In this document: positions 1 to 64,000 of the stretch, piece after piece
How positions within the stretch are numbered: position 1 is the stretch's first letter
How the letters are laid out: each line of letters starts with the position of its first letter
Assembly (NCBI GenBank): GCA_964349765.1
Contig: CAYGGZ010000005.1
Coordinates: 15,918 to 79,917 of the forward strand
Direction: 5' to 3'
Length of the DNA: 64,000 nucleotides
Origin: an uncultured Bacteroidales bacterium
GTDB lineage: Bacteria; Bacteroidota; Bacteroidia; Bacteroidales; JAAYJT01
The notes under the pieces: generated by a model
The model's input: only the letters and a program-made list of their open reading frames with translations
Databases searched by the model: none
What the model was told of the DNA's origin: nothing
Position numbers and translations under genes: made by a program

Positions 1-330
<330 letters not shown>

Positions 331-553
331 TCAATCGGATATTACTGACGATCAAATCAAACTACAAAATTAGGAAAAAATGCTTTTATCGGTCTCTAAA
401 AAAATGTTAAGCCACTTGCGAATGTTATTGATTGATTATCAGCGATAAACGATTTCAAAGTTTACTGGCTACCGCCGGGTTAACACTATTTAACAGGACA
501 TATATCAATTGATTACTCATAACCTACTATTTTCGTGGCCTGATTCATTCCGG

Positions 554-1324
554 ATGCGATCAATAATAATTTTCATTCTTTTAGCCGCAGCTCTTACAAC
601 GCGGGCACAGGAAGTAGACCTCTTTCACCTTCAGGGCAGGATGATTGATGTTTACGGCGAGATTATTGAATATGCCCATATAATCAACCTAAGCCGTAGC
701 ACAGGCGTTATCAGCGACAGGTCGGGCCGGTTTACTATCCCCGCCCGCGAAGGAGATAGCATCATGATATCGCACCTCACACACATATCCCGATTTTTAA
801 CTGCTGAGCGGCCTCCCGACGAATTTTCCGTTGTTGAGTTGGTGTTGTTACCCCGTGTTTTTGAACTTAGCGAATTGGTCATAAGGCCTTTACCGAGAAC
901 CAGGGCAGAGTTTCGGCATGAATTTAAAAATTTGCGGCTGCCCTCACCGCCCGAACCGGTAGATATCCGGATGCCGCATATAAGCACGTTTGTTTACACA
1001 GGTCCTGAACACGGTATGGGAGTTGTGATTAAAGGTCCATTTCAGGCATTGTACGATCAGTTTAGCAGAGAAGCGCGGCAGAGGCGAAAACTGGAATCCG
1101 AACTGGCTATAGAATTCGTAGCAAGAGAAGTCGCCAAACGGTACAACCCGCAATTGATAAAACGGGCTACCGGCCTGCACGACGATGAAGCCATAAGCCG
1201 CTTTATGGAGTTTTGCAACTTCGAGCCGTCGTTTATTCTTAGAGTTTCTGACTACGAACTGATAACAGCTATTTTGATATGCTTCGACAGGTATGCCCGT
1301 GTTTTCCCCGACAGCGTTCAATAA
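554..1324 (+). CDS. hypothetical secreted protein, N-terminal CarboxypepD_reg-like segment
   Basis: ORF 509-1324 begins with TTG. The first ATG (554) gives a signal-peptide-like MRSIIIFILLAAALTTRAQ. The following GRMIDVYGE..YAHIIN...GVISDRSGRFTIPAREGD resembles carboxypeptidase-regulatory-like domains. Confidence 0.45.
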   Translation: MRSIIIFILLAAALTTRAQEVDLFHLQGRMIDVYGEIIEYAHIINLSRSTGVISDRSGRFTIPAREGDSIMISHLTHISRFLTAERPPDEFSVVELVLLPRVFELSELVIRPLPRTRAEFRHEFKNLRLPSPPEPVDIRMPHISTFVYTGPEHGMGVVIKGPFQALYDQFSREARQRRKLESELAIEFVAREVAKRYNPQLIKRATGLHDDEAISRFMEFCNFEPSFILRVSDYELITAILICFDRYARVFPDSVQ

Positions 1325-1335
1325 GTCAGTATCGG

Positions 1336-2634
1336 CTATTTGCCTGCAACGGTTTCGAAGAAACTTTCAGGGTCAAGATAAACATTTGCTAACTCAAGCA
1401 ACCGTGGTGGTGTTATTGATTTGATAGTGTGTGCATACTGGTGGTAGTACTCAGCCGATTGCCCGTACTCCCAAGCTGCACGCAACCTTTCGGCAATGTC
1501 GAAAGGCCCGTCCATACTCCTCATAAGCGAGCCTAACAAGTAGTTTTTTACTGTATTCAATTCATCGTCACCAACAGGTTCGTTGCAAAGAAGTTTGATC
1601 TCCTTGCGGATTTCCTTCAGCGTAGCTTCTCTTACACCTATTCCAACCTGGCTCGCTATCACTAAAACACCGCTTTGTTGCATTGAGAAAAGCATTGAAT
1701 TTATTCCATAGGTGTAGCCCTTGTCTTCGCGAATATTTCTCATCAGGCGCGAACCAAAATAACCGCCCAGGATGGTGTTGAGAATAAAAAGTTCCTGGTA
1801 ATCGTCATGTGTACGGTTTATGACCGGTTTTCCGTAGCGGATGGCCGATTGAAGAACTCCATTTTTATTAATGAGGATCTGTTTACTTTCCGATGGTCGA
1901 ATTTGATAATCGGGAGTTACCTGAGCTGAAACAACGGTTGGATTAATATTACCAAGATGCTTTTCAATCTCCTCTTCAAAATCAGCGGGTATTAATCCGC
2001 TCACAAATATTGCAGTATTAGCCGGCTGGTAATAGTTGTGGTAAAATTTTCTGAGTATTTGTGAATCAAGCTGTTCGATGTCTTTGTGTTGAAGCCGCAT
2101 TCCATAAGGATGCGTTGAACCAAAGATTTGTTCAGCGAAATGAACACGGGCAAGGTACTTTACCTTTTCCAGATTTTCGCTGAAGGTTTGACGCTTTGTA
2201 GTCTTGTAAATCTCTACTTCTTCTTCTGGAAAGATTGCATCGGTAATTACCTCAGCCAACACAGGCAAGGTTTCTTTGTAAAATTTGTTAGTTGTAAACA
2301 AAGTAAGATATGCGTTATCTTTCTCCGTTCTGGTGTCGAGGTTCGACCCGTAAAATTCAAAATATTCCGAAATCTCGTCGGCTGTCCGACCCGATGTTCC
2401 GGCCGCAATCAGGCTATTGGCAGCGTTTGCAACTAATTTGAAGCTCTGGTAATAACTTCCTGCTTTGTATATCAGTTCGATTCTCAGCACAGGTTGCGTT
2501 CCTCCGGAAATAATATATACCGGGATTCCATTTGAAAGGTATATCCGCCTGCTTAAAGGGTTAGCGAAATATTCAACCAGATTGGCAGAGGGAGGTTTTG
2601 TTCGATCAATTGTCATAGCGGAGGTTTTTTGCAT
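1336..2634 (-). CDS. M16 family peptidase, non-catalytic-type subunit (no HxxEH motif)
   Basis: ORF 1336-2724. The internal Met (MQKTSAMTIDRTKPP) avoids most of the overlap with the upstream gene. Insulinase-like length and sequence, paired with the HxxEH-bearing gene upstream. Confidence 0.7.
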   Translation of the reverse strand: MQKTSAMTIDRTKPPSANLVEYFANPLSRRIYLSNGIPVYIISGGTQPVLRIELIYKAGSYYQSFKLVANAANSLIAAGTSGRTADEISEYFEFYGSNLDTRTEKDNAYLTLFTTNKFYKETLPVLAEVITDAIFPEEEVEIYKTTKRQTFSENLEKVKYLARVHFAEQIFGSTHPYGMRLQHKDIEQLDSQILRKFYHNYYQPANTAIFVSGLIPADFEEEIEKHLGNINPTVVSAQVTPDYQIRPSESKQILINKNGVLQSAIRYGKPVINRTHDDYQELFILNTILGGYFGSRLMRNIREDKGYTYGINSMLFSMQQSGVLVIASQVGIGVREATLKEIRKEIKLLCNEPVGDDELNTVKNYLLGSLMRSMDGPFDIAERLRAAWEYGQSAEYYHQYAHTIKSITPPRLLELANVYLDPESFFETVAGK

Positions 2635-3859
2635 AGTAGTAAAGTGTAGAGCAGTTTTCGCTGCGGAAAGTGCGTTTGGCGAAGTCGTGAATAGTATCCG
2701 GGGTAACTTCGCAGTAACGTTCAAGTTCCCGGTTAATCATTGAAGCATCGCCAAGCAATTCAAAATGACTAATATTAATAGCTTTTTCAACTACTTTGAT
2801 TTCGGAGAACAGCAAAAGCGATTCAACCCTGTTTTTCACTTTTTGTATTTCTCTTGGTTCGCACAGATGGTATGTTAGTTTTGCGACCTCTTCTTCAATT
2901 GCTGAGTTAGCTTGGGTCATATTAACTCCTTCCATTACTTTGCCCGAGACTACAAAAAGGCCCGGGTCGTTGCTTCCAGTTATGAAGGCGTTGATATCGC
3001 TGAAGAGTCGGCGTTTTTTTACCAGAGAAACATAGAGGCGTGCTGAGTCGCCAGCTGAAAGAATGTCGCTTGTGAGATCGGCCGTATAATAGTCGTGGTT
3101 GAGCCGCTGGCCAATATGCCAGGCCTTGTAAATGGCATGGTGTGGTACTGGTTTTTCGACTTCGAGGAGGCGGGCTTCGGCTTGAACAGGCTCCTGTGGC
3201 AGCGTACGCAGTGGCTTGACTCTGGCCGGGATGTCGCCAAACCATTTCTTGCAAAGCTCCTTTATCTCTTCAATAGTTACTGGCCCGGCAAGGGTAAGTA
3301 TAGCATTTGAAGGATGATAAAAGCGACGGAAAAAATCTTTCACATCACTCATGGCGGCTGATTCGATATGATTGATGTCTGCCCCTATAGTTGACCAGCG
3401 ATACGGATGAACCTTGTACGCCAATGGGCGCAGAAGCAACCATGCATCGCCATACGGCTGATTGAGATGTGTTTGACGAAACTCTTCTTTGACGACGTTT
3501 TTTTGAACCTTCAGGCTTTTCGCTGAGAACGCAAGCCCCATCATCCTGTCGGACTCAAGCCAAAAGGCAGTTTCAATATTTGGTTTGGGAACCGACAAAT
3601 GATAGCATGTAATATCGTTGGAGGTAAAAGCATTGTTTTCGCCACCTACTTTCTCAAGCGGTTCATCGTAGCGGGGGATATTTACCGATCCGCCAAACAT
3701 CAGGTGTTCAAACAGATGGGCAAAACCCGTACGATTGGGATCTTCGTCGCGTGCACCTACATCATACAAAACACTCATTGCCACTATGGGGGTTGTAAAA
3801 TCCTGATGAACAAGAACCTTCAACCCATTGGGCAGTTCAAAGCGCTCGAAATTTATCAT
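2606..3859 (-). CDS. M16 (pitrilysin/insulinase) family zinc peptidase
   Basis: 417 aa with an N-terminal GFAHLFEHLMFGG (HxxEH zinc motif). Co-oriented with a second M16 gene. Confidence 0.85.
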   Translation of the reverse strand: MINFERFELPNGLKVLVHQDFTTPIVAMSVLYDVGARDEDPNRTGFAHLFEHLMFGGSVNIPRYDEPLEKVGGENNAFTSNDITCYHLSVPKPNIETAFWLESDRMMGLAFSAKSLKVQKNVVKEEFRQTHLNQPYGDAWLLLRPLAYKVHPYRWSTIGADINHIESAAMSDVKDFFRRFYHPSNAILTLAGPVTIEEIKELCKKWFGDIPARVKPLRTLPQEPVQAEARLLEVEKPVPHHAIYKAWHIGQRLNHDYYTADLTSDILSAGDSARLYVSLVKKRRLFSDINAFITGSNDPGLFVVSGKVMEGVNMTQANSAIEEEVAKLTYHLCEPREIQKVKNRVESLLLFSEIKVVEKAINISHFELLGDASMINRELERYCEVTPDTIHDFAKRTFRSENCSTLYYYAKNLRYDN

Positions 3860-4030
3860 TTGTTTAAATTATTATCATTTGGTAGAACAAAGCTGCAAAG
3901 GTAATGGTTTGAAGGTGCTGAAAATTTTTGCAAAATAAGGAAGGGTTGAACCCAGATTACGCAATTGCATTGCGTAAACGATTAAGAAAATGTAATTCAG
4001 CAATTTAAAATTGCTTCAAACATTTTCTAA

Positions 4031-4100
4031 ATCGGGGTTACCCTCATGGAATCAATAGTTCAGCCCTAACGGACTTTCTATTGATTAATTCGGGTTGAAC
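4031..4100 (+). repeat. intergenic hairpin repeat family, copy 1 (hairpin B only)
   Basis: aatcggggttaccctcatggaatcaatagttcagccctaacggactttctattgattaattcgggttgaa; about 85-90% identical to 5062-5130 and to the reverse complement of 20921-20990. Contains a 9-bp stem aatcaatag/ctattgatt. Confidence 0.85.
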
Positions 4101-4124
4101 GTATTTTTTGCATATTTTTGAAGA

Positions 4125-5033
4125 ATGAAACATCCGGTTATTCATCTTAGTGAACCCTTCCACCAGAATATGCTCCGGGTACTCGATAGCTATCACGCGT
4201 ATGCTGTGCGCTACCTGGCGCAGGATCTGAAACAGCATGAGAATATACACCAAACACGGTTGTGTTTCAAAAGATTACGAAGTTTGCTCAGGCTCGGAAG
4301 GTTTGGTCTTGGGAAAACTGTTTATCAGCAGTTCAATTTTTTTTACCGCGATCAGGCGCGAAAATTATCAGGACTTAGGGATCAAACAGTTTTGTTGCAG
4401 CACCTTGTTCCTTTAATCCGAAGCCGGCGTTCGAAACCTGTGCAGCAAGCCCTTATGGTTATGCACGACGATTTATTGAGCCAGCGAAAAGAACAGATTG
4501 CCAGATTTCACGAATCCGGCGTTATGGGGCAGGTGCGATCGGCGCTGATCGATGCAGAGCAACACCTCCACTCAATTGAGTTCGCTGTAAAAGAATCGGA
4601 TATTTTCATCAAAGGAATAATAAATGTGTATGAGCAAGCACGGAGAGATTTCCGCAGCCTTGCTCTGCCCGGCGGCATGAACGACATCATGATGCACGAC
4701 TGGCGAAAACAAGTAAAATACCTTTGGTATCAAATTGCACTGATGAACCAACTATGGCCAAACATGATGAACGCCTGGAGCAATGAAACAAAAGAACTAA
4801 GCAAATTACTCGGTTTACATCATGATATGTTTTTGTTGCAGCAGGCAATTGATAATTACAGCAAGTCGTTCAGTCCAAATCTCTTTAAAAACCTAAACAA
4901 CAGTATTGCAACAAAAAAGCGAAAATTGGAAACGCTGTCGCTTGATCTGGGGTCGAAACTGTTTGCCGAAAAACCATCGGCGTTGAAAATCAGGCTTGGG
5001 TCATTCCTATCCGCATGCAAACAGGTTCATTAA
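4125..5033 (+). CDS. CHAD domain-containing protein
   Basis: 302 aa, all-helical. HQTRLCFKRLRSLLRL and WRKQVKYLWY match the conserved His/Arg helices of CHAD domains. Confidence 0.7.
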   Translation: MKHPVIHLSEPFHQNMLRVLDSYHAYAVRYLAQDLKQHENIHQTRLCFKRLRSLLRLGRFGLGKTVYQQFNFFYRDQARKLSGLRDQTVLLQHLVPLIRSRRSKPVQQALMVMHDDLLSQRKEQIARFHESGVMGQVRSALIDAEQHLHSIEFAVKESDIFIKGIINVYEQARRDFRSLALPGGMNDIMMHDWRKQVKYLWYQIALMNQLWPNMMNAWSNETKELSKLLGLHHDMFLLQQAIDNYSKSFSPNLFKNLNNSIATKKRKLETLSLDLGSKLFAEKPSALKIRLGSFLSACKQVH

Positions 5034-5034
5034 A

Positions 5035-5130
5035 CCCCGATTAAGCATTTGACAACACTAAATCGGGATTACCCCCAGGAATCAATAGTTCAACCCGGAC
5101 GGACTTTCTATTGATTAATTCGGGTTGAAA
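5035..5130 (+). repeat. intergenic hairpin repeat family, copy 2 (hairpins A+B)
   Basis: cccgattaagcatttgacaacactaaatcggg (stem cccgatt/aatcggg) followed by the aatcaatag...ctattgatt hairpin. Same orientation as copy 1. Confidence 0.85.
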
Positions 5131-5211
5131 TAAGATGTTTTTTTCTCGTCTGTAACATTTAATACCGATAATCGTCATAAACCTGTAAATTCGTGGAGAC
5201 AATAAGCGCTG

Positions 5212-5697
5212 ATGACTGTTGCTGAATACAACAATTGCGTTGATAATTATGCCGATAGCGTGTATCGCTTCATTTTGAAAAATATTTGCGATGAGGAGAA
5301 AGCCCGCGATGTTGTGCAGGAGGCATTCCTTCGGCTATGGGAGCGTCGCAGCGAAGTAAAAGGGGGGAAATCGAAATCGTATCTTTTCACTGTAGCGTAT
5401 CACTCTATGATAGATGTGATTCGCAAAGATAAAAGGCAAATCCCTTTAGAAGAGCATCACAATCAGGATATTTGTTACGAAACGCCTGCTTTCGATCTTC
5501 AGCAGGTGCTTCACGAAGCACTTGACAAACTTCCGGCCATACAAAAATCGGTTGTGCTGTTGCGCGACTATGAAGGATACAGCTATGAAGAAATAGGTGA
5601 GATTACAGGGCTAAACGAATCGCAGGTGAAAGTTTATATCTACCGCGCCAGAGTGTGGTTGAAGAATTATATTGGAAGTTTGCAAAACGTAATATGA
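5212..5697 (+). CDS. ECF-type RNA polymerase sigma-70 family factor
   Basis: 161 aa. Region 2 (VVQEAFLRLWERR, YLFTVAYHSMIDVIRK) and region 4 (YEEIGEITGLNESQVKVYIYRAR). Confidence 0.9.
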   Translation: MTVAEYNNCVDNYADSVYRFILKNICDEEKARDVVQEAFLRLWERRSEVKGGKSKSYLFTVAYHSMIDVIRKDKRQIPLEEHHNQDICYETPAFDLQQVLHEALDKLPAIQKSVVLLRDYEGYSYEEIGEITGLNESQVKVYIYRARVWLKNYIGSLQNVI

Positions 5698-6854
5698 TGA
5701 TACAAATTAATATTCATAACTACGAAGCTTTCTTTCTCGACTACATCGAAGAACGGCTCACACCGCAGCAAACCGATGCCCTGTTGCTTTTTTTGAAATC
5801 CAATCCCCATCTTAGGGATGAATTGTATGAGATAAATAAATTTGTGGTTCACCCAAACAATAACATATTTTTCAGTGGAAAAGAACAATTGAAACAAATT
5901 GCGATCAAGCCCGCTGGCGGTTTGAATGCCTCCAACTATGAACTCGCCTTTGCTGCTGCCACTGAAAACGACCACTTACCGGATCAGAAAAAGCAACTTG
6001 ACGATTTTCTGAAAGCCAATCCGGAATTGAAGAGCGCTTATTACATGATGAAACAATGTATCCTAAAACCAGATAAGGACGTTGTTTATCCTGATAAAGC
6101 CATACTTAAAAGGCGAACCGTATTTCAGCTTTCCAACTGGCGAAAGCAAATCAGCATTATCGCGGTTGCTGCATCTCTGGCACTTTTGGCCGGAATATAC
6201 CTGATTCTTCAACCGGATCGGACTATTGAACATCAAATCGCCAACCAGCCTGTAGAACCTTTGAATCAGACCACTGAGAATGTTGTTGTTAATGAACTCC
6301 CCGACATCAAAGTTACTATTGATGAATATGATGCAATAAAGGCTGAACAAGTAACTCAGACGCAACAAATTGATCTTTCTCTAAAACAATTGGCCGAAAC
6401 CGTCGTACATGATGAATCCATGATGATAGCTCGCCGTATGGGAGAGATCGCAACTATCGAACCTTTATCTGCTGCTAAAGTTCTACTTATTCCGGCAATA
6501 ACTCTGCATCTTGATACACGGAATGAAATGTCAATCTACTTCAACGATGTGATGCTTGCCCAGGGTATTCGCCATAATGAGTTGCCTGAAGAAAAGGGTA
6601 CGATCCGAATGCTCGCGTTCGGCGGTTCGATTTTAAGAAATATCTTCAATCCTGGCGAAACATATTCTCAACCCGTGCTAAGCAAAATAAACTGGTGGGA
6701 ACTTGTTGATGCCGGAGTAAGTGGCTTTGCCTTCCTGGCAAGCTCAGATGTTGATTTTCGAAAACAGACCGACGAAACTGGAAGATTGGAAGCTATTGCT
6801 CTTGATGTACGATCGCTAAGTATCTCGCATACGATGCCCGAAAGAGACAAATAA
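5694..6854 (+). CDS. putative anti-sigma factor / membrane protein
   Basis: Its ATG overlaps the sigma gene's TGA (ATGA, 5694-5697). Has one central TM segment (ISIIAVAASLALLAGIYLIL). The position immediately after an ECF sigma gene is typical of anti-sigma factors. No sequence family recognised. Confidence 0.5.
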   Translation: MMIQINIHNYEAFFLDYIEERLTPQQTDALLLFLKSNPHLRDELYEINKFVVHPNNNIFFSGKEQLKQIAIKPAGGLNASNYELAFAAATENDHLPDQKKQLDDFLKANPELKSAYYMMKQCILKPDKDVVYPDKAILKRRTVFQLSNWRKQISIIAVAASLALLAGIYLILQPDRTIEHQIANQPVEPLNQTTENVVVNELPDIKVTIDEYDAIKAEQVTQTQQIDLSLKQLAETVVHDESMMIARRMGEIATIEPLSAAKVLLIPAITLHLDTRNEMSIYFNDVMLAQGIRHNELPEEKGTIRMLAFGGSILRNIFNPGETYSQPVLSKINWWELVDAGVSGFAFLASSDVDFRKQTDETGRLEAIALDVRSLSISHTMPERDK

Positions 6855-6940
6855 AATACTCACCTGCATTGTAACAATAGGATGGGTTGTTCCGTCTCAA
6901 AAGCAGTAATCACAAAAATTCAAATTAAAAACACTGCAAA

Positions 6941-8479
6941 ATGAAAAGGATTATAATTTTTCTAATTGTATTATTGACAATTACGTCTGTAGTTCCGGCT
7001 TTTTCTCAAAGTCCTGCCCGAAGTGGAAATATTACAATTACTGAACATCAGGTAGATCCATTTACCGTTATTAAGGTTGGAGGAGCGTTCAATGTGATCC
7101 TGCAAAAAGGAGAAGCCCAAAAAGTTAGGGTCGAAACTGACGAAAATCTGCATCCAAAGATTCACATTGATGTAGCAGATAACGTTCTTTCGATAAGATC
7201 TGCAGGAATGCGAAGTCCAACTAAACTTAATGTATATGTTACTTATACCAGCCTTGAATCTGTTGATGGAAGCGGCGCTGCAAATATAAGTTCCAATGAG
7301 CCTGTGGAATCCGACAAATTCAGCATTGACCTTTCTGGCGCCGCTTCGGTTGATTTGGAGTTCAAAACAAACCATCTTACAACCAGCCTCTCGGGTGCAT
7401 CGAATGCCAGGCTTTCTGGTGAAGCAACGTTGCATGAATCAGCAACAAGTGGTGCATCGCAATTGCAAGCAGGCAGCCTGATAACTCAGGTAACAAATAT
7501 CAGTTTATCCGGTGCCTCCAGTGGTTACATTAAAACTACCGATACCACTAAATATGATATTACCGGAGCTGCTACCTTAACATATACCGAAAAAGACGAA
7601 ACCGCTAAGGCTGATGCCACAGGGCGGATAGACGAAATAATAACTGATCCGGTTAAAACAGATTCATTGTCAACCAGGGAAATAAACGTAACCACTGAAG
7701 AGAAAGGCGATACAATCAGAATACGTTTAGGCAGTATTAATATCAATGTACATGATAGCGACACAGATACGCTTGCAGTGAACAACGATCGAATCCAGAT
7801 TGAGGTTGAACAAAACATAGAAATGAAGGAGGAAGAAAATGACAAGGAACGATTCAATGGTCATTGGGCTGGAATATATTTAGGAATCAACGGCTATACT
7901 ACTGCTAAGCCGAGCCTCAACATGCCACCGGGATACGATTTCCTCGATCTGCGGTACTATAAGTCAATAAATTTTCAGTTGAATCTGCTTGAGCAAAACC
8001 TAAACCTGATTGATAACAAACTTGGATTAGTTACCGGATTAGGCCTGGAGTGGAACAATTACCGCTTTGGCAACAATATCCGGTTTGATCACACAAAACC
8101 AACTCTCGAAGGATTTGCCGATACTTCAAAAAACTTTACTAAGAGCAAAATGGTGGTAAGGTGGCTGAACCTACCCTTGATGATCGAGTTCCAGAGCAAT
8201 CAGGGAAGGAATAATAATAAATTTCACATAGCAGCAGGCGTTGTTGGCGGTGTGAGGATAGGGTCGCATACTAAGATGGTAGCAGAAAATGGGGGGAATG
8301 AGGTAGATAAGACCTATGAGCGTTTTCATCTTAGCCCACTAAAGGCCGATGCTACAGTCAGGTTGGGTTGGGGCATTTTTAATTTGTATGCAAATTATTC
8401 GCTAACATCACTTTTTGTTAGAGACAAAGCCCCGGGGTTGTATCCTTTTTCAATGGGATTAAACCTGATTGCGTTCTGA
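6941..8479 (+). CDS. DUF2807 (GIN-domain, adhesin-head-like) protein fused to an outer-membrane beta-barrel (porin-family) domain
   Basis: Signal peptide; repetitive beta-solenoid-like SGA(A/S)..L segments typical of DUF2807. The C-terminus (WAGIYLGINGY ... LYANYSLTSLF ... GLNLIAF) has alternating beta-barrel character and ends in F. Confidence 0.6.
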   Translation: MKRIIIFLIVLLTITSVVPAFSQSPARSGNITITEHQVDPFTVIKVGGAFNVILQKGEAQKVRVETDENLHPKIHIDVADNVLSIRSAGMRSPTKLNVYVTYTSLESVDGSGAANISSNEPVESDKFSIDLSGAASVDLEFKTNHLTTSLSGASNARLSGEATLHESATSGASQLQAGSLITQVTNISLSGASSGYIKTTDTTKYDITGAATLTYTEKDETAKADATGRIDEIITDPVKTDSLSTREINVTTEEKGDTIRIRLGSININVHDSDTDTLAVNNDRIQIEVEQNIEMKEEENDKERFNGHWAGIYLGINGYTTAKPSLNMPPGYDFLDLRYYKSINFQLNLLEQNLNLIDNKLGLVTGLGLEWNNYRFGNNIRFDHTKPTLEGFADTSKNFTKSKMVVRWLNLPLMIEFQSNQGRNNNKFHIAAGVVGGVRIGSHTKMVAENGGNEVDKTYERFHLSPLKADATVRLGWGIFNLYANYSLTSLFVRDKAPGLYPFSMGLNLIAF

Positions 8480-8674
8480 TGTTGGATATTGCGTAGAATA
8501 AGAGCCACATACATAAAACCGTTTCGCAACAGCATAATTTTTCGCCTCCGACAGTGCGCTTGCAGCAGCTTATTTCTAAAGCTCACGGTGTGGCCGGTTT
8601 ATAGAGACGATTAGAGGAAGTTTCGTAATTTTACGCCCTGTTTCAATCAAACACAAAATTATACGGAAGATTCT

Positions 8675-9418
8675 ATGTCGGGTCACAGTAAATGGGCAAC
8701 CATAAAAAGAAAGAAAGGCGCAATTGACGCCAAGCGGTCAAAAATATTTTCGAAAGTTATCAAGGATATTAATGTTGCTGTAAAGGATGGAGGTCCCGAC
8801 CCTGACGGCAACGCAAGACTGCGTCTTGCAATTTCTAACGCACGGGGTTGCAATATGCCTAAAGATAACATCCTGAGAGCTATTAATAAAGCTTCGGATA
8901 AGGATGCAGCAAGCTTTTCTGAAATCTCCTACGAAGGATATGCTGCACATGGAATAGCCGTGTACGTTGAATGCACAACCGATAACGTTCAACGCACCGT
9001 AGCCAATGTTCGTTCATACTTCAACAAATATGGAGGCAACCTTGGAACCAACGGTTCGCTAAATTTTCTGTTCGACCACAAAGGGGTTTTCACGGTTCCA
9101 CACGGCAATCTAAATCAGGATGAGTTTGAGATGGAACTTATTGACGCAGGAGCCGAGGATTTACAGCTCGAAGATGGTTTTTTTACCATCACAACCGGAA
9201 TGGAAAAATTTGGCCCGATGATGAAAAAGCTCGAATCCTTAGGTGTTGAACCCGAAAATGCTGGCTTACAGCGTATTCCGAAAGAGGTGGTGAAACTGGA
9301 CAGCAATGCCGCCCGAAGAGTTTTGAAACTTATCGAAGTTTTTGAAGAGGACGACGATGTGCAGAATGTTTATCACAACCTCGATATTTCGGATGAGCTT
9401 ATGTCGGAGATAGGATAA
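8675..9418 (+). CDS. yebC: YebC/PmpR family DNA-binding transcriptional regulator
   Basis: MSGHSKWATIKRKKGAIDAKRSKIFSK... is the canonical N-terminus; 247 aa. Confidence 0.95.
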   Translation: MSGHSKWATIKRKKGAIDAKRSKIFSKVIKDINVAVKDGGPDPDGNARLRLAISNARGCNMPKDNILRAINKASDKDAASFSEISYEGYAAHGIAVYVECTTDNVQRTVANVRSYFNKYGGNLGTNGSLNFLFDHKGVFTVPHGNLNQDEFEMELIDAGAEDLQLEDGFFTITTGMEKFGPMMKKLESLGVEPENAGLQRIPKEVVKLDSNAARRVLKLIEVFEEDDDVQNVYHNLDISDELMSEIG

Positions 9419-9440
9419 GTTTGCTTTTATGTAAAAACAA

Positions 9441-9480
9441 AGCCTGCCAGGCTCGTGCCATGGCAGGCTTAACTTTTTAT
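9441..9480. terminator. bidirectional rho-independent terminator between convergent yebC and ackA
   Basis: Stem agcctgcca (9441-9449) / tggcaggct (9461-9469), flanked by an A-run upstream and a T-run downstream. Confidence 0.7.
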
Positions 9481-9492
9481 TTTTAAACAGGC

Positions 9493-10698
9493 CTACATTT
9501 CTTGAGTAACAAGATTGTATGTGTCGGTGGCAATCACGAGTTCTTCGTTGGTAGGCACAACTAAAACCTTAACTTTTGAACCTGGGCGGCTCAGTATAAC
9601 CTCTTTGCCCTTAAGTTTGTCGTTCAGCTCAAAGTTGAAGTCCACGCCAAGAAACTCCATTCCTCTCATCACCTCGGCTCTGCTATCAAAATCATTTTCG
9701 CCTACGCCGCCGGTGAATACTATAATATCCACACCGCCTAGTGCTGCTGCATAGGCTCCAATATACTTCTTAATGCGGTACTGATACATTTTCAGTGCTG
9801 TGGCAGCCCGCTGATTGCCTTGCTCGGCTGCAGTTTCAATATCGCGCATATCAGACGAAATAGCTGAGATACCTAATATGCCGCTATGCTTGTTAAGCAA
9901 AGTGTTAAGAGTGCCCGCACCAATCTCTTCTTTACTGGCAATGTAGATCAATGCTCCCGGATCAAGGTCGCCGCAACGGGTCCCCATAATAAGCCCTTCG
10001 AGCGGAGTCATTCCCATGCTTGTATCAAGCGATTTGCCTTCGGTTATAGCGGCAATCGAAGCTCCATTCCCAAGATGACAGGTGATTATTTTCTGTGTGT
10101 TGTAGTCAACCCCCAACACTTCGCAGGCGCGCTTCGATACAAAGCGGTGGCTGCTGCCGTGAAAACCATAGCGTCGAATCTTGTATTTATCATACAATGA
10201 ATAGGGAATTCCATAAAGAAAAACATAATCTGGCATGGTTTGGTGAAATGCTGTATCGAACACTCCCACCTGAGGCACATCAGGCAGCAGGCGTGTGATT
10301 GAATATATTCCTTCGAGGTTTGGAGGATTGTGAAGAGGAGCAAGGTCAATACATTCCTCAAGTGCAGCCACTACCTCAGGAGTAATGGGAACGCTTCCTC
10401 CAAATTTTTCACCGGCATGAACAACACGATGTCCAACGGCATCTAATTCATTTATATTTTTGATCGAACCATACTTGTCGCTGACTAAAACGCCAAGCAG
10501 GAATTCGATACCGATTTGATGATCAAGGATTTCGCCTTCGAGTTTTACCTCAGTGCCATCATTGCGCCAATGCTTGATTAGTGAGCCTTTAAGACCAATC
10601 TTATCTACCAGTCCTTTAGCTAATACATGTTGAGATGGCATTTCGAACAGTTGATATTTTATTGAAGAGCTTCCGCAGTTTAATACAATGATTTTCAT
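9493..10698 (-). CDS. ackA: acetate kinase
   Basis: MKIIVLNCGSSSIKYQLFEM..., HRVVHGG-like HRVVHAGEKF and GFHGSSH motifs; 401 aa. Confidence 0.95.
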   Translation of the reverse strand: MKIIVLNCGSSSIKYQLFEMPSQHVLAKGLVDKIGLKGSLIKHWRNDGTEVKLEGEILDHQIGIEFLLGVLVSDKYGSIKNINELDAVGHRVVHAGEKFGGSVPITPEVVAALEECIDLAPLHNPPNLEGIYSITRLLPDVPQVGVFDTAFHQTMPDYVFLYGIPYSLYDKYKIRRYGFHGSSHRFVSKRACEVLGVDYNTQKIITCHLGNGASIAAITEGKSLDTSMGMTPLEGLIMGTRCGDLDPGALIYIASKEEIGAGTLNTLLNKHSGILGISAISSDMRDIETAAEQGNQRAATALKMYQYRIKKYIGAYAAALGGVDIIVFTGGVGENDFDSRAEVMRGMEFLGVDFNFELNDKLKGKEVILSRPGSKVKVLVVPTNEELVIATDTYNLVTQEM

Positions 10699-10749
10699 TT
10701 GAGTCTACTTTTTGTGTTGATAGATGAGAGTGATTTTCGTGCAATATTG

Positions 10750-11718
10750 TTATTCCCGTCCAAGACTGTGGATCGGACCTTTTTTTATGATTTTTTTTCC
10801 ATTTGAATAGATGTAAAATCCTTCCCCCGTACGGCGGCCGAACATATTGGCACGCACAAGGCGCCGAAGAATAGGCGAAGGCTTAAATTTTACATCGCCA
10901 AATTCGGCATAGAGGTTCTCCATCCACTTTAACACATTGTCAATTCCGATCTTATCTGCCATTTCGAATGGGCCGTCGAGCAACCCGGACGTTTCCCGTA
11001 CAATTTCGTCAATATGGTTTGCTGATGCTACCCCTTCCATCAGCATTTCGCAGGCTTCATTGATGAGGGTTACGAGCATTCTTGTGCTGACGTTGCCGGG
11101 AGATTCGTTCACAGGAATCAGTTTTTTTCCGATCATTAACGCAAATTTGCTGATCAACTCGTAAGATTTGTCGTTAGTGTGAAAACTGCGTACAGCTTCA
11201 ATAATTTTTATCTTACTTACCGGAGAAAAGAAATGCAATCCTAAGGATCTTTCGGGATGATTGAGCACAGAAGCTATCTCGCTGATGATTATTGTTGCAG
11301 TATTTGAAACAATAACCGTTTCTGCTGACACAACTTCCTCAATCCTTTTGAAAACATCCTGACGCAGTCCGATACTTGAGCCTTTCCTGGAAATATTTAG
11401 TGACTCAATCACAATATCGCAACCAGCGAGCGATTGATAATCGATTGAGCCACTTATACGGCTGAGTATCAACTTTTTTTCTGACTGGGTAAGACCCCAT
11501 TTATTTATCCGTTCGGTAAGCATCGCATCCAAACTGGAATAAACCTTGTCGATCCGTTCTTTATTAATTTCTATGAAAGCCACCTCGATTCCGGACTGGC
11601 TCACCAGAATCATGATCTCCTGGCCCATGGCGCCGCAACCCACAACGCCCACCTTCTGCAGGCTCTTTTTCGATTTAATTGTTTTAGTCAGGCTGAAATC
11701 TTCTAATCGGTCGTTCAT
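10750..11718 (-). CDS. 3-hydroxyacyl-CoA / 3-hydroxybutyryl-CoA dehydrogenase family protein
   Basis: Rossmann motif VGVVGCGAMGQEI. Length and C-terminal domain are typical of the 3HCDH family. Confidence 0.75.
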   Translation of the reverse strand: MNDRLEDFSLTKTIKSKKSLQKVGVVGCGAMGQEIMILVSQSGIEVAFIEINKERIDKVYSSLDAMLTERINKWGLTQSEKKLILSRISGSIDYQSLAGCDIVIESLNISRKGSSIGLRQDVFKRIEEVVSAETVIVSNTATIIISEIASVLNHPERSLGLHFFSPVSKIKIIEAVRSFHTNDKSYELISKFALMIGKKLIPVNESPGNVSTRMLVTLINEACEMLMEGVASANHIDEIVRETSGLLDGPFEMADKIGIDNVLKWMENLYAEFGDVKFKPSPILRRLVRANMFGRRTGEGFYIYSNGKKIIKKGPIHSLGRE

Positions 11719-11868
11719 AACTCGTTATTTTATTGAGAGGTTTTACATTCTTCGCATCATAATGGCTGAATCCTTTATGATTTCGAATGGCAAAGGTATT
11801 ATTTTACACTATTTGAATTTTGATAATACCTGCACATTTTTGGTTCAATTTATATATTTGCAGAGTAT

Positions 11869-12723
11869 ATGGCTATCAGAACCACGCAACACCATCCGTT
11901 ATGGCCAACCGAGGCAGAAGCTTCGCAGGACGAACTGTTTTTATACCCCCCAGTAGTGGATTCGGCAGCCAACATCCAGCCCCAGCCATTTATCTTTTAC
12001 GATACAACGGATTATACTGCAATCCAAACATATAGAACCCGCCCCGATCATGGTAATCCTATCATGCAAACATCAGATGGCCTGGCAACTGGCTTGATTT
12101 TGTTTTGTTTTGTGCTACTTGCCTGGATTCGATATAACAATCCCCGAAGATTATCGCAGATTTTGAAGGCTGCTTTTCTAATTAAGCATATGCACCAACT
12201 GCAACGCGATGGAAATGTTTTTAACGAGCAGATTCCGTTGGTTCTTTCGGTGATATTCCTGATTGCTTTTCCATTGCTCGCTTATTCGCTGGCTGTAGGT
12301 TCAGGTTTGTTTGTAAACATTGACAATAACATTGGGTTAGTTCTGGCGGGGATAGCAATCTTTACCGGTTTCATGTGGTCGTTGAAAGCATTGCTTAACC
12401 GCATTTTGGCGCATCTGTTCCGAACCCAGGCTGCCACACGGTTTTACTTGTTTAATAACTTGATATTTAATGCGCTAATCGGATTAGTATCGCTTGTGTT
12501 TTTACCTGTGATTTTTTTTAGTGGGTTGGAGTGGGCGGTGTATCCGGCGGTTGTGGTGGTTGCGCTTCTTATCCTCTACAAAGTAGTTCGCGGAGTGATG
12601 ATAGGCTCTACTTTGAGCTCTTACCCGTTATCATATCAGATTTTGTATATTGTTGTAATAGAGGTGCTTCCACTTGCTCTCGCCGGAAAAATACTGTATG
12701 ATTTGAACAACATGTCGCTCTAA
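11869..12723 (+). CDS. multi-pass membrane protein (possibly DUF4271 family)
   Basis: 284 aa with about six hydrophobic segments after a ~70-aa soluble N-terminus. The family assignment is from memory only. Confidence 0.4.
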   Translation: MAIRTTQHHPLWPTEAEASQDELFLYPPVVDSAANIQPQPFIFYDTTDYTAIQTYRTRPDHGNPIMQTSDGLATGLILFCFVLLAWIRYNNPRRLSQILKAAFLIKHMHQLQRDGNVFNEQIPLVLSVIFLIAFPLLAYSLAVGSGLFVNIDNNIGLVLAGIAIFTGFMWSLKALLNRILAHLFRTQAATRFYLFNNLIFNALIGLVSLVFLPVIFFSGLEWAVYPAVVVVALLILYKVVRGVMIGSTLSSYPLSYQILYIVVIEVLPLALAGKILYDLNNMSL

Positions 12724-13034
12724 ACAGTATCTGGATGAAGACGTTAAAAATTGTCCCACTCCGTACGAAAGCATCGCTCATTAGCCGGATTTTAAGATTG
12801 CAGTGCCTGATTAAAAAGCCAGTGGATTGACGAGTTTCGCTTTATGCACAAAAAGGACTTACTCTGGGTTATTCATTTATGATTGATTAACAGCTTTTTA
12901 ATCCTTTCTTTGATCCTATCTCTGAAGTTCGTTGGGAGCGATGTATGGGTTTGGTATTGAGTTATTGCACTGCCTATATTAGGGCTTTCAGATTATTGCC
13001 TTTTGTGACGTGCAGTATTTTATTTTGTGTAGGG

Positions 13035-13451
13035 TTACAGGTTGTCCTCTACGAATTTCTGGCAATAGTGTTTGATTTGTTGGCTTACTTGTTTTACTTG
13101 CTCCTTAATTTCTTCGGCTGTTCCTGTTGCTTTTGCCGGGTCGGGAAAGTTTTGATGAAATTTTTTGGCGGTTGTGGAAAAAAAAGGACACCGCTCCTTC
13201 GCATGGTCACAAACTGTAATCACAAAATCAAAATCTATATCTCGATACTCGTCAACGTTATTTGAAGTGTGTTTTGAAATGTCAATCCAGTCTTCTTTCA
13301 TTATTTCAATTGCTCCTGGATTTACTCCGTGCGTTTCAACGCCTGCGCTGTAAACTTGTGCTTTTGCGCCTGCAAAGTAGCGCAAATAACCTTCTGCAAT
13401 TTGACTGCGATAACTATTTCCAGTGCAAAGCACTAAAATCTTCTTTTTCAT
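13035..13451 (-). CDS. arsC: arsenate reductase, thioredoxin-coupled LMW-PTP type
   Basis: MKKKILVLCTGNSYRSQIAEGY (CX5R P-loop) and the CDHAKERC cysteine pair. Internal Met chosen at 13451. Confidence 0.85.
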   Translation of the reverse strand: MKKKILVLCTGNSYRSQIAEGYLRYFAGAKAQVYSAGVETHGVNPGAIEIMKEDWIDISKHTSNNVDEYRDIDFDFVITVCDHAKERCPFFSTTAKKFHQNFPDPAKATGTAEEIKEQVKQVSQQIKHYCQKFVEDNL

Positions 13452-13487
13452 TTGGTATGATATTTTTGTTTCAAACATGAACTCGAT

Positions 13488-13928
13488 CTAACTAACAGTA
13501 TTATTACAGGAACTTCTACCAAAGCCCCGATTACACCTACAAATGCCTGTGGTGAATGAATATCCGGAACAGCAATCGTTCCAAACAATTACCATTGCAA
13601 TGCACTTTGCCGAACCAATTAAGATTAAATCTGACATATAATCGGGTTCGTTTTTCAGAAAAATGACGGCTAACAGGAGCATTAACACCGGACCAATTAC
13701 CCAATTCAATAAAAGGAAAACAGATACTGATTTTTTATCCTGCAAAGCGATGGGAAGTAACGAAAAATCAACTTTTGCCAATGGAATATTTGTTGTGCCA
13801 ATGGAAAGAGAATTGATGGCATTTGAAATTCCCGGGTAAAGATACCCCAAACCCACACCTGCCACCAAAGCAAGAAGCATCTAAATTGTTAAGAACCATT
13901 CTGAAAAATTTAATTTAGGCCGCTTCAT
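13488..13928 (-). pseudogene. acr3: decayed ACR3-family arsenite efflux gene
   Basis: Minus-strand reading from ATG 13928 gives MKRPKLNFSEWFLTI, then an in-frame TAG (13881-13883) where ACR3 has Trp. It continues MLLALVAGVGLGY..GTTNIPLA/KVDF (~11 codons missing), then ..CIAMVIVWND. After that the frame breaks and another frame reads AFVGVIGALVEVPVIILLV, the ACR3 C-terminus. About 200 codons are missing in between. Confidence 0.8.
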
Positions 13929-13935
13929 GAAGAAC

Positions 13936-14775
13936 TTAACAACATTTGGAACTTGGTTCGCAACAAGAGTTTGGTTTTTCAGCATATACTGTTATGCTGA
14001 ATATTCCTGAGCTACCTGTTTTGTAGCTGTTTAGTTTTTCTTCGCTCAAATAGTTTTTTAAAATGTCGTCGGGAATGGTTATTGGTTTTTCTTTTTGAAG
14101 AGTAATATTGATAAAACCATTTGCTTTGATGAGGCTTAAGTACTCGTCTTTCTGAATGGCGCCGGCTACGCATCCTGCGTACATATCAGCATCATCGCGT
14201 AAGGCTTCCGGTAGGTTTCCTATTAACACTACGTCTGAAATACTTAGATGACCGCCTGGTTTTAAAACGCGAAATATTTCTTTGAACGCTTTGTCTTTGT
14301 TAGGCACAAGGTTCAAAACGCAGTTGCTCACGATTACGTCAGCCATATTTGCAGAAACAGGCATATTCTCGATGTCGCCTTGCCTGAACTCAACATTTGT
14401 GAAGCCAAGTTTCAGTGCATTGCTTCTTGCCTTATTGATCATTTCAGGTGTAAAATCAACACCGATTACCCTGCCGTCTTCGCCAGTTTCATTTCTTGCA
14501 ATAAAGCAATCGTTACCGGCCCCACTGCCCAAATCAATGACGGTGTCGCCTTTTCTGATTTTTGCAAAAATTGTTGGTAAACCACATCCCAAACCCAAGT
14601 CAGCATCGGGGTTGTAACCACTCAGGATGCTGTAATCATCGGTCATAATATTGTATACTTCGGTACTGCAACCGCCAGATCCACAACAAGATGATTGATT
14701 GGCTTCTTTGTCCTGCAAGGCGATTTTACTGTATTTCTGCTTTACCAGTTCTTTTATTTGCTCTGTGTTTTTCAT
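13936..14775 (-). CDS. arsM: arsenite S-adenosylmethionine methyltransferase
   Basis: From the internal Met: MKNTEQIKELVKQKYSKIA..SSCCGSGGCS. SAM motif VIDLGSGAGNDC. Cys-rich C-terminus CCEPSSKCC. Lies 20 nt downstream of arsR. Confidence 0.85.
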   Translation of the reverse strand: MKNTEQIKELVKQKYSKIALQDKEANQSSCCGSGGCSTEVYNIMTDDYSILSGYNPDADLGLGCGLPTIFAKIRKGDTVIDLGSGAGNDCFIARNETGEDGRVIGVDFTPEMINKARSNALKLGFTNVEFRQGDIENMPVSANMADVIVSNCVLNLVPNKDKAFKEIFRVLKPGGHLSISDVVLIGNLPEALRDDADMYAGCVAGAIQKDEYLSLIKANGFINITLQKEKPITIPDDILKNYLSEEKLNSYKTGSSGIFSITVYAEKPNSCCEPSSKCC

Positions 14776-14794
14776 TTTGAAAATAGTTTGATTA

Positions 14795-15124
14795 TTAGCA
14801 ATTAAGGTTCTTGTTTTTAAGATTAGCCGATATATTTGTAATATAGTTTTGTAGTTTCTCGATGGTTTTTTCGTCAATGCAATAGCAAATTGAGTTTCCG
14901 TCAATGCTCCCCTTTATCAACCCGACATTTTTGAGTTCTTTCAGATGTTGAGAAACAGTTGGCTGAGCAAGAGGCAATTCATTTACGATGTCGCTACAAA
15001 TGCAAGCGTCAATTCTCATTAAATACTCAATAATTGCCACTCTTGCTGGATGTCCCAGAGCTTTTGCAATATTTGCAATAGTGTTTTGCTCTTCAGTGAA
15101 ATGGTCTGTTTTCGTTGCGCCCAT
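14795..15124 (-). CDS. arsR: ArsR/SmtB family metalloregulator
   Basis: 109 aa; HTH ALGHPARVAIIEYL...VSQHLKELKNVGLI with CICSDI cysteines in the metal-site position. Confidence 0.9.
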   Translation of the reverse strand: MGATKTDHFTEEQNTIANIAKALGHPARVAIIEYLMRIDACICSDIVNELPLAQPTVSQHLKELKNVGLIKGSIDGNSICYCIDEKTIEKLQNYITNISANLKNKNLNC

Positions 15125-15432
15125 TAGTCATTAATTTAATATTGCAATATTACGTTAGTTGTTTTGGTTGTGCAAATTTTTTTGTAAATTTTTCATCAAG
15201 TTACCAAATTGAAGGCCAATTGTATATTCGATTTGATGTAATGGTACGATACATGGAATTGCTGGTAATAGCTGTGGGTATTGTCGCAATTGATGATTTC
15301 TGATGCTCCACATACTCTATAGCGTGGTGAATGCTCTTAAGCGTTTAAGCATTGTCAAATGCTTAATATGGGTTAATGCATTGTCATAAGCTTAAACTTG
15401 GTTAGATTATTAAGAGGAAACTTTTTGTATGT

Positions 15433-15849
15433 TTGCTTCAAATGAGCAATAGTGTTATCCGATACCGTTTAAAGCGTGAAGAAAGGCTACGGTTAAAAAA
15501 AGAGATTTCCGTGCTTTTCAGCAGCGGCAACTCTCTTTATATTTCACCAATCCGGTTGGTTTGGAAGGTCATTCCATCCTGCAATACAATTCCGCTGAAG
15601 GTGCTGGTTTCTGTTCCGCGACATAATATCCGCAAAGCCACGGATCGTAATAAGATTCGTCGGCGGATAAAAGAGATTTACCGTTTAAACAAGCATCCCC
15701 TCGCTGGCGTTATGTTAGCAGCAGAAAAAGTTTGCCTTATAGCTTGGGTTTACACAGGCAGGAAGGTAGTGGATAGTAAAGAGTTGAAGCCGGCAATATT
15801 GCTACTTTTGCGACGTTTAACCGATATTCATGCGAAAGCTTCCCACTAA
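15433..15849 (+). CDS. rnpA: ribonuclease P protein component
   Basis: Basic ~135-aa protein with an RNR-like motif ([17 protein letters not shown]), directly upstream of and overlapping yidD. Confidence 0.85.
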
Positions 15850-16051
15850 GCTGATGATACTAATGGTTCGCTTCTACCAGTATGCCATATCGCCATATCT
15901 GATGCCATCGTGCCGTTATACTCCTTCATGTTCGGATTATGGTGTTCAAGCGCTTAAAAAATATGGCGCTCTGCGAGGAGGGTGGCTTACGGTGAAACGG
16001 GTACTATCGTGTAATCCATGGGGGGGTAGTGGCTACGATCCTGTTCCATGA
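15830..16051 (+). CDS. yidD: membrane protein insertion efficiency factor YidD
   Basis: [31 protein letters not shown]...[14 protein letters not shown]. Confidence 0.95.
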
Positions 16052-16078
16052 TTTTTAAAACATTTAATCAATAATACA

Positions 16079-17743
16079 ATGAAAGTGTTAATTCGTTTAG
16101 TTTGCGGAGTCGCACTGCTTCTTGCTTTGCTTACTTCCGGCAATATACTTCAGGCACAGGCACGAAGCGATTTTGAGGTCGCAAAGAATCTCGAAATCTT
16201 TGTAAATCTATACCGCGAACTAAATAAGAACTATTCAGAAGAGCTGAACCATGGCAAACTTTTCGAAGCAGCCATCAATGCAATGCTCGGAGAGCTTGAC
16301 CCATATACCAATTTTATTTCGGAAGCGCAGATAGAGGAGTTTCGCTTTTTAGCCACCGGACAGTACGGCGGCATTGGGGCTGTAATTCGACAGCGCGATA
16401 ATTTTGTGATTATCAGTGAACCATACGAAGGATCTCCTGCGCATAATGCCGGACTTAAGGCAGGCGACAAAATACTGGAGGTGAACGGAAACTCTGCGCT
16501 TAACAGAACTACAAACGAAGTTAGTATGGTGTTGCGCGGCCAACCGGGAACTACTCTTAAGCTAAAGGTTGAACGGGAAAATACCGAAAAACCACTTGAG
16601 TTCACAATACGACGGGAAAACGTGAAAATCCCCGATATTCCATACTCAACTATGCTCGAGAATGAAATTGCATACATCAACCTTGCGGGGTTCACACACG
16701 CTTCTGCACAGGAGGTTATCAGAAAATTCAATGAATTACGGCAGAAAAGCGAACTAAAAGGTTTAATACTCGACTTGCGGGGAAATGGAGGCGGATTGCT
16801 CAATGAGGCTGTGGATATTGTGGGCATGTTTGTGCCAAAGAACGAATATGTGGTGGGAACCCGAGGCAAACTGCCGGCAAGTAATCAAAATCACTTTACA
16901 AGAAATCAGCCTGTTGATACAGAGATTCCACTAGTAATCCTTGTTGACAATCACTCTGCTTCCGCATCCGAAATTGTGGCAGGAGCAATTCAAGACCTCG
17001 ACCGTGGTGTTATAATAGGCCAAACAACATTAGGAAAAGGATTGGTGCAAAACGTAATCCCTTTGGTTTATAATACCCATCTGAAGGTTACAACTGCAAA
17101 ATACCTTATCCCAAGCGGGCGTTCAATTCAAGCTATTGACCACTTTCACAGAGACGAAAATAATGCGTACATCGTAACCCCCGACTCACTGAAAACCGCT
17201 TTCAGAACACGCAATGGCAGAACCGTTTATGAAGCCAACGGCATTGAACCCGACATAACGATCGAACCACCACAACTCAGTAACATTGCAGGAGCATTGT
17301 ATTTAAACTTCATGATTTTTGACTTTGCTAACCGGTTTGCTGTGTTAAATTCCGAAATCCCTCCGGCCGATGAATTCATAATTACCGAAGAAATTTACGC
17401 CGATTTCAAGGATTTTGTTAAACAGCAGGATTTTACATATACAACCCGAACCGAAACCCTGCTCAATCAGCTAAAAGAAGCTGCATACGAAGAGCTATAC
17501 AAACCGCTCCTGCTCGACGACATACGCCAATTGGAAAATAGCATCAGCCAGCAGAAAAAGAAAGAAATCATTACATTTGCCGATGAGATTAAGGAATTGC
17601 TACGGATGGAGATAGTTACACGCTACTATTACCAGAGGGGAAGAATCGTTGCTTCATTGAAAAACGACAAAGCATTTGGCGAGGCAATCGAACTGCTGCG
17701 GGATAATGATCGCTACCGGGCAATGTTACAGGGCAATGATTAA
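16079..17743 (+). CDS. ctp: S41 family C-terminal processing peptidase
   Basis: Signal peptide, PDZ segment (GLKAGDKILEVNG), GLILDLRGNGGG, and SASASEIVAGAIQD (catalytic Ser region). Confidence 0.9.
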   Translation: MKVLIRLVCGVALLLALLTSGNILQAQARSDFEVAKNLEIFVNLYRELNKNYSEELNHGKLFEAAINAMLGELDPYTNFISEAQIEEFRFLATGQYGGIGAVIRQRDNFVIISEPYEGSPAHNAGLKAGDKILEVNGNSALNRTTNEVSMVLRGQPGTTLKLKVERENTEKPLEFTIRRENVKIPDIPYSTMLENEIAYINLAGFTHASAQEVIRKFNELRQKSELKGLILDLRGNGGGLLNEAVDIVGMFVPKNEYVVGTRGKLPASNQNHFTRNQPVDTEIPLVILVDNHSASASEIVAGAIQDLDRGVIIGQTTLGKGLVQNVIPLVYNTHLKVTTAKYLIPSGRSIQAIDHFHRDENNAYIVTPDSLKTAFRTRNGRTVYEANGIEPDITIEPPQLSNIAGALYLNFMIFDFANRFAVLNSEIPPADEFIITEEIYADFKDFVKQQDFTYTTRTETLLNQLKEAAYEELYKPLLLDDIRQLENSISQQKKKEIITFADEIKELLRMEIVTRYYYQRGRIVASLKNDKAFGEAIELLRDNDRYRAMLQGND

Positions 17744-17746
17744 AAT

Positions 17747-19402
17747 ATGACTGCCATGCTTCAATCAACACCAACCATCAATGCACGTATCCCATTACTG
17801 ATATCTATAGCGGTACTTCTCGGATCTATCACTTTGTCCAGATGGATGACTGGAATGGCCAACGTACTTATTGCAATCTTCTGGCTTCTCGACGGTATGC
17901 CAATACCCCAATGCCCATCTCATAGAACATCATTCTTTCAAAAAGCAAGGTGGTATGTGGCAGCCTGGCTGTCGCTCATAGCGAACAGCTTTGCCCAGAA
18001 AATTCAAATGTACATTGGCAACCGGACAGCGCTGATATTTAGCTCAATTTTTTTGATGCACCTGATTGGTTTGGTTTATACCACTGATTTTGAACATGCC
18101 ATTCGAGATCTGCGGATTAAAATTCCACTCCTTTTGATGCCCTTATTTTTCTCTACCATAAAACCACTTAACCGCAAGGAATTCTGGTGGGTTATGGCAT
18201 TTTTTATTACCGCACTGACTGTTAGCACGTTGATAAGCACATGGGTGTTAGTTACGGAGAATCCCGTTGATCGACGACAGATTTCGATTTTTATATCGCA
18301 CATTCGTTTTAGCCTGATAATAGGACTTGCAGTGTTTATTGGCATCTACTTGTCGCTGTCCGAACATCGCTTCTCTCCGGCAGTGAGGATTTTGCTTGTT
18401 ACCGTTGTGGTTTGGTTGTTGATTTTTCTTTTTATGCTAAGATCGATTAATGGAATTGCAATATTTGTCGCGGCGAGCATGTTCATAGCTGTAATTCTGA
18501 TTCTTAGAGCCAGCAAACCCTATTTAAAGGTAATACTGACGGTGTTGATTTTAGGAACAGGAATTGGTTCGATAGGTTTCGTTGTTAATGCCTGGCGTAA
18601 CTATTCTATTGCCGACCCAATCAATTTCAGTACTCTCGACACACACACAGCCTTAGGAAACCTCTACCTTCATGATACTGTGAACTTTGGCATTGAGAAT
18701 GGACGGTTTGTTGGTTTGTATCTAAGCTGGAACGAGCTTCCCGAAGCCTGGAACAAGCGAAGCGAAATAGATTTTAACGCCCACGATGCAAAAAACCATG
18801 AGATTCGATGGACCATTATACGTTATATGAGTTCAAAAGGCTACCGCAAAGATGCAGCAGGAGTTGCTAAACTTAGCGAAGAGGATATACGCAATATTGA
18901 ACAGGGGGTTGCGAATGTGGTTTATCTTGAACCGTTTGGTGTCAGAGGAAGATTATATGAAACCTTTCTTGGGATACAAAACATGATCATAAGAGGCGAC
19001 CCCAATGCCAGTTCCCTGGCTCAACGCCTTGAATACTGGGAAACAGCAGGGTGGCTTATCGCCAGGAATCCTATATTTGGTGTGGGTACAGGCGATATCA
19101 AAAACGCATTTGCAAACGCTTATGTGGAGACGAACTCCCCGCTTGAACCAAGATTTCGCAAGAGGTCGCATAATCAGTACCTTTCTATTGCGGTTACTTT
19201 CGGATTAGCTGGTTTGGCGTGGTTTGTTGTAGCATTACTTTACCCGGTATTCAAGCTAAGAAGAACCGGAGATCTGCTTTTTGCAGCGTTTTTACTTATC
19301 GGACTTCTCTCTATGCTTGGCGAGGACACGCTCGAAACGCAGGCAGGCGTAACCTTTTTTGCCGCTTTCTACAGCTTGTTGCTCTGGGGCAGAGAACCAT
19401 AA
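17747..19402 (+). CDS. O-antigen ligase (Wzy_C) family membrane protein
   Basis: 551 aa, more than 10 TM segments, and a C-terminal RSHNQYLSIAVTFGLAGL motif typical of the O-antigen ligase family. Confidence 0.7.
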   Translation: MTAMLQSTPTINARIPLLISIAVLLGSITLSRWMTGMANVLIAIFWLLDGMPIPQCPSHRTSFFQKARWYVAAWLSLIANSFAQKIQMYIGNRTALIFSSIFLMHLIGLVYTTDFEHAIRDLRIKIPLLLMPLFFSTIKPLNRKEFWWVMAFFITALTVSTLISTWVLVTENPVDRRQISIFISHIRFSLIIGLAVFIGIYLSLSEHRFSPAVRILLVTVVVWLLIFLFMLRSINGIAIFVAASMFIAVILILRASKPYLKVILTVLILGTGIGSIGFVVNAWRNYSIADPINFSTLDTHTALGNLYLHDTVNFGIENGRFVGLYLSWNELPEAWNKRSEIDFNAHDAKNHEIRWTIIRYMSSKGYRKDAAGVAKLSEEDIRNIEQGVANVVYLEPFGVRGRLYETFLGIQNMIIRGDPNASSLAQRLEYWETAGWLIARNPIFGVGTGDIKNAFANAYVETNSPLEPRFRKRSHNQYLSIAVTFGLAGLAWFVVALLYPVFKLRRTGDLLFAAFLLIGLLSMLGEDTLETQAGVTFFAAFYSLLLWGREP

Positions 19403-19483
19403 AGCCGCTGATTGTAATAAAAAAAAGCTCAGATTTGGAACGGTTTTGGGATAACCCACACAGCTAAAGACAAGTTAACAGGC

Positions 19484-19972
19484 ATGAATAAAATTGAAAA
19501 AGTATACAGTTACACAGAATTCGATAGCGAAACAGAACTGACAGATACCGATCGAGACTTATTACGTCAGGCAACAGAGGCGGCCAGAAACGCTTATGCT
19601 CCCTATTCCTCTTTCAGGGTTGGCGCTGCGATAAGGTTAAGTAACGGCCAGATATTTATCGGGTCGAACCAGGAAAATTCGGCATATCCATCAGGGCTAT
19701 GCGCCGAAAGGGTGGCACTGTTTGCGGCTTCAGCCAATTGTCCTGGACTTATCGTAGAAACAATCGCCATTACGGCTTTAGACCTAAAAGCAGGGTTGAA
19801 AGAACCAGTTACTCCCTGTGGGGCATGCAGGCAAGTTATGGCAGAGTATGAAACATCAGGTAGCCAATCAATGCGGATTGTACTCGGTTCGGATAATGGA
19901 AAAATTTACATTATCGAAGGCATGCATCATTTGCTGCCACTTATGTTTACAACAAAATACCTGAACAAGTAA
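19484..19972 (+). CDS. cdd: cytidine deaminase
   Basis: Zinc motifs CAERVALF and PCGACRQVM; 162 aa. Confidence 0.9.
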   Translation: MNKIEKVYSYTEFDSETELTDTDRDLLRQATEAARNAYAPYSSFRVGAAIRLSNGQIFIGSNQENSAYPSGLCAERVALFAASANCPGLIVETIAITALDLKAGLKEPVTPCGACRQVMAEYETSGSQSMRIVLGSDNGKIYIIEGMHHLLPLMFTTKYLNK

Positions 19973-19988
19973 CCCTTTTACAATAATT

Positions 19989-20879
19989 ATGATGATGAAT
20001 ATTTCCAGCTTTTCACTCCTGCTACTGGCCGTATTACACACCGGGCAGTTTGTTTTTGCTGATAAACCGGCCTACAGGCTTTTCGATGAAAAAGGCAAGG
20101 AGGTTAAATACGCTGATATGCTTCAGAAGGCAGCTACAGCCGATGTAGTTTTGTTTGGCGAAATGCACAACAACCCAATCTGTCATTGGCTCCAGTATGA
20201 GCTGATGCGCGATATTTTTGAATCCCGGCAGCAATATCTTGCTGCAGGCGCCGAAATGTTTGAGACCGACAATCAACTGTTGCTTGATGAATATCTTAGC
20301 GGGTTGATTCGTCAGCGCAACTTTGAAGCGGAAGCCAAGCTTTGGCCGAACTACGAAACTGATTATAAACCGTTGATAGAGTTCGCTAAGGAAAATGCAA
20401 TTCCGTTCATCGCAACCAATGTGCCGAGAAGATATGCCGCTATGGTAAATGCCGGAGGATTTGAGGCACTTGATGCACTACAACCCGAGGCGTTGAGGTA
20501 TATTGCCCCACTACCGATAGCGTTTGATCCGGAACTTTCTCAATATCGCAAAATGCTTGAGATGATGAAGGGCGGAATGTTGGGAACTCATGGTGGTATC
20601 AACACTGTTAAGGCTCAGGCGCTCAAAGATGCGACTATGGCCTACTTTATACTCAAAAACTTAACAGAGGGAAAAACATTTCTTCATTTCAACGGCACTT
20701 TTCATAGCGATCGCTTTGAAGGAATTATGTGGTATTTGCTGCAAGCCCGCCCAGAGTTGCAAGTCGTAACAATCAGCAGTGTTGAGAGCGAAAACGAAGA
20801 TCTTAAACTCACTGATGATCAAATCGGTAACGCTCATTTTATATTGTCTATACCGGCAACCATGACAAAGACTCACTGA
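19989..20879 (+). CDS. ChaN family (haem-binding uptake, Tiki superfamily) lipoprotein
   Basis: Signal peptide; VVLFGEMHNNPICHW and IATNVPRRY match the ChaN/PF04187 pattern. Confidence 0.7.
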   Translation: MMMNISSFSLLLLAVLHTGQFVFADKPAYRLFDEKGKEVKYADMLQKAATADVVLFGEMHNNPICHWLQYELMRDIFESRQQYLAAGAEMFETDNQLLLDEYLSGLIRQRNFEAEAKLWPNYETDYKPLIEFAKENAIPFIATNVPRRYAAMVNAGGFEALDALQPEALRYIAPLPIAFDPELSQYRKMLEMMKGGMLGTHGGINTVKAQALKDATMAYFILKNLTEGKTFLHFNGTFHSDRFEGIMWYLLQARPELQVVTISSVESENEDLKLTDDQIGNAHFILSIPATMTKTH

Positions 20880-20920
20880 TTCAGACCCATTTTGGGTGAT
20901 GTTACAATAGATCCGATAAA

Positions 20921-21010
20921 CCCGAATTAATCAATAGAAAGTCTGTTAGGGCTGAACTATTGATTCCATTAGGGTAACACCGATTATGCATTGTTAAACG
21001 CTTAATCGGG
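20921..21010 (-). repeat. intergenic hairpin repeat family, copy 3 (hairpins A+B, inverted orientation)
   Basis: The reverse complement reads cccgattaagcgtttaacaatgcataatcggtgttaccctaatggaatcaatagttcagccctaacagactttctattgattaattcgggtt. Lies between convergent genes. Confidence 0.85.
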
Positions 21011-21012
21011 AC

Positions 21013-22767
21013 TTATAATTGAACAAGCACTATTTCTGCTTTTCCATCCCGCAGCAGTTCAACAACCGCGGTTTCACCCGCAGCGAGTGTATTAAGCCTT
21101 GCCATGTATTCGTAAATGTTCCCAACGGGCAAACCGTTCAAGGCAGTTATCAAATCTCCCTTACGGATCCCCGCACGTCCTGCTGGTCCGTCGGGTCTTA
21201 CGCCATCAACCCTTAACCCATTTTGCGACGACGTTATATCGGGGATAATCCCGAGCGTAACCTTAAAGCTCCTGCCGTACATTCGTCGCGGTGGCGCACC
21301 GCTTTCGGCAAAGGTAAGCGAGGTTGTTAGAGCCGACATTTGTTGTATCACGCCTAACACAAGATCAAGTACCATGGCTTGTCCTTGTGAATTTGTTTTA
21401 TCTGGCGTATCAAACGGAGTATGATAATCCACATGAGCGCCGGTTGTGAAAAATAGTACGGGAAAAGATGCGGCATAAAATGCGGCATGGTCGGAAGGCC
21501 CATATCCGTCGGGGTGGCGTTGCAACTGCAAAGGCGAATACTGAGCTGCTGCCGTTATGAGCGAATCGAGTTCAATTGCAGTACCGGTTCCGCCAATCGA
21601 AAGCGACTTGCAATCGCTCAACCGCCCGATCATATCGAGATTGATCATAAGTTGGATGTCGCTTTTTGGCACCGGCAGGTTCTGAACAAAGTATCTTGAG
21701 CCAACCAATCCCATTTCTTCGGCTCCAAAGGCAATAAAAATGAGATCGAAAGGAATTGGAAACCCGGCTGTAGTCAGTTTTTTGGCAAGCTCAATCAAGC
21801 CTGCCACACCAGAGGCATTATCATCTGCGCCTGGATGCACGGCAATTGTGTCGGGCATGCGGGAACCCGAGCCTACACCTCCCTTCCCGAGATGATCATA
21901 GTGTGCTCCGATTACAACAGCGGGTTTGTTTGAATAGCCATGCAATATTCCGGCTACATTGAAGGTGGATTCAATTCTTGTTTTTAGCACTGTTTGGGCT
22001 GCAACCTGTACCGGAATAGGGAACCCGACAGGCTTGCCATTAGTGAGCATTGTTTCTTCCAATCCGGCAATAGTATATCCGGTGTTGGTAAGCAGTTTGT
22101 CGGCAAAATATCGTGTGATGTTAATCACAGGAATTGATGCTGTGGAGGGCGATTTATCGTAAAATGCCGGCATGAGCCGGTCGTTACGATCGGTTGCAAT
22201 ACCCTTAACCACAATCAATCCGATTGCACCTTGGTCTGAAGCGGTTATAGCTTTGATTCTGTCGCCGGCATGGGGAATCAGGTCGCTATCGCGTTTATCA
22301 GGTTCGGGATCGCCAGCAAGAACCATTACCCACTTACCTGTTACATCTGTGTGTTCATAATCATCCCACCTTCCTGGAACAGAAATTCCGTATCCGGAAA
22401 AATGTACGCTGCCCGAAGAATATCCGCTAGCCGAGAAGGATAGAGGAACAAAATCGCGGTTCAGAACCGCAGTGTCGGTGCAGGAGTAGAATTTATTCCC
22501 ATCCTGCAATTCTACACCGGTTGCAACCGAAAATGGTTGAAACCCATTGTCAAACATTAGTTCCAGGCCTGCTTTCGAAAAACTGCGGACGATAAAGTCT
22601 GCTGCAAGGGAATCGCCGTGTGATCCGGGATAACGCCCCGCCATTTTTGCGGATGTCAGAAAATTGATGTGCTCCTGAATTCTACCTGCTTCAAAGCGAG
22701 TTAACGATTGGGCATAAACAAGCTGAGGCAACAACAATATCAAGGAAAGAGTCAGAGATATGATCAT
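21013..22767 (-). CDS. M28 family aminopeptidase with C-terminal PDZ domain
   Basis: GADDNASGVAGLIELAK and FGAEEMGLVGS zinc-ligand motifs; C-terminal GIRKGDLITALNGLPV (PDZ). Confidence 0.85.
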   Translation of the reverse strand: MIISLTLSLILLLPQLVYAQSLTRFEAGRIQEHINFLTSAKMAGRYPGSHGDSLAADFIVRSFSKAGLELMFDNGFQPFSVATGVELQDGNKFYSCTDTAVLNRDFVPLSFSASGYSSGSVHFSGYGISVPGRWDDYEHTDVTGKWVMVLAGDPEPDKRDSDLIPHAGDRIKAITASDQGAIGLIVVKGIATDRNDRLMPAFYDKSPSTASIPVINITRYFADKLLTNTGYTIAGLEETMLTNGKPVGFPIPVQVAAQTVLKTRIESTFNVAGILHGYSNKPAVVIGAHYDHLGKGGVGSGSRMPDTIAVHPGADDNASGVAGLIELAKKLTTAGFPIPFDLIFIAFGAEEMGLVGSRYFVQNLPVPKSDIQLMINLDMIGRLSDCKSLSIGGTGTAIELDSLITAAAQYSPLQLQRHPDGYGPSDHAAFYAASFPVLFFTTGAHVDYHTPFDTPDKTNSQGQAMVLDLVLGVIQQMSALTTSLTFAESGAPPRRMYGRSFKVTLGIIPDITSSQNGLRVDGVRPDGPAGRAGIRKGDLITALNGLPVGNIYEYMARLNTLAAGETAVVELLRDGKAEIVLVQL

Positions 22768-22770
22768 AAT

Positions 22771-23283
22771 TTACGGTAAGAAAAATTCTTTCTTTAGCTG
22801 TTCGCACCATGTTGCAACTCTTTGTTTGGTTAATTCCGGCTGGCTATCATCATCTATTGCCAAACCAACAAATTTCCCATCTTTTTCGGCAGCGCTGTAG
22901 TAGTAATTATAGCCATCAACAGGCCAAAACCCAACTACATTTTCTTTGTCAGGTATCCTGCAGAAGATTGTTCCCATGCCGTCAACAAAACTCTCGGGAT
23001 ATTTTTTCTGATCGCCAAGGCCAAAAACAGCAATTTTCTTTCCGCTGAAATCAATATCGGTAAAATGTGTAATGAACATCTCCCAATCGCGGTGCATATC
23101 GCCGATGCCCCATGCTGAGGTTCCAAAAATCAGATAATCATAACGTGAAATGTCATCGGGCTTGATTCCTGCAATTGAATGTATATCAACTTGTGCGGGT
23201 GCAAACGCCGCTTGTATCAAACCGGCAACCCGTGCACTGTTACCATCCGGAGTACCTCCGTAAAATAGACCAATCTTTTTCAT
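22771..23283 (-). CDS. fldA: long-chain flavodoxin
   Basis: From the internal Met: MKKIGLFYGGTPDGNSARVA; then GTSAWGIGD and FGLGDQKKYPESFVDGMG. Confidence 0.85.
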   Translation of the reverse strand: MKKIGLFYGGTPDGNSARVAGLIQAAFAPAQVDIHSIAGIKPDDISRYDYLIFGTSAWGIGDMHRDWEMFITHFTDIDFSGKKIAVFGLGDQKKYPESFVDGMGTIFCRIPDKENVVGFWPVDGYNYYYSAAEKDGKFVGLAIDDDSQPELTKQRVATWCEQLKKEFFLP

Positions 23284-23596
23284 TATTAACATTTTGTTTA
23301 GATACCTCAACAAAATCTGTTGTTCAATGTTCAAATTAATGATCCCATCCCTGACCCTGTGTGTGCAAATATAGTTTTATTGACTAAAATCCACCAAATT
23401 ATTGTAACATCGTAGGACAATTAAGCGTCTTATGCAGCAAAAGACTTAAATTTTGTCAGTATTGATCGGGAATCACGAATTTTGTAAGTAATTTTATAAG
23501 AAATTTTAAACAGAAAACTTAGCTTAGGTTTACGAAACAGCAACCCGGTGAAAATGTTGCATTTGATAATAAACCTATTACAAAACGACTTTAAAA

Positions 23597-24205
23597 ATGA
23601 AAACCTATCAGACTTCAGTTTTCCGAATATTGGTAATCACATTTTTAGTGGTTTTACTCCCACTGATTACCACGTCCGGAATTCCAACGCTTATGCAGGA
23701 GACTGACGCTAACGACATTCCTTTCGATACACGCCAGGTTGTTGCTGATTACCGTGTGGAAAAAGTTATGGTTTTGATCCCTTGCGAACGCGAAACCGAT
23801 GCTAACGACATTCCTTTCGACACACAGATAGTGTTGCTGCATACTTGCTCAAAAATAATTCAGCTTCCACACCCATGGTCGCTCGAAAAAGCTTTTATGA
23901 CAATTGCTTCAAAACCCACAAGGCAAAAGGCTGGGGTTGGGTTCCCTGTTATCCTGTTGAACGCATTTCGTTTGCAACCAGAACCGGAGGTAAATGATAT
24001 TCCATTCGATACCAGAATTATTTTTGAGAGCGTTATGTCGAATCGGAAACTCGCAGGCAAAAGCGCCATAGAGGAGCAGAGAGGCCAGGAGCCGGGTCTA
24101 TTATTTGATTTTCTGAGCGGAGGCGGTGCTTTACTATTAGTTATTTTAATCTTAGGAATGGTAGCGTATTTGGTCTATTTATCAAAGACCTCCAGATCGG
24201 GCTAA
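23597..24205 (+). CDS. hypothetical secreted/membrane-anchored protein with three NDIPFDT repeats
   Basis: N-terminal signal/TM and C-terminal TM (GGALLLVILILGMVAYLVYL). Repeats: QETDANDIPFDTRQVV, RETDANDIPFDTQIVL, PEPEVNDIPFDTRIIF. Confidence 0.55.
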   Translation: MKTYQTSVFRILVITFLVVLLPLITTSGIPTLMQETDANDIPFDTRQVVADYRVEKVMVLIPCERETDANDIPFDTQIVLLHTCSKIIQLPHPWSLEKAFMTIASKPTRQKAGVGFPVILLNAFRLQPEPEVNDIPFDTRIIFESVMSNRKLAGKSAIEEQRGQEPGLLFDFLSGGGALLLVILILGMVAYLVYLSKTSRSG

Positions 24206-24233
24206 AAGTGTATTTTTGCTTCTATAAAGCCAG

Positions 24234-25103
24234 ATGCGGGAATATATAACTCAAGAGATGATAATAGCCCGAACAATTCGTGAAGTTGCACTTTTTACTT
24301 CCAACATTCGTAAGCAAGGAATGACAATAGGATTTGTGCCTACTATGGGCGCTTTGCATAAGGGGCATATTGTATTGGTTGAGCAATCACGCCGAGAAAA
24401 CGATTTTACGGTATGCAGCATTTTTGTAAACCCAATCCAGTTCAATAACTCCGACGACCTTTCAAAATATCCGCGTACCGAAGAGGCTGATCTTGAGCTT
24501 CTCTTGCGAACACAATGCGATCTGGTCTTCATACCTACTGTATCGGAAATGTATCCCGTACCTGTTGTTGAAGTATTCGACTTTGGAAATCTGGATAAGG
24601 TTATGGAGGGTGCTTTCAGACCTGGCCATTTTAATGGCGTGGCAGTGGTTGTTAAAAAGTTGCTGGAGATTGTTGCACCACACAGAGCTTATTTTGGAGA
24701 AAAAGATTTTCAACAGCTTACAATCATTAAAACATTAGTCCGAATGCTTAAGCTTCCGGTTAGGATCGTAGGCTGCCCAACTGTAAGAGAATCTACCGGA
24801 CTGGCAATGAGTTCGCGCAACGTACGGCTTGATGATAAAAACCGTATGAACGCGGCTATAATAAACAAAACACTTTTAGCTGCTACCGAAAAGGTTTCTG
24901 ATCTAACGCCTCAGGAACTTACAGAGTGGGTTGTAACGCAACTCAATAAATGCGAAGGGATGGAGGTTGAATATTTTTGCCTTGTTGATTCCGATACTCT
25001 CCAGGAAGTTGCGGAGTGGGTTCCGGGTAGGGAGGTAAGAGGTTGTGTTGCAGTATATTTGGGAGGTGTACGCCTGATAGACAACATGTTATTTTTTTAT
25101 TAA
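24234..25103 (+). CDS. panC: pantoate--beta-alanine ligase
   Basis: GFVPTMGALHKGHIVLV and SIFVNPIQF motifs. Confidence 0.95.
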   Translation: MREYITQEMIIARTIREVALFTSNIRKQGMTIGFVPTMGALHKGHIVLVEQSRRENDFTVCSIFVNPIQFNNSDDLSKYPRTEEADLELLLRTQCDLVFIPTVSEMYPVPVVEVFDFGNLDKVMEGAFRPGHFNGVAVVVKKLLEIVAPHRAYFGEKDFQQLTIIKTLVRMLKLPVRIVGCPTVRESTGLAMSSRNVRLDDKNRMNAAIINKTLLAATEKVSDLTPQELTEWVVTQLNKCEGMEVEYFCLVDSDTLQEVAEWVPGREVRGCVAVYLGGVRLIDNMLFFY

Positions 25104-25112
25104 TTTTGCCGC

Positions 25113-25463
25113 ATGATACAGATCGAAATACTTAAGTCGAAAATCCATCGAGCAACGGTTACAGATGCCAATCTCAACTACATAGGCAGTATTACCATTG
25201 ATGGGGACCTTATTGATGCAGCAAATCTCATTGAGTTTGAAAAGGTACAGGTGCTTAATATTAACAACGGCGAACGGTTTGAAACGTATGTAATCAGAGG
25301 CAAACACGGCTCAGGCGAAGTGGTGCTCAACGGCGCTGCTGCGCGCATGGTGCAACCTGGCGATCTTCTGATCATCTGTGCATTTGCCATGATGCCTGTT
25401 GACGAGGCAAAGAACTTCAAACCCGTAATCATCTTTCCAAACTCGCAGAATAAACTTTCCTGA
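25113..25463 (+). CDS. panD: aspartate 1-decarboxylase
   Basis: [30 protein letters not shown], including the Gly-Ser self-cleavage site. Confidence 0.95.
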
Positions 25464-25467
25464 AGTC

Positions 25468-26517
25468 TTGAAAAATCTTCTATTACAGGTTTTGAAGTAT
25501 GCCATTTTTCTTTTCGTAGGCTTGCTACTACTTTGGCTGGCATTCAGGTCAATTGATCTTAACCTGTTGTTTGATGAGATGCGCCACGCACGCTTCATTT
25601 ACCCCTTGATGGTAATGATTCCAGGTATAATTGCTCATGGTATCCGGGCCGCGCGATGGAATATAATGATCAGAGCTTTAGGTTACAAAACCAACTTTTT
25701 TTCCACGTTTCATGCAGTGATGATGGGATACTTTGCCAACCTCGCAGTTCCCAGATTAGGAGAGGTTACGCGGTGTACAGTACTGGCCAAACGACAGAAT
25801 GTACCGCTAAATAGTTTGTTGGGAACCGTTATCGCCGAACGGGCCTTTGATACCCTGACACTGATTGTGATTGCTTTTGGAGTAATTATTGTTCAGTTTA
25901 GTTTATTGCGTAGTTTTCTCGACCAGATGATTTGGTCGCCACTTATGGGATATCTACCAGCCTCAACCGGAGCTATCATTCTCGGCATAGGACTTACGGT
26001 TTTATCGCTGGCGCTTTTCGTACTCCTTTTGAAGTTGAGTATGCCTTATATCAGGAAAATCTCCTTTTATTCCAAAATGAAAGAGCTTATTCTGGGTTTA
26101 ATCGATGGGTTGAAAATTCTTTGGCAACTCAAACAAAAAGCAACTTTTCTTGGGCAAACTCTTCTGATGTGGTTCATGTATTTTTTGATGACCTATATAC
26201 CTTTCTACGCTCTGGATGGCACTTCGCATCTCACTTTACTCGATGGCACTACACTATTGATGATGGGAAGTTTTGCAATGGTAATGCCTGTCCCGGCTGG
26301 GATCGGGGCTTACCATTGGATAGTTACCAAAACGCTCACCGACGTCTATTCGGTTGCTCCTGAATCGGCTGCATCTTATGCATTGATGACGCATGCTGCA
26401 CAGATGTTTTTTGTTGCTGCTGTCGGCCTGGTATCTTTGTCCATTTTAGTACTCAGAAAAAACATTCCCTTAAATGAGAAGGTTATTAAAACCAGAAAAA
26501 AAAATCCTGACGCCTGA
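25468..26517 (+). CDS. flippase-like (lysylphosphatidylglycerol synthase TM region) membrane protein
   Basis: 349 aa, about 8 TM segments. R.ARW..M and PRLGEVTRC motifs are typical of the UPF0104/PF03706 family. Confidence 0.65.
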   Translation: MKNLLLQVLKYAIFLFVGLLLLWLAFRSIDLNLLFDEMRHARFIYPLMVMIPGIIAHGIRAARWNIMIRALGYKTNFFSTFHAVMMGYFANLAVPRLGEVTRCTVLAKRQNVPLNSLLGTVIAERAFDTLTLIVIAFGVIIVQFSLLRSFLDQMIWSPLMGYLPASTGAIILGIGLTVLSLALFVLLLKLSMPYIRKISFYSKMKELILGLIDGLKILWQLKQKATFLGQTLLMWFMYFLMTYIPFYALDGTSHLTLLDGTTLLMMGSFAMVMPVPAGIGAYHWIVTKTLTDVYSVAPESAASYALMTHAAQMFFVAAVGLVSLSILVLRKNIPLNEKVIKTRKKNPDA

Positions 26518-26977
26518 TGAACTAAACAGGCGCCTTGCAGGTTGGAGGTTCAAGCAGCAGAAGGTTGTATTCACCAATGGCTGTTTTGATTTGCTCCATG
26601 CCGGGCATGTTGAATATCTCAGGCAGGCAGCACAGGAAGGAGATGTTTTAATAGTCGGTTTGAATTCCGATGCTTCTGTTTCCAGACTGAAGGGAGAAGG
26701 CCGCCCTCTGCAATCTCAACAAGCCAGGGCGCTTACCCTCGCAGCATTGTCGTTCGTTGATGCGGTTGTAATTTTCGACGAAGATACCCCCTACGACCTC
26801 ATTAAAACCGTGCAACCCTACGCCCTTGTGAAAGGTTCGGATTACAGGATCGAAGACATTGTAGGACACGATTTGGTTCTGGCGCGTGGAGGAGTTGTTT
26901 TTACAATACCTCTGGTAATGGGCTTTTCTACAACAGCTCTTATCAACAAAATATGCAAGCTAAACCGTAATGGCTAA
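26474..26977 (+). CDS. D-glycero-beta-D-manno-heptose 1-phosphate adenylyltransferase (RfaE domain II-like cytidylyltransferase)
   Basis: VVFTNGCFDLLHAGHVEYL nucleotidyltransferase motif; 167 aa. Confidence 0.8.
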   Translation: MRRLLKPEKKILTPDELNRRLAGWRFKQQKVVFTNGCFDLLHAGHVEYLRQAAQEGDVLIVGLNSDASVSRLKGEGRPLQSQQARALTLAALSFVDAVVIFDEDTPYDLIKTVQPYALVKGSDYRIEDIVGHDLVLARGGVVFTIPLVMGFSTTALINKICKLNRNG

Positions 26978-28367
26978 AACCCGGACAGCTTTTTTTTGCC
27001 AGCAGTGTGGCGCACAATCACCAAAATGGTTAGGACGTTGTCAATCGTGTGGAGAGTGGAACAGTTTTGTTGAAGAGGTGATTCAACGCGATAATGCCGA
27101 CGAAAGCTGGAAAAAAAACTTTATATCACGTACAGAATCCGCTCCTGTACCTGTTACAGAGATAGCTGTCAGTAATCAGCATCGTATCGACACCGGCGAT
27201 GCTGAACTTAATCGCGCTCTGGGCGGAGGGATTATGCCTGGCTCGATGATTCTGGTGGGTGGAGAGCCTGGAATTGGAAAGTCAACATTGCTACTGCAAG
27301 CTGCCCTTACAATGAAAGCGTGCATACTATACGTATCAGGCGAAGAAAGTTGCGAACAGATAAGCCTCAGGGCAAAGCGAATAGGTATCGAAAATAAGGA
27401 TTGTTATATCCTAAACGAAACAATAGTGCAGCAACTTGGGCATCATCTGGCAGAACTAAAACCATTGGTGGTTGTTATCGACTCAATCCAAACTATCACC
27501 TCCGATGCTATTGATGCTTCGGCTGGGAGCGTTTCGCAGGTTCGTGAAAGTGCTGCATGGCTACAGAAATATTCAAAACAAACAAACGTTCCGGTTTTTC
27601 TTATCGGTCATATCACCAAAGAGGGCTTGCTGGCGGGTCCAAAGGTACTCGAACATATGGTTGATACTGTTTTGCAGTTTGAAGGCGACCGCCATTACGG
27701 CTATCGTGTATTGCGAACCATGAAAAACCGTTTCGGCTCTACTTCTGAGTTAGGAATTTACGAGATGACCGGAGCCGGACTGCGGCAGGTAAGCAATCCA
27801 TCGGAAGTGCTGCTCTCGCACCGCGACGATGCAGTAAGTGGCATTGCTATTGCTTCCACCATCGAAGGAATGCGACCACTATTAGTTGAAGTACAGGCAC
27901 TTGTGAGCAGCGCTGTTTACGGAACACCACAACGAACTACCACCGGATTTGATCCAAGGCGCCTCAACATGCTTTTAGCAGTTGTAGAAAAACGACTTGG
28001 ATACAGGCTTGGAAACAAGGATGTGTTCCTCAATATTGCCGGAGGCCTTCGTGTTGACGACCCAGCCATTGACCTGGCAGTAGTTGCAGCAATTCTGTCC
28101 TCGCTCGAAGACAATCCGCTTGAACCTAAGAGCTGTTTTACCGGCGAAGTTGGCCTATCGGGCGAGATTCGCACCGTGAACCGCCTCGAACAACGAATGG
28201 CAGAGGCTGCGAAGCTTGGGTTCACGACAATGTATGTTTCAAAATACAATCTTAAAGACAAAGGAAAAGATAAAGAAGGTATGAATATTTTAGCTCTCGG
28301 AAAAGTAAACGATCTTTGTCAAGTCCTTTTCGGAAAATTTAACAGAAGAAATGATGAAAACTATTAA
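26970..28367 (+). CDS. radA: DNA repair protein RadA/Sms
   Basis: Zinc finger CQQCG..CQSCGEWNSF, Walker A GGEPGIGKSTLLLQ, KNRFG motif and a Lon-like C-terminus. Confidence 0.95.
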   Translation: MAKTRTAFFCQQCGAQSPKWLGRCQSCGEWNSFVEEVIQRDNADESWKKNFISRTESAPVPVTEIAVSNQHRIDTGDAELNRALGGGIMPGSMILVGGEPGIGKSTLLLQAALTMKACILYVSGEESCEQISLRAKRIGIENKDCYILNETIVQQLGHHLAELKPLVVVIDSIQTITSDAIDASAGSVSQVRESAAWLQKYSKQTNVPVFLIGHITKEGLLAGPKVLEHMVDTVLQFEGDRHYGYRVLRTMKNRFGSTSELGIYEMTGAGLRQVSNPSEVLLSHRDDAVSGIAIASTIEGMRPLLVEVQALVSSAVYGTPQRTTTGFDPRRLNMLLAVVEKRLGYRLGNKDVFLNIAGGLRVDDPAIDLAVVAAILSSLEDNPLEPKSCFTGEVGLSGEIRTVNRLEQRMAEAAKLGFTTMYVSKYNLKDKGKDKEGMNILALGKVNDLCQVLFGKFNRRNDENY

Positions 28368-29637
28368 GATAGCACTGCTGGCTGCTTTCCTGTTCATAGT
28401 AATTGGATCAGCACAGGCACTTGATACAATACGGATAATGCATTACAACCTGCTCCTATATGGAATTAATTTGTTTGGATGCACCAATGCAAACAATAAC
28501 GTAGCAGATAAAAATGAATATTTGCGCACGATTCTTTCGTACGATATGCCGGATATTTTTACTGTGAACGAACTTTCACGCACAACATCATTTCATGACC
28601 AGATTCTGAACGAGGTTTTTGCACACATATCACCCTACACTTATGCAAGAGCCGCCAACAATCCTATCAGCAATTCCTCCATGGTTAATCAGGTGTTTTT
28701 CAATACAAATAAATTTGCTCTCAGATCACAGCGTGTACTTCAGTGGGCTACTCGTGATATTGATTTGTACACACTTTATTACCTTTCGCCCGATCTTGAA
28801 CATGGCGATACGGTATTTGTGCATCTTATCGTCGCTCACCTGAAAGCTGGCAGCTCAGCCTCTGATGTTGAAGCAAGAGGTACAATGGTTAAAAATGCAC
28901 TCGACCAGCTAAGCTCGCTATATCCTCCAGGAAATTACCTGTTTGTTGGCGATTTGAACCTATATAGGTCATCGGAGATTGCAATGCAGCATCTGTTGAA
29001 TTATCCTAAACAGGCTTATCGTTTTTTTGATCCTGTTAACCAACATGGCGAATGGACGTCGAATCCTGCGTTCGCAAACTTTCACACACAATCTACTCAA
29101 ACACAATCAGATTGCCATGTTGGCGGAGGGCTTGACGACCGTTTTGACTTTCTTCTTATTTCCCGTTCCATTCTCGAAGGCAGCGAGAAAGTACAATTTA
29201 TAGAAGATTCATACCGAACACTCGGTCAGGATGGTTTACGCTTTAATAGCCCCCTGCTAGGCCTGCCAGCCAATTTTTCAGCTCCCGAATCGGTTCTTGA
29301 ATCTTTGGCTGCCAATTCCGATCATTTGCCTGTGTTGCTCAGTGTTGTTATTGATCAAACTCCTGCTGCTACACGCAACCTCTTCAGCCCGGGAGCCCTT
29401 CTGACTACAAATAACCCCGTTACCGACAATCTGATTATTTATCACCGCAGCCTGCCGATGGGTACTCCATTCGAACTAACTATTTACTCGATAACCGGTA
29501 CAGCCTATTCCACCGTTAGCGACACACTGTACTCGAATCCTGTAGAAATTGATTTAAGCCATCTGGCGAGTGGGTTTTATCTGGTAAAGATAAGGCTGCT
29601 AAATACTACGGGCGTATTCAAGATAATCAAGCTATAA
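28351..29637 (+). CDS. endonuclease/exonuclease/phosphatase family protein with T9SS-type C-terminal sorting domain
   Basis: Signal peptide; EEP catalytic end NSDHLPV; C-terminal ~80 aa ending GFYLVKIRLLNTTGVFKIIKL is typical of Por/T9SS CTDs. Confidence 0.7.
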   Translation: MMKTIKIALLAAFLFIVIGSAQALDTIRIMHYNLLLYGINLFGCTNANNNVADKNEYLRTILSYDMPDIFTVNELSRTTSFHDQILNEVFAHISPYTYARAANNPISNSSMVNQVFFNTNKFALRSQRVLQWATRDIDLYTLYYLSPDLEHGDTVFVHLIVAHLKAGSSASDVEARGTMVKNALDQLSSLYPPGNYLFVGDLNLYRSSEIAMQHLLNYPKQAYRFFDPVNQHGEWTSNPAFANFHTQSTQTQSDCHVGGGLDDRFDFLLISRSILEGSEKVQFIEDSYRTLGQDGLRFNSPLLGLPANFSAPESVLESLAANSDHLPVLLSVVIDQTPAATRNLFSPGALLTTNNPVTDNLIIYHRSLPMGTPFELTIYSITGTAYSTVSDTLYSNPVEIDLSHLASGFYLVKIRLLNTTGVFKIIKL

Positions 29638-29646
29638 AAACAGAAT

Positions 29647-29949
29647 TTACGGGTTTTCCGGCTCGCGTATAATCAGAAAAACATCTTCGGTATCGCGTTT
29701 CATCAAATAACGTTCACGGGCAAAACGGATCAAACCTGCTGTATCTGACAGTAATTCATGGAGAGAGATGCTATCGCTACGGATCTCATTCAAATAATAA
29801 TCCCTTCGCTCGAGTTCCTGTCTAAGGTCGTTCTTCAACTGACGGCGATGAATAAGATTATTTGTATCGAAAAATATTAACCAAACTGCAAACACGATGC
29901 TAGCAATCAGGTATTTGTTTTTCAATATTGGTATTATGCGAATGGCCAT
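29647..29949 (-). CDS. septum formation initiator (FtsB/DivIC-like) family protein
   Basis: 100 aa with a single N-terminal TM followed by a coiled-coil (RRQLKNDLRQELERRDYYLNEI). Confidence 0.6.
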   Translation of the reverse strand: MAIRIIPILKNKYLIASIVFAVWLIFFDTNNLIHRRQLKNDLRQELERRDYYLNEIRSDSISLHELLSDTAGLIRFARERYLMKRDTEDVFLIIREPENP

Positions 29950-30022
29950 ATCTTAACTACCGTTCTGCAAAAATAAATTCTACATGGTTAATTTCCACTG
30001 CGAGGCATATTTTTTTACGATG

Positions 30023-30586
30023 CTAAAGTCCAATATCGTCGGAGATTTCGGTCATTGCTTCCAGGGCTAGGGTCGCAAATTCATTAATATCAAGCCCAAG
30101 TTTCTCACATTCAAGGATATGTTCGCGATTTACTGATGCTGCAAACGCTTTTTCTTTCATCCGTTTAACAACAGATTTTGGCTTCACTGATGCTACTTTT
30201 TTATCGGGATACACAAGTGCAGTAGCGGCGATAAGTCCTGTTATAGTTTCACCCGCTGCAAGAGCATGTTGAAACATGGTTGTGCGGTCGCTTCCTGAAG
30301 CCATCTCATTGTGCATCAGTATTACGTCTAATATCTCGTTGTCAATTCCGTAGTTTCGGAGAATACGCACTGTTTCATGGCCATGCATTTCCGGTTTGCC
30401 TTCGGTGATTTCGGCATCAAGGTCGTGCAGCAGGCCGGCCAGACCCCACCGTTCTGCGTCTTGCGCAAGGCGTTTGGCCAATTTTCGCATTACCGCCTCA
30501 GAAGCAAGGCAGTGTGCCTGCATTTTTTCGTTTCGGATATGGAGCCGCATTAGTTCAATGGCATTTTCACGTGTAGGTTGTGTCAT
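30023..30586 (-). CDS. HD/HDIG domain phosphohydrolase
   Basis: H...GLLHDLD metal-binding motif; 187 aa. Last gene of the co-oriented Moco cluster. Confidence 0.7.
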   Translation of the reverse strand: MTQPTRENAIELMRLHIRNEKMQAHCLASEAVMRKLAKRLAQDAERWGLAGLLHDLDAEITEGKPEMHGHETVRILRNYGIDNEILDVILMHNEMASGSDRTTMFQHALAAGETITGLIAATALVYPDKKVASVKPKSVVKRMKEKAFAASVNREHILECEKLGLDINEFATLALEAMTEISDDIGL

Positions 30587-30600
30587 AGCTGATGTTCAGG

Positions 30601-31533
30601 TTAGTGATGTAAGTCGAGGCCATGCAACATAAAAATCAGGTGTTTGAGCGAACGAAATATCTCGTCAGTGTATTCCTCCACTGCTTTCACGCTTCCGGGG
30701 AGTGTGAAAACAAGCGTTTTCCCCATTACACCTGCCACCGCCCTGCTCAGTAATGCGCCTGGCATTTTTTGCCCGTAGCGAACTCTAATCATTTCCATTA
30801 TTCCAGGAATTTGCTTATCGAGCATTGGTATTACTACTTCCGGTGTGATGTCGCGTGGTCCGATACCTGTGCCGCCCGATGTAAACATAATGTCATAATT
30901 GCTGTTGCGTACATGAGTCAGTTGGCTTTCCAATTCATGTGGGTTGTCGGGTATTATTTTGTTATCGGTTTGATGCCTCCATCCGGTTGTGTTGAGAAAC
31001 CCGCCTACAAGCTGGCTGATCCGAGGGCCGCTACGATCGGCGTATTCGCCACTGCTGGCGCGGTCGCTCAGGGTCAAAACGAAAACACGCAAAACCTTTG
31101 GTTTGTATTGAATACTGTTGCCGCGATAAATCATACCAGGATTAATTACGCGGCAAAAAATCCCCTCCTTTGGCATCACACAATCGCCAATCTGCCTGAA
31201 GATAGCACAACTACCCCCATGACAACTTTTTCCGATCTGTGTAACTTCCAGTTCTGCCTCGCCTATTAAAAAGCGGTCGAGTGGCATAACAGTGTGTAGC
31301 GTAATACCCTGTGTTGTTATGTTTTCGGCAAAGTCGCCAGGCTTGTAAGGTTGCGACGCTGATTCCGCAAAGCGGATGATGCTCTCCATTGCAAGCATAC
31401 TCACTTGCCTGTTCCACTGACCGGCGTGTGCATCGCCTTCTAACCCGTGATGTCCAACATACACCTGTTCAACTGGATGTTTTATTTCTCCTTTTTCTTT
31501 TGAAATATTTAGCGATCCAACGCTTATTTCCAT
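30601..31533 (-). CDS. MOSC domain - MogA/MoaB (molybdopterin adenylyltransferase-like) fusion protein
   Basis: N-terminal half SLNISKEKGE.K.PV....V...GLEGDAH (MOSC). C-terminal half VLTLSDRASSGEYADRSGP...FTSGGTGIGPRDITPE (MoaB/Mog fold). The ORF track starts at TTG 31569; the first ATG is 31533. Confidence 0.75.
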   Translation of the reverse strand: MEISVGSLNISKEKGEIKHPVEQVYVGHHGLEGDAHAGQWNRQVSMLAMESIIRFAESASQPYKPGDFAENITTQGITLHTVMPLDRFLIGEAELEVTQIGKSCHGGSCAIFRQIGDCVMPKEGIFCRVINPGMIYRGNSIQYKPKVLRVFVLTLSDRASSGEYADRSGPRISQLVGGFLNTTGWRHQTDNKIIPDNPHELESQLTHVRNSNYDIMFTSGGTGIGPRDITPEVVIPMLDKQIPGIMEMIRVRYGQKMPGALLSRAVAGVMGKTLVFTLPGSVKAVEEYTDEIFRSLKHLIFMLHGLDLHH

Positions 31534-31565
31534 GTTGCTTGCTTTTATTTTTTCTGCTATACGAA

Positions 31566-32027
31566 TCAATCCTTGTTGCCGGGGTTTTTCCTGGTTTTTT
31601 CTTTGAGACTGATCTCTGCGATCTCCATCTGCTTATCTACTGCTTTGCACATATCGTAAATAGTTAGCAAAGCCACGGAAACTGCTGTAAGCGCTTCCAT
31701 TTCCACACCAGTTTTACCGGCAGTTACTACGGTTGCTTTAACTCTTACCCCGTTGTGAGTGATGCTACAATCCACTTCAATTTTCGACAGAAGCAGCGGA
31801 TGGCACAAGGGAATAAGCTCCGATGTTTTTTTTGCCGCCTGAACTCCTGCAATTTCGGCAACAGTAAGAACCGAGCCTTTTTTCATCTGATTGTTTACAA
31901 TCAGTGCTATGGTTTCGGGCAATAACCTGATGAAGCCTTCGGAAATGGCCGTGCGAACCTGGTCTGGTTTATCGGTGATGTCGACCATTCTGGCGCTTCC
32001 ATCTTTATCGGTATGTGATAGTTGGTT
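31566..32027 (-). CDS. moaC: cyclic pyranopterin monophosphate synthase
   Basis: LSHTDKDGSARMVDITDK...IPLCHPL...ALTAVSVALLTIYDMCKA. Start is ambiguous (32078 or 32027). Confidence 0.9.
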   Translation of the reverse strand, partial: NQLSHTDKDGSARMVDITDKPDQVRTAISEGFIRLLPETIALIVNNQMKKGSVLTVAEIAGVQAAKKTSELIPLCHPLLLSKIEVDCSITHNGVRVKATVVTAGKTGVEMEALTAVSVALLTIYDMCKAVDKQMEIAEISLKEKTRKNPGNKD

Positions 32028-32083
32028 CATAATTCTGTATTTATTAACACCTTCCAGGTGCATATTATTGGCAGGCACATATC

Positions 32084-32884
32084 TCAGCCTCCTATGCTGT
32101 AGAAATTACCGGAATGATTTGTTGTGCCGTATTCCGGTTTGTTCTGTATTGCCTCTTCGAAAGCTTTTTCGGGGCCTAACGCTCGTACATCATACTCAAG
32201 ATCGCTAAAAAGACATGGACGGATTTTGCCGTTTGCCGTGAGTCTCAAACGGTTACAAATGGCACATTGACCGCCCGTAGAACCTTCAATTCCGTAAAAC
32301 AAACCATTGTGCAGATCCATCCTGTAAATAAAACGTACTTCAATCCCCATTGATTTTCCAAACGCTGCAACATCCAAGGCATCGTCTTCGCTGGAGGATC
32401 GTTCCACAACACAATTAATTTTTATAGGGTTCAACCCTGCTTTTTTTACAGCTTCAATGCCATTAAGTACGTCAGATAGCTCTCCACCGCAGGTTGTGAA
32501 TCGGTATTTTTCCTGATTCATGGTATCGAGGCTTATATTGACGCGCATCAACCCTGCCTCTGCCAGTGGAAGGGCGAACTGGCTCAGAAGTATGCCATTT
32601 GTAGTCATTGATAAGTCGTTTATGTCGCTAAGCGATCGGAGCATTTTCACCAAACCCGTTACTCCTTTCCTTACAAGTGGTTCGCCTCCGGTGATGCGCA
32701 CTTTTCTGATTCCGAAATCAATTCCGGTTCGCACTACAGTTAATATCTCCTCGAACGATAATATTGCACCAGCAGGCAACAAGCTCACACCTTCTTCGGG
32801 CATGCAGTATCGGCAGCGAAGGTTGCAGCGGTCTGTTACCGAGATGCGCAAGTAGTTGATATGGCGGTTAAAACAGTCGAACAC
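32084..32884 (-). CDS. moaA: GTP 3',8-cyclase (radical SAM), short form
   Basis: YLRISVTDRCNLRCRYC (CxxxCxxC), a second cluster CAICNRLRLTANGKIRPC, and a C-terminal GG tail; 266 aa. Confidence 0.9.
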   Translation of the reverse strand: MFDCFNRHINYLRISVTDRCNLRCRYCMPEEGVSLLPAGAILSFEEILTVVRTGIDFGIRKVRITGGEPLVRKGVTGLVKMLRSLSDINDLSMTTNGILLSQFALPLAEAGLMRVNISLDTMNQEKYRFTTCGGELSDVLNGIEAVKKAGLNPIKINCVVERSSSEDDALDVAAFGKSMGIEVRFIYRMDLHNGLFYGIEGSTGGQCAICNRLRLTANGKIRPCLFSDLEYDVRALGPEKAFEEAIQNKPEYGTTNHSGNFYSIGG

Positions 32885-34046
32885 GAACCAAATCTCCTTT
32901 CGATATGTGTGTGGTTCCTATCGGAATAAACATTAATCCATCGGCTCCAGATAGTGCTTGAATGTGTGCAGAGCCGTGATACTCAACCGGAAGTACTGTG
33001 CTATTGTTTATGATTGCAACCGGAACCAGCGAAAGCCGGCCCGATTTTTTGCGGTTATAATCTTTGGCAATCGGAATATAAAGTTCCGGCGCCTGGAATT
33101 TGTGACCCATGAAGTGGTAAATGGCCTGTTTCACCAATAGCTCAAACTGATTAAACGACGACACAGGGTTTCCAGGTAGCGCAAAGCAAACTTTTCCGTC
33201 GCTACGTGAAGCAAAAATGGTTGGCCGGCCAGGCTGAACTGCCATAGAGCGGAAATGAAACCTGAATCCATTATTGAGCAGCGACTCAGGCACATAATCA
33301 GTATCGCCCATTGAGATCCCTCCGGAAATAATTAGCAAATCGCACTGAGAAATCATTCGACCAATTGCTGTGGCAGTTGATTCCGGATCGTCAATAATTA
33401 TTCCCCCGTAAATGGTTACAGCAGGAAGCAGGTTAGATTGAGCAATCAACTGCCATGCATTGCTGTTACGTATTTGGGATGCAGAAGGTTGGCAATCGGG
33501 TTCAACAAGTTCGTCGCCTGTTGAAAGAATGCCAACACGAACCTTTTTCGAAACCAACGGATGCGCATAACCAAAAGCAGCCATAGCGGCTATGTGTTGC
33601 GAACGAATGATTAATCCCGGTTTAAGAACCACTGTATCTTTTTTAACATCTTCGCCACGATAGCAAATATTTCGCGATGTTTTTTCTTTCACAAAACGAA
33701 CACGAAAGTCGTCAATAGCCAATGTGTCTTCTACCATGAGAACACAATCAGCTCCAGCAGGCACAACGCCACCGGTCATAATTCGACTGCATTGGTTTTG
33801 CTCTAAACGGTGCTGAGGCATTTTCCCGGCATTCACAGTTTCGATTACTGTAAGCGTATTATGGATATCTTCGTATCGGCATGCAAAACCATCCACTGCT
33901 GCCTTGTCGAATGGAGGCATATCCATATCAGCTACTACCTCCTCGCTAAGCACTCTGCCTGAGGCTTCTGGCAACGAAACTCTTTCGGCTGGCAGTGGCT
34001 TGACAGCGTTTTCAATAGTTAATAGCGCTTCTTCGAGGGTTACCAT
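32868..34046 (-). CDS. moeA: molybdopterin molybdotransferase
   Basis: From the internal Met: MVTLEEALLTIENAVKPL.. and ISGGISMGDTDYV; typical MoeA length. Overlaps moaA by 17 nt. Confidence 0.9.
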   Translation of the reverse strand: MVTLEEALLTIENAVKPLPAERVSLPEASGRVLSEEVVADMDMPPFDKAAVDGFACRYEDIHNTLTVIETVNAGKMPQHRLEQNQCSRIMTGGVVPAGADCVLMVEDTLAIDDFRVRFVKEKTSRNICYRGEDVKKDTVVLKPGLIIRSQHIAAMAAFGYAHPLVSKKVRVGILSTGDELVEPDCQPSASQIRNSNAWQLIAQSNLLPAVTIYGGIIIDDPESTATAIGRMISQCDLLIISGGISMGDTDYVPESLLNNGFRFHFRSMAVQPGRPTIFASRSDGKVCFALPGNPVSSFNQFELLVKQAIYHFMGHKFQAPELYIPIAKDYNRKKSGRLSLVPVAIINNSTVLPVEYHGSAHIQALSGADGLMFIPIGTTHISKGDLVRVRLF

Positions 34047-34140
34047 AAACAGTGTTGTGGCTGTTGTTATTAAAGGTGCAAATGTAGCGAAGTACTGCAT
34101 TATGGAGTTAAAAGTTTGATACCTTAGCCTCAAAAGTAAT

Positions 34141-34875
34141 ATGCCAATGAGCCCTGTTACAGTTCTTCGTCAGTTTCTCGAAATGCCATTATGGACTTCC
34201 GAACCGGTGCTGGCCAGGTTTAGAACCTTACAGGGCGCTATTTACAGAGAAAGCGGCCAACATCCACGCGAACGGTTTGTGTATATTCCAGGCTTCAAAA
34301 GGAATCGTGTAGTGCTTGTGGCACACGCTGATACCTTTTTTGATGAAAACTACGGAGAAGCAAGAATTGTTCATCAAATCATAGAGGAGGATGGTTACTT
34401 TAAGGGTTCAGGGCCAAGTCCGACCGGAGCCGACGACCGTGCAGGATGCGCTATGCTGTGGGCGTTGAAAGATTTTGGCCATTCTATTTTAGTTGCCGAT
34501 GGCGAGGAGATTGGTCTGGTTGGAAGTAACTGGCTTATGGAGCATAATCCGGATATCGCCGCAAGCCTCAATAGACACTGCTTTATGTTGGAGTTCGACC
34601 GCAAAAACGGACGTGATTATAAGTGCTATCATGTGGGAACCAATGAATTCAGGACATTTATTGAAGTCAACACAGGATACACAGAGCCAGAACTGCGCTC
34701 AAGTGCCGATATTTCTGTGCTTTGCAAGGAGATAACCGGTGTGAATCTAAGTGTAGGGTATTACGACGAACATACTCTGTTTGAACGCGTAAACATTGGA
34801 GAATGGATGCATACCTATGAAATTGCTAAAAAATTGTTAGTGCAAAAACTACCAAGGTTCAGCTTATTGCCATGA
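34141..34875 (+). CDS. putative zinc metallopeptidase-like protein (M28/M42-like)
   Basis: VVLVAHADT, GADDRAGCAMLWAL and DGEEIGLVGSNW resemble co-catalytic zinc peptidase motifs. Family not resolved. Confidence 0.45.
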   Translation: MPMSPVTVLRQFLEMPLWTSEPVLARFRTLQGAIYRESGQHPRERFVYIPGFKRNRVVLVAHADTFFDENYGEARIVHQIIEEDGYFKGSGPSPTGADDRAGCAMLWALKDFGHSILVADGEEIGLVGSNWLMEHNPDIAASLNRHCFMLEFDRKNGRDYKCYHVGTNEFRTFIEVNTGYTEPELRSSADISVLCKEITGVNLSVGYYDEHTLFERVNIGEWMHTYEIAKKLLVQKLPRFSLLP

Positions 34876-35179
34876 ACAGTTTCTCAAATTTCAGGTTGTA
34901 ATGAGCGTATGAAGATTAGATGCAATACACCACATCCGGTTCTTCAGAACTGCTTAAAAAACCTCAATCAGATCTTTGACCTTGATTTTCAGCAGTATGA
35001 TTTTCTTTAAAACAAATTTTATGAAGTGTAATTTACACGAGCTATTATATTTACCTTTGAGGCAGAGATTAAAATTCAATTTACCTCATAAAATCCGTTT
35101 CACAAATATCCGGAAGTGTAAAACAGAAATGAAAGAATTATCGTAAAGTGCTAAAACAACATTCAAAAATTATTTCACT

Positions 35180-35680
35180 ATGAAACACAAAATCAGCATT
35201 GAGTTATTAAACAGGGCGTTAGCCGATGAATTAACTGCTGTTCACCAGTACATGTTTTTCCATTTTCATTGCGATGATCAGGGCTTTGATTTACTGGCCA
35301 ACCTTTTCCGTCGCACCGCAATTGAAGAGATGATGCACGTTGAGAAATTAGCCGAGCGGATACTCTTCCTGAAAGGCGAAGTAGAAATGATTACTTCGGG
35401 CGAAGTGAAAAAGATAAGCGATGTTAAGCAGATGCTCGAACTTGCCGCAGAAATGGAAACTCAAAGCGCCGCTGAATACAACGAATGGGCTAATGAGTGT
35501 TCGCGCAACGCCGACTCGGTGTCGAAGAAGCTTTTCGAAACACTTGTGGAGGACGAAGAACGCCATTACGATCAGTTCGATATTGAGATGGAAAACCTCC
35601 GCAAATTTGGCAACAACTACCTCGCCTTGCAATCAATAGAACGTAGTAAAACTCTTTCGGGGGGAACCACGGCAGAATAG
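35180..35680 (+). CDS. bfr: bacterioferritin / ferritin-like protein
   Basis: LNRALADELTAVHQYMFFHF...AIEEMMHVEKLAERILFLKG...EDEERHYDQ di-iron ligand pattern. Confidence 0.85.
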   Translation: MKHKISIELLNRALADELTAVHQYMFFHFHCDDQGFDLLANLFRRTAIEEMMHVEKLAERILFLKGEVEMITSGEVKKISDVKQMLELAAEMETQSAAEYNEWANECSRNADSVSKKLFETLVEDEERHYDQFDIEMENLRKFGNNYLALQSIERSKTLSGGTTAE

Positions 35681-35727
35681 AAGCACAACACTGAACTTGT
35701 AGTTTTTCAGAATTAATCAGCGTTTGT

Positions 35728-36897
35728 TCATTCCCAGATACCCGGAACCGGGCGACCGGAAAAAGGTGATTTGCCATCAACTATTTTATTGTAAACTACC
35801 GTGAAATGAACACGGTGTATAAGCCTCTCACCGGTGCAAGGACAAAAAGTGGAATTGTAGCGGTGTCCGGGAACATTGCCGATTGTAACAAAGTTAATTC
35901 CTGCCTCTCTGGCCGTTCTGTGAGCCTCTTCAAGCGTAGCTACTGGCGTTGGAGGCAGATGGGTCAATCGGTATGATGGATGAAATCGTGTAAAGTGAAG
36001 CGGGACATCTGGTCCTAGATTTTTCAGTATCCACTTACTCATTGCCCTAATCGCATCCATACAATCGTTCACCCCGGGAATGACGAGGTTGGTGATCTCC
36101 AGCCATGCTCCTTCTTCTTTGATGATTTTGAGCGTTCTAAGCACACCTTCAAGGCATCCGCCGAAGTATTGCCTGTAAACAGCAGGGCAGAACCCTTTAA
36201 GATCCACCACTACCTGGTCGAGGCGCCTGAGCAAAGTCCTCAGCGGAGCCTCTGCAATTGCCCCATTGGTATGAAACTGCATTCGCAAGCCTGCTTGCCT
36301 GGCCAGGATAGCAACATCATAAAGGAACTCAAAAAAGACTGTCGGTTCGTTTATTGAGCCTGTAATAGTGCGTGCTTCTCTTTGTAACGCAAGGCCGACA
36401 ACCGTTTGTGGAGTGAACCGTCGGCCACCAACCTTTTCTGGGGAATGTTGAGTGATGTGCCAGTTATGGCATTGTTTACAATGAAAATTGCACCCCGCAG
36501 TAGCAATAGCCAGAACATCTGTTCCTGGAAGCACGTGCTTCATCCCATCCTTTTCTATTGGGGCAAATTGATTAGCAGCAAGAAGCCCGTAAACAAGAGT
36601 GTAGAGGTGCCCATCTCTGTTTTCCCTTACCCGACATATCCCGCGCTCATCTGATCCAATGATACAGTGGTGCACGCAGAGTAAACACAATACCTGTTCC
36701 CTGTCCAGTTGTCGCCAGTATCTTGCTTCGGCAGGTCGGTTTTGTTCATGAACACCCGGCCTGTGAGCTTGTTTTATTACAGGATTATCCGGTTCTACAA
36801 GAAAACTAACAGTAATCAATGCCACTGCCGCAACACCAACAGTCATAATCAAAACCATCGTGACCGCTTTCTTTCTGGAAGGTAAATTCAGTTTCAC
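35728..36897 (-). CDS. AmmeMemoRadiSam-system-type radical SAM enzyme with N-terminal TM anchor
   Basis: CNFHCKQCHNWHI (CxxxCxxC followed by NW) and an N-terminal Cys-rich CLLCVHHC..GICRVR, typical of the AmrS/PflA-like family. TM segment VTMVLIMTVGVAAVALITVSFL. Confidence 0.7.
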   Translation of the reverse strand: MKLNLPSRKKAVTMVLIMTVGVAAVALITVSFLVEPDNPVIKQAHRPGVHEQNRPAEARYWRQLDREQVLCLLCVHHCIIGSDERGICRVRENRDGHLYTLVYGLLAANQFAPIEKDGMKHVLPGTDVLAIATAGCNFHCKQCHNWHITQHSPEKVGGRRFTPQTVVGLALQREARTITGSINEPTVFFEFLYDVAILARQAGLRMQFHTNGAIAEAPLRTLLRRLDQVVVDLKGFCPAVYRQYFGGCLEGVLRTLKIIKEEGAWLEITNLVIPGVNDCMDAIRAMSKWILKNLGPDVPLHFTRFHPSYRLTHLPPTPVATLEEAHRTAREAGINFVTIGNVPGHRYNSTFCPCTGERLIHRVHFTVVYNKIVDGKSPFSGRPVPGIWE

Positions 36898-37229
36898 TTC
36901 TATTTTTTTAAAGAACTACATAGCAATCCAACTGTTACAAATAAAAGAGGATTCATTGCTCATAAGCAAAAAAATGTGTAGAGAAGGCATATGATAGCAA
37001 CTGCATCGGCTGATACAGGTATCTGTTGTTATGTTGAATCGTTGAAGTGCTGAACCGCTTACCAGTCCTGTTCATTTGATGTGTTATACTAAAGGACGTC
37101 AAATATAGTCAAAAAAAATATGTTTCCGGCATGTTGAGAAAAAATCATTGCCTGAAGTGACGCCTGCATACTTTGGCCTGGGTTCTGTTTTAATTTTTTT
37201 TCATTATCAACATTTGTTTGTTGATTAAC

Positions 37230-37246
37230 TATTTTTGCTAATTTTG
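37230..37246 (+). promoter_or_regulatory. candidate Bacteroidota -7 boxes upstream of rpsO
   Basis: Two overlapping matches to TAnnTTTG (tatttttg at 37230-37237, taattttg at 37239-37246), about 45-60 nt upstream of the rpsO ATG. Confidence 0.35.
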
Positions 37247-37289
37247 CAGCCCGTTTCCAATACCTATAACTATTATAAGCAAAAAAGAT

Positions 37290-37559
37290 ATGTATCTTAC
37301 GAAAGAAACCAAGAAATCACTGTTTGTTGAGCACGGAAAGACGGAATTTGATACCGGTTCGCCCGAAAGCCAGGTAGCGTTGTTTACCTTACGTATCAAG
37401 CATCTTACTGAACATTTGAAGATAAACCGGAAGGATAAGGCCACAGAGCGGGCATTGGTGAGGCTTGTGGGAAAACGCAGGCGACTGCTCGATTATCTTA
37501 AGGAAAAGGAGATTAACCGTTACCGTGAGATTATTAAAAAGCTTAATTTAAGGAAGTAA
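37290..37559 (+). CDS. rpsO: 30S ribosomal protein S15
   Basis: 89 aa; DTGSPESQVALFT.RI..LTEHLK.N.KD..T.R.L...VGKRRRLL.YL. Confidence 0.97.
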   Translation: MYLTKETKKSLFVEHGKTEFDTGSPESQVALFTLRIKHLTEHLKINRKDKATERALVRLVGKRRRLLDYLKEKEINRYREIIKKLNLRK

Positions 37560-37581
37560 TAATAGGTTTGCTTCTGCAAAG

Positions 37582-37610
37582 AAAGGCAATTTGGCGATTG
37601 CCTTTTTTTG
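37582..37610 (+). terminator. rho-independent terminator/attenuator between rpsO and pnp
   Basis: Stem aaaggcaat (37582-37590) / attgccttt (37597-37605) followed by tttttg. Confidence 0.65.
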
Positions 37611-37664
37611 TATCAAATGGTTAAAATTAATTTGCAACTGGTTGCCATAAAAAAAATAAACAAG

Positions 37665-39797
37665 ATGATGAACATTGTTACAAAGACCTTCGATCTGGGT
37701 GATGGAAGGGTCATAAGTATTGAAACAGGGAAGTTGGCCAAGCAGGCTGATGGGGCTGTTGTGGTAAAAATGGGCGACACCATGTTGCTTGCCACAGTTG
37801 TTGCAAAAAAAGAGGCAGCCGAAGGATTGGATTATCTGCCATTAAGTGTTGACTACCGTGAAAAATACGCTGCCGCAGGTAGGTTTCCCGGAGGCTTTTT
37901 TAAGCGGGAGGCTCGCCCCTCCGACTATGAGGTGCTTATATCCCGCCTTGTTGACCGTGCTCTGCGCCCCCTTTTTCCCGACGATTTTCACGCCGAAGTA
38001 CAGGTGCTTATCACACTGATATCGTCGGATAAGAATGTTATGCCCGATTCCCTGGCAGGTCTGGCTGCATCAGCAGCAATAGCTGTGTCCGACATTCCTT
38101 TCAATGGTCCAATCTCCGAAGTGAGAGTAGGCAGGCTCAACGGCAAATTTGTTGTGAACCCTCAAGTCAAGGATTTGCCTGATCTTGATCTCGATATCAT
38201 GGTGGGTGCTACCGAGGAGAATATTCTTATGGTAGAGGGCGAAATGCGGGAAATGCAGGAGGCTGATCTGATTGAAGCTCTAAAAGTGGCTCATCAGGCA
38301 ATTAAAACACAATGCCGGATACAAAAAGAGCTTGCAGCGGAAGTGGGCAAATCTTATCCCAAACGTGCATATTCCCACGAAGTGAATGATTCCGTTCTGT
38401 TCGATCGCATGCGCAACGAAGTATATGAAAAAATTTATGAAATCGCCCGGAAAGGCACCTTAAAACATGAGCGAGGAGACGCCTTCGACAGCATTAAGGA
38501 TGCTTTTATAATGTCGCTCCCCGAAACAGAGCGCACCGAAAAAGCTACATTGCTCGACCGGTACTTCCATAATATCCACCGCGAAGCCGTAAGGGATTGC
38601 GTTCTTAATGAGCGAACCCGCCTCGATGGCCGCAAGCTCGATGAAATCAGGCACATCTGGTGCGAAGTAGATTATCTTCCGGCTGTACATGGCTCTGCAA
38701 TATTCACCCGGGGCGAAACACAATCGCTAACTACAGTAACACTGGGTACTAAACTCGACGAACAAACAATTGATGGCGCTGTATTCGAAGAAAAAGCCAA
38801 CTTCCTTCTGCACTATAACTTTCCTCCCTATTCAACAGGAGAAGTAAAACGGATGGCAGGCACAAGCCGTCGCGAAGTAGGACATGGCAACCTTGCTTTG
38901 CGAGCTCTTAAGCCTGTGCTCCCAGGCACAGATGAAAATCCTTACACTATAAGGGTTGTATCCGATATCCTCGAATCGAACGGGTCGTCGTCAATGGCAA
39001 CAGTTTGCGCAGGAACGCTCGCACTGCTTGATGCTGGAGTTAAGCTCAAACGCCCTGTTTCTGGTATTGCCATGGGGCTTATCTCGGATCCCAAAACAGG
39101 CAAATATGCTGTGTTGTCCGATATTCTTGGAGATGAAGATCACATTGGTGATATGGATTTTAAAGTAACCGGAACCCGTAAGGGGATTACTGCCTGTCAG
39201 ATGGATATCAAGGTTGATGGGCTATCGTATGAAATTTTGTCCGAAGCCCTTGATCAGGCCAGACGTGGGCGCTTGCATATACTCGACGTCATGGAAATAA
39301 CTAAAAGCCAACCCCGCGAAGATTACAAACCCTTCGTGCCCAGAATCGAGAAAATAACTATTCCGCGTGAATTTATTGGAGCGGTGATTGGCCCGGGAGG
39401 AAAAGTGATTCAGGAGATGCAACGTGAAACCAACACCACAATTGTTCTTGAAGAGGTTGGCGAATATGGCATTATTGACATCGTTTCGAGCGATCTTAGC
39501 TCAATACAAAAAGTTAAAGATAAAATTCGCAGAATTGTTGCAGTACCTGAACTTGGATTGATTTACGATGGTGTAGTAAAAACAATCACCAATTTCGGCG
39601 CTTTTGTCGAAATTATGCCAGGCAAGGATGGCCTTCTGCATGTCTCGGAAATTGATTGGAAGCGGATTGAGAACGTAGAGAGTGTTTTGAAGGTAGGCGA
39701 TAAGATTGAGGTCAAACTTATTGATATTGACAGCAAAACAGGTAAATTGAAGTTGTCGCGCAAGGTGTTGCTACCAAAACCTCAGCGAGGCGAATAA
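37665..39797 (+). CDS. pnp: polyribonucleotide nucleotidyltransferase (PNPase)
   Basis: From [15 protein letters not shown]; two RNase PH domains, [13 protein letters not shown], and KH and S1 domains at the C-terminus. Confidence 0.97.
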
Positions 39798-39803
39798 TCT
39801 TTT

Positions 39804-39836
39804 TTGCACAACACACATTTTTGTGCAACCTTTTTC
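39804..39836 (+). terminator. candidate terminator after pnp
   Basis: Stem ttgcacaa (39804-39811) / ttgtgcaa (39821-39828) followed by cctttttc. The stem is AT-rich and therefore weak. Confidence 0.4.
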
Positions 39837-39874
39837 ACGGGTTTAACGTAATTAATATCCTAACATTTTTTGTA

Positions 39875-40738
39875 ATGAGGCAACTTAAAATTACAAAACA
39901 GGTAACAAACCGGGAAACAGCTTCTCTCGATAAATACCTGCAAGAGATTGGAAAAGTAGAATTGATTACTGCAGATGAGGAAGTGGCTTTAGCTCAGCGC
40001 ATTAAGCAGGGCGATCGTTCAGCATTAGAAAAGTTGACTAAGGCCAATTTGCGCTTTGTTGTTTCTGTATCAAAGCAATATCAAAACCAGGGCTTAAGCC
40101 TGCCTGATTTGATCAACGAAGGGAACCTAGGGCTAATTAAAGCTGCACAGCGATTCGACGAAACGCGCGGATTCAAATTCATATCTTATGCAGTGTGGTG
40201 GATCAGGCAGAGCATTTTACAGGCGCTTGCAGAGCAGTCGAGAATTGTAAGACTTCCACTCAATAAAATTGGCGCAATCAACAAGATCAACAAGGCATAC
40301 GCCAAACTTGAGCAAGTGTATGAACGCGAACCGAATGCAGAGGAGATAGCCGAGATGCTGGAAATTTCCGAGAACGAAGTAAAAGACTCAATGCGTAACT
40401 CCGGGCGACATATCTCAATGGATGCACCTCTCATACAGGATGAAGACAATACCCTTTATGATGTACTCAAGAGCGACGAAGTCATCACACCCGAAACCGA
40501 GTTAATGTACGATTCGTTGCGAAAGGAGATTGACAGGGCCATTTCGACCCTTCCTCCCCGTGAGACTGATGTATTACGACTATATTTCGGATTAAACGGC
40601 AGCCATCCTTTAACACTTGATGAGATTGGCGAGAAGTTCGCATTAACCCGCGAAAGGGTACGTCAAATAAAAGAAAAAGCAATTCGACGACTTAAGAATA
40701 CTTCCAAAAGCAAAATTCTCAAAACCTATCTGGGATAA
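39875..40738 (+). CDS. rpoD: primary RNA polymerase sigma factor (Bacteroidota short RpoD/SigA)
   Basis: From [14 protein letters not shown]; region 2 [37 protein letters not shown] and [10 protein letters not shown]; region 4.2 [23 protein letters not shown]. Confidence 0.93.
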
Positions 40739-41397
40739 TGCCGCCACTCATCGCGCCATCATTTCTTTCCGCCAACTTTGCGAACCTACGCCATGATATT
40801 GAAATGGTGAACCAAAGCCAGGCCGACTGGTTTCATCTTGATATTATGGATGGGGTGTTTGTGCCTAACATATCATTTGGCTTTCCAGTTATAGAAGCTA
40901 TAAAGCGCCTCGCCAAAAAGCCACTCGACGTGCATTTGATGATAACAACTCCCGATCGGTATATTAAACGGTTCAAGGAGGCGGGAGCCGATATTCTGAG
41001 TGTTCATTACGAGGAGGCTACTCATCTGAACAGAACCCTAGCTGAGATTCGCAAAGCGGAAATGCTGCCCGGTATTGTGCTTAACCCACATACCCCCATT
41101 AGTTTGCTCGAAGATTCAGTTGCCGATGCTGGCATGATCCTATTGATGTCAGTAAATCCGGGATTTGGCGGTCAGTTGTTTCTTGAACATATTTATCAGA
41201 AAACAGCAAAACTGAAAGAACTTATTTTGCGTAAGAACCCTTCATGCCTTATTGAGGTAGATGGCGGTGTTGATCTTGATAATGCTCAAAAGCTGGTTGA
41301 TGCTGGAGCTGATGTACTTGTTTGCGGCAACTCCATTTTTGGGTCGCATGATCCTGTTGCTGCGATTTCGGCTTTAAAACGTATCGGAGCGGCATAG
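40738..41397 (+). CDS. rpe: ribulose-phosphate 3-epimerase
   Basis: APSFLSANFANL, HLDIMDGVFVPN, MSVNPGFGGQ. The ATG overlaps the rpoD TAA (TAATG). Confidence 0.95.
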   Translation: MPPLIAPSFLSANFANLRHDIEMVNQSQADWFHLDIMDGVFVPNISFGFPVIEAIKRLAKKPLDVHLMITTPDRYIKRFKEAGADILSVHYEEATHLNRTLAEIRKAEMLPGIVLNPHTPISLLEDSVADAGMILLMSVNPGFGGQLFLEHIYQKTAKLKELILRKNPSCLIEVDGGVDLDNAQKLVDAGADVLVCGNSIFGSHDPVAAISALKRIGAA

Positions 41398-41434
41398 CCC
41401 AGATATCTAAAATTGACGAATTTGTTCCCTGTTA

Positions 41435-42322
41435 TTACATTCGTATAAATCTGGCAACCACGCCCAAAGGTAGTTGACGGCCACCCCGGTCGCTAACAGT
41501 TAGCTCTCCGTACTCAACGGTAGTGTTATTTCCGGCAATCGGCTGAACGAGATTAGCTGCCACGAGCGAAGAAAACCCCATTGAGTAAAGATTCAAAACA
41601 ATCATAGATGGTTGATCAACAAGTAAATGCTGACATAGATCCAGCAATTCGCCAAGAGAATCTTCGAGTATCCATTTCTCGCCGCCGGCTCCTCTGCCGT
41701 ATGCAGGAGGGTCGAGTATGATTGCATGATACTTGCTTCCGCGTCGAACCTCTCTGTGTGTAAAGCGAAGGGCATCTTCAGCCAACCAACGCACTCCTTC
41801 CAATCCGGAAGCTTCCATATTGTTGCGCGACCAAGTGAGTACCGACCTTACTGAATCAACATGCACCACCGTTGCACCGCCAGCAAGCGCTGCCAGAGTG
41901 GCTCCGCCGGTGTACGCAAACAGGTTGAGCACCTGCGGTTTTGACACCTTAAACTGCCTTAAATGATGAAAAATGTAATTCCAATTGTTGCTCTGCTCAG
42001 GAAAAACGCCAACATGGCCTGAAGAAGTAAGTCCAACTCTTAACCTAAATTTTAGTTCGCCTGATGAATATTGGATAAACCACTGCTCAGGACTTCCTTT
42101 TTTTAGAATCCAGTTTCCTCGTTCTGATCCTGTTTCAGGTTTTTCCCGTGCGAACCGGGCATGATGCAACCTCTCCCATTCGGAGCTATCAAGAGCCGGT
42201 TTCCAGATTGCTTGTGGCTCGGGTCGCCACACAATATATTCACCGAACCTTTCCAGTTTAGAAAAACCACCACTGTCAACCAGTTCGTAATCACGCCAAT
42301 CCCTGATTTCGGATATGTGCAT
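41435..42322 (-). CDS. class I SAM-dependent RNA methyltransferase (RlmI/PF10672-like)
   Basis: VLNLFAYTGGATLAAL (SAM motif I), IILDPPAY(G)RG. Length and architecture resemble the RlmI-like catalytic domain. Confidence 0.7.
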   Translation of the reverse strand: MHISEIRDWRDYELVDSGGFSKLERFGEYIVWRPEPQAIWKPALDSSEWERLHHARFAREKPETGSERGNWILKKGSPEQWFIQYSSGELKFRLRVGLTSSGHVGVFPEQSNNWNYIFHHLRQFKVSKPQVLNLFAYTGGATLAALAGGATVVHVDSVRSVLTWSRNNMEASGLEGVRWLAEDALRFTHREVRRGSKYHAIILDPPAYGRGAGGEKWILEDSLGELLDLCQHLLVDQPSMIVLNLYSMGFSSLVAANLVQPIAGNNTTVEYGELTVSDRGGRQLPLGVVARFIRM

Positions 42323-42747
42323 TTCTGATTAGAGTTTTTAATAAGGGTGCAAAGATGAGCATTAATTGTTAACAATTCTGAAAACAAACTACAAGCTATC
42401 CTGCAAAGGATTGTATTCATAGCAAAACGGAAGGTTTTAGTATGGGATTAACAAGTTACAAGCAAGCCTAAAAGACGACACCACAACCATCAACCTGACA
42501 CCTAAACCTCGAACTTTGACATCCTGACCAGACTTTTCAGTCAACCTTAACACGGCAGACAATTTCGCTGTATCTCGACTCCGACCAGCAGACCAACTTG
42601 ACGAAACACAAGCCAACCCCTCTACAAAGCCAAAAGAGCCACTTTTTTCCTACGCACCAAAGACGGTAGAGACAGCAAATACGCAATTTGTAGAGCCCAT
42701 ACTTAAATTTATTTTCATAAAAAGTTTGATAATTAGAAAACTTTGAC

Positions 42748-42755
42748 TACTTTTG
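42748..42755 (+). promoter_or_regulatory. candidate -7 box (TAnnTTTG) for the Type I R-M operon
   Basis: tacttttg sits 25 nt upstream of the TTG start of the half-hsdS ORF, with tttgac just upstream. A second match, taaatttg (42773-42780), overlaps that start. Confidence 0.3.
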
Positions 42756-42779
42756 TAGAGTCATTACAAAGGAATAAAT

Positions 42780-43346
42780 TTGAAAACCTTAATTAAACAT
42801 ATCACAAACATCCAAACCGGACTCTTTGCAAAGCCCTCTGGCAGTGGCAATGTTGTGTATTTACAATCCAAGCATTTTGACGAAAACGGACAATTGCATG
42901 CTGTTCTTCACCCTGATTTGGTGGCTGAGGGGATTTCTGAAAAGCATCTGCTAAGAGACGGTGATGTGATTTTTGCAGCGAAGGGTTATAAAAACTTTGC
43001 AGCCGTTTTTGAAAACCACAACGAACCTTCCGTTGCTTCTACCTCCTTCTTTGTTATAAGACCAACCGACCAAAAAGTGTTGTCTAAATATTTGGTTTGG
43101 TTTCTAAATAACCACACCACACAAACACTTTTAAAAGGCCAAGCCATCGGAACTTCAATTCCTTCCATTTCAAAACAGGTTTTAGAAAATCTGGAAATTA
43201 CAGTGCCGAGCATTGAAATCCAAAAGGCGATTCTGAAAATCACAAAACTCCGCAACAAGGAGAAAGCTTTGAAGCAGGAATTAGAACTTTTAAGAGATAG
43301 AAAAATAAATCAACAGCTATTACAGGCTATAAACTATGAGAGATAA
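42780..43346 (+). CDS. hsdS: Type I restriction-modification specificity subunit, half-size (single TRD plus one conserved helix)
   Basis: 188 aa. TRD-like body (GDVIFAAKG...SFFVIRP...YLVWFLN...GTSIPSISK..LENLEI.VPS.EIQ..I) and a coiled-coil tail. Only a TTG start is available; the last codons lie in an inverted-repeat arm. Confidence 0.65.
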   Translation: MKTLIKHITNIQTGLFAKPSGSGNVVYLQSKHFDENGQLHAVLHPDLVAEGISEKHLLRDGDVIFAAKGYKNFAAVFENHNEPSVASTSFFVIRPTDQKVLSKYLVWFLNNHTTQTLLKGQAIGTSIPSISKQVLENLEITVPSIEIQKAILKITKLRNKEKALKQELELLRDRKINQQLLQAINYER

Positions 43347-43355
43347 GATATGAGA
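43335..43355. repeat. left inverted-repeat arm of four-helix-bundle cassette 1
   Basis: tatgagagataagatatgaga matches the reverse complement of the CATATCT array (tatgagatatgagatatgaga) at 19 of 21 positions. It contains the hsdS-half stop codon and the cassette gene's ATG. Confidence 0.8.
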
Positions 43356-43718
43356 CAAAGTAAATCCATATTAAAAGACAAATCATTTGCGTTTGCGATA
43401 GCTATTGTGAGGGCATATAAAACTCTTGTTGAAGAGAAAAGAGAATTTGTGATGAGCAAACAATTGTTGCGTTCAGGAACTTCAGTTGGTGCAAATATTC
43501 GTGAGGCAAAAAATGCTGAAAGCACAAATGACTTCATCCATAAACTTGGCATAGCCCAAAAAGAATGTGATGAAACTTTGTACTGGCTTGAATTGCTCAA
43601 GAAAACTGAATTCCTTAATGAACAAACTTTTTTAGAACTCTCAGACCAAGCCAATCAAATCCTTAAAATGATTCGAAGCACCATCTTAACCATCAAACAA
43701 AAAAATCTCAAATCTTAA
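43350..43718 (+). CDS. four helix bundle protein (23S rRNA intervening-sequence protein family, PF05635)
   Basis: KSFAFAIAIVRAYKTL....EFVMSKQLLRSGTSVGANIREAKNAES..DFIHKLGIAQKECDETLYWLELL is the family signature. Confidence 0.9.
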   Translation: MRQSKSILKDKSFAFAIAIVRAYKTLVEEKREFVMSKQLLRSGTSVGANIREAKNAESTNDFIHKLGIAQKECDETLYWLELLKKTEFLNEQTFLELSDQANQILKMIRSTILTIKQKNLKS

Positions 43719-43722
43719 ATCC

Positions 43723-43760
43723 CATATCTCATATCTCATATCTCATATCTCATATCTCAT
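43723..43760 (+). repeat. heptanucleotide tandem repeat (CATATCT x5.4) ending in the hsdM start codon; right arm of cassette 1
   Basis: Direct reading: catatct catatct catatct catatct catatct cat|g. The ATG of hsdM (43759-43761) is formed by the last partial unit. Confidence 0.95.
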
Positions 43761-45456
43761 GGCTAAAATAACTCAGAAAGACATCAACGATGCAGTTTGG
43801 AAAGCTTGCGACACCTTTAGGGGAAGCATTGACCCAAGCGTTTACAAAGACTATGTACTTACCATGCTATTCCTAAAATATCTCAGCGATGTGCATGACG
43901 ATAAAATGGAAAGCTACCTGAAAAAGTACAATGGCGATATGGAACGTGCCAAACGTGCCATGCAGCACGAACGATTCATTGTACCGGAGCATAGCCATTT
44001 TAAGTTTCTGTACGATTCTCGGAACGAAGCCAATATTGGTGAACTCATTAATATTGCTTTGGCAGATTTGGAAGAAGCCAACCGTGAGAAATTGTACAGT
44101 GAAGACGGTGCAGGTATTTTCCAGAACATTGACTTTAACAGCAGCAAGCTGGGCGAACCCAAAGACAAAAACACCCGACTGAAAAACCTCTTGCTCGATT
44201 TCAACAAGGATGCTTTGAACCTTCGTCCTTCCCATTTGGATGGTAACGACATTATTGGGGGTGCTTACATGTTCCTCATTGAAAACTTTGCCAGTGATGC
44301 AGGGAAAAAAGCGGGAGAATTTTTTACACCAAAAGAAGTATCTACGCTTATTGCCAAACTCACCAAATCAAAACCCGGTTCACGCATAAGTGATCCAACC
44401 TGCGGTTCGGCTTCACTCTTGATAAAAGCAGGCGAAGAAGTTGGTTCAGATAATTTTTCACTTTACGGACAAGAAGCAAACGGCAGCACCTGGGCATTAG
44501 CTGTGATGAATATGTTTTTGCATGGCTTCGATAACGCTACTATTCGCTGGGGCGATACCATCCGCAACCCCAAACTAAAGGAAGGCGATACGCTGATGAA
44601 GTTTGATACCGTAGTGGCAAATCCGCCATTCTCTTTAGACAAATGGGGAAAGGTAGAAGACAAGGAAGGCGACAAAACCACCATCAGCTACGACCCCGAA
44701 ACCGACAAATACAACCGTTTTTGGAGAGGCGTGCCACCCAAGAGCAAAGGCGACTGGGCATTTATCAGCCACATGATAGAAACCTTGAACGAACATGGAA
44801 AAGCGGGTGTGGTAGTGCCACATGGTGTATTGTTTCGTGGCAGCAGCGAAGGCCGCATACGCCAACGCACCATTGAAGAAAACCTGTTGGAAGCAGTAAT
44901 TGGCTTACCTGCCAACCTGTTTTTTGGTACAGGTATTCCGGCTGCAATCTTAGTTTTTAACAAGCAAAAAAGCAGCAACAACGTATTGTTTATTGATGCC
45001 AGCAAGCACTACGAAAGTGTCAAAAACCAAAATAAGCTGCGATCTTCAGATATTGAGCGAATAGTAGGAACTTATGAACTCTTGCAGAGCTATGAACTAG
45101 GAGATATAAGTTATGAGATGCTGGAGAAATCAGGAAAATGGAAAGTGGATGGTGATTATTTGATAAGCCTTCGTTCAGGTAGCAAACTACTCAAATCCGA
45201 ACTCGAAATCTTAAACAACAAAAATCTCAAATCTCATCCCTCATATCTCATATCTCCGAAATACAGCTATGTAGCTTCCCCTGAAGAAATACAGGTAAAC
45301 GACTATAACCTGAACATTCCACGCTATGTGGACACTTTTGAAGAAGAACCCGAAGTGGATATTGCTGCGGTGCAAAAGGAGATTGAACAACTGGAAGGCG
45401 AATTAGTGAAAGTGCAAAGTGAGATTGAAGTTTATTTAAAACAATTAATAAATTAG
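43759..45456 (+). CDS. hsdM: Type I restriction-modification DNA methyltransferase subunit M (N6-adenine)
   Basis: HsdM_N helical domain; motif I DPTCGSASLL; motif IV VANPPFS; C-terminal NDYNLNIPRYVD. At 565 aa it is longer than usual because of an insertion at about 45091-45257. Confidence 0.95.
   Translation: MAKITQKDINDAVWKACDTFRGSIDPSVYKDYVLTMLFLKYLSDVHDDKMESYLKKYNGDMERAKRAMQHERFIVPEHSHFKFLYDSRNEANIGELINIALADLEEANREKLYSEDGAGIFQNIDFNSSKLGEPKDKNTRLKNLLLDFNKDALNLRPSHLDGNDIIGGAYMFLIENFASDAGKKAGEFFTPKEVSTLIAKLTKSKPGSRISDPTCGSASLLIKAGEEVGSDNFSLYGQEANGSTWALAVMNMFLHGFDNATIRWGDTIRNPKLKEGDTLMKFDTVVANPPFSLDKWGKVEDKEGDKTTISYDPETDKYNRFWRGVPPKSKGDWAFISHMIETLNEHGKAGVVVPHGVLFRGSSEGRIRQRTIEENLLEAVIGLPANLFFGTGIPAAILVFNKQKSSNNVLFIDASKHYESVKNQNKLRSSDIERIVGTYELLQSYELGDISYEMLEKSGKWKVDGDYLISLRSGSKLLKSELEILNNKNLKSHPSYLISPKYSYVASPEEIQVNDYNLNIPRYVDTFEEEPEVDIAAVQKEIEQLEGELVKVQSEIEVYLKQLIN
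45091..45257 (+). repeat. decayed four-helix-bundle-cassette-like insertion, in frame within hsdM
   Basis: The left end tatgaactaggagatataagttatgagatg is homologous to 47141-47172. The right end aaaaatctcaaatctcatccctcatatctcatatctcc is ~90% identical to 43701-43740 (the cassette 1 end), with the TAA stop replaced by CAT. Confidence 0.7.
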
Positions 45457-45482
45457 CCATTTCGAGCGCAACCTCGAAATGG
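45457..45482 (+). terminator. perfect 10-bp hairpin immediately after the hsdM stop
   Basis: ccatttcgag (45457-45466), loop cgcaac, ctcgaaatgg (45473-45482). There is no clear T-run, so its function (terminator or processing site) is uncertain. Confidence 0.4.
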
Positions 45483-45502
45483 TTCAATATAAAGTGATTA
45501 TT

Positions 45503-46342
45503 ATGGCTAAAGAAAAAAAATCAACCATTGTTGTTCAAGGATTGGCAGTTAACATTATTAGCCAATCTCAAGTCGATTATATATCAATAACAGATATTGC
45601 ACGGCACAGAGATGCCGACCGCAGCGATTATATTCTTCAGAACTGGCTACGAAACCGAAGTACAATAGAGTTTATTGGGCTTTGGGAACAACTTCGAAAT
45701 CCATATTTTAATTCCATCGAATTCGATGGAATTAAAATTATGTCGGGGTCAAATAGCTTTTCACTGACACCAAAGAGATGGATAGAAAGCACCAACGCTA
45801 TAGGCATCGTCTCCAAAACAGGAAGATATGGAGGCACATTTGCACATAAGGACATAGCCTTTGAATTTGCCTCATGGATAAGCGCCGAATTCAAAATGTA
45901 CCTGATTGTAGAATTTCAACGCCTGAAGGAAGACGAAAACCGGAGGCTTTCACTGGAATGGAACCTGAACCGCACCTTATCCAAGGTAAACTATCGCATC
46001 CATACCGATGCCATAAAAGAGAATATTATTCCCGCCAACACCACTAAAGAGCAAGAACATTTTATTTATGCCAATGAAGCCGATGTTCTGAATGTAGCTC
46101 TCTTTGGGCAAACAGCAAAGCAATGGCGAAAAACCAACCCCGACAAGGAAGGCAATTTAAGGGATGATAGTACGGTAGAGCAATTGTTGGTAATGGCCAA
46201 TCTGGAAAGCATGAATGCCGAATTTATCCGAATGGGCTTGCCACAAGGTGAAAGACTGAGAAAACTCAATGCCATTGCCATTCAGCAACTAAAATCGTTG
46301 GTGGGAAATGTGAATCTTAAAAAACTGGGAGATGGAATATAA
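45503..46342 (+). CDS. KilA-N domain-containing protein
   Basis: From MAKEKKSTIVVQG..DYISITDIARHRD.....ILQNWLRNRSTIEFIGLWEQLRNP.F......GRYGGTFAHKDIAFEFASWISAEFKMYLIVEFQRLKEDE. This family is commonly embedded in Bacteroidota Type I R-M loci. Confidence 0.85.
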   Translation: MAKEKKSTIVVQGLAVNIISQSQVDYISITDIARHRDADRSDYILQNWLRNRSTIEFIGLWEQLRNPYFNSIEFDGIKIMSGSNSFSLTPKRWIESTNAIGIVSKTGRYGGTFAHKDIAFEFASWISAEFKMYLIVEFQRLKEDENRRLSLEWNLNRTLSKVNYRIHTDAIKENIIPANTTKEQEHFIYANEADVLNVALFGQTAKQWRKTNPDKEGNLRDDSTVEQLLVMANLESMNAEFIRMGLPQGERLRKLNAIAIQQLKSLVGNVNLKKLGDGI

Positions 46343-46512
46343 TACGAATTATCATGCAGTTTCAGATCACTTAGAGATTACTCTCGAGGATATCATGCAA
46401 ATCAATGAACCCAAGCCATTAAAAACACCTAAAAAGAAAAAGTAGTCTGAACCATGATTCATCTGATTTTTATGATGGTCATGATTCTCAAACAAAAAAT
46501 CAAAGCAATCAC

Positions 46513-47814
46513 ATGTTTCAAAAAAATCATAGTGCAGACAATAACGAAATTCCGAGTGATTGGGATGTTAAGCATTTTGAGGATGTAGCGGATATTGATA
46601 AGGAGAGCTTGAATGCTAATACTCCAAATGATTACGAGTTCGATTATATCTCTCTTTCTGATGTTGATTCTGTTGATTTTAATATAGAAACAACAAGGCA
46701 AATATTTGCTACAGCACCATCGAGGGCAAGAAGAATTGTTAAACAAGGGGATATTTTAATGTCCACTGTTCGCCCAAATCTTCAAGGTTTTGTCCTTTTA
46801 AGAAATGAGGTTAAAGATTTAATTGCTTCAACTGGTTTTGCTGTAATTACAGCAAAAAAGTGTAGTAAAGAATATCTATTTCAATATTTATTCAGTTCAG
46901 GCATTCAAAAACAATTTTATCACCTGTTGGTTGGTTCCAATTATCCTGCTATAAACTCATCCGATGTAAAAAAACTCAAAATCCCCCTCCCCCCACTCCC
47001 CGAGCAAAAAGCTATAGCCCAAGTGCTAAGCACGGCCGATGCCGCCATCCACACCACCGAAAAACTTATTGCCCAAAAAGAACTGCAAAAAAAATGGCTG
47101 ATGCAGCAATTGCTTACGGGGAAGAAACGGCTTTTTTCTAGAGATGAGTTAGGAGATATGAGTTATGAGTTGAAGAAAGTAAAATTTACAGATGTGTTTC
47201 AAATTATGAAATCTTACTCTATTTCTAGAGAAGGGTTAAGTGATATAGTTGACGAAAGCTCAGTTTATTGTATTCATTATGGAGATATACATGCATTTTA
47301 CTCCAATGAGTTCTTAGATTTTTCTTCTCAAAAAGGTATCCCATCTTTAAAAAATGAAATATTGATTAACCCTAAGGACTTTTTACAGGATGGCGACATA
47401 CTAATGGCTGATGCATCTGAAGATTATGAAGGTGTTGGTGAGATAGTAGAAGTAACAAACTTAAAAGATAAAAAAGCAATTGGAGGATTACACACAATTG
47501 TGCTTAGGCCTAGCAAAAAAGTTATATCACCAAAATACACAGCTTATCTTTTGTCCAGCGAAATAGTAAAAAATGAACTAAGAAAAAAAGCTACTGGCAC
47601 ATCAGTTTATAGCGTTTCCAAGTCAACACTTCATAACTTATCTCTCATAATTCATAACTCCTTAAAAGAACAAACCGCCATTGCCAAGGTACTGCAAGCG
47701 GCAGATAAAGAAATCAGCCTGCTCAAAGCCAAAGCAGATAAGTTGCAGGAGCAGAAAAAGGGATTGATGCAGCAGCTACTCACCGGTAAAGTGAGATTGA
47801 AAATTGAAAACTAA
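46513..47814 (+). CDS. hsdS: Type I restriction-modification specificity subunit S (two TRDs)
   Basis: 433 aa. Two conserved regions, LPPLPEQKAIAQVLSTADAAI...LMQQLLTGKKRL and LKEQTAIAKVLQAADKEI...LMQQLLTGKVRL, separate two AT-rich TRDs. Confidence 0.95.
   Translation: MFQKNHSADNNEIPSDWDVKHFEDVADIDKESLNANTPNDYEFDYISLSDVDSVDFNIETTRQIFATAPSRARRIVKQGDILMSTVRPNLQGFVLLRNEVKDLIASTGFAVITAKKCSKEYLFQYLFSSGIQKQFYHLLVGSNYPAINSSDVKKLKIPLPPLPEQKAIAQVLSTADAAIHTTEKLIAQKELQKKWLMQQLLTGKKRLFSRDELGDMSYELKKVKFTDVFQIMKSYSISREGLSDIVDESSVYCIHYGDIHAFYSNEFLDFSSQKGIPSLKNEILINPKDFLQDGDILMADASEDYEGVGEIVEVTNLKDKKAIGGLHTIVLRPSKKVISPKYTAYLLSSEIVKNELRKKATGTSVYSVSKSTLHNLSLIIHNSLKEQTAIAKVLQAADKEISLLKAKADKLQEQKKGLMQQLLTGKVRLKIEN
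47141..47172. repeat. inverted-repeat arm at the 5' edge of hsdS TRD2
   Basis: gagatgagttaggagatatgagttatgagttg. 25 of 29 positions are identical to the hsdM-internal left end (45092-45120). Its inverted partner is at 47632-47661. Confidence 0.7.
47632..47661. repeat. inverted-repeat arm at the 3' edge of hsdS TRD2
   Basis: cataacttatctctcataattcataactcc. Its reverse complement ggagttatgaattatgagagataagttatg matches ggagatatgagttatgag (47151-47168) at about 15 of 18 positions. Confidence 0.65.
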
Positions 47815-47825
47815 ACAAAATTGAT

Positions 47826-48677
47826 ATGGCAAAAAAATTACAACGAATCGCAATCGCCTATGACTTTGATGGAACTTTGGCCCCAGGCAATATGCAGCAG
47901 CATTCTTTTATTCCAAAACTAGGTGTTGATAGCGGTACTTTTTGGAAGGAGGTAAAAGCTATCGCAAAAGAAAACGACATGAATGAGATATTGGCATACA
48001 TGCACCATATGATTAAAAAGGCTGATGAAAAGAATATCCCAATAACTAAAAAAGCTTTTGTTGAACATGGCAAAGGGATGCCTATGTTTCCTGGTGTTGT
48101 CGAATATTTTGAAAAGATTAATGAATATGCCAAATCAAAAGAATTGGTTGTAGAACATTATATTATTTCTTCAGGCCTTCGAGATATTCTGAAAGGAACA
48201 CCAATTCATAAAGAATTTGAAATGGTTTTTGCTTCTGCTTATAAGTATAACGTTAACGATGTTGCAGAATGGCCGGCATTAGCAATTGACTATACTAACA
48301 AAACGCAATTTCTATTCAGGATAAATAAAGGAATTAAAAACGCTTGGGATAATGAAAGCATAAATAAGTTTATGCCAGAAAATGAAAGACCTATGCCATT
48401 TAACCGAATGATTTATTTGGGTGATGGTGAGTCTGATATTCCGGCAATGAAAATGATAAATTTTCAAGGTGGGAAATCTATTGCCGTTTATAATCCTGAT
48501 ACTAAAACAAAAGCTGGTAAAAAAGCTAAAAAGATAACTCAAGAACTTGTTTCACAAGGTAGGGCAAACTACGTAGCTCCTGCAGACTACTCTGAGGGAA
48601 GTTCACTTTATAAAATCATTCAGTTGTGCATAGATTCAATGGCTGCGGAAATTGAATTGCAAAATTTTAAAAAGTAA
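47826..48677 (+). CDS. HAD superfamily phosphatase-like protein
   Basis: HAD motif I IAYDFDGTLAP (DxDxT), motif II ISSG, motif IV YLGDGESDIPAMK; 283 aa. Lies between hsdS and hsdR. Confidence 0.7.
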   Translation: MAKKLQRIAIAYDFDGTLAPGNMQQHSFIPKLGVDSGTFWKEVKAIAKENDMNEILAYMHHMIKKADEKNIPITKKAFVEHGKGMPMFPGVVEYFEKINEYAKSKELVVEHYIISSGLRDILKGTPIHKEFEMVFASAYKYNVNDVAEWPALAIDYTNKTQFLFRINKGIKNAWDNESINKFMPENERPMPFNRMIYLGDGESDIPAMKMINFQGGKSIAVYNPDTKTKAGKKAKKITQELVSQGRANYVAPADYSEGSSLYKIIQLCIDSMAAEIELQNFKK

Positions 48678-48680
48678 CAT

Positions 48681-48920
48681 ATGGCACGCAAAGAAAGACA
48701 TGTAGTTCCCAATTCCGAAAAAGGCGGTTGGGATTCAAAAAGAGAAAATGCAGAAAGGGCTTCCAAGAATTTTGAAACCAAGAAAGAAGCTATGGACTGG
48801 AGTCGTGAAAAAGCAAAACAGGAGAAATCTGAATTGATACCACATGGAAAAGATGGAAAAATTCAGAATCCGAATAGCTATGGTAGTGATCCCAATCCAC
48901 CTAAGGATAAAAACAAATAG
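48681..48920 (+). CDS. DUF2188 domain-containing small protein
   Basis: 79 aa; HVVPNSEKGGWDSKRENAERASKNFETKKEAMDWSRE.AK....ELIPHGKDGKI matches the DUF2188 pattern. Confidence 0.7.
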   Translation: MARKERHVVPNSEKGGWDSKRENAERASKNFETKKEAMDWSREKAKQEKSELIPHGKDGKIQNPNSYGSDPNPPKDKNK

Positions 48921-48923
48921 TTT

Positions 48924-57692: not shown

Positions 57693-59069
57693 TTAGAAAA
57701 TTCGTACATTGAGTGTTTCGCCGGGTTTGATACTAAACCGGCGTTCGATAGTAAAAATTGAGCGTTCGCTCATACGCGAACGGAATACAATTACATAGCT
57801 ACCCGGCAACAGAACAAGAGTTTCATTAAGGAGCGAATCTCTCAGATCGCAAACCCATACGAAATCTTCTTCGGTTATCATATAAAGGCTACCGAATCCA
57901 GAAACAGATTTATTGATTACCGCTATTCCTGGTTGTGGAATTTCAACCTTTGTAATCTCGCTTTGTGTTATTGCTATGTTCGGCATTTTGATGCGAGGCA
58001 ATGATAGCACCTCTATGTCGTAAAGGCCGGTAAGGTAGCGTTTTTGTTCACCAATTGTTTGAACGTAAAGAATTTCAGGATTTTGCGATTGTTTTACAAT
58101 TACCGGTATGGATCGCAACAAACGGTCACTTCCCGTAACACTAAGCAGTAAACTGCCTTGGGGTGCGTTAAGCGTTACGGTGTTATGTTTTTGCGGTTCG
58201 AACACAATACTATCTATTCCAACAGGAGGAGTAGTATGCACTACAAGTCTGTAAGGGATCAGAGGATCTAACCATAGTGTGTCGGGAAGTTTTTTGTGGT
58301 TTAGAGTGTGAATGAAATTTTTTAACACTTGTCCGGTTTCTCGATGGAAAAAAGTCATGTTCACGTTAGTTTCGGTTGGGTTTCCGAAGGTATCGAGCAG
58401 GTTTACTGTTAAAGTTGATTTACCCAGAGCTCTCGAAATCACTTCTTTGAGTGAAGCGTTGAAAGCATGCTCATCAGATGCATCGAAATATTCGCCTACA
58501 CACTCAAAGGAAGCTCTAACATCGCGGCCGATTCCGATAACAAAAGGACGAAGAAAGACGCCCTTTCGTTGCAGGGCTTGCGATACTGCACATGGATCGC
58601 CGTCGCACTCCTCAATACCATCAGTTATGAGAATTACGATGTTGCGGCAGTTATCGCAAGGAGGGAAATCGTTGGCTGCTTCGAGCAACGAATGTGCAAT
58701 AGGAGTAGTGCCACGGGGAACGAGATTCCTGATTTTATTTTTTATTAGGTTTATGTTGTCGGGTGCAAATGGTATTTCAAGCCGGGTATCGGAGCAATTA
58801 GGCGGAGGGTAGTTGTATTGATGGCCAAACACACGAAGAGCAATTTCTATGTTTTCAACGCTTTTCAAGCTATCCAGGAAATTAAGCATTAGTCGCTTTG
58901 CGATGTTCATTTTTGTATCACCCTGCCAGCGGCCATACATGCTTTGCGATGCATCGAATATGAAGAGAAAACGTGTGAGGGGAGGTTCGGAGTTGTAATA
59001 CCTGTTTTTTGCGCCTGCTGGCTGAACAAGAAAGAGTAACAAAATGGCGCAGAGAGTAATCTTTATCAT
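57693..59069 (-). CDS. secreted von Willebrand factor A (VWA) domain protein
   Basis: From the internal Met: MIKITLCAILLLFLVQPAGA (signal peptide). MIDAS FIFDASQSM (DxSxS), then ILITDGIEECDGDPC. Has a long beta-rich C-terminal extension. Confidence 0.75.
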   Translation of the reverse strand: MIKITLCAILLLFLVQPAGAKNRYYNSEPPLTRFLFIFDASQSMYGRWQGDTKMNIAKRLMLNFLDSLKSVENIEIALRVFGHQYNYPPPNCSDTRLEIPFAPDNINLIKNKIRNLVPRGTTPIAHSLLEAANDFPPCDNCRNIVILITDGIEECDGDPCAVSQALQRKGVFLRPFVIGIGRDVRASFECVGEYFDASDEHAFNASLKEVISRALGKSTLTVNLLDTFGNPTETNVNMTFFHRETGQVLKNFIHTLNHKKLPDTLWLDPLIPYRLVVHTTPPVGIDSIVFEPQKHNTVTLNAPQGSLLLSVTGSDRLLRSIPVIVKQSQNPEILYVQTIGEQKRYLTGLYDIEVLSLPRIKMPNIAITQSEITKVEIPQPGIAVINKSVSGFGSLYMITEEDFVWVCDLRDSLLNETLVLLPGSYVIVFRSRMSERSIFTIERRFSIKPGETLNVRIF

Positions 59070-59073
59070 TCTT

Positions 59074-59919
59074 TCAGAAATCCGACAAAGTTTCAGGTAA
59101 CTGGGAAATAGCCCGTTCGAATTGTTCATCATTGGGCGGTGAGCCGTGCCACCGGTGATCGTTTTCCATAAAATCAACACCTTTACCCATTATTGTGTGC
59201 ATAACCACAACAACCGGTTTTTTCTTAAAAGCCAGACATTTAGCTTCATTGAGATGCTGAAGCAACATTGACATATTATTACCAGCGGTTTCGAGTACAG
59301 TCCATCCAAAGGCTTCCCATTTGTTTTTCAGGTTTCCCAGTGATAGTACAGTTTCAACGGGGCCATCAATTTGCTGCCCGTTGTAGTCAACTATTGCAAT
59401 AATATTGTCGATCATGCGGGCATGCGCAAACATTGCTGCTTCCCATACCTGTCCTTCCTGCAGTTCTCCGTCGCCAAGCAGGCAATAGACGAGATGAGGA
59501 TCGGAATTTCGTTTTTTTGCCAACGCAGAGCCAATTGCAACTGAAAGTCCTTGTCCCAGTGAGCCTGATGCCACTCTGATACCGGGCAGTCCTTCACAGG
59601 TAGCTGGATGCCCCTGAAGCCGGCTGTCGAGCATACGGAAGGTTGACAATTCGCTTACAGGAAAGTATCCGCTTCTTGCCAATGCGCTGTACCATGCAGC
59701 ACAAACATGACCATTACTCAGGAAGAACAGGTCCTGATCTTTGCCATCCATATCAAAAGGTACAGGCTGATGGTTCAAAATGTTGAAATAGAGCGCTGCA
59801 AATAAATCAGCGCATCCAAGCGCGCCGCCAGGATGGCCTGAACGGGCAAGGTAAACCATACGCAAAGCATCTCTTCTTATCTGTGCAGCAACCTGCTCAA
59901 GTTCGATCAACGACAACAT
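59074..59919 (-). CDS. transketolase, N-terminal (thiamine diphosphate-binding) subunit
   Basis: 281 aa; SGHPGGALG, LSNGH and LLGDGELQEGQVWEA motifs. Confidence 0.9.
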   Translation of the reverse strand: MLSLIELEQVAAQIRRDALRMVYLARSGHPGGALGCADLFAALYFNILNHQPVPFDMDGKDQDLFFLSNGHVCAAWYSALARSGYFPVSELSTFRMLDSRLQGHPATCEGLPGIRVASGSLGQGLSVAIGSALAKKRNSDPHLVYCLLGDGELQEGQVWEAAMFAHARMIDNIIAIVDYNGQQIDGPVETVLSLGNLKNKWEAFGWTVLETAGNNMSMLLQHLNEAKCLAFKKKPVVVVMHTIMGKGVDFMENDHRWHGSPPNDEQFERAISQLPETLSDF

Positions 59920-60078
59920 AGGTTATAATTTCAGAATCATTTCGAAAAGTGCCAAAGGTAGAAATTTTAGGATTGAATTTGTTTGGGTTTTTGATTTTTT
60001 CAGATCACGCAAAGCAACTTTGGCATACTTTTGAACAAAAATTCCGGCATCTCACTTAGCTAAAATTTTCTAACTTGT

Positions 60079-63033
60079 ATGAAGAGCAAACCGTTTCTTG
60101 TGATCCTGTTTCCAGCACTTATCCTTTTATTCTCGTTCGCTTCTCAACCGCATGTAAATGAGTACGAAACCAATAGTTCGGAGAGCCACTGGATAGATTC
60201 GATAATCAGCTCACTTCCTCTCGAGGAGCAGGTTGCGCAACTCTTTATGATCCGGTCGTACAGCAACCGCGGAGAGCGTTACGCTGATTCAATTGAATCT
60301 GTTATTGAGCGATATAATGTTGGTGGGGTGATTTTTTTTCGAGGCACACCTGTTTCACAGGCAGCCATGACAAACCATTTTCAGTCGGTAGCAAGAACAC
60401 CATTGCTTATAGCAATGGACGCCGAGTGGGGACCATCAATGAGGCTCGATAGCCTTGTGGTATTTCCCAGGCAGATGGCTCTTGGCGCCATCGGCGATGA
60501 TTCATTGATCTACAGGCTTGGACTTGAAGTCGGCCGTCAGCTACGACGGTTAGGGGTACACATGAATTTTGCACCTGTTGCCGATGTAAACAATAATCCT
60601 GCAAACCCTGTTATCAACAGCCGCTCGTTTGGCGAAAACAGACAAATGGTAGCTGTAAAGTCACTGGCCTATAAGGGTGGCTTACAGGAAGCGGGAATAA
60701 TTGCAGTAGCCAAGCACTTCCCAGGTCATGGCGATACCGATACCGATTCGCATTTTGCGTTGCCAATAATAAAAAAACCGAGAGCGGAATTGGATTCCAT
60801 TCATCTATCGCCATTCAGGATGCTGATTGATAGTGGAATAGCTGGAATCATGACTGCACATCTGCATATTCCTTCACTGGATCCAAACCCCCTGTCAATA
60901 TCAAGCGTTTCACCGGCTATTGTAAACGATCTGCTTTACAACCAAATGGGTTTTCGCGGGCTGGTGATTACCGATGCACTGGAGATGAAAGGGCTTGCTG
61001 ACCATATTCATCACGATTCGGTCGAGATAAAGGCATTGCAGGCAGGCAACGACATTCTTATTCTTCCCGAAAACCTTCCACGGGCTATACGTAATGTCAG
61101 CCATGCTGTTAATGCAGGAATAATTTCAAAAGACCAAATCGAAACAAAGCTCAGGAAAGTACTGCAGGCCAAATACCGCAGCGGGCTTGCATATTTACAA
61201 CCTGTTGCAACAGAAAACCTTACTGCTGAATTAAATTTGCCTGTTGCAACTCTTTTACACCGGCAGCTTATTGCCGCATCGCTTACGGTTTTGAATAACC
61301 AAGGCAATATATTGCCTTTGAGAAGACCCGACACGCTACGGCTGGCAGCCGTTATGATGAATACTTCGCCCCGAAGAATTTTTAACGACCGTTTAAACGA
61401 CTATTTCCCTGTTACTACGTTCCATCTTCCGGCGCGATTCTCAAAGCAGCTTGCAGACAGCCTGTTGCAACAACTTGCAGATTTTGACCTTGTTATTTCA
61501 GTGATGGGTGGTGTAAGCCAAAACCCGCAGGGATCGTATGGGGTTGGGAGTGCAGTAAGCCAATGGTTCGCACAACTCAGCCAACAATCTCAGGTTATTT
61601 TATTGTGGCCTGGCAACCCGTATGGGTTAGGTGCATTAAACAATTCAGGCAGCCTGCCTGCTATCATGGTAGGATATCACGACAACAATCTGACTATCGA
61701 TTTGATGGTGCAGGCCTTGTTTGGCGCCATTCCTGTGAGTGGGCGCCTGCCTGTTTCAATTTCACCCGATTTTAATTACGGCGATGGTAGTTGCCTTCTC
61801 TCGCTGGGGCGTCTGCGCTTTTCCATACCCGAAGAGGCGGGAATACAATCCAATCTGTTGCTCAGAGCCGACTCTATCGCACTCGAAGCCATCCGGCAAC
61901 AGGCCTTTCCGGGTTGCAGGATTATGGCGGTGGTAGACGGTAAGGTTATTTATGATAAATCTTTTGGTTCGCACACGTACAATAATTCACGGCCAGTGCA
62001 ACACCATGACCTGTACGACATTGCATCGCTCACTAAAATTTTAGCTGCTACCCCTGCATTGATTCATCTTTATTACTACGGCAAAGTGGATATTGACCGA
62101 CGTGTTTCTTATTATCTACATGAGCTAAAAGACACAAATAAAAAACACATGGTAATCCGCGACGTTCTTGCACATCAGGCACGACTCAGGGGCTGGATTC
62201 CATTTTTTCAATACACCATTAAGGATAACAAACGTAACGATACACTCTACAGCCCTGTAAAAACTCCTATCCACTCATTGCAAGTAAGTACTAATCTTTT
62301 CATTGATGAACGATACCGCAGAATTATTTTCGACACCATTGCCTCTTCACCGCTTCTCAAACGCCATCGGTACCTCTACAGCGATTTAGGTTTTTACTGG
62401 ATGGCACAGATAATCGAAAGAACTACAAACCAACCTTTCGACAGCTTTCTCGATTCGCTATTTTATAAGCCCCTCGGATTGCACCGCACATTGTTCAACC
62501 CTATTGAGAAATTAGCCCTTGGCGAAATTGTACCTACCGAGATGGATACCATATTCAGAAAGGAATTGATACATGGTTTTGTTCATGATCCTGGAGCTGC
62601 AATGCTTGGGGGAGTTTCCGGACATGCCGGACTTTTTTCAAATGCTACCGGAGTGGCTGTTTTCATGCAGATGCTGATGAACGGAGGCAATTATGGCGGC
62701 ATGTCGTTTCTCGATAAAAACTCTCTGAATCAATTTACAATGCATCAATTTCCGCTAAACAACAACCGGCGTGGGTTGGGCTTCGATAAGCCTCCGGTTA
62801 CGGCTTCAAACGATTCGCCCGTGGCAATTTCAGCAAGCAGAAGGAGTTTCGGTCATTCAGGATTCACCGGAACTTACACATGGGCTGATCCTGATGTGGG
62901 CTTAGTTTATGTTTTTCTTTCGAACCGAATTTACCCTTACGCTTCCAACAATAAAATAAACCAGCTGAATGTGCGTACAGGAATTCACCAGGTATTTTAT
63001 GACGCCATACGGCAAAGCAGAAATAACATCTGA
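60079..63033 (+). CDS. glycoside hydrolase family 3 (NagZ-like) - serine hydrolase (class C beta-lactamase/PBP4*-like) fusion protein
   Basis: Signal peptide. GH3 N-terminal domain with KHFPGHGDTDTDSH and VITDALEM. C-terminal ~380 aa with YDIASLTKIL (SxxK), YSDLGF (YxN-like) and GHSGFTG (KTG-like region). Confidence 0.85.
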   Translation: MKSKPFLVILFPALILLFSFASQPHVNEYETNSSESHWIDSIISSLPLEEQVAQLFMIRSYSNRGERYADSIESVIERYNVGGVIFFRGTPVSQAAMTNHFQSVARTPLLIAMDAEWGPSMRLDSLVVFPRQMALGAIGDDSLIYRLGLEVGRQLRRLGVHMNFAPVADVNNNPANPVINSRSFGENRQMVAVKSLAYKGGLQEAGIIAVAKHFPGHGDTDTDSHFALPIIKKPRAELDSIHLSPFRMLIDSGIAGIMTAHLHIPSLDPNPLSISSVSPAIVNDLLYNQMGFRGLVITDALEMKGLADHIHHDSVEIKALQAGNDILILPENLPRAIRNVSHAVNAGIISKDQIETKLRKVLQAKYRSGLAYLQPVATENLTAELNLPVATLLHRQLIAASLTVLNNQGNILPLRRPDTLRLAAVMMNTSPRRIFNDRLNDYFPVTTFHLPARFSKQLADSLLQQLADFDLVISVMGGVSQNPQGSYGVGSAVSQWFAQLSQQSQVILLWPGNPYGLGALNNSGSLPAIMVGYHDNNLTIDLMVQALFGAIPVSGRLPVSISPDFNYGDGSCLLSLGRLRFSIPEEAGIQSNLLLRADSIALEAIRQQAFPGCRIMAVVDGKVIYDKSFGSHTYNNSRPVQHHDLYDIASLTKILAATPALIHLYYYGKVDIDRRVSYYLHELKDTNKKHMVIRDVLAHQARLRGWIPFFQYTIKDNKRNDTLYSPVKTPIHSLQVSTNLFIDERYRRIIFDTIASSPLLKRHRYLYSDLGFYWMAQIIERTTNQPFDSFLDSLFYKPLGLHRTLFNPIEKLALGEIVPTEMDTIFRKELIHGFVHDPGAAMLGGVSGHAGLFSNATGVAVFMQMLMNGGNYGGMSFLDKNSLNQFTMHQFPLNNNRRGLGFDKPPVTASNDSPVAISASRRSFGHSGFTGTYTWADPDVGLVYVFLSNRIYPYASNNKINQLNVRTGIHQVFYDAIRQSRNNI

Positions 63034-63133
63034 TGAATACATCTCTCCTTGCCGTAGAGGCTGATAATTAAGGATATAGTGCTGATTGCAGACTTTAAGA
63101 ATGTTTGTATCTTTGCCGCTTCAAAATAAGCCC

Positions 63134-63215
63134 GCGGACGTGGCGTAATTGGTAGCCGCGCCAGACTTAGGATCTGGTGCCGAGAGGCGTGGGGGTTCGA
63201 GTCCCTTCGTCCGCA
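63134..63215 (+). tRNA. tRNA-Leu (anticodon UAG), long variable arm
   Basis: Acceptor stem GCGGACG/CGTCCGC with discriminator A; anticodon stem CCAGA/TCTGG with loop CTTAGGA; T-loop GGTTCGAGTCC. No encoded CCA. Confidence 0.85.
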
Positions 63216-63248
63216 CAAACTCAATATTTTGAATATTTATTATATCCG

Positions 63249-64000
63249 ATGAACGTAACTAAAGAAACCACAGGCGAACTCACTGCGATACTAAAGGTTG
63301 AGATCGCAAAAGAGGACTATGAAGAAAAGGTCAACACACAATTAAAAGACTACATGCGGCGAGCTGCTATTCCAGGGTTTCGCCCCGGAAAGGCTCCTAT
63401 GGGTCATATAAAAAGACTCTATGGGCAAGCTGTTACAGCCGAAGAAATTAATAAGCTGGTATCTAACGAGATAAATCGCTACATAGAGGAAAACAAAATA
63501 AAATTGATCGGACATCCGCTGCCAAATCACGAACATTCCACCGGCATTAATCACGATGATTCGGGAAATATGACCTTTGCTTTCGATGTTGCTTTCTTTC
63601 CGGAATTTGAACTTACATTAGATGATTCAATCGAGGTAGAGTATTGTACGATCAAGGTAGAAGAAGAAGACATAAACAACGAGATAGTAAAGTTGCGCAG
63701 CAGTTTCGGTGAACATACCTACCCTGATGAATCTTCAGAGGAGGATTATCTCGACGGTCATTTTGCAGAACTCGACGGAAATGGAAAACCGAAAAAAGGA
63801 GGCATTCATCATAATGGATTCTTCCGACCCTCAATGATTTTAGACTCCACGGAACGGGAACGCTTTATAAATCGTACAAAAGGCGAAACTATTACTTTCG
63901 ATCTGCGCCGATGCTTCCCAAACGATGGCGATATTGCGAGAATTCTGCGCCTGTCAGCCGCAAAAGCCGCTGAGGCAAGCGGAACGTTCAGCTTCAAAAT
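63249..64000 (+). CDS. tig: trigger factor, N-terminal ~250 aa (runs off window)
   Basis: My own translation from ATG 63249 reads MNVTKETTGELTAILKVEIAKEDYEEKVNTQLKDYMRRAAIPGFRPGKAPMGHIKRLYGQAVTAEEINKLVS..., with the GFRPGK(A/V)P signature. No stop occurs before the window end, so it is absent from the ORF track. Confidence 0.85.
   Translation, partial: MNVTKETTGELTAILKVEIAKEDYEEKVNTQLKDYMRRAAIPGFRPGKAPMGHIKRLYGQAVTAEEINKLVSNEINRYIEENKIKLIGHPLPNHEHSTGINHDDSGNMTFAFDVAFFPEFELTLDDSIEVEYCTIKVEEEDINNEIVKLRSSFGEHTYPDESSEEDYLDGHFAELDGNGKPKKGGIHHNGFFRPSMILDSTERERFINRTKGETITFDLRRCFPNDGDIARILRLSAAKAAEASGTFSFK

Follow-up and report, generated by a model that had tools for sequence, protein, structure and literature searches.

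Of the systems described to date, the one closest to the locus considered here is the intervening sequence of Coxiella 23S rRNA, which carries an S23p ORF and a 28-bp terminal stem that is cut by RNase III, and in which two to three tandem heptamers, differing in number between strains, lie directly upstream of the S23p ATG (PMC4990558). The (ATCTTTC)n hairpin of hmw1A is processed by RNase III (PMC12721329), and in Xanthomonas 70-75 arrays of the heptamer GGGAATC occur as convergent inverted pairs (PMC4692102; PMC4679880). Within the searchable literature, which is incomplete, no paper was found that links the S23p gene family to flanking heptamers outside Coxiella. Avd, a relative of PF05635 proteins that functions with diversity-generating retroelements, binds nucleic acids, and to our knowledge no role has been assigned to PF05635/TIGR02436 proteins outside such retroelements. 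Avd is homologous to PF05635-like proteins and forms a pentamer of four-helix bundles (PMC10053308), and the motif of the family has been given as GxxRxxxSxxxNxxE (PMC3936711).

The window, meaning the whole 64,000-nucleotide stretch of DNA that was analyzed, holds a restriction-modification island in which two genes of this family are found, each between inverted heptamer arrays; the features given below with window coordinates lie on the plus strand. Cassette 1 stands between a half-size hsdS (42780..43346), identified as an ORF matching PF01420 and composed of one target-recognition domain and a conserved helix, and hsdM (43759..45456; PF02384, PF12161), which follows directly downstream; it occupies precisely the short junction of these two co-transcribed genes. 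The left arm, located by repeat search at 43326..43357, consists of the imperfect heptamers CTATGAG, AGATAAG and ATATGAG. The right arm, located by tandem-repeat search at 43703..43760, is a period-7 array of eight units in which five perfect CATATCT units (43723-43757), followed by CATG, are nested in a longer imperfect array (43703/43705-43760; 8 copies, 89% matches). A first-pass annotation had proposed a 21-bp inverted repeat at this position, and its coordinates, sequence and degree of match were confirmed: by hand count, tatgagagataagatatgaga (43335-43355), set against the reverse complement of the (CATATCT)5 array (43723-43757), is complementary at 19 of 21 positions, and repeat search returns pairings that fall from 90% over 20 nt to 82% over 28 nt and 80% over 30 nt. 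The inverted score of flank against flank is 15 for cassette 1, which places it above all of the 1500 same-geometry flank pairs drawn as background from elsewhere in the window (maximum 12, 99th percentile 10).

In addition to pairing with one another, the arms contain the codons at which neighboring reading frames end and begin, just as had been claimed. Specifically, the last codons and stop codon (TAA, 43344-43346) of the half-hsdS lie inside the left arm together with the ATG (43350) of four-helix-bundle gene 1, while the right arm takes in the final codons of gene 1 with their stop and finishes in the hsdM ATG (43759). With the stop and start codons of its neighbors thus supplied by the arms, the cassette leaves the host reading frames intact and is read from the host transcript. 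The (CATATCT)5 array falls between the gene 1 stop and the hsdM ATG, where unit changes touch no reading frame. Period-7 arrays of the window are all located in the island, with the exception of two trivial two-copy hits, and the repeats present in 42600-55600 comprise the heptamer arms and short chance-level matches. The island is AT-rich, at 38% G+C. A Pfam scan of its ten main ORFs returned no reverse transcriptase domain and no transposase or recombinase.

That the arms enclose a single gene of the 23S rRNA intervening-sequence family, as the annotation also held, is borne out by profile searches. Gene 1 (43350..43718) encodes an S23p/Avd-like protein of 122 aa that exceeds the cut-offs of PF05635 (33.8) and TIGR02436 (24) with scores of 100.1 and 111 bits, respectively, and gene 2 (54274..54627), encoding 117 aa, does so with 96.1 and 108 bits; the two products are 46% identical. 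By sequence similarity, the closest solved structure to the gene 1 product is PDB 2RLD (five chains; E=5e-34). The gene 1 product contains the motif RxxxSxxxNxxE, as R41-S45-N49-E52 in LLRSGTSVGANIRE, with the leading G of the family motif missing. Comparison with relatives yields dN/dS values of 0.03-0.08, and the gene 1 protein is under strong purifying selection. Genes of this family are very commonly annotated as 'four helix bundle protein', and one search returned ~8000 close relatives.

Cassette 2 repeats this arrangement with a heptamer that differs from the unit of cassette 1. Its left arm (54245..54275), which reads AATTGAG, AATTGAA, AATGGAG, AATTAAG and a terminal AAT, begins in the hsdR stop codon and finishes in the gene 2 ATG. 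Its right arm (54641..54672), which reads ATTCTCC, ATTCTGC, ATTCTGC and CTTCTCC, is translated as an N-terminal extension of a YgjP-like gene, the ATG of which (54627) shares bases with the gene 2 stop (TGATG). Both arms were located by tandem-repeat search, and with an inverted flank score of 11 cassette 2 ranks within the highest 0.13% of the window background.

The same architecture is found around most sampled relatives of gene 1, in at least five bacterial phyla. Among 75 complete PF05635-gene relatives, taken from assemblies at one genome per species, the median period-7 score is 10 at both flanks versus 3 in the background, and periods 4-6 and 8-10 give no signal at the flanks of these relatives. 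Flank-to-flank inverted complementarity exceeds the 99th percentile of the background in 68% of the loci, with each arm pairing better with its own partner than with the arms of other loci (p=5e-15) and better in the inverted than in the direct orientation (p=6e-10). Inverted heptamer arms are present on plasmids as well (Nostoc, Dolichospermum, Planktothrix, Euhalothece, Gloeocapsa, Chlorohelix, Monoglobus). Exceptions, in which one or both arms are missing or the arrays are direct, are L031, L066, L081, L164, Treponema and five of eight viral contigs. The first-pass annotation had staked its proposal on other PF05635 genes not lacking flanking inverted repeats, and both gene 2 and most relatives elsewhere do possess inverted low-complexity arms. 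Copy numbers of 3-5 are common among the arrays, and sizes of 2 to >15 units occur. Heptamer unit correlates with protein relatedness (Mantel r=0.28, 0/999 permutations as high); arms and ORF are inherited together.

At 74 loci of these relatives a co-directional neighbor lies upstream in 68 cases and downstream in 61, at median gaps of ~30 nt; this bias in orientation rules out that the cassette often inverts between its arms. Most neighbors are unrelated housekeeping genes (short-chain dehydrogenases, amidohydrolase/nitrilase, mevalonate genes, parts of metH, hisA/F), and a function specific to restriction-modification is thereby ruled out. Upstream units contain a stop codon in 98%, an ATG in 52% and an ATGA-type overlap in 48%, compared with 86%, 27% and 15%, respectively, when the units are shuffled.

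Comparison of 80 half-hsdS/hsdM loci related to that of the window demonstrates that the arms arrive together with the gene and that gene-free junctions are without arms. The cassette is missing in 66 of these loci, and in the cassette-free junctions listed the half-hsdS ends ~8-11 nt before hsdM with no heptamers (e.g., ...ataaaaTAAatatcATGGCT). It is present at exactly the half-hsdS/hsdM junction in the other 14, which represent five or more lineages with a separate heptamer unit in each. Such a comparison of orthologous restriction-modification loci had been suggested as a check, and heptamer arms were found only where a PF05635 gene occupies the junction. Arrays, once present, change length by slippage: within one species the right array has four copies in L001 and five in the window and L002, the sister lineages L097 and L096 have ~8 and ~16 units, respectively, with the left array of L096 expanded as well, and three contigs end inside the right array. 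No difference in the left arm of cassette 1 separates the window, L006-L015, L097 and L104, even though their adjacent gene has reached saturation at synonymous sites (dS above 1). At cassette 1, the left arm is invariant and the right arm hypervariable. This pairing of an invariant with a hypervariable arm speaks against strict pairwise co-selection of the two.

An earlier suggestion that the unit might be a small non-autonomous mobile cassette holds in part. The cassette reading is well supported by loci with and without the unit at one junction, while the word mobile has to be qualified: insertion polymorphism is present, as are similar cassettes in unrelated contexts (L072/L082, L037/L072), but recent near-identical copies, a clear target-site duplication and a transposase are not. 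No consistent target-site duplication emerged from the comparison of filled with empty junctions, several loci sharing only ATG(A); in L113, a 10-nt direct repeat, TAAATGAAAA, stands at both cassette ends. An all-against-all comparison of ORFs and flanks, in a sample of one genome per species, contained no near-identical cassettes in different contexts, on which ground recent transposition is rejected. The best ORF pairs reach <=86% nucleotide identity and are mostly located at orthologous sites, where cassette and flanks are usually equally diverged.

Heptamer stretches also occur in frame within the restriction-modification genes of the island. In hsdM, repeat search and comparison with relatives revealed an in-frame segment of 61 aa (45076..45258) that stands in place of 15 aa of the relatives. 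The boundaries of this segment are formed by arms of the cassette 1 heptamer family, left-type at 45087-45123 and right-type at 45207-45256. The insert shares its heptamer family with the neighboring cassette in the window, L096, L097 and L098; in L103, L154 and L156 the same site is occupied by inserts whose arms are built from other heptamers, and 45 hsdM relatives are without an insert there. The idea that the insert is an internally deleted four-helix-bundle gene, prompted by a 78% match to the 3' end of gene 1, was dropped, because that match is explained by both right arms belonging to one heptamer family and because the inserts of other hsdM genes have a different small common core (GKW..D..GDY/F). 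In the full-length hsdS, repeat search located a left-type stretch (47140..47172) between the central conserved region and the second target-recognition domain, and a right-type stretch (47624..47660) at the end of that domain, both in frame; the latter, at 47631-47656, is 88% complementary to the cassette 1 left arm at 43328-43353.

Given these data, the feature is very probably a copy of a widespread promoterless gene cassette composed of a PF05635/TIGR02436 ORF between inverted heptanucleotide arrays, and it is best read as corresponding, in a protein operon, to the ORF-bearing intervening sequences known from the 23S rRNA of Coxiella burnetii, Leptospira and others. In the mechanism that we propose, the arms would pair within the polycistronic RNA into a predicted stem of ~20-30 bp that closes off the cassette. 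By analogy with the Haemophilus hmw1A leader and the intervening sequence of Coxiella, RNase III would act on this stem and release the cassette mRNA from the operon transcript, a step that array length might tune along with the start of hsdM translation. The complete account, that of an intervening-sequence-type, promoterless and operon-embedded cassette with a proposed stem and RNase III processing, appears on balance to be the likely one, and cutting of the cassette stem by RNase III, taken as a claim in its own right and drawn from those analogies, is possible rather than probable. In an arm pair placed in frame inside hsdM, an efficient cut would destroy the message, an observation that runs against the RNase III step.

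Folding of 43320-43775, which had been recommended as a check, predicts a stem of the two arms that closes the cassette in both the MFE and centroid structures, and the MFE structures contain 27 left-right cross pairs for cassette 1 and 32 for cassette 2. Across loci, the median number of cross pairs is 25 for own arms versus 17 for swapped arms (p=0.018), a modestly lower value in the swapped control. Mismatches in arm pairing comprise 57 G:U and 58 A:C, a null result: these pairings have no G:U excess and hence give no sign of sense-RNA-specific selection. Searched with Rfam at gathering thresholds, the window gave a single tRNA and 20 related loci gave no match, ruling out a known RNA family.

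The likeness to the Coxiella 23S intervening sequence extends to several features: an S23p (PF05635) ORF, terminal inverted repeats predicted to form a closing stem, and heptamers of varying copy number in a stem adjoining the ORF ATG, although the polymorphic array here is, in the window lineage, the right arm and not the arm upstream of the ORF. Whereas 23S intervening sequences occupy helix 45 or helix 25 of the rRNA, the cassette has a protein-coding operon as its host, and of 20 loci examined not one was located within an rRNA gene. Furthermore, the ORF here is intact and under purifying selection while that of Coxiella is decaying, and the arms here hold stop and start codons of neighboring genes, whereas it is for Coxiella that cutting by RNase III has been shown.

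Other described repeats share fewer of these features. The hmw1A 5'-UTR of Haemophilus influenzae resembles the predicted arrangement in having a heptamer array that is transcribed, makes up one side of a long hairpin close ahead of a start codon and varies in copy number by slippage; there, however, the partner arm is a G-rich non-repeat, no gene is enclosed, and the array belongs to a single virulence locus rather than to a cassette found across phyla. Like STRR, Xanthomonas GGGAATC and Beggiatoaceae TAACTGA, the arms are intergenic tandem heptamers, often beside start codons, and several cyanobacterial arms found in this work (CCCCAAT, CTGGTCA, AATTCGT) have units that we take to resemble classical STRR units. 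Unlike the cassette arms, many such arrays are solitary, and the papers on such repeats do not mention S23p or four-helix-bundle genes (PMC4692102; PMC4679880). With MITEs and integron cassettes the unit has in common its short length, inverted repeats, want of a promoter and presence/absence polymorphism at a junction, but it differs from them in having no conserved terminal sequence, clear target-site duplication, multi-copy near-identical family, integrase or attC-type single site.

Several alternatives to an intervening-sequence-type cassette can be weighed on this evidence. The arms may instead act on DNA, either as terminal inverted repeats of a non-autonomous element moved by an enzyme encoded elsewhere or as repeats kept alike by replication template-switching (quasi-palindrome correction), with the RNA stem as a by-product. 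Such a role, which we regard as unlikely, would account for one junction being with or without a cassette in several cassette lineages, for the similar cassettes in unrelated contexts at L072/L082 and L037/L072, for the direct repeat TAAATGAAAA at both ends in L113, and for the equality of G:U and A:C mismatches, which is expected of a strand-symmetric process; arm pairs within coding sequence, and the single heptamer family of the hsdM insert and adjacent cassette in the window, L096, L097 and L098, likewise suggest local DNA copying. It fits poorly with a heptamer unit that differs widely between lineages, such that there is no single conserved transposase recognition sequence, and with the lack of a consistent target-site duplication, of a transposase or recombinase in the island and of near-identical copies, ORF and flanks being equally diverged at orthologous sites; moreover, the strong sense-orientation bias within operons would need the added assumption of selection for expression. 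We consider it improbable that the arrays are binding sites, on DNA or RNA, of the encoded, putatively pentameric four-helix-bundle protein or of another protein, serving autoregulation of the cassette or regulation of its neighbors. Nucleotide conservation of the left arm does exceed coding needs, relatives of the protein (Avd) are generally known to bind nucleic acids, and array copy numbers of 3-5 are common, but array size, at 2 to >15 units, shows no obvious constraint, the arms differ from one another in sequence on RNA, no specificity-determining residues were identified, and the correlation of heptamer unit with protein clade is explained equally by shared descent.

A right array serving chiefly for contingency (phase variation), by which hsdM and with it restriction-modification would be switched or tuned while the complementarity to the left arm is incidental, is a shade more improbable still. 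The array lies outside any ORF, so that a frame shift is impossible, and this explanation leaves the left arm unaccounted for, as it does the inverted arrays around PF05635 genes in housekeeping operons that offer no reason for phase variation and the cassette-free related hsdM genes without any array; in its favor are a copy number that is polymorphic within a species and between sister lineages, the position of the array against the hsdM ATG, and the graded expression produced by heptamer arrays upstream of hmw1A (PMC12721329). It is very improbable that an hsdS shufflon uses the arms as recombination sites to swap target-recognition domains between half-hsdS and full hsdS. The 88% complementarity of the cassette 1 left arm (43328-43353) to 47631-47656 and the left- and right-type stretches that flank the second target-recognition domain of hsdS would suit this scheme, yet the island has no recombinase gene, the same arms surround PF05635 genes with no hsdS nearby, and the half-hsdS and hsdS share one orientation, so inversion would flip hsdM and most of hsdS. 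Chance complementarity between AT-rich, low-complexity stretches has next to no probability: both arms are indeed of low complexity in an island of 38% G+C, but the score lies above all 1500 background pairs, the pattern is specific to period 7 and to the own partner arm, and it is repeated at the second gene of the window and at most of 75 + 14 + 10 independent loci. Chance is rejected on the window background together with this replication elsewhere.

Beyond the intervening-sequence-type cassette itself, a broader and more speculative account, which we also judge unlikely, would treat four-helix-bundle ORFs with inverted heptamer arrays as one ancient, pan-bacterial, self-inserting family in which the rRNA members are the ORF-bearing 23S intervening sequences, many of the over-represented heptanucleotide repeats that lack an explanation are arms or scars, and the Avd-like protein helps to move or maintain the cassette, for example via an excised, stem-closed RNA. 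The repeats counted as arms or scars in this account include the cyanobacterial STRR, the paired Xanthomonas GGGAATC arrays, and the in-frame, heptamer-coded peptides of hsdM, hsdS and the YgjP-like gene. The anatomy established here, a gene that comes as a unit with inverted heptamer arms, sits precisely at gene junctions within operons and resembles the Coxiella rRNA intervening sequence, itself provides a concrete and testable model of what rRNA intervening sequences are and of their origin, a matter dating from the early 1990s. It also suggests where the surplus of heptanucleotide repeats long noticed in bacterial genomes may come from. Since a hypervariable array lies against the start codon of hsdM, a type I restriction-modification methylase gene, it could grade expression of the methylase. 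The in-frame segments, in turn, represent a class of insertions that can be tolerated inside proteins, their arrays expanding in 21-nt steps. A possible further example, weaker than the other features because its left arm was read by eye, is an in-frame arm pair in the YgjP-like gene (54943..55150), with GATGAAT-type units at 54943-54968 and ATTTATC/ATCATT-type units at 55120-55150.

Four-helix-bundle gene 1 (43350-43718), a clear member of PF05635/TIGR02436 whose nearest solved structure is 2RLD, is enclosed, as the only family gene between them, by two mutually inverted heptamer arms, as the first-pass annotation of this sequence had proposed. The left arm reads tatgagagataagatatgaga (43335-43355), while on the right five perfect copies of CATATCT (43723-43757) lead into CATG; these copies lie within an imperfect period-7 array (43703/43705-43760) that overlaps the last codons of gene 1. 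A hand count reproduced the 19 of 21 positions at which the left arm had been said to match the reverse complement of the array, and an inverted-repeat search returned complementarities of 90% over 20 nt, 82% over 28 nt and 80% over 30 nt. When flanks were compared by an ungapped inverted score (+1/-2), those of cassette 1 scored 15, whereas the best of 1500 pairs of equal spacing from the rest of the window reached 12; the inverted arms are confirmed and are not a product of chance. The half-hsdS ORF (42780-43346) has its TAA stop inside the left arm, gene 1 starts three bases past its end, and the hsdM ATG (43759) closes the right array.

Exactly two PF05635 genes were found in the window by tblastn. 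The second, gene 2 (54274-54627), is located between hsdR and a YgjP-like gene. Directly upstream of it stand AATTGAG AATTGAA AATGGAG AATTAAG, and downstream ATTCTCC ATTCTGC ATTCTGC CTTCTCC. Its heptamer differs from that of cassette 1, the orientation is again inverted, and its flank score of 11 falls within the top 0.13% of the window background.

Arms likewise accompany most relatives of these genes. When one genome per species was scanned with an alignment of 14 sequences, 80 loci (50-83% identity), mostly from Bacteroidota, were recovered, and inspection of the flanks revealed, in most of them, tandem heptamers upstream (units including TTATGAG, GATGAAT, AATTGAG, AATTGTT, GTGATGA, GGTTATG and AGTTTAG) and their reverse complements downstream. 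Among the 75 complete loci used for arm statistics, the median period-7 self-match score was 10 on either side of the gene versus 3 in the background, with no signal at periods 4-6 and 8-10, and own-flank inverted complementarity had a median of 14 versus 7 in a background of the same spacing, whose 99th percentile was exceeded by 68% of loci. The value of 14 compares with 8 for the same flanks in direct orientation (p=6e-10) and 8 for an upstream flank set against the downstream flank of another locus (p=5e-15). The heptamer unit thus varies among loci, yet left and right arm correspond within each; it also follows the protein tree (Mantel r=0.28, 0/999 permutations as high).

Outside Bacteroidota, where ten regions retrieved by tblastn against plasmids were examined, arms were observed on plasmids of Nostoc (AATTCGT/ACGAATT and AATTCGC/GCGAATT), Planktothrix (CCCCAAT and CGTAAAT) and Euhalothece (CTGGTCA x13), and the inverted anatomy recurs on those of Dolichospermum, Gloeocapsa and Chlorohelix (Chloroflexota). 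A Monoglobus (Bacillota) plasmid carries an armed cassette between hsdS and hsdR, and Treponema saccharophilum plasmid pTS1 has (CTCTCCG)n arrays on both sides, mainly in direct orientation. The latter also departs from the usual inverted pair in having an extra complementary (GGAAAGN)n block farther upstream. Arms are clear in two of eight viral contigs and distant in a third; the other five lack them. The association between gene and arms is strong but not absolute, and it is very probable that these cassettes constitute a genuine class. At one further locus, L164, long (GGTATGA)n arrays (368-468, 2578-2645, 3327-3437 of that locus) share one orientation over 3 kb, and only one adjoins a four-helix-bundle gene, which lacks a right arm. 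On Pseudanabaena galeata plasmid pPg_04, such a gene sits between csx2 and cas1, and the repeats on either side of it span 35 nt, the length of five heptamers; this echoes the reported occurrence of PF05635 genes at cas loci (PMC3936711).

The view of the unit as a cassette, also put forward in the first-pass annotation, is supported and generalised by restriction-modification loci with and without the gene. Scanning metagenomes with hsdM recovered 80 loci (75-90% identity), and in 66 of them hsdM has no PF05635 neighbour. In the 48 cassette-free loci that passed a strict filter for a complete half-hsdS within the contig, half-hsdS almost abuts hsdM (typically ...aacgcaataaaaTAAatatcATGGCTAAAATAACT) and no heptamer array is present at the junction. 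The remaining 14 loci carry a cassette exactly there, representing at least five lineages (84-88%, 60-70% and 50-58% identity to gene 1, some nearer gene 2), every one of which has inverted arms built from a heptamer family of its own. Since arms are absent from empty junctions and lineage-specific at filled ones, they arrive with the gene, and cassettes have come to occupy this junction more than once. Alignments of filled and empty junctions gave no consistent target-site duplication; in L113, one of the filled loci, TAAATGAAAA stands at both cassette ends. The spacer of one 'empty' junction (L146), aaagagaaaa, matches the left arm of the L113, L126 and L151 cassettes and looks like the footprint of a deletion through recombination between two ATGA(A) starts.

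Upstream and downstream neighbours are co-directional with the cassette in 68 and 61 of 74 loci, respectively, and the median gap to them is about 30 nt, such that the arrays form essentially the entire spacer. Neighbouring genes are highly diverse and mostly housekeeping, which renders the link to restriction-modification incidental. A stop codon is present in 98% of upstream units, ATG in 52% and a stop/start overlap of the ATGA type in 48%, versus 86%, 27% and 15% after shuffling, and in the commonest family the TTATGA/TCATAA pair supplies ATG at one end and TAA at the other. Together with co-direction, these codons indicate a cassette built for expression from the host's transcript with the frames of its neighbours kept whole.

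Strong purifying selection acts on the gene 1 protein (dN/dS 0.03-0.08), and saturation of synonymous sites indicates that the cassette at the half-hsdS/hsdM junction is old. The left-arm sequence gctataaactatgagagataagatATG is identical in the window and related loci L006-L015, L097 and L104, a conservation exceeding the demand of its seven overlapping codons. The right arm, unlike the left, is hypervariable: perfect units number five in the window and L002 and four in L001 of the same species, three assemblies end within the array, L097 has about eight mixed units, L096 about sixteen, and L006-L015 only degenerate ones, while in the L113 cassette, which belongs to another lineage, the right arm repeats a 14-mer about fifteen times. 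At orthologous sites, of which seven Flavobacterium species provide an example, the ORF has diverged as much as its flanks; a few similar cassettes occur in unrelated contexts, and ORF and flank comparison revealed no near-identical copies. Mobility is real over long time-scales and not demonstrably recent.

Arm-like pairs also occur in frame within genes. The hsdM of the window contains a 61-aa insert (45076-45258), between ...TY and KYSYVA, where relatives have 15 aa; its arms (45087-45123 and 45207-45256) are inverted and of the same heptamer family as cassette 1. Inserts of this ATGAGAT family are carried by the window, L096 and L097; 45 relatives have no insert of any kind at the site. 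L098 has an in-frame right-type arm (TTATGAG/GATGA family), L103 has GTGAAAA/TTTTCAC arms, and L154 and L156 have GGAGAAT, TGATAAT/TTATCAA, TTCTCAA arms; the inserts with other heptamers have a common small core, GKW..D..GDY/F. Insert arms covary between loci and are paired in folds, and the coding right arm of L097 has expanded by 21-nt (7-aa) steps into NLKSQIS repeats. Wherever a locus has both, L103 excepted, insert and junction cassette have a common heptamer family, which suggests local copying.

As to what the arms do, the most likely role is that they would pair in RNA and that the cassette would be processed by RNase III; such processing is plausible, the RNase III step itself having somewhat less than even chances. 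In the fold of 43320-43775 called for by the first-pass annotation, the arms are predicted to close the cassette in both MFE and centroid structures (z=-1.6 overall). Left-right pairs in the MFE number 27 and 32 for the two window cassettes, and over 75 loci have a median of 25 with own arms versus 17 with swapped arms (p=0.018). Among characterised systems, the nearest is the 23S rRNA intervening sequence of Coxiella, which has an S23p ORF and a 28-bp terminal stem cut mid-stem by RNase III, and in which two to three tandem GACAGAT heptamers, their number strain-dependent, directly precede the ATG (PMC4990558). A second precedent is the Haemophilus hmw1A leader, where an RNase III-processed hairpin has a transcribed (ATCTTTC)n array as one of its arms (PMC12721329). 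Against this role, however, stand the near-equal mismatches (57 G:U, 58 A:C), the very unequal conservation of the arms, and the toleration of arm pairs inside coding sequence. A role at the DNA level, with the arms serving as ends for a mobilising activity or being homogenised by template switching, is a serious rival to RNA pairing.

In a full-text search of incomplete coverage, only the Coxiella paper linked PF05635/TIGR02436 genes to heptamers. Papers on heptamer repeats, recorded as GGGAATC in Xanthomonas (70-75 convergent pairs), GGGGAYT in Nostoc and TAACTGA in Beggiatoaceae, make no mention of the family, which is noted elsewhere as an Avd homologue. An intervening-sequence-type element in protein-coding operons, with a general inverted-heptamer architecture, appears to be a new variation on a known theme, an earlier description being possible.

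Period-7 arrays of the 64 kb are confined, barring two trivial two-copy hits, to the type I restriction-modification island (about 42700-55400; 38% G+C versus 42.6% for the whole window), bordered by a SAM-dependent methyltransferase gene (41435-42322, minus strand) and an RNA methyltransferase-like gene (55898-56716). Its extra genes encode KilA-N (45479-46342), a HAD-like phosphatase (47826-48677) and a Schlafen AlbA_2/HATPase_c_4 protein (48924-50585); related islands have a RhuM-like gene after hsdM, and some a DncV-like nucleotidyltransferase in place of hsdS. In the full hsdS, in-frame left-type (47140-47172) and right-type (47624-47660) stretches flank the second target-recognition domain, and could be cassette scars between two former half-hsdS genes or a domain-exchange site; the right-type stretch is 88% complementary to the cassette 1 left arm, 4.3 kb distant. 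A less secure in-frame pair in the YgjP-like gene (54943-54968, GATGAAT-type; 55120-55150, ATTTATC/ATCATT-type) encodes VHDELRVMNEG and LSLITHHLSL, replacing variable parts of the protein. Lastly, the 433-nt non-coding stretch between the Schlafen/AlbA_2-like gene and hsdR (50586-51018) holds (TTAAGAGAGAA)x3 at 50597-50630 and six paired AATTCTCCAAA-like copies at 50831-51006; the two sets are partly complementary (GAGAGAATT/AATTCTC) and may represent a decayed arm pair or hsdR operator sites.

Follow-up and report, generated by a model that had tools for sequence, protein, structure and literature searches.

An in-frame, hairpin-armed insert, probably of tandem-heptamer material, in the hsdM gene of a Bacteroidales type I restriction-modification operon

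The window, a 64,000-nt stretch of DNA from an uncultured Bacteroidales bacterium, carries a type I restriction-modification (RM) operon in which hsdM, the methyltransferase subunit gene, is accompanied by hsdS (46513-47814) and hsdR (51019-54246). The HsdM protein contains the Pfam domains N6_Mtase (PF02384, 3.6e-95) and HsdM_N (PF12161, 4.3e-24), and its relatives in the PDB are 7VRU, 3LKD and 7BST. The gene hosts an additional segment, referred to here as the class A insert, which consists of a core between two arms:

43759-45456, + strand: hsdM, type I RM methyltransferase subunit of 565 aa hosting the insert
45076-45258, + strand: class A insert, codons E440-P500, 183 nt in place of a 45-nt loop (RDFAAGKLQPGVVED)
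45082-45120, + strand: left, purine-rich arm of the insert, with core stem 45100-45117 (GGAGATATAAGTTATGAG) and the translation ..QSYELGDISYEM
45121-45206, + strand: core of the insert (LEKSGKWKVDGDYLISLRSGSKLLKSELE), 28-33 codons, within which 45124-45156 is a degenerate array of purine heptamers (AATGGAA type)
45207-45261, + strand: right, pyrimidine-rich arm of AATCTCA/TATCTCA units, with core stem 45240-45257 and the translation ..NNKNLKSHPSYLISPK

The bounds of the insert were set by protein alignment, a survey of 80 loci and a codon-level comparison with insert-free alleles. The first-pass annotation of this DNA had described about 55 extra codons in hsdM and proposed an alignment of HsdM homologues. 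This alignment placed an insertion at E440-P500, with a smaller net gain of 46 residues (61 residues for 15, or 183 nt versus 45 nt). The site is occupied by TYR-DFAAGKLQPGVVED-KYSYV in 75 of the 80 species representatives, which are insert-free, and in the alignment with PDB 3LKD query residues 441->501 cover chain residues 446->452, again an insertion relative to HsdM. The insert is located in the linker between the catalytic domain and the C-terminal helix. The part of hsdM located 3' of it is still in frame and constrained (pN/pS 0.17), in agreement with the earlier suggestion that the gene tolerates in-frame read-through of cassette-type arms. No target-site duplication was detected at the insert boundaries in comparison with empty alleles, and the locus contains no transposase gene. 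Judging from the reading frame, the insert would be read as part of full-length HsdM, and it is a real in-frame, hairpin-armed feature of hsdM, akin to in-frame palindromic insertions.

The left boundary had been described as the inverted partner of the right one, and this was confirmed: segments 45100-45117 and 45240-45257 are 89% complementary over 18 nt, and the longer arms 45082-45119 and 45224-45261 are 71% complementary over 38 nt. In minimum free energy (MFE) folds the left arm was paired to the right arm in 14 of 14 variants, spanning four arm unit types. Within the 21-bp stem 81% of cells pair, compared to 25-51% in slid controls. Six stem pairs, with 15 cells changed on both sides, showed covariation at a score reached by 0 of 500 shuffles, although these statistics overstate independence, since there were few independent compensatory events (chiefly the difference between type I and type II arms). 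Synonymous divergence is 0.47 in the left arm and 0.31 in the right arm, compared to at least 0.7 in the flanks and elsewhere, and is not reduced in the core. The number of units differs between alleles only in the stop-free pyrimidine arm, and the net change is always a multiple of three nt. When the whole insert was folded as RNA, only the terminal stem formed, with a stability not above that of shuffles (z = -0.24), and an Rfam search of the insert gave no family match.

Arms of the same kind were found in the window around two genes of the PF05635 four-helix-bundle (4HB) family, forming cassettes 1 and 2, and around the second target recognition domain (TRD2) encoded by hsdS:

43326-43355, + strand: left arm of cassette 1, overlapping the half-hsdS stop codon and the 4HB ATG, checked against an empty junction
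43350-43718, + strand: 4HB gene of cassette 1, PF05635, 122 aa (Pfam 23S_rRNA_IVP, 9.9e-29)
43702-43763, + strand: right arm of cassette 1, a heptamer array of AATCTCA/TATCTCA units that extends to the hsdM ATG
47131-47171, + strand: left-type arm in hsdS at the CR1/TRD2 boundary (..SRDELGDMSYEL..), near-identical to the left arm of the hsdM insert
47631-47674, + strand: right-type arm in hsdS at the TRD2/CR2 boundary (..LHNLSLIIHNSLKEQ)
54250-54276, + strand: left arm of cassette 2, GAGAATT/GAAAATG units
54274-54627, + strand: 4HB gene of cassette 2, PF05635 (Pfam, 1.5e-27)
54640-54672, + strand: right arm of cassette 2, ATTCTCC units, forming an N-terminal extension of a YgjP-like gene (54624-55373)

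The whole of cassette 1 (43326-43763) is bounded by arms that are inverted relative to each other (43326-43355 versus 43734-43763, 80% over 30 nt), and its heptamer units are common to the arms of the hsdM insert. The right arm of the insert belongs, with 43688-43765, to direct-repeat family D1 (78% over 50 nt). The homology between the right end of the insert (45221-45257) and cassette 1 (43702-43738) reported in the first-pass annotation was upheld, at an identity of 84% (31/37, ungapped) rather than about 90%; it includes a 15-nt exact run (AAAAATCTCAAATCT) plus an exact run of 13-14 nt. The TAA of the cassette (43716-43718) does align with CAT in hsdM, where the frame reads ..NKNLKSHPSYLISPK. 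With up to 3 mismatches allowed, the 16-mer TCATATCTCATATCTC has 15 occurrences in the window (0.46 expected), all of them inside the RM operon. The hsdS arms are 89% complementary over 19 nt (with 47151-47169), and in locus L012 the two arms match at 22 of 23 positions; at the CR1/TRD2 arm the HsdS of the window is 5-6 aa longer than standard HsdS proteins.

The 4HB cassettes occupy the junctions hsdS'/hsdM, hsdR/ygjP and nuoJ/nuoK, as well as a position upstream of a release-factor (RF) gene; the junction holding cassette 2 is empty in locus L008. The arm unit type is specific to the 4HB subfamily. The insert arms are of the same unit types as those of the 4HB cassettes, 7-mer sharing shows a block structure, and in most cases the hsdM and hsdS arms are of the type of the local cassette (permutation p 0.01-0.02 for the insert arms). 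In the window the cassette, hsdM and hsdS arms are all of type I, and in L003 all are of type II. In loci L082 and L091 the arm type of the insert differs from that of the local cassette, and arm complementarity is equally good in loci without a cassette, so that ongoing conversion from cassette arms is less convincing as the only explanation. The earlier proposal that cassette ends behave as translatable linkers was supported by their presence in frame in hsdM, at the N-terminus of YgjP (54624-54680), at the C-terminus of the half-HsdS and in the 4HB ORF of L094, which has an arm-encoded C-terminal extension ending in ..KNSYLITHIS and a stop codon. Decayed cassettes were also found, with a frameshift in L038, a premature stop in L053, a truncation in L087 and only the right arm left in L017.

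The class A insert is present in at least 11 distinct hsdM alleles. In its interior pN is 0.22 and pS 0.76 (pN/pS 0.29, with synonymous sites saturated), compared to a pN/pS of 0.14-0.17 in the HsdM flanks, so purifying selection on the insert peptide is about two-fold weaker than on the flanks. The insert is old and constrained; it is conserved under purifying selection across alleles and is not a local accident. Class B inserts, with another core and other arm types, occupy the same hsdM site. After removal of the insert, neither class A nor class B genes are monophyletic. Loci L024 and L050 are 0-2% diverged, except for a patch of ∼1.1 kb with 8-17% divergence that contains the insert, and in the comparison of L088 with L005 a breakpoint lies ∼100 nt upstream of it. 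The insert moves between hsdM alleles in homologous-recombination patches, not by transposition; independent site-specific insertion as the cause of class A polyphyly was rejected in favor of recombination mosaics.

Neither the remainder of the window nor 1.5 Mb of related loci contains the core. An insert-specific metagenome scan yielded five loci, all five in hsdM, and an exhaustive phmmer search with the insert revealed no host family other than hsdM, so none of these four sets contained the dispersed copies typical of MITEs or Rickettsia palindromic elements (RPEs). Two further candidates for relatives were discarded. Two phmmer matches were to beta-helix repeat proteins (DUF5649, Beta_helix; ∼32% per 30-aa repeat), a likeness ascribed to convergent strand-turn-strand structure and not to homology. 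A 13-nt match between the 'SLRSGS' codons of the insert and the conserved 'LRSGTS' codons of the 4HB gene was judged to be due to chance, since shuffled sequences gave matches as good or better, and it is unconserved in class A.

In an AF2 model of HsdM based on 27 close homologues, residues 431-480 had a local pLDDT of 68-87 and the core was predicted to form a helix and a beta-hairpin. Over the whole HsdM this model reached a mean pLDDT of only 43, and a single-sequence model of the C-terminal part was also of low confidence; the description of the insert as a surface excursion therefore rests on the alignment to solved HsdM structures.

The most probable explanation, to which we assign a probability of about 0.6, is that the insert is an ORF-less, hairpin-armed module of tandem-heptamer material placed in frame in the HsdM linker, and not a decayed 4HB ORF. 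In the core, lag-7 identity reaches up to 0.7 within 45124-45156. An (AATGGAA)n array encodes NGKWKME, and such an array accounts for the GKW motif that class A has in common with class B and the B' left arm. The heptamer account does not extend to the origin of the central ∼50 nt of the core. Arm-type heptamer arrays would be the source of the module, which may have begun as a cassette consisting of arms only or as an arm pair invading the loop. Such arrays are translatable, because three heptamers make seven codons and the units are stop-free in the direction used. Concerted evolution at the DNA level, with gene conversion between arms and quasi-palindrome template switching as candidate processes, may since have kept the arms complementary and usually of the unit type seen in other arms of the locus. 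In the present protein the insert is predicted to fold into a helix, a beta-hairpin and a second helix that protrude from the surface close to the HsdS-binding tail, where they may be tolerated or of slight use.

A rival reading, developed from the first-pass annotation, is that a complete 4HB cassette had entered hsdM, its ORF had been deleted internally and its stop codon mutated, leaving a stop-less remnant that is merely tolerated. The insert arms are indeed of the cassette kind (purine heptamers on the left, pyrimidine on the right, complementary and of a 4HB-cassette unit type), with units overlapping the last 4HB codons, cassettes decay elsewhere, and a 4HB cassette lies just upstream of hsdM in 10 of 15 insert-bearing loci (8/11 of class A) versus 10 of 75 insert-free ones. 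However, the core shows no similarity to 4HB sequences: the hhalign alignment (A2 against A3) was limited to 9 C-terminal columns (E=0.068, probability 0.8%), blastn-short scores were equal to those of shuffled controls, and a Pfam search of the insert gave no match at E values up to 10. The likeness ends with the arm-overlapping terminal codons, and the shared 'KNLKS', previously taken for the end of the 4HB gene, corresponds to two AATCTCA arm units, with which the ORF of the cassettes overlaps at its 3' end. Nor is a special stop-loss event necessary, since the CAT form (125 aa, ending in ..KNLKSHNS and a stop codon), previously regarded as a mutation of the TAA, is the more frequent natural variant in this 4HB subfamily. 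The core is, moreover, under purifying selection across saturated synonymous divergence, class B places another core and other arm types at the same site, and no 4HB gene is found near the insert in L001 (none within 10 kb), L086, L048 and L090, the first two being class A alleles with the same segment at the same position and no 4HB gene in the junction, which is the observation that the first-pass annotation had named as refuting its reading. We consider a remnant of this kind unlikely. A function of the arms as nucleic-acid elements, with incidental translation, seems similarly doubtful. They might serve as binding sites for the cognate 4HB protein, tying hsdM and hsdS to the cassette, or as an mRNA hairpin that RNase III processes in the manner of a 23S rRNA intervening sequence, tuning hsdM expression, which would be consistent with synonymous divergence lowered in both arms and not in the core, with compensatory changes preserving the stem, with subfamily-specific arm types mostly matching the local cassette, and with the encoding of PF05635 proteins in stem-flanked rRNA intervening sequences (PMC11270868). 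Against this, a cassette is missing from four insert-bearing loci and is of another arm type in two others, most cassette-bearing loci carry no arms in hsdM, the overall fold is not unusually stable and has no Rfam match, and cleavage within the hsdM mRNA would be costly.

A phase-variation or shuffling system that recombines at the arms, with inversion or deletion switching RM activity or specificity, is very unlikely. The operon does contain three inverted arm pairs in series, all with one unit type, and one pair lies at the TRD boundaries, as might be expected of such a system. Phase variation in other type I systems is driven by inverted repeats within hsdS; those repeats are conserved-region coding repeats, whereas the arms described here are heptamer arrays of 20-40 nt, short and imperfect. 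The locus, however, contains no recombinase gene and no opposed silent hsdS copy. In ∼25 cassettes every 4HB gene is co-oriented with its neighbors, the hsdM and TRD2 arrangement is constant, and ∼95 loci are collinear, with no inverted, deleted or otherwise rearranged variant. Derivation of the insert from the arm-flanked TRD2 of hsdS, with the arms and the first and last TRD codons left after internal deletion, can be regarded as highly improbable. The left arms are near-identical within the locus (ELGDISYEM in the insert, ELGDMSYEL in hsdS) and 'GKWKVDGDY' loosely resembles the TRD start 'GEWK.v.lGD', but past the arm only a W-K dipeptide is common to both, tblastn with the insert gave only arm-level hsdS matches (E 0.2-9.5), and the heptamer array explains the GKW motif.

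The module of heptamer material that we favor can be compared to RPEs and intragenic MITEs (e.g., Coxiella QMITE), translated in-frame inserts thought to be compatible with the host fold (PMC10969869). Like these, it is in the range of ∼100-200 nt, has hairpin-capable inverted ends and is placed in frame, to be read as an extra peptide. RPEs, however, are multi-copy and scattered over many unrelated genes of one genome, whereas the core of the insert was found in hsdM only in the searches described above; the insert also differs from RPEs and MITEs in spreading with hsdM alleles by homologous recombination, in having ends that are tandem heptamer arrays of variable unit number, and in showing no target-site duplication. 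PF05635 genes are known mainly from rRNA intervening sequences (IVSs) and as the Avd proteins of DGRs. [quoted passage not shown] In these elements PF05635 ('S23p', 23S_rRNA_IVP) ORFs lie between pairable inverted sequences at host-tolerated sites (PMC11270868). The same protein family within inverted pairable flanks, and the occurrence of versions with and without the ORF, are features common to the IVSs and the system described here. In contrast to the IVSs, the host is a protein-coding operon, with cassettes at gene junctions and the ORF-less form inside a reading frame; the terminal stem is known here from sequence folding, and excision by RNase III is a feature of the rRNA IVSs.

In the literature on PF05635, heptamer arms and RM cassettes we found nothing relevant, and we could find no description of PF05635 genes within inverted heptamer arms at the junctions of diverse operons, or of the same arms around an HsdS TRD. 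On a broader and quite speculative reading, which we consider improbable as a whole, the PF05635 genes of Bacteroidota and their relatives would be hairpin-armed, IVS-like mobile cassettes homing to operon junctions (RM operons, the nuo operon and release-factor genes, and rRNA in other phyla). Their heptamer arms would be translatable, ORF-less or module-carrying arm pairs would have been built into HsdM and HsdS, and the arm types would co-evolve via a trans factor, most simply the 4HB protein recognizing its own arm DNA or RNA. If true, such recognition would give the IVS protein family a function and tie it to the control or diversification of type I RM systems. Both the role of IVS-type four-helix-bundle proteins and the way in which their cassettes move have become testable questions. 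For RM biology, the variable linker adjoining the HsdS-binding tail of HsdM appears as a site that takes large inserts. The insert also offers a concrete route from repeat DNA to protein, by which 7-nt arrays would have become a fixed and conserved excursion of 61 residues in an enzyme that is otherwise extremely conserved.

Heptanucleotide arrays (STRRs) and small dispersed repeats, strand-asymmetric, intergenic-rich and sometimes located within ORFs, have reportedly been described in heterocystous cyanobacteria by Mazel et al. in 1990 and Elhai et al. in 2008. The arrays analyzed here resemble STRRs in their tandem 7-nt units, strand asymmetry and occasional location in ORFs, and differ from them in belonging to Bacteroidota and Ignavibacteriota and in occurring as inverted pairs on either side of protein modules and of genes from one specific family. 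Two lag-7 tandem arrays were detected in the window, versus 0 for lags 5-11, and 1.54 Mb of related loci contained 75 lag-7 arrays compared to 0-14 at other lags, a heptanucleotide periodicity of the STRR kind.

A single type I restriction-modification (RM) operon on the + strand spans 42.7-55.4 kb of the window, with the following features:

42780-43346, + strand, half-length hsdS (hsdS')
43350-43718, + strand, PF05635 '23S rRNA intervening sequence protein' four-helix-bundle (4HB) gene (cassette 1)
43759-45456, + strand, hsdM (565 aa)
45479-46342, + strand, KilA-N gene, between hsdM and full-length hsdS
46513-47814, + strand, full-length hsdS
47131-47171 and 47631-47674, arms of TRD2 within full-length hsdS
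47826-48677, + strand, HAD-like gene, 3' of full-length hsdS
48924-50585, + strand, Schlafen/AlbA-type gene (Schlafen/AlbA_2 + HATPase_c_4), 5' of hsdR
51019-54246, + strand, hsdR
54274-54627, + strand, second 4HB gene (cassette 2)
54624-55373, + strand, YgjP-like metallopeptidase gene

The 4HB protein of cassette 1 is 100% identical to a database protein (P0121) labelled as from a 'Bacteroidales bacterium' MAG. The KilA-N, HAD-like and Schlafen/AlbA_2 + HATPase_c_4 genes are passengers embedded among the RM subunit genes; RhuM, DUF3800, DUF4917 and PDDEXK_3 occupy equivalent places in related loci. In several loci the hsdS'/hsdM junction is filled, instead of by a 4HB cassette, by a Cys-rich ORF of ~83 aa (..CPSCGC..HEKYQCPEAEIENCL..RFNIDLDTM.HEC..) just upstream of hsdM (L089 2319-2570; also L004, L043, L047 and L056-L058), and this small ORF has no Pfam hit on record.

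The first-pass annotation had described an in-frame segment of hsdM as a stop-less 4HB cassette remnant of ~55 extra codons, left by internal deletion. All elements described were present in the sequence, and the feature is real. The right end matches the 3' end of cassette 1, at 84% identity (31/37 ungapped) rather than the ~90% claimed, and at 78% over 50 nt in a repeat search. This match opens with 15 nt of exact identity, AAAAATCTCAAATCT; 9 diverged bases follow, inside which the cassette TAA aligns with CAT in hsdM, and then TATCTCATATCTC. At the left end stands its inverted partner (45100-45117 versus 45240-45257, 18 nt, 89% complementary), and the extended arms, of 38 nt, are 71% complementary. 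The arm motif had 15 matches in the window versus 0.46 expected, 15/15 of them within the RM operon. The segment is indeed an insertion relative to other HsdM proteins, with query residues 441-501 spanning 446-452 of the PDB 3LKD chain; 75 of 80 species-representative homologues (77-88% protein identity) carry TYR-DFAAGKLQPGVVED-KYSYV at this site. In a codon-level comparison, 183 nt (E440-P500, 45076-45258) stood where other homologues have 45 nt, which makes the event a replacement and not a pure insertion, and the net gain was 46 residues rather than ~55.

The insert proved to be a family and not a local accident. Homologues fell into three classes at this site: (i) insert-free (class 0), (ii) class A, to which the window belongs, with the conserved core LEKSGxWKxDxxYLIxxxSxxKLLKSELEIL, and (iii) class B, at exactly the same site, with the core GxIxxxxGKWxNDxxGDF. 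The DNA gathered covers 11 distinct genes of class A and 4 of class B. A metagenome scan with insert-specific peptides alone recovered five loci, all in hsdM (5/5), and no further host family emerged when 1.84 billion representative proteins were searched exhaustively with phmmer. Two phmmer hits, to beta-helix repeat proteins (~32% identity per 30-residue repeat), were rejected and read as a convergent strand-turn-strand pattern. A second length-variable HsdM site lies at columns 409-422 of the protein alignment A1 (window residues ~406-410, nt ~44974-44988), where some homologues have 7-14 additional residues after NKxK (GVSSSASLSCRQGVENRN in the homologue P0064) and the window has none; apart from its length-variable sites the family is very conserved.

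The 4HB cassettes form subfamilies, each with its own arm pair. The left arm is purine-rich and holds the ATG, and the right arm is pyrimidine-rich, starting within the last ORF codons and extending to the start of the next gene; both have a 7-nt period. Four arm unit types were distinguished: I, GAGATAT / ATATCTC (window); II, TGAATGA; III, GTGAAAA; and IV, GAGAATG (second cassette of the window). The hsdM-insert arms draw on the same four types, class A on I or II and class B on III or IV, and, judged by sequence, the insert ends are cassette arms. A 4HB gene lies exactly within the hsdS'/hsdM junction in 13/80 loci, while the empty junction reads ...AATAAAATAAATATC immediately before the ATG. 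Cassette arms are translated, as had been proposed: the right arm of cassette 2 gives ~11 additional N-terminal YgjP residues (window 54624-54680; MMDAKEFSILHSAFS-IQFGSR versus MTEA-IQFGSR at the empty junction of L008), and with the left arm of cassette 1 the half-HsdS ends (43334-43346) in ..QAINYER-stop in place of the normal ..INAIK-stop.

The same arms bracket TRD2 of full-length hsdS in frame (47151-47169 versus 47644-47662, 19 nt, 89%). The hsdS arms of locus L012 (12221-12256/12711-12743) match at 22/23, and TRD2 is likewise arm-bracketed in L003, L039 and L014. At the CR1/TRD2 junction a standard HsdS, that of L090, has 5-6 residues fewer. Codon by codon, the left arm in hsdS (GAG TTA GGA GAT ATG AGT TAT GAG TTG) is a near-match to that of the hsdM insert, GAA CTA GGA GAT ATA AGT TAT GAG ATG. 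The hsdS arm type agrees with the other arms of its locus (in L003 both the hsdS and the hsdM-insert arms are type II), and the insert arm type is that of the local 4HB cassette in 9 of the 11 loci with both, L082 and L091 being mismatched (permutation p 0.01-0.02, uncorrected for relatedness).

4HB genes sampled from unrelated operons are co-oriented with their neighbours and bear inverted heptamer arms of this kind (L093 2501-2863; L094 966-1334 and 2501-2890; L095 2501-2872). One site was nuoJ/nuoK, two were in a SNF2/DUF1016/MmeI-like defence locus and one was upstream of a peptide-chain release-factor gene. Such armed PF05635 genes at unrelated operon junctions suggest a mobile, junction-seeking cassette. 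Tandem heptamers occur generally in these genomes, with 75 lag-7 arrays in 1.54 Mb versus 0-14 at lags 5, 6, 8, 9 and 10, and they recall the STRR repeats of cyanobacteria.

The interior of the insert did not bear out a 4HB origin. Two AATCTCA arm units, of the kind that overlap the ORF end in cassettes, make up the 'KNLKS' match, and the TAA to CAT change needs no special stop loss: in this 4HB subfamily the CAT variant (..KNLKSHNS-stop, 125 aa) is naturally the commoner one. In L094 the 4HB ORF continues as ..KNSYLITHIS-stop, the arm-encoded peptide found in hsdM. Profile-profile comparison of class A inserts with 4HB proteins aligned nine C-terminal columns only (E=0.068), a Pfam search of the insert gave no match, and in blastn-short the cores matched 19 cassettes no better than shuffled controls did. 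Within the core, 45124-45156 (GGAGAAATCAGGAAAATGGAAAGTGGATGGTGA) forms a degenerate purine heptamer array. Since (AATGGAA)n encodes NGKWKME, an array of this kind explains the shared G-K/E-W motif, seen in class A as SGKWKVDG, in class B as DGKWIND and in the type IV left arm as NGEWRIDNGKL. The profile comparison, Pfam, blastn-short and the heptamer array speak against a 4HB remnant: over its whole length the insert resembles arm-type repeat material and not a gene with a hole.

In minimum-free-energy folds the left arm paired with the right arm as a terminal stem in 14/14 variants, despite differing arm sequences. Over 21 terminal arm positions in 11 class A genes, 81% of cells pair, compared to 25-51% with the partner slid by 1-3 columns. 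Six pairs (15 cells) changed on both sides, a covariation reached by 0/500 shuffles, though these statistics overstate independence, the two-sided changes being few events, essentially type I versus type II. Class B repeats the complementarity pattern with unrelated arm sequences. Unit number varies in the right arm only, up to ~13 units (L083) and always in frame, and left arm length is fixed. A perfect TATGAGA array runs into an in-frame stop (TGA) within 24 nt; TATCTCA/AATCTCA units, in contrast, hold no stop triplet. Variation confined to the right arm would fit the stop content of the two unit types.

Pooled Nei-Gojobori counts for ten class A genes gave pS 0.76 and pN 0.22 in the core, compared to a pN/pS of 0.14-0.17 and pS of 0.62-0.71 in flanking hsdM codons. 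The insert peptide is therefore constrained, approximately two-fold less than its surroundings, and, since synonymous sites are saturated, it is old. Synonymous divergence was lower in the arms (0.31 in the right arm, 0.47 in the left stem). When the insert was left out of the comparison, genes of class A and class B were not monophyletic and had insert-free genes as their nearest relatives. L024 (class B) and L050 (insert-free) diverge by 0-2% over several kb outside one patch of ~1.1 kb, which diverges by 8-17% and contains the insert, and between L088 (class A) and L005 a breakpoint lies ~100 nt upstream of the insert. From these mosaics, the insert moves between hsdM alleles by homologous-recombination patches and not by transposition.

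The most probable reading (about 0.6) is that the insert is a heptamer-built, ORF-less arm pair in the HsdM linker, translated, selected and spread by recombination, with its arms in concerted evolution. A heptamer-array arm pair would have taken the place of a surface loop, in the linker that precedes the C-terminal HsdS-binding helix, and be translated as part of HsdM. Its structural role may be that of a tolerated or mildly useful excursion, kept under purifying selection and spreading between hsdM alleles by recombination; a model from a 27-sequence alignment, poor overall, predicts two helices and a beta-hairpin at residues 431-480 (pLDDT 68-87). DNA-level concerted evolution among arms, by gene conversion or template switching of quasi-palindromes, would best explain the arm complementarity, the reduced synonymous divergence and the locus matching.

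A decayed cassette, as the first-pass annotation supposed, accounts for the arm-like ends and is unlikely given the interior. Similarly doubtful are functional cis-elements, either putative 4HB-binding sites or an IVS-like processed RNA stem: the whole-insert RNA fold is no stabler than shuffles (z = -0.24), Rfam gave no match for the insert, and inserts occur without a 4HB cassette in L001, L086, L048 and L090, where the stems are no worse. Inverted arms could also form a recombination switch, which is very improbable, as no recombinase was found and 0 of ~95 loci were rearranged. Hardly credible is derivation from an hsdS TRD module, for all the likeness of the hsdS and hsdM arms, the core being partly a heptamer array.

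In Rickettsia palindromic elements, as in other intragenic MITEs, a hairpin-ended insert is translated in frame (PMC10969869). The hsdM insert is likewise hairpin-ended and in frame but, unlike them, showed no dispersed copies, no target-site duplication and no transposase partner. rRNA intervening sequences encode the PF05635 family, the function of which is still unknown (PMC11270868). The hsdM insert also resembles the ORF-less forms of these sequences but, unlike them, lies within a protein-coding frame, any excision being putative. Neither heptamer-armed PF05635 cassettes nor such arms inside hsdM/hsdS were found described, which is weak evidence as literature coverage was incomplete. Of greater interest is the wider pattern, of hairpin-armed 4HB cassettes at operon junctions and arms built into RM subunits.

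Solo arm arrays without a 4HB gene were also observed, purine-rich at the hsdR/ygjP junction (L024 19151-19208, L050 20945-21002) and, in L017 (~2100-2196), as a right arm of type III that immediately precedes hsdM; they look like remains of lost cassettes. Upstream of hsdR, the intergenic region at window 50831-51006 holds three direct copies of a ~32-nt unit (AATTCTCCAAA...GAGTTCTCCAAA), 88 and 56 nt apart, with the ATTCTCC unit of type IV arms. Within the YgjP-like CDS, window 54688-54729 is a perfect 42-nt palindrome (..RTIVFRLEYSNRKTIG..) whose 21-nt halves are 100% complementary and adjoin without a spacer; the homologue in L008 has a quasi-palindrome only at this place, and the palindrome may represent quasi-palindrome correction in the same locus. 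Finally, a ~80-nt repeat with at least three copies (two direct, one inverted; 86-92% identity) was found at window 4030-4110, 5065-5129 and 20905-20985, and also at 5031-5074 / 20972-21015 / 15342-15374; it has the look of a MITE or other small dispersed repeat, with no relation to the heptamer arms.

Follow-up and report, generated by a model that had tools for sequence, protein, structure and literature searches.

Complementary heptamer arms with an intervening-sequence layout around the second target-recognition domain of a Type I hsdS gene

The hsdS gene, its arms and the surrounding operon

We analyzed a 64,000-nt stretch of DNA from an uncultured Bacteroidales bacterium (hereafter the window), which carries a Type I restriction-modification (R-M) operon. 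The specificity gene of this operon, hsdS, encodes a protein with two target-recognition domains (TRDs) and two conserved regions in the order TRD1-CR1-TRD2-CR2. TRD2 is enclosed by two complementary repeat arms, a G-type arm to its left and a C-type arm to its right, and arms of the same family recur in the rest of the operon, where several of them flank genes of the PF05635 family (23S rRNA intervening-sequence protein, a four-helix bundle; here called IVP1 and IVP2). The features are as follows:

42780-43346, +, half-size hsdS-like gene with one TRD and a conserved helix, upstream of hsdM and kept in relatives; its final codons fall within the IVP1 left arm
43328-43356, +, G-type arm left of IVP1, holding the half-hsdS stop codon and the IVP1 ATG
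43350-43718, +, IVP1, PF05635 gene (Pfam) between half-hsdS and hsdM
43705-43760, +, C-type arm right of IVP1, (ATCTCAT)x8 running into the hsdM ATG
43759-45456, +, hsdM, 565 aa including a 57-aa insert
45087-45123, +, G-type arm inside hsdM, left end of the in-frame insert
45124-45223, +, interior of the hsdM insert, its 3' part related to the IVP1 3' end
45224-45256, +, C-type arm inside hsdM, right end of the insert, period 7 with 4.7 copies
46513-47814, +, hsdS, 433 aa
47131-47172, +, left (G-type) arm of the TRD2 pair, a degenerate GAGWTAT array
47173-47630, +, TRD2 of hsdS, the enclosed cargo (Pfam Methylase_S, PF01420, and homologue alignment)
47631-47668, +, right (C-type) arm of the TRD2 pair, complementary to the left one
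51019-54246, +, hsdR
54245-54275, +, G-type arm left of IVP2, unit AATTGAG / GGAGAAT
54247-54627, +, IVP2, second PF05635 gene (Pfam), between hsdR and a YgjP-like gene
54639-54672, +, C-type arm right of IVP2, an ATTCTCC array within the start of the YgjP-like gene

A first-pass annotation had placed the core of the left arm, gagatgagttaggagatatgagttatgagttg, at 47141-47172, just after LLTGKKRL, and that of the right arm, cataacttatctctcataattcataactcc, at 47632-47661, just before KEQTAIAKVL, and both sequences lie exactly there. A repeat search delimited the pair as 47131-47168 and 47631-47668, two 38-nt arms lying 462 nt apart and complementary at 28 of 38 positions (74%). The ungapped score of this pair across the two boundary regions was equalled by 0 of 200 shuffles; in TRD2 relatives without the left insertion, the same score gave p = 0.1-1. 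Both arms in the window consist of tandem, degenerate copies of a heptamer, GAGWTAT or its complement (at 47144-47171, four copies of period 7 with 80% matches), and several pairing registers are therefore possible. The window pair is among the weaker pairs of its family, and the strength of the observation comes from the relatives described below more than from the window itself; with them, the case is stronger than the first-pass annotation had made it.

The left arm encodes the peptide FSRDELGDMSYEL directly after CR1, a 5-6 aa insertion relative to alleles that have KGFSGEW in the homologue alignment. In an AF2 model this peptide falls in a low-confidence surface linker that follows the CR1 helix and is not within it, and the right-arm peptide, LHNLSLIIHNSL, forms the final strand and turn ahead of CR2 (EQTAIAKVL). 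The AT-richness earlier ascribed to TRD2 is real (GC of 0.31-0.34, compared to 0.42-0.45 in the conserved regions) but not distinctive, as TRD1 is likewise AT-richer.

Outside hsdS, the arm at 45092-45120 within hsdM is identical to the hsdS left arm at 25 of 29 positions, in agreement with the first-pass annotation, and the core of the IVP1 left arm, TATGAGAGATAAGATATGA, is one position off the reverse complement of the hsdS right arm. Over its 3' part (45207-45256), the hsdM insert shares 78% identity with the 3' end of IVP1 (43688-43737). The family thus encloses four units in the operon: two PF05635 genes, a decayed in-frame PF05635 cassette in hsdM and TRD2 of hsdS, with the G-rich arm always 5' and its complement always 3'. 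Because the arms belong to a repeat family that encloses discrete units, TRD2 stands in a cassette-type frame. The heptamer arrays end a few bases from the start codons of hsdM, IVP1 and IVP2 and, in the related locus L009, before hsdS and hsdR. The connection between the arms and PF05635 or intervening-sequence elements had not been made in the first-pass annotation.

The same cassettes vary among related loci (designated by L or P numbers). The window, L003, L009, L010 and L069 carry the IVP cassette at the orthologous site, which L001 and L004 have empty; the hsdM insert is confined to the window, L003 and L009 and is missing from L001, L004 and L069. Comparison of empty with occupied sites revealed no clear target-site duplication at the PF05635 insertion. 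Of the 11 complete PF05635 cassettes that we inspected, 9 have inverted heptamer flanks, among them cassettes that separate nuoJ from nuoK or lie between glycoside-hydrolase genes. The cassettes inside operons are all co-oriented with their operon. Among hsdS loci, PF05635 genes were found only in those bearing arms (five loci, compared to none without arms). Internally deleted derivatives retaining both arms are represented by the hsdM insert and by compact, arm-only units of 126 nt that are amplified three times in L011. Viral contigs, queried with two of the arm sequences as well as IVP1 and IVP2, offered no R-M context, giving only solo tandem arrays and one distant PF05635 gene without arms. 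It is well supported that the two TRD2 arms are one pair of a 7-nt-unit inverted-array family with the layout of rRNA intervening sequences (IVS), here inside the hsdS ORF, in a region (42000-56500) where an Rfam scan found no rRNA or other Rfam family.

The two arms co-vary among relatives

Arms flanking TRD2 are present in relatives from Bacteroidota and Ignavibacteria that share the same TRD2 family. In L001 they are complementary at 26 of 27 positions and occupy the same two hsdS positions as in the window, as do those of L005, L009, L010, L011, L012 and L036-39; some relatives build them from other heptamers. Across 29 arm pairs from 16 distinct alleles, 83.6% of positions paired, compared to 33-48% when the arms were slid against each other. 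Nine of these pairs had changed on both sides, and 0 of 500 shuffles reached the covariation values. Between L011 and L001, for example, four arm positions differ on both sides, the right-arm changes being synonymous and the left-arm ones amino-acid-changing, and right-arm changes in relatives are in general mostly synonymous, mirroring the left arm. At synonymous third positions, the left arm had an identity of 0.89 and the right arm one of 0.77, compared to 0.58 for the interior of TRD2. Pairing stays near-perfect (25-27 of 27-29) across alleles from different orders and phyla whose TRD2 synonymous sites are down to 0.5-0.7 identity; in several lineages (L004, L006, L017 and L018) complementarity has decayed. 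The arms are thus constrained at the nucleotide level, and their two sides co-vary.

Arm units are also shared within operons. The PF05635 flanks, hsdM insert and TRD2 have GAGATAT in common in the window and L003, and GAATGAT/GAATTAT is the unit within the L009 and L010 operons. G-arms at two sites of one operon are identical at 25-27 of 30 positions, compared to 23 of 30 for the same site in the window and L009. This resemblance of the TRD2 arms to the other arms of their operon indicates concerted evolution.

The first-pass annotation had allowed that the arm similarity might reflect shared low-complexity codon usage. The arms are indeed AT-rich and periodic, and the fold of the whole window segment is no better than that of shuffles (z = -0.35), but the shuffle tests and covariation refute this cause; with the 26/27 pairing in L001 and the recurrence of arms around unrelated TRDs as well, we give chance a negligible probability.

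A role for the encoded peptide is very improbable. The left arm might serve as a variable-length linker, (DELGMMN)n, that tunes the spacing or flexibility between coiled coil and TRD2, with the DNA complementarity incidental. The copy number of the 21-nt, 7-aa unit does change in frame, from 0 in L034 and 1 in L001 to 4.5 in L069 (P0087/L069). Such a role leaves the right arm and the PF05635 flanks unexplained, and the modeled insert lies after the CR1 helix, not in it. Nor does it account for synonymous right-arm changes that mirror non-synonymous left-arm ones, or for the left arm of TRD1 in L038, which begins in the 5' UTR, extends into the first codons and is largely non-coding. The synonymous right-arm changes and this largely non-coding left arm also led us to reject protein contacts as the cause of the covariation.

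Three further candidates were set aside. The left arm does not in general supply an internal in-frame ATG for a TRD2-CR2 half subunit, as L011, L037, L038 and L068 have no Met there. Frameshifting phase variation at a simple sequence repeat does not fit arrays that are degenerate (80% matches) and change length by whole in-frame 21-nt units. An apparent TRD2 out of frame at both ends in L032/L063 proved to be a single G5 frameshift at the linker.

RNA stem, mobile cassette, relic or inversion

The explanation we favor, with a probability of about 40%, is that these are IVS-type arms that are kept complementary and may act as a long-range RNA stem. Minimum-free-energy (MFE) and centroid RNA folds pair the arms in the window TRD2 segment, as they do in L001, where the segment folds better than shuffles (z = -3.8); the arms of the IVP1 cassette pair as well (z = -1.8), as do those of the hsdM insert in its MFE fold. 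To our knowledge, forming a stem that is a substrate for RNase III is the only experimentally established activity of IVS arms. The arms would have reached the TRD boundaries through DNA-level copying or gene conversion from IVS-type cassettes, and would have been retained thanks to the tolerance of the CR1/TRD2 linker for insertions and the availability of synonymous codons for writing the right arm. They would now travel with the TRD as TRDs are shuffled through the conserved regions. By analogy with IVS, the arms of the transcript would pair into a 25-38 bp long-range stem closing off the TRD2-coding segment, exposing untranslated hsdS mRNA to RNase III-type cleavage, which would limit HsdS.

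Several observations weigh against such a stem. Translating ribosomes unwind a stem lying inside an ORF. The hsdS and hsdM ORFs are both intact and conserved, although their messages would be lost if cleavage were efficient. The mismatch types show no sign of selection on the sense-strand RNA: G.U and A.C mismatches number 12 to 10 in the TRD2 arms after removal of two fixed columns and 16 to 32 in all arm pairs, and those of the PF05635 arms run opposite to the RNA expectation. Complementarity has decayed in the four lineages named above and is 74% in the window. Mispairing is possible among arms of the same type at three sites of one transcript, and the covariation could have arisen from gene conversion alone. 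Compact arm-only derivatives resemble the formation of MITEs, a DNA-level process.

It is possible, although we find it doubtful, that the arms work at the DNA level, as terminal inverted repeats (TIRs) of cassettes that move or recombine, with the PF05635 gene borne by the autonomous form of the family. The arms would then be portable homology or recognition sites through which cargo, here a TRD, is exchanged, captured or deleted. The presence/absence polymorphism of the IVP cassette and hsdM insert and the internally deleted derivatives are in line with this, as are the confinement of PF05635 genes to arm-bearing hsdS loci, a uniform polarity expected if all pairs descend from one element, and an arm type common within each operon, as with TIRs and a cognate factor. 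Similar arms also enclose differing cargo, namely PF05635 genes and four TRD families. Three other, mutually distinct kinds of cargo are unrelated TRDs in relatives, which have complementary arms of their own, built from other heptamers: TRD2 of L068 (24/26), TRD1 of L038 (31/38) and L089 (25/31). Between L068 and L037/L038, whose conserved regions are ~95% identical, similarity is lost within the left arm on one side and at the right arm's outer end on the other.

On the other hand, no transposase or recombinase lies within the 64 kb, no clear target-site duplication was seen, and the coexistence of two arm types in one gene (L038) or one window (IVP1 and IVP2) would need two factors. The right arm overlaps homologous coding sequence that is also found in relatives without arms, and arm-flanked TRDs were seen only at the canonical, in-frame TRD positions of hsdS. 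The TRD2 cargo itself is present in every allele; in P0003, P0005 and P0006 the left insertion alone is missing. Arms accompany TRD2 into hsdS genes with at least four different TRD1 types, but because the flanking conserved regions already suffice to explain TRD shuffling, exchange exactly at the arms is not needed. In alleles with other TRD2 types, protein similarity is lost right after LLTGKKRL, which places the arms on the TRD2 side. The earlier proposal that the TRD is the cargo of a cassette is partly supported, as regards the cassette-like frame.

Alternatively, and unlikely in our view, the arms could be neutral traces of selfish IVS-type repeats that survive at the sole in-frame sites able to accept them, with no role in hsdS and with their similarity upheld by occasional gene conversion with other copies. 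The placement of the left arm in a low-confidence surface linker, where the peptide is free to vary (DELGMMNDEW, DELGIISDEW, DEIGDMRCEM), is consistent with this, as are the decay of arms in several lineages, the 74% complementarity of the window pair and the in-frame drift in copy number. Other alleles (L014 and L050) hold unrelated insertions at this same CR1/TRD2 linker, which fits a permissive or hot site, as the first-pass annotation had suggested for the TRD boundary. Neutrality is harder to reconcile with near-perfect pairing that persists across orders and phyla despite synonymous divergence of TRD2, and with the origin or retention of arms around four unrelated TRDs. Repeats of 27 nt are also poor substrates for RecA-dependent conversion.

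A recombinase encoded elsewhere might instead flip TRD2 between the arms, cutting HsdS to a TRD1-CR1 half subunit that could dimerize and so alter or abolish specificity. The geometry, an inverted-repeat pair inside one ORF and 460 bp apart in a member of the Bacteroidota, fits such an intragenic premature-stop inverton, and recombination between the arms would itself homogenize them. Flipped in silico, the L001 allele meets a stop immediately beyond the left arm and the window allele 12 codons beyond it, so inversion does not keep the reading frame and would truncate HsdS. TRD2 was inverted in none of 14 distinct arm-bearing alleles examined, and the PF05635 cassettes of operons are all co-oriented. 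The predicted inverted-junction ORF, searched against 5.8 billion proteins, matched only normal hsdS C-terminal fragments, and an exact look-up of ten predicted truncated products found none in 15 billion proteins. These negatives are weak, because assemblies report the majority orientation. Pfam searches of every ORF of at least 120 aa found no recombinase, transposase or invertase in the whole window, and we regard the inverton as improbable.

Classical hsdS inversion is likewise not supported: the window holds neither an invertase nor an hsdS copy in inverse orientation, and none of the alleles found is inverted. The first-pass annotation was right that a recombinase is absent but not that a separate hsdS copy is, as the half-size gene at 42780-43346 lies on the same strand and both TRD2 arms lie within one gene; the inversion or excision variants it had envisaged were not found in the assembled loci or protein look-ups. 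Under the explanation we favor, the TRD2 arms would not be a DNA inversion switch.

Full-text searches of open-access literature returned no description of this arrangement. Some 35 years after they became known, IVS and S23p/PF05635 proteins still, as far as we know, lack an origin, a mobility mechanism and a function on which there is agreement. The IVS arm architecture appears here in two settings outside rRNA: around PF05635 genes in ordinary operons (R-M, nuo and glycoside hydrolases), and around a host-protein domain, where the arms clearly co-evolve at the nucleotide level. As the same kind of arm flanks the operon's IVS-type genes, an hsdS domain is framed like the cassette of a selfish element. 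We can only speculate that heptamer arms form a general cassette system in Bacteroidota and neighboring phyla, with PF05635 genes or domains as cargo, in which the arms, possibly with the PF05635 protein, mediate copy-and-paste or RNA-level processing. If so, Type I specificity would have a new means of diversification, and intervening sequences and S23p proteins would at last be given a mechanism and function. For R-M biology, the arms point to either a new post-transcriptional control of the specificity subunit or a new TRD-moving route. The system is tractable, as pairing can be broken by synonymous mutations and read out in hsdS mRNA ends, HsdS level and the methylome. The repeat family will also confuse inverton finders.

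Comparison with known systems

In EcoR124I/II, central-region repeats between the TRDs alter their spacing. The left-arm copy number also varies in frame, but the AF2 model places its peptide in a low-confidence linker after the CR1 helix. Short inverted-repeat elements such as MITEs and Rickettsia palindromic elements are tolerated in frame within ORFs, and the arms share with them this tolerance and the existence of internally deleted derivatives (the hsdM insert and L011 units). The TRD2 pair has the terminal inverted repeats of a MITE; presence or absence of the whole unit is seen for the PF05635 cassette and hsdM insert and not for the TRD2 pair. The hsdS arms also differ in being split by a native functional domain, with no target duplication or transposase found.

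In Bacteroidota, the documented intragenic invertons include some whose repeats measure only 11 bp (PMC10028968). Like the Bacteroides premature-stop invertons, the hsdS arms are a short inverted-repeat pair wholly within an ORF whose flip gives an early stop; unlike them, they are tandem heptamer arrays of a type that also flanks whole, always co-oriented genes, with no flipped form detected in assemblies and no invertase nearby. Epigenetic invertons and hsdS shufflons (PMC7672463, PMC7394358) similarly have inverted repeats at TRD boundaries and a second hsdS-type gene in the locus. Here, the repeats lie inside one gene, the second hsdS is co-oriented, inversion breaks the frame and there is no invertase.

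Heptamer direct repeats (TAACTGA) upstream of start codons occur in Beggiatoaceae, Cyanobacteria and some Bacteroidetes (PMC4679880), and these too are variable-length tandem 7-nt arrays ending within a few bases of start codons. The unit here is another one, and the arrays form inverted pairs that enclose modules and also lie inside ORFs.

In the 23S IVS of Coxiella, tandem GACAGAT heptamers of variable copy number precede the S23p ATG, and RNase III cuts at the first heptamer repeat (PMC4990558). The hsdS pair departs from this in lying in an mRNA operon, inside a protein-coding gene and not in an rRNA helix, in having translated arms and in carrying TRD2 (PF01420) rather than S23p as cargo; RNase III cleavage is proposed here by analogy, and it would harm an mRNA. 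The likeness to the S23p IVS of Coxiella burnetii and Leptospira (PMC4990558) lies in a segment of ~370-470 nt within complementary, stem-forming flanks, tandem heptamers in the 5' flank whose copy number varies, PF05635 genes flanked in just this way in the same operon (43328-43760 and 54245-54672), and a sporadic distribution, as for a selfish element.

Complementary heptamer arrays at the boundaries of TRD2

The window, from a Bacteroidales MAG, carries a Type I R-M operon at 42.8-55.4 kb on the + strand, flanked by housekeeping genes and arranged as follows.

Genes of the R-M operon (window coordinates)
42780-43346, + strand: half-size hsdS, first gene of the operon
43350-43718, + strand: IVP1, a PF05635 (23S rRNA intervening-sequence protein, S23p) gene
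43759-45456, + strand: hsdM
45479-46342 region, + strand: KilA-N gene, between hsdM and hsdS
46513-47814, + strand: hsdS
47826-50585 region, + strand: HAD-like, DUF2188 and Schlafen/AlbA_2 genes, between hsdS and hsdR
51019-54246, + strand: hsdR
54247-54627, + strand: IVP2, second PF05635 gene
after IVP2, + strand: YgjP-like gene, last gene of the operon

The first-pass annotation had placed inverted repeats on either side of TRD2, the second DNA-recognition domain of HsdS, and both arms were found there. A repeat search of the window returned them as a 38-nt pair (47131-47168 and 47631-47668) with 74% complementarity. The left arm, translated as FSRDELGDMSYEL, comes directly after LLTGKKRL, and the right arm, translated as LHNLSLIIHNSL, just ahead of KEQTAIAKVL. 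When the two boundary regions were scored for ungapped inverted repeats, none of 200 shuffles did as well; TRD2 relatives lacking arms score at chance level. Rather than generic inverted repeats, the arms consist of degenerate tandem copies of a 7-nt unit, GAGWTAT on the left (G-type) and its complement on the right (C-type). A scan of the whole window located arrays of this family only within the R-M operon, and the same holds for the related unit at IVP2, GAGAATT. In the AF2 model of HsdS, residues 209-219, after the helix of conserved region 1 (CR1), have low confidence; the final strand and the turn into CR2 fall in the part encoded by the right arm. A degenerate 7-nt array (ATTTATC, 4.4 copies) for which no partner was identified lies within the YgjP-like gene at 55120-55150.

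The same kind of array brackets other units of the operon. The left flank of IVP1 (TATGAGAGATAAGATATGAGA, 43328-43356) includes both the IVP1 ATG and the codon at which the upstream gene stops, and a single position separates the core of this flank from the reverse-complemented right arm of hsdS; the right flank, (ATCTCAT)x8 at 43705-43760, reaches into the hsdM ATG. IVP2 lies between (AATTGAG)n and (ATTCTCC)n. Within hsdM, an in-frame 57-aa segment (45087-45256) with a G-type and a C-type arm at its ends replaces about 12 aa, and we confirmed the reported 25/29 identity between its left arm (45092-45120) and that of hsdS. This segment is a decayed PF05635 cassette, because it has an arm at either end, matches the 3' end of IVP1 with its arm at 78% identity in its own 3' part, and is present in the window and two relatives' loci (L003, L009) and absent from three others (L001, L004, L069). 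In the window this decayed IVS-type (rRNA intervening sequence) cassette is translated as part of the methyltransferase. The bracketing of TRD2 is real and more general than first described.

Every arm pair has the same polarity, G-type 5' and C-type 3'. A perfect (GAGATAT)n array offers an ATGA stop/start overlap every 7 nt, and hence in all three frames every 21 nt, and its complement is stop-free in every frame; this concerns window 43705-43760 as well as arrays at large. The G-arms supply the upstream gene with its stop and the enclosed gene with its ATG. In relatives, all sites of one operon have a common arm type: GAGATAT in the window and L003, and, in L009 and L010, GAATGAT/GAATTAT at TRD2, at the hsdM insert and beside the PF05635 genes. 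G-arms at the two sites within one operon agree at 25-27 of 30 positions; comparing one site between the window and L009 gives 23/30. L009 also has a G-type array over the hsdS start codon (5373-5404) and a C-type array ending just before the hsdR start (9383-9410); this outer pair spans hsdS, and with it the inner TRD2 pair, together with the variable cargo genes.

Cargo varies at two positions of the operon family (window, L001, L004, L068, L069), which is a defence-gene hot spot within a Type I operon. KilA-N, RhuM or Bro-N lies between hsdM and hsdS; between hsdS and hsdR, the three window genes are replaced by PDDEXK_3 and Fic in L001 and by PDDEXK_3, patatin, SMODS and metallophosphatase in L004. 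A perfect 10-bp hairpin (CCATTTCGAG ... CTCGAAATGG, 45457-45482) directly follows the hsdM stop, before the inserted KilA-N gene, and the spacer 5' of hsdS (46438-46512) holds another periodic repeat family (GTCTGAAYCAKGATT...). In L001 (7289-7389) the latter folds into an imperfect 41-nt hairpin covering the 3' end of hsdS, translated as a ...NQDFQDSGMN tail; several homologues have similar tails.

Covariation and constraint in relatives

Most HsdS homologues come from Bacteroidota. In their alignment the left arm appears as a 5-6 aa insertion replacing the usual KGFSGEW linker; it is limited to one TRD2 family and moves with that TRD2 into genes having at least four TRD1 types. The DNA of 60-odd loci was retrieved. 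The commonest allele type has near-perfect arms at the same two positions, as in L001, where the arms are 26/27 complementary, lie 465 nt apart, use GAATGAT in place of GAGTTAT and are the sole 7-nt arrays of the 13 kb locus. In other alleles both arms have changed jointly: L005 has GGAATTATGAAT in both, and L011 differs from L001 at four arm positions on both sides, with synonymous changes on the right and amino-acid changes on the left. Across an alignment of 16 distinct alleles (29 arm pairs), pairing was 83.6%, against 33-48% with the partner slid; 9 of the 29 pairs had changes on both sides, and none of 500 shuffles matched the pairing and covariation values. Synonymous third-position identity among seven L001-type alleles is lowest in the TRD2 interior (0.58), higher in the right arm (0.77) and highest in the left (0.89). 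In a tree of TRD2 interiors, most arm-bearing alleles form one large clade, with arms decayed in some lineages. The pair is therefore old, under constraint at the nucleotide level and lost now and then. That the arms are a neutral relic is unlikely, being hard to reconcile with 25-27 bp of pairing preserved across orders and phyla.

The in-frame 21-nt unit of the left arm is present 0 times in L034, which has one unit fewer than L001 (1), and about 4.5 times in L069 (3001-4362, LNDELGMMNDELGMMN...), where the array before the hsdM ATG (250-356) has also expanded, to five 14-nt units; all these length changes keep the reading frame. In two other loci (L032, about 1390-1410; L063, about 2985-3005) TRD2 is thrown out of frame by a run of five G (AAGGGGGTTT) in the linker between CR1 and TRD2, the mark of a pseudogene or else of phase variation at a homopolymer.

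The first-pass annotation had proposed a search for further TRD-like sequences between the same arms. Three unrelated TRDs do have complementary arms, but made of other heptamers: TRD2 of L068 (24/26, GATAATT), TRD1 of L038 and L039 (31/38 in L038), with a left arm that begins within the 5' UTR and extends into the first codons, and a TRD of L089 (25/31, GAAAAAT). The conserved regions of L068 and L037/L038 are about 95% identical and the outer 17 nt of the left arm are held in common; similarity ends within that arm and returns at the outer end of the right arm.

Arms also occur apart from a TRD. Three tandem 126-nt units lie 3' of hsdS in L011 (6655-7035; likewise in L042-L044), in each of which a G-arm and a C-arm, 24 nt apart, stand between a copy of the LLTGKKRL-coding end and a CR2-end relic from another allele; internal deletion of arm-TRD2-arm-CR2 modules, followed by amplification, seems to have produced them. 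Three IMG/VR contigs with no R-M gene match the L001-type arm exactly over 21 nt, all as solo arrays with no inverted partner: in L070 (8099-8119) and L072 (1119-1139) the match is translated as AHELGMMNDGP within a phage ORF, and in L071 (14-48) it lies near the contig start, 5' of an ORF without assigned identity.

Origin and present-day activity

For the arms we observed complementarity, covariation, synonymous-site conservation, recurrence around unrelated cargo and an operon-shared type. They may have been copied or converted from IVS-type cassettes onto TRD boundaries, where they would persist because the left linker is flexible and synonymous codons suffice to write the right arm.

As to present-day activity, we tentatively favour pairing of the arms in the transcript (probability roughly 0.4). 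For IVS arms, experiments have established one property only, cleavage of the stem by RNase III. In L001 the MFE and centroid folds are closed by the arms (z = -3.8), as are those of the TRD2 segment, IVP1 cassette and hsdM insert of the window, and arm sequence varies between cargos with complementarity retained. Our estimate is no higher because the mismatch types bear no sense-strand RNA signature, ribosomes melt stems inside ORFs, efficient cleavage would be harmful, arms have decayed in several lineages, and gene conversion alone could explain the covariation.

The original proposal, that TRD2 is cargo of a cassette-type unit, stands in part, as IVS-type arms do bracket both TRD2 and PF05635 units. 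MITE-like derivatives and presence/absence polymorphisms, which involve units carrying PF05635 genes and decayed units, speak for a cassette acting at the DNA level. However, no clear target duplication and no TRD cassette outside hsdS was seen, and, in agreement with the first-pass annotation, ORFs of at least 120 aa across the 64 kb gave no recombinase or transposase family match, so that activity of this kind is possible but doubtful. Inversion of TRD2 within the gene is very improbable: the geometry fits, and a flipped allele is predicted in silico to stop at once, but we looked for a flipped allele, a junction ORF and a truncated product and found none, leaving the inversion-type ideas unsupported.

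Relation to rRNA intervening sequences and hsdS invertons

Close IVP1 homologues lie co-oriented in unrelated operons (nuoJ/nuoK, between glycoside-hydrolase genes, and another R-M/defence locus), and inverted heptamers flank 9 of the 11 complete PF05635 cassettes examined. Genes 64-77% identical to IVP1, set between inverted heptamer arrays, occur in L083 (2436-2930), L085/L086 (2473-2900) and L087 (940-1370 and 2446-2930). In L083, GAGATAT x11 extends to the ATG of the PF05635 gene; in L084 the flanks are direct, not inverted, arrays, and in a viral contig (L082) the gene has no flanking arrays.

Full-text searches of an open-access library gave no description of such units outside rRNA with a TRD as cargo; the nearest reports concern heptamer repeats before start codons (PMC4679880), intragenic invertons (PMC10028968) and hsdS invertons. 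By definition, hsdS invertons combine two hsdS genes, an invertase and a frame-preserving inversion (PMC7672463), and none of these three features is seen here. The 23S rRNA IVS of Coxiella, in contrast, has the same anatomy as the arm-flanked units of the operon: tandem heptamers (GACAGAT), differing in copy number among strains, precede the S23p ATG, and the flanks pair as a stem that RNase III cuts at the first repeat (PMC4990558). Together with the heptamer-flanked PF05635 genes, this likeness identifies the operon's units as IVS-type elements outside rRNA, in one of which TRD2 takes the place of the S23p ORF. The rRNA IVS is the closest known kind, from which the TRD2 unit differs in lying in an mRNA and enclosing a protein domain.
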